Shown one piece after another: positions 1 through 6,814 of a stretch of 6,814 nt of DNA. The DNA comes from Octopus sinensis (Eukaryota). Every line of letters starts with the position of its first letter. Position 1 is the stretch's first letter. The position numbers were made by a program, and so were the translations under genes. Location of the stretch: positions 1-6,814 of the forward strand of contig NW_021829218.1 in NCBI RefSeq assembly GCF_006345805.1, given 5' to 3'. Under the pieces are notes generated by a model. The model was given only the letters and a program-made list of their open reading frames with translations. It was not told the origin of the DNA and searched no databases.

Positions 1-275
1 ACATATGTGTGTATGTATGTATTTCTGTATACACATAATATATTAAACAAAAACACCTTTTAAAGGAAGCCAATATGCACGTGCTTGTGAATGTGTGTGT
101 GTGCGTGTGAGTGTGTGTTTGTATATGTGCATATATATATATATATATATATATACTAAGTACATATTTGTATTGATACGTAGGAATTTATGCATACACT
201 AATGTACATATATTTATACCTATATATATACATACATATATACATATACATATTATATATATGTGTGTGTGTATG
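1..275. repeat. Mixed TG/TA/TACA low-complexity microsatellite region, including (AT)12 at 131-154
   Basis: Dinucleotide and tetranucleotide runs read directly from the sequence. Confidence 0.9.
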
Positions 276-590
276 GCAATGCGATTATTTGTGTATAGGT
301 TGGAGCGCGTATACTCGCGCGTATATGAAGCCATCTTTTACACTACTTCAGTCTAAAGCAGCAATTTTTGAAAACAGTTTTCTGATTTCTACAATGTATA
401 ATCAAAGACAAATTTTTTCCCTTTTGATCTTTGCCTGTCATTTCCATATATCCTTTACGAATCAGTGGATACAATCAATTCCCTTCCTACGGTACCTATC
501 AATATCGAACTGATATCGATCATTTTATCCAAACATTTCTAGATGCCTTTCATATCAACTTCTGTCGTCTTATACACACATAGACACACG

Positions 591-712
591 CATACATACA
601 TACATACATACATACATACATACATACATACATACATACATACATACATACATACATACATACATACATGCATACATACATATATAATACATACATACAT
701 ACATACATACAT
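591..712 (+). repeat. (TACA)n microsatellite
   Basis: About 30 near-perfect TACA units; source of the spurious HTYI/MYVC ORFs. Confidence 0.97.
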
Positions 713-1172
713 GCACACATCCATCCATAATCCATATATATGTATACATTCACATATATATGTATAGATTTATATGTATATGCACACAGATACGCACACA
801 CACACGCATACACACGCACACACCCACATACTCCCACGCGCACATACATACACATATGTTGTTGAGTGAGCCCCCGTGTTCCTGCTCGGCCTGTTGGTAC
901 AGAACCGATGAGGTCTTTTCTATCTTTAGGTTCTCTCCAATGTTCATTTACTCCAATGTCCATTTACTCGCTCTCCTATGCACGCCGAGCAGGAACACGG
1001 GAGCTCACTCAATAATATATGTGTATGTATGTGCGCGTGGGTGTATGTTGGTATGTGTGTATGTATGCGTGTGTGTGTACGTGTCTGTGTGCATATACAT
1101 ATAAATCTATACATATATATATACATATATGTGAATGTATACATATATATGGATTATGGATGATGTGTGCAT
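711..1172. repeat. Long inverted repeat (foldback): arms 711-890 and 984-1172, 93-bp spacer; arms run outward into TACA/TGTA tracts to about 591 and 1230
   Basis: The reverse complement of 984-1172 aligns by eye to 711-890 through non-periodic segments: ATGCACACATC, TCCATAATCCATATATATGTATACATTCAC, TAGATTTATATGTATATGCACACAGA, CCCACGCGCACATACATACAC, GAGTGAGC(C/T)CCCGTGTTCCTGCTCGGC. Confidence 0.93.
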
Positions 1173-1230
1173 GTATGTATGTATATATGTATGTATATAT
1201 GTGTGTGTATGTATGTATGTATGTATGTAT

Positions 1231-1392
1231 GAACACTCGGGATCAATCAACAACATAGAAGTTAAAATCTTGTCCACACATAGAACAGACGCAACAATCA
1301 GACAAATTACGGAAGCTACACACATAATAGAAGATAAACCTAGCCTGAATGGGAAACTGGAATGGAACACTAGCACACACCACAACATATGA
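1231..1392 (+). pseudogene. C-terminal fragment of a Penelope-like element GIY-YIG endonuclease (5'-truncated)
   Basis: Translation EHSGSINNIEVKILSTHRTDATIRQITEATHIIEDKPSLNGKLEW fits the PLE endonuclease C-terminal pattern (KIL...R.I.EA..I....P.LN). The upstream part of ORF 1135-1392 is microsatellite. Confidence 0.8.
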
Positions 1393-1765
1393 CAAAAGAG
1401 GATCCCCATAAACTGGTTACAATATAAACAAAACTGAAAACATAATAAAATACTCAGATAAATAAACAAATGGAAGTACATAACTATATATATTGAAAAA
1501 ACAATTAACTAAATACAACCAACAAAAAAATAATAATAAGTAGGTATAAACACATAAACAAAATAAACAAAAATAAATTACACGAACGTATATAAACAGG
1601 AGATACAAATATTACTGGCACTTCCCCCCACACACACTAACTAAACATAGACGCACATAGAGATATACGCATGCGCAAATGAAGATACATACATAGGAAT
1701 ACAAAATAAAAAATGGCTGACCGTTAGTAAGGAGAGACACACAAATAAGAAAGAAGAAAGCAAAG

Positions 1766-1809
1766 GACCACTGATGAGGTCACAGAAGTGTGACGAAAGA
1801 ACTCTGGTC
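1766..1809 (+). ncRNA. Minimal type I hammerhead ribozyme
   Basis: Stem I GACCA (1766-1770)/TGGTC (1805-1809); CUGAUGA 1771-1777 plus one extra G; stem II GTCACA-gaag-TGTGAC (1779-1794); GAAA 1795-1798; vestigial stem III A-G-AA-C-U; cleavage triplet CUC, with scission after 1804. Confidence 0.9.
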
Positions 1810-1983
1810 AAAATAAGATTAAGATTAATGTAAAAAATGAATAACGCTGAAGCAATTTAACATCAAATATATAGTGCATGTGTTTTTATTGGCTAAACTG
1901 GCAAAATGACCATTCCTAAATACAACAACATCTGTTTCAACACACGATTTCACATCAAGAGTCTTGCAAAATATATAAACGTA

Positions 1984-2005
1984 ATATATATATATATATA
2001 TATAT
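1984..2005. repeat. (TA)n microsatellite
   Basis: Direct reading. Confidence 0.95.
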
Positions 2006-2185
2006 TTGTAAAAATGAAGTTCGAAAATGCTGCTGTATTATACAATTTTTAATTTTTATATATACATTATAACATGTTTCAGTTCCTGAAATGAACCTTA
2101 TCAAAAAAGTTATATAAAAAGAGACAGCTCATGCCGTCAACACAAGAAATTCATTTATAATACACAACGGAGTCAGACATCTTAG

Positions 2186-2229
2186 AGTTCATGTATAGTT
2201 GATATATAGTTCATGTATAGTTGATATAT
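2186..2229 (+). repeat. Perfect 22-bp tandem duplication AGTTCATGTATAGTTGATATAT x2
   Basis: Units at 2186-2207 and 2208-2229. Confidence 0.95.
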
Positions 2230-2477
2230 AGTTGAAGTATATGTTCAAAGTGTTCGATGCAGTGGCCCACGGTGGCGATACGTATTCAATACAAAAAGCA
2301 GATCAAAGTGGTGGAAAGCGGTCATACAGAAGATTGATGTTTCCGAAAGAGCGAGGAATTCATTTTTACCTTAAGCAATTGTGATGACCCATGGTGGAAG
2401 TTCGCTGGGTGGTTCTAGTGATTTTTTGTGAATGCTTGGCTTTATAATGCCTGTTAGGTGGTCAATCTAGCGTAGCG

Positions 2478-2809
2478 TGACGTCATCATGTTTTGACCAA
2501 TCGTTTCGTTAGTGGCTTTAATCAAGTGGAACGGGACGTCATCATTATTTTGACCAATCGCTGCATTATAACTCCCTCTTGTTTGTTCCTGTCTTGACCA
2601 GTCGCTTCGTTAGTCAAGCATAGCGGAGATGATCCAGATTCTGCCCAATCACGACTTATAGCTACATTAGATCTGCCCCCTGTCTGTACTTGTTAGGTGA
2701 CTATTCAAGCAGAAAAGGACGTCATCAATATTCTGACTAATGACTGTCCCCTGTTTGTATCCTGTCCATTCTAGCAGAGCTAGACGTCATCAACTTGTTG
2801 ACCAATCAG
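2478..2809. promoter_or_regulatory. Degenerate tandem array of GACGTCATCA-N5-6-TGACCAATC (CRE/ATF-like plus CCAAT box) in the PLE-B 3' region
   Basis: GACGTCATCA at 2479, 2535, 2718 and 2783, each followed by TGACCAATC (2494, 2551, 2799) or TGACTAATG (2734); further partial copies near 2594 and 2645. The repeat is directly visible; regulatory function is inferred. Confidence 0.55.
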
Positions 2810-2975
2810 AATCGGGTCTGACCCTTAGCTGTATCGTATGTATCAGGGTCAGATTTGCACGAAAGAATTTTTTTCCCTTTTTTACTAAGGCATATTTCCG
2901 TCAGAGTGAATGTCTGTTTGAAGTAGCGGCCGTGGTGAAATTTGGTTCTCCTTTTCGGAGGACTTATCTTTTGTT

Positions 2976-3420
2976 TTAGTATTCCTGGCCCAGGGTGTTT
3001 AAACTTGGTCTAAATTTTTTTATGAAATATAGTTCTTATTTTGGCGTTGTGTGAGGTTGCGTTGTCACTGAATTTATAGAGCGGGTTAGTTGTAAATTTC
3101 GGATTTACATTTCCAGCACATATATCTATGGTCCGCTGACCGGTATTTTGCGGTAATCAGGTTTTCTAATTTGTGATTTATGCACCGCCATCCTGTTTAC
3201 GTAAGCTATTTTTTGTATGGCCTATATACTGCCTATTGCAGCCTGCGCATGTTATGACGTAAATTAAGTTTTCTGATGCGCAGGTGAAGTTTGTTCTAAT
3301 GGTGAACTGGTGGCCTTGTTCCAGTATAAATTCTGATCCTTCTTTCAAGATGACACAGATTCCGCAGTTGGCCTTCCACATTTTCTAACTGCTGGTTTTT
3401 GTGGTTGATGTGAGTGCAGT
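2976..3420 (-). pseudogene. Frameshifted GIY-YIG endonuclease of a Penelope-like element with Cys-rich linker (Neptune-like)
   Basis: Joining frames gives PAVRKCGRP/NCGICVIL...FTIRTNFTCASENLIYVITCAGCNRQYIGHTKNSLRK/RMAVHKSQIRKPDYRKIPVSG/IDICAGNVNPKFTTNPLYKFSDNATSQRQNKN/YFIKKFRPSLNTLGQEY* (stop at 2978-2976). LIY..YIG motifs, CxxC pairs and terminal PSLN are present; at least 4 frameshifts. Confidence 0.92.
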
Positions 3421-3439
3421 GTATATATATATATATATA

Positions 3440-3576
3440 CTTTATTTAAAGCAGTAGAAAATTCAACAACAAAACCTGTTGAATTTTCTGCTGCTTTAAA
3501 TAAAGCATATTACTCTACCACTGGTATTTGAGTACTCTTTTTTCCACTTTGTTTCACATTTATGTGTTTACTCCGG
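3440..3576. mobile_element. Short non-autonomous repeat with a 29-bp stem hairpin, embedded in (TA)n
   Basis: CTTTATTTAAAGCAGTAGAAAATTCAACA (3440-3468) pairs with 3477-3505 (28 Watson-Crick pairs plus one G.U), 8-nt loop; (TA)n on both sides (3422-3439, 3577-3594). Confidence 0.6.
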
Positions 3577-3678
3577 TATATATATATATATATACTAGTA
3601 TAATAGCATCATCGTGTCGTCAAAATGGTTATACCATTGTTAGTATGAGACATCTTTCTGTCTGTCTTTCTTATTTTC

Positions 3679-3726
3679 GAGCTGGTGTGCTTTAATCTTT
3701 GTTCAGAGCTGGTGAGCTTTAATCTT
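3679..3726 (+). repeat. 21-bp direct repeat GAGCTGGTG(T/A)GCTTTAATCTT x2, 27-bp period
   Basis: Copies at 3679-3699 and 3706-3726, one mismatch. Confidence 0.9.
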
Positions 3727-3955
3727 CACTCGGTTTAAAAGTGCACAAGGCATGATGTATCTCATGCCGCACGCCTCGACTGCATCAAGTGTTGAGGAGG
3801 CAAGGCAAAGACCTACTCTCTGAAAAAAAGGAAGAAAACATCGGTTAATGTATTCCTAGTTAAACTATGTCTGCAATACTAAAATTCTTTTGATAAATAT
3901 GTCTGATCGATTTCTATCAAAATCCCTAAACGAAGGACACCATAAGTATAAAGCA

Positions 3956-4014
<59 letters not shown>

Positions 4015-4176
4015 TTAGAAATAAAACCACTATTATGCAACTCAAACAGTGATAGATATAAACAAAAACATAAATAACAAATAATATACATTTTTATAAA
4101 CACATAACTAGATCTCAAAAAGTATAAAAATGAATGATCAATATATAATAAGTAATAATACTCCTTAATTAATTAT

Positions 4177-4233
<57 letters not shown>

Positions 4234-4250
4234 AATTAATAAATAAAACA
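3956..4250. repeat. (TA)n tracts (about 3956-4005 and 4177-4231) with intervening AT-rich low-complexity sequence
   Basis: Direct reading. Confidence 0.9.
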
Positions 4251-4251
4251 T

Positions 4252-4778
4252 ATGCATATTTACATACATATATGTACGTACCTACCTCTACATGTATATA
4301 TACATGCATATATGGGTACAGGACACCAAAAAAACGTCAAACACAATGAGAAACGAAAACATAAACACAAAACCAAGGAAATGAACATTTTTCGTAAACA
4401 ACGAAAAAATAGAGTACAGGACATACAAAACAAGGAAAATTCCCCTTCTTCAGCCGCCTTTGTTTCATCTACTCCACGTTTCGAAGGTCAAGGCGATACA
4501 TGACTTTAATGAAACTTTCCTTCCCGCGAAAATCAAATTAAATAAAATTTGAGATTTTTTTGCGGAGGGGTAAAAATGGTAACAAAAAGAGGACAGTAAC
4601 GACAGTACAAAATACAAACAGTAAAAGACAGGACAAGGAGAATAACAGTAACACAAACAAGAATGGCTGTTAAGCCGAACGAGATAAAATTTTTTACGAA
4701 CGCTACTTTTTGAGAACGGCGAGGGAGCAACAGATGTACCGTCCTCTACTAGAAGATAGCCAGAGAAGAAAGACAGTA

Positions 4779-4780
<2 letters not shown>
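4252..4780 (-). mobile_element. Putative non-autonomous, ribozyme-bearing (retrozyme-like) interspersed repeat; left boundary approximate (4252-4313)
   Basis: Non-coding, flanked by TA microsatellites, contains several hairpins and a hammerhead core. It resembles an abundant cephalopod repeat from memory (not verified). Confidence 0.55.
4442..4503 (-). ncRNA. Candidate non-circularly permuted (pseudoknotted) hammerhead ribozyme
   Basis: Minus strand: UCAUGU-A|UCGCCUU-GAC-CUUC-GAAACGUGG-N13-AAGGCGG-CUGAAGA-A-GGGG. Stem III 6 bp (4503-4498 with 4479-4474), GUA triplet, stem I 7 bp (4496-4490 with 4460-4454), stem II 4 bp (4486-4483 with 4445-4442). All three helices abut the conserved core exactly. 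Confidence 0.7.
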
Positions 4781-4834
<54 letters not shown>

Positions 4835-4850
4835 ATTATATATATATATA
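4781..4850. repeat. (TA)n microsatellite, probably the tail or target of the adjacent RTE 3' end
   Basis: Direct reading. Confidence 0.95.
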
Positions 4851-5780
4851 TCTTCCCTTTCCAGGTTTCCAAACCTAGAGGGTCCCTAAGCCTCCAACAA
4901 GTACACGCACAACCCCTCCCTCCCTTTTCTCAGTTAATCTCATGTTTTCTGCCATCTTCCTCTTTGTCTATTCTTTAAGGTCATGCCACAACGACCTGTA
5001 TACCTCTCTTATCAGGGGTTTTGGTTATGGAGGGCCACATTTACTACAAGTAGGGAGTCATAGTGCTTTGTTTCATCACCCAAAGGTTTGAAAGAACAAT
5101 TTCTTGGTTCACTGTCTTCTCGCCAATCTCTTTCGTATCATTCTCATTAGTTCTACGTATTATATGGCGAATGTGAAGCATCTTTCTATAAAAGCCATTA
5201 TCTTTTTCTTTCTCTCAGCATAATTTGTCTGTGAACTGAATCTATAGAATACAGTTGAAATTATTGTTGCTCTTGAAAAAAAAAAATGTATTGCTATGGA
5301 AACCGTTATATTTTTCTAAACAGGATCTAATTTGGTTAAAATCGCAATAGTTAGTGCAATAAAATGGTTTACTCATATTTTTGATCCCGAAATTCTAAAT
5401 TCATCAACTTTGAACGTTCCCATCTCTTCTGTTATTTTAATTGTATTAATTACTTTCTCTGCTATTTTTCATTACTTATTCTATACATCCTTCCAATTAT
5501 ATCAAACCATGTTAGTCATTCATTTTATTTCTCCCTTATCAACTACTTATGTCGAGGCTGCTGATGTATTCTCTCAAAATAAACTATAATTTCAACAAGT
5601 AGAGTGAACAGTTTCTATTTTCACAGAAAATCCCCCAAAACATTGTGGTACTAGTCTGTGTGGTGATTCACGTATTTCCTTAATATTTCAAATCTAATCA
5701 ACTGTGCTTCTCTCGTATCGGAGACTCAACCAGACTACAATAAGTATGTCATCTAGTTTAATTCGGTAGTTAAATAAAAC
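4851..5780 (-). mobile_element. Decayed RTE-clade LINE, RT 3' half, C-terminal region and 3' UTR
   Basis: Minus-strand fragments: SLYLLKL*FILRE (5607-5569, like SPYLFNLY.E.I.RE), FKVDEFRISGSKI (about 5414-5376, like VDEFKYLGS) and FYRKMLHIRHIIRRTNENDTKEIGEK (5193-5116, like YRRMLRISW..R.TNEEVL..IG). Many stops and indels. Confidence 0.75.
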
Positions 5781-6242
5781 GGATCTTTTCGGTTTGAACG
5801 GCAGTTTTTAACATAATTTCTAGGTAACTAAAAAATTAAAAACTTCGTATACTGGTAGAATGTGTTTATAAAACATATTTTTCTCTTGGCTTTATTGAGA
5901 AAATTCTATAGTTTGTAAGATATTTGTTGTTTTTTTTTCTTCAATTTCTACAATTTCAACCAATCGATGACGTCTATTGAGTTAAAAATCATTCTGTGCC
6001 GTATGAATATGTCCCTCGTTTAAGAAACAGATTGGGTTTATTTACATTTGTGAAGAAAAAAAAGATACCCTTCCCCCCACCCCTAACCCTATCTCTAACC
6101 CTAACCCTAACCCTAACTAACCCTAACCAACCCTAACCCTAAAACAGATTGAAATGCAATAGATCGATACTAGGGTCATAATTATGGGTGACAATTTCAT
6201 ATGACACCGCTAGAAAAACTGCCGTTCAAACCGAAAAGATCC
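5781..6242. mobile_element. 462-bp non-autonomous TIR DNA transposon (MITE), probably Merlin superfamily
   Basis: Perfect 29-bp TIRs GGATCTTTTCGGTTTGAACGGCAGTTTTT (5781-5809) / AAAAACTGCCGTTCAAACCGAAAAGATCC (6214-6242); 8-bp TSD AATAAAAC (5773-5780) / AATAGAAC (6243-6250), 7/8 match. 5'-GG termini with an 8-bp TSD fit Merlin better than hAT (the superfamily call is inference). Confidence 0.88.
6081..6142 (+). repeat. Interstitial telomere-like (CCCTAA)n tract inside the MITE
   Basis: 11 units, 7 of them perfect CCCTAA, plus CCCTAT, CTCTAA, CTAA and CCAA variants. Confidence 0.95.
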
Positions 6243-6700
6243 AATAGAACTACTGTGCAGTTATTGTTATACTGCTGGTGTTTCCTTTTTATGAAAGTGA
6301 TATAAAAGTGATTTTGTCTCTAAAAGATCATTTTTCAGGATGTAAAATACATTTTGCGAAGACTTTGTTGCATGATCATCTTTCAGGTGATCTACAACTT
6401 TTTCTAAATCATTTTTGTAAACACTAAAATAATTACTGTCTCTGGTATATCGCAGAAAATATTTTTAGTTAATTGTTTTATCAGGAGATAAATCCAGCTG
6501 TTTCATGGCTGCCGCGTATTCTCTTCATTTTTCGATTTGATTTGTAGATTATTAAATATTCGCCTAGTTCACATTTAATGGCGAGATTTTTAACCTTGGC
6601 GTCGAATTTTCTGGATTTCTTTGTCTAGAACTTCATTCTATTTCCTCACATCTTTCCTTAATCCAAGCATCTTTTGCCTGCCTTTCTTCTTCTATTCGTT
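6243..6700 (-). mobile_element. Decayed RTE-clade LINE, linker and RT N-terminal part (continuation across the MITE)
   Basis: Minus-strand fragments RQAKDAWIKERCEEIE (6683-6636), AAAMKQL (about 6516-6496) and SCNKVFAKCIL (about 6375-6343), collinear with the 4851-5780 piece. Confidence 0.72.

Positions 6701-6814: not shown

What the first reader, a model, noticed from the sequence alone, without database searches (positions are those of the whole stretch)
4442..4503. Hammerhead ribozyme with non-circularly permuted strand order on the minus strand
Seen in sequence: a hammerhead junction is built from three strands, A (stem III-UH-stem I), B (stem I-CUGANGA-stem II) and C (stem II-GAAA-stem III). 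Types I, II and III are all rotations of A-B-C. Here the minus strand reads A-C-B. Strand A is UCAUGU-A|UCGCCUU (4503-4490), followed by a 3-nt linker. Strand C is CUUC-GAAACGUGG (4486-4474), followed by a 13-nt linker. Strand B is AAGGCGG-CUGAAGA-A-GGGG (4460-4442). Stem III (6 bp, starting A15.1-U16.1 then C-G), stem I (7 bp) and stem II (4 bp, G10.1-C11.1) each start exactly at the core. All five non-Watson-Crick pairs are G.U on this strand and would be A.C on the other strand. Established: stems I and II lie side by side in folded hammerheads, so a short link between their distal ends is geometrically reasonable. Standard hammerhead models would miss this order. As I recall, natural non-circular hammerhead permutations have been reported by the Weinberg group; I cannot tell whether this family was included. 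Inference: an active or recently active self-cleaving RNA, cutting between 4497 and 4496. Stem II is weak in this copy.
Basis: partly seen in the sequence, partly recalled or inferred. Interest (0 to 1): 0.92.

Follow-up and report, generated by a model that had tools for sequence, protein, structure and literature searches.

The report
Orphan permuted hammerhead look-alike, probably chance
The minus strand really does spell a hammerhead ribozyme in the rearranged block order published in 2023 as "type SGC", but it is a single copy with weak, G.U-rich stems and no relatives, so it is most likely a chance look-alike in animal non-coding DNA.

Summary
The letters and coordinates are right. Minus strand 4503-4442 reads S block (UCAUGUA|UCGCCUU), GAC, G block (CUUC-GAAA-CGUGG), a 13-nt linker, then C block (AAGGCGG-CUGAAGA-A-GGGG). 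One detail is overstated: stem II starts one unpaired A after the core.

The order is not new. It is the "type SGC" hammerhead of Eckert et al. 2023 (583 examples, metatranscriptome RNA only). The candidate shares their 3-nt stem I/II linker, an extra base after A9 and a possible fourth helix.

No independent evidence supports function:
- No relatives were found in any reachable collection, so covariation is untestable.
- 5 of 17 pairs are G.U (29%), matching chance matches (27%) rather than the validated ribozymes (0-1 per 15-17).
- Stem II has no net stability, and a 12-bp competitor (-11.6 kcal/mol) covers two of its four G's.
- A model built from three validated SGC ribozymes scores the candidate below zero, and Rfam finds nothing.

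A match this good is rare per window (about 1e-3 loose, about 1e-5 strict). It is still expected from below one to over a hundred times per gigabase, depending on strictness.

Verdict: most likely a fortuitous match (about 0.78). A genuine ribozyme is about 0.07. One in vitro cleavage assay would settle it.

The parts
4490..4503 (-). Block S: stem III 3' strand UCAUGU (4503-4498), H17 = A4497, proposed scissile bond between 4497 and 4496, stem I 5' strand UCGCCUU (4496-4490)
4487..4489 (-). 3-nt linker GAC joining the distal ends of stem I and stem II, the same length as in validated SGC-1/2/3
4474..4486 (-). Block G: stem II 3' strand CUUC, G12 A13 A14 A15.1, stem III 5' strand (A)CGUGG
4461..4473 (-). 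13-nt linker AGUAGAUGAAACA. Its 3' part (4468-4461) could form a fourth helix with 4432-4425, or alternatively pair with 4515-4508.
4442..4460 (-). Block C: stem I 3' strand AAGGCGG, core CUGAAGA, one unpaired A (4446), stem II 5' strand GGGG
4425..4432 (-). Possible helix IV 3' strand UGUUUUGU: 8 bp (5 A-U, 1 C-G, 2 G.U) with 4468-4461, 9 nt after stem II. An equal or better helix arises in about 10% of shuffles.
4511..4522 (-). Upstream strand AAGGAAAGUUUC of a 12-bp competing helix with 4443-4432 (-11.6 kcal/mol) that takes two of the four stem II G's

Best explanation
This is a fortuitous match. Ordinary AT-rich, cryptically simple non-coding DNA of an animal genome happens to place CUGAAGA, GAAA and UA so that three G.U-tolerant helices abut them in the S-G-C order. 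It has no biological self-cleaving role. At most it might show weak cleavage in vitro, as any sequence meeting the minimal hammerhead rules can.
For: (1) It is an orphan. There is no second copy in the window. No match turned up in IMG/VR or GTDB genomes. The seven metagenome hits are unrelated GC-rich sequences, about the number I estimated from pattern length and assumed collection size. ORFs across the region are not in the 15-billion-protein collection and have no homologues. (2) 5 of 17 pairs are G.U (29%). Chance matches in 325 Mb of null sequence average 27%. The validated SGC-1/2/3 have 0-1 G.U in 15-17 pairs (sequences). (3) Helix energies, duplex initiation included: stem II 0.0 kcal/mol against -2.1 to -7.1 in SGC-1/2/3, and helix IV -3.4 against -6.5 to -13.3. 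(4) Competing folds: a 12-bp helix 4522-4511/4443-4432 at -11.6 kcal/mol and a local hairpin take the stem II G's. Forcing stem II costs 13.5 kcal/mol relative to the minimum-energy fold, and forcing helix IV costs 11. Folding z-scores are -0.17 and -1.1. (5) The stretch holds 27 G.U-tolerant helices of 6 bp or more in 131 nt, no more than shuffles. (6) The window has only 2 CUGANGA sites on both strands; about 2.5 are expected from base composition by my own arithmetic. (7) Matches of this quality are expected from below one to over a hundred times per gigabase. (8) There is no Rfam hit, and a model of validated SGC ribozymes scores it below zero. (9) Known type-SGC ribozymes come from metatranscriptome RNA, with a hairpin ribozyme on the other strand. 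Eckert et al. also searched all of RefSeq and kept only candidates with covariation.
Against: The match is rare per window (about 1e-3 loose, about 1e-5 strict). It reproduces three non-obvious traits of validated type-SGC ribozymes: the 3-nt linker, an extra base after A9, and a possible fourth helix next to the stem I 3' strand. Every core nucleotide is intact, including C15.2-G16.2 and G10.1-C11.1. The genome clearly hosts hammerhead-bearing retroelements: a Penelope-type minimal hammerhead lies 2.7 kb away. The candidate also sits in a 550-bp segment bracketed by (TA)n, which looks like an insertion. The collections I could search hold little eukaryotic DNA, so the absence of relatives is weak evidence.
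Confidence: 0.78

Rival explanations
1. A genuine type-SGC (non-circularly permuted) hammerhead ribozyme encoded in an animal genome. The minus-strand transcript folds into stems I-III, helped by the 3-nt linker and a fourth helix. It cleaves itself between A4497 and U4496, perhaps to process the RNA of a small retroelement inserted in a (TA)n microsatellite.
For: The core is complete and all three stems abut it in the S-G-C order. It has the 3-nt linker, an extra base after A9 and a 4-bp stem II as in validated SGC-3. An 8-bp helix IV is possible. The per-window chance is about 1e-3 to 1e-5. A Penelope-type minimal hammerhead and a Penelope-like endonuclease fragment lie in the same window. 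The segment 4231-4779 is bracketed by (TA)n, a preferred Penelope-like element target. Craig et al. 2021 note Naiad elements with hammerhead core halves that fit no descriptor. The orphan GCS-1 candidate of Eckert et al. did cleave in vitro.
Against: There are no copies and no covariation. The G.U fraction is typical of chance matches. Stem II has zero net stability and is outcompeted by 11-13 kcal/mol. Helix IV is A-U/G.U-rich, 9 nt away from stem II rather than 1-3 nt, and expected by chance in 10% of shuffles. The validated-SGC model gives a negative score. The segment shows no similarity to the Penelope-like loci fetched or to the hammerhead at 1765-1808. All known type-SGC examples are RNA-only.
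Confidence: 0.07
2. A decayed or rearranged remnant of a hammerhead-bearing retroelement (Penelope-like element or retrozyme). It would derive from a once-functional ribozyme but be inactive in this copy.
For: Penelope-like debris is present: a frameshifted GIY-YIG endonuclease fragment at about 2966-3407 on the minus strand, 62% identical to P0001 with E = 1e-49. A minimal hammerhead lies at 1765-1808. (TA)n repeats flank the segment. G.U pairs are what C-to-U and A-to-G decay of Watson-Crick stems would leave.
Against: There is no sequence similarity between 4300-4780 and the min-HHR segment, the endonuclease fragment or loci L008-L010. Neutral decay should leave as many A.C mismatches as G.U pairs. 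No known retroelement family carries the S-G-C order.
Confidence: 0.08
3. Another small RNA, such as a C/D-box snoRNA, with CUGA as the D box and AGAUGA as a C-like box.
For: There is a weak Rfam match to plasmodium_snoR30 at 4446-4514 on the minus strand (16.8 bits against a gathering score of 43, E = 3.3).
Against: The score is far below threshold. The box-like motifs are only about 12 nt apart. There is no terminal stem and no RUGAUGA at a 5' end.
Confidence: 0.01

Closest known systems
Type-SGC hammerhead ribozymes (HRIMA-1 motif and type-SGC variants; Eckert, Friedrich, Weinberg and Weinberg, Nucleic Acids Res 2023, PMC10085705)
   Same: Identical block order S-G-C. All hammerhead core nucleotides are present. 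It has a 3-nt linker between the distal ends of stems I and II and one unpaired base between A9 and G10.1. Stem lengths are similar (I 5-6, II 4-5, III 5-7 bp there; 7, 4, 6 here). A helix that closes the C block is possible.
   Different: The known ones are multi-copy (583 sequences) and show R-scape covariation. They come from metatranscriptome RNA (soil, spruce, sludge), with a hairpin ribozyme on the opposite strand. Their stems are almost all Watson-Crick, and helix IV is 6-8 bp, stable and 1-3 nt from stem II. Here there is a single copy in eukaryotic genomic DNA, 29% G.U pairs, a stem II with no net stability, a weak helix IV 9 nt away and no sequence similarity (the covariance model scores it below zero).
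GCS-1 of Caballeronia peredens (same paper)
   Same: A single orphan sequence that meets a permuted-hammerhead descriptor without any covariation support.
   Different: GCS-1 has a different order (G-C-S) and all-Watson-Crick stems in a bacterial intergenic region. It was shown to cleave partially in vitro, yet its authors still call its biological relevance unclear.
Minimal type I hammerheads of Penelope-like elements (Cervera and de la Pena, Mol Biol Evol 2014, PMC4209133)
   Same: The genomic setting matches: animal DNA with Penelope-like debris and microsatellites. [quoted passage not shown] A bona fide example lies in this window at 1765-1808 on the plus strand.
   Different: Those have the circular order C-G-S (type I), a 6-8-bp hairpin stem II and a minimal helix III that works in dimers. 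The candidate has a different order and no sequence similarity to them.

Membership tests
Type-SGC hammerhead ribozyme | Blocks in 5'-3' order S (cleavage site), G (GAAA), C (CUGANGA), each uninterrupted | tested here: met
   definition
Type-SGC hammerhead ribozyme | Invariant core: C3 U4 G5 A6 N7 G8 A9, G12 A13 A14, A15.1-U16.1, H17 not G | tested here: met
   CUGAAGA, GAAA and U-A|U are present
Type-SGC hammerhead ribozyme | Stems I, II and III abut the core and are stable enough to form | tested here: inconclusive
   Pairing is possible for all three. Energies are I -8.5, III -3.5 and II 0.0 kcal/mol. Forcing stem II costs 13.5 kcal/mol against the minimum-energy fold.
Type-SGC hammerhead ribozyme | Short linker, typically 3 nt, between stem I and stem II | tested here: met
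   GAC at 4489-4487
Type-SGC hammerhead ribozyme | Fourth helix joining the other sides of stems I and II, required for cleavage of SGC-3 | tested here: inconclusive
   An 8-bp A-U/G.U helix 4468-4461/4432-4425 at -3.4 kcal/mol lies 9 nt from stem II. One at least as long arises in 10-11% of shuffles. It also competes with 4515-4508/4469-4462 at -6.3 kcal/mol.
Type-SGC hammerhead ribozyme | Covariation of stems across homologues | not testable with these tools
   No homologue was found in any reachable collection.
Type-SGC hammerhead ribozyme | Similarity to validated members (covariance model of SGC-1/2/3) | tested here: not met
   Model R1 gives no hit in the whole window and only negative-score fragments on the 101-nt slice. 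Caveat: the model rests on 3 sequences and cannot encode stems I and II.
Type-SGC hammerhead ribozyme | Site-specific self-cleavage abolished by a core G5 mutation | not testable with these tools
   This needs a bench assay.
Type-SGC hammerhead ribozyme | Usual context: RNA-only (metatranscriptome) replicon with a hairpin ribozyme on the other strand | tested here: not met
   The window looks like eukaryotic genomic DNA, with microsatellites, (CCCTAA)n and Penelope-like debris. Rfam finds no hairpin ribozyme. Context as.
Classical hammerhead types I-III (Rfam RF00163, RF02276, RF00008 and related) | Circular order of blocks and a match to the Rfam models | tested here: not met
   There is no hammerhead hit at E up to 10, and the order is non-circular.

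The most novel reading that the evidence does not exclude
The motif is a working type-SGC hammerhead encoded in the DNA of an animal genome. That would be the first outside environmental RNA replicons. It could belong to a small retroelement that targets (TA)n, and it would hint that hammerhead-less Penelope-like lineages carry permuted ribozymes that standard descriptors miss.
Probability: 0.06. Interest if true: 0.75.

Novelty: not a real feature. Interest (0 to 1): 0.2.

Why it matters
If it were real, it would extend non-circularly permuted ribozymes from uncultured RNA replicons to a eukaryotic chromosome. It would also suggest that descriptor searches of retroelement families reported as lacking canonical hammerheads should be redone with all six block orders. 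As it stands, it mainly shows that the minimal hammerhead rules carry little information. With G.U pairs and six block orders allowed, a gigabase genome can be expected to hold such look-alikes by chance, so covariation or a cleavage assay is indispensable.

Tried and rejected
- **Rfam:** scans of the whole window and of small slices gave no hammerhead, only microsatellite-driven miRNA noise and sub-threshold snoRNA-like hits.
- **Copies in the window:** none. The 34-nt pair 4458-4491/5066-5099 (71%) looks like chance.
- **DNA pattern searches:** IMG/VR gave 0. JGI metagenomes gave 7 loci of 4 distinct sequences, all unrelated and GC-rich, so chance. GTDB genomes gave 0.
- **Protein route to relatives:** exact look-up of ten window ORFs found none in the collection. 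A homology search with the minus-frame ORF 4468-4779 found nothing. A full HMMER search with the minus frame 4263-4487 found 0 hits.
- **Homology to other parts of the window:** the candidate segment shows only A-rich low-complexity matches to the min-HHR segment and no match to the Penelope-like loci L008-L010.
- **Naiad-type 3' end idea:** the endonuclease fragment turned out to be a canonical C-terminal-EN Penelope-like element whose relative L009 carries a canonical type I hammerhead. I found nothing linking 4231-4779 to it. The supplement of Craig et al. is not held.
- **snoRNA reading:** rejected, with scores far below threshold.
- **CpG content:** no informative signal.
- **Printed type-SGC alignments:** held only as images, so I rebuilt SGC-1/2/3 from the oligo table instead.

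Full report
**1. What is there**

- UCAUGU-A|UCGCCUU
- GAC
- CUUC-GAAA-CGUGG
- AGUAGAUGAAACA
- AAGGCGG-CUGAAGA-A-GGGG

All hammerhead core positions are present: C3 U4 G5 A6 A7 G8 A9, G12 A13 A14, A15.1-U16.1, C15.2-G16.2, G10.1-C11.1 and H17 = A. Stem I has 7 pairs (U1.1.G2.1 is a wobble). Stem II has 4 pairs (G-C, G.U, G.U, G-C). Stem III has 6 pairs (2 G.U).

One detail is overstated. Stem II does not start exactly at the core, because an unpaired A (4446) separates A9 from G10.1. My own descriptor, which tries all six block orders on both strands, finds this as the only good hit in the window, in order S-G-C.

**2. The order is already published**

Eckert, Friedrich, Weinberg and Weinberg (Nucleic Acids Res 2023, PMC10085705) define blocks S, G and C and describe natural, experimentally validated "type SGC" hammerheads.

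The paper reports these features:
- A linker of typically three nucleotides between stems I and II.
- A fourth helix joining the other sides of stems I and II, which is required for cleavage (mutants M8 and M9).
- 583 sequences with R-scape covariation.
- Occurrence in metatranscriptome RNA (soil, spruce, sludge), with a hairpin ribozyme on the opposite strand.

I rebuilt SGC-1, SGC-2 and SGC-3 from the oligonucleotide table. All three have a 3-nt linker, an extra U between A9 and G10.1, and stems of I 5-6, II 4-5 and III 5-7 bp. Their helix IV is 6-8 bp and lies 0 nt from the stem I strand and 1-3 nt from the stem II strand. The candidate shares the 3-nt linker, the extra base and the stem sizes. 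That resemblance is the strongest point in its favour.

A literature search found no report of type SGC in a eukaryotic genome.

**3. Is it more than chance?**

- Dinucleotide shuffles of the window give about 5e-4 matches with 17 or more contiguous pairs.
- In 325 Mb of first-order Markov sequence, such matches occur at 0.17 per Mb for all six orders and 0.028 per Mb for SGC.
- They fall to about 0.003-0.006 per Mb when G10.1-C11.1 is also required.
- My analytic estimate from the base composition gives about 0.2 per Gb for a compact SGC match of exactly this quality.

The match is therefore unusual for one 6.8-kb window (about 1e-3 to 1e-5). Across a gigabase genome it is expected from below one to over a hundred times, depending on how strictly it is defined. 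I do not know how much sequence the first stage read.

A decoy test used 539 same-composition permutations of the core motifs on the real window. It gave 2 hits in 3.7 Mb-equivalents, both inside this same stretch. The 131 nt around the candidate contain 27 G.U-tolerant helices of 6 bp or more, no more than shuffles (25.6 +/- 4.7). The stems themselves are cheap; only their position next to the core motifs is rare. The window has two CUGANGA sites in all, against about 2.5 expected from composition by my arithmetic.

**4. Quality of the fold**

Five of 17 pairs are G.U (29%). That is the mean of chance matches in the null (27%). The validated ribozymes have 0-1 G.U in 15-17 pairs.

Helix energies in kcal/mol, with the duplex-initiation term included:

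| Helix | Candidate | SGC-1/2/3 |
|---|---|---|
| I | -8.5 | -1.2 to -2.9 |
| II | 0.0 | -2.1 to -7.1 |
| III | -3.5 | -2.9 to -7.1 |
| IV | -3.4 | -6.5 to -13.3 |

Helix IV is an 8-bp A-U/G.U helix (4468-4461 with 4432-4425), 9 nt after stem II. A helix at least as long arises in 10-11% of shuffles of the tail.

Minimum-energy folds keep stem I but take the stem II G's. They go either into a local hairpin or into a long-range helix whose 12-bp core, 4522-4511 with 4443-4432 (-11.6 kcal/mol), covers two of the four. Forcing stem II costs 13.5 kcal/mol relative to the minimum-energy fold. Forcing helix IV costs 11. Stems I and III cost 1 or less. Folding z-scores are unremarkable (-0.17 and -1.1). 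Pseudoknot energies could not be computed, so this is indicative rather than decisive.

**5. Homology tests**

Rfam 15 gives no hammerhead match, even at E up to 10 on a 146-nt slice. I built a covariance model from SGC-1/2/3 with stems III and IV as pairs. It does not find the candidate in the window and gives only negative-score fragments on a 101-nt slice. The model is narrow: it rests on three sequences and cannot encode stems I and II. It shows only that there is no similarity beyond the universal core.

**6. Relatives**

None could be found, so the decisive test (covariation) could not be run.
- Exact or gapped DNA patterns gave 0 in IMG/VR and 0 in GTDB genomes.
- JGI metagenomes gave seven loci of four distinct, unrelated GC-rich sequences, about the number I expected by chance.
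- Ten window ORFs are absent from the 15-billion-protein collection.
- Two conceptual translations across the region have no homologues.

These collections hold little eukaryotic DNA, so the absence is weak evidence.

**7. Surroundings**

The window looks like animal genomic DNA. It is 33% G+C, with many TA, TG and ATAC microsatellites and a (CCCTAA)n tract.

On the minus strand at about 2966-3407 there is a frameshifted GIY-YIG endonuclease fragment of a canonical Penelope-like element with a C-terminal endonuclease. After joining its frames it is 62% identical to P0001 (E = 1e-49), a protein from a metagenome contig, as are P0002 and P0003. One relative, L009, carries a canonical type I hammerhead upstream of the fragment.

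On the plus strand at 1765-1808 there is a type I hammerhead that Rfam misses:

GGACCA-CUGAUGA-G-GUCACA-GAAG-UGUGAC-GAAA-G-AA-C-UC|UGGUC

It matches the Penelope "min-HHR" architecture of Cervera and de la Pena 2014: helix II 6 bp, helix I 5 bp, an unpaired base at the 5' end of stem II and a minimal helix III.

The candidate lies in a 550-bp segment (4231-4779) bracketed by (TA)n tracts, which is a preferred target of such elements. However, the segment shows no similarity to the min-HHR segment, the endonuclease fragment or the fetched loci.

**8. Weighing**

For a real ribozyme:
- The core is complete.
- It shares three architectural traits with validated type-SGC ribozymes.
- The per-window chance is low.
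- The genome hosts hammerhead-bearing retroelements.

Against:
- It is an orphan.
- Its G.U content is that of chance matches.
- Stem II has no net stability and faces a strong competitor.
- Helix IV is weak and displaced.
- It has no similarity to known members.
- All known type-SGC ribozymes are RNA-only, and the RefSeq-wide search by the family's discoverers kept none from eukaryotic genomes.

I estimate about 0.78 for a fortuitous match. A genuine ribozyme is about 0.07, and an inactive remnant of a retroelement hammerhead about 0.08. The orphan GCS-1 of the same paper cleaved partly in vitro. Some in vitro activity here would therefore not be astonishing, and would not by itself prove a biological role.

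**9. Verdict**

The topology is known (type SGC). The best reading is a chance look-alike, and a one-template cleavage assay plus a genome-wide copy search would settle it.

Noticed in passing
window 1765-1808 (+): A canonical-order (type I) minimal hammerhead that Rfam misses: GGACCA-CUGAUGA-G-GUCACA-GAAG-UGUGAC-GAAA-G-AA-C-UC|UGGUC. It has helix I 5 bp, helix II 6 bp with an unpaired G at its 5' end, and helix III 2 bp plus a 2-nt loop. It fits the Penelope-like-element 'min-HHR' of Cervera and de la Pena 2014. Fold z-score is -2.25 (no Rfam hit). It sits in a segment (about 1232-1977) flanked by microsatellites.
   Followed up: partly
window about 2966-3407 (-): A degenerate, frameshifted GIY-YIG endonuclease domain with a CxxC/CCHH motif. 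It comes from a canonical (C-terminal EN) Penelope-like element that is 5'-truncated next to a (TA)n tract at 3421-3440. After joining the frames it is 62% identical to P0001 (E = 1e-49); the hits are ENA metagenome contigs, one from a Tara sample.
   Followed up: partly
L009:2-35 (+): A relative of that Penelope-like fragment carries a canonical type I hammerhead about 100 nt upstream of the EN ORF: CUGAUGA-GUCU-UCAAU-AGAC-GAAA-CGCGCG-UUUC, with a palindromic helix III.
   Followed up: no
window 4710-4779 (-): This is the best window hit of the model built from validated SGC-1/2/3 (15.2 bits, E about 0.02, rough calibration). It shows CUACUGUC (8/8 identical to the SGC-1 S block), a 6-bp helix CUACUG/UAGUAG and ACAUCUG (7/7). 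It has no GAAA and reads CUGUUGC in place of CUGAUGA, so it has no catalytic core. It lies at the 5' end of the same (TA)n-bracketed segment as the candidate and is probably chance.
   Followed up: no
window 744-893 and 981-1130; wider 570-1232: A large near-perfect inverted repeat (150-nt arms, 90% complementary, 87-nt spacer). It is embedded in mirrored (ATAC)n / (TATG)n microsatellites, so it is a foldback-like palindrome.
   Followed up: no
window 2463-2811 (+): Four copies of a roughly 45-nt unit containing GACGTCATCA (CRE-like half site) followed about 7 nt later by TTGACCAATC (CCAAT-like). Start-to-start spacings are 56, 183 and 65 nt. The copies lie just downstream (minus strand) of the Penelope-like EN fragment (family D11).
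   Followed up: no
window 3433-3510: A perfect-looking hairpin or inverted repeat (TTTATTTAAAGCAGTAGAAAATTCAACA...TGTTGAATTTTCTGCTGCTTTAAATAAA) next to a (TA)n tract. It draws sub-threshold plant and animal miRNA-model hits in Rfam and looks like a MITE-like or foldback element.
   Followed up: no
window 6077-6142 (+): An interstitial telomere-like tract (CCCTAA)n of about 11 imperfect units, preceded by a C-rich run. A long CTTT / poly-T tract lies at 6682-6814.
   Followed up: no
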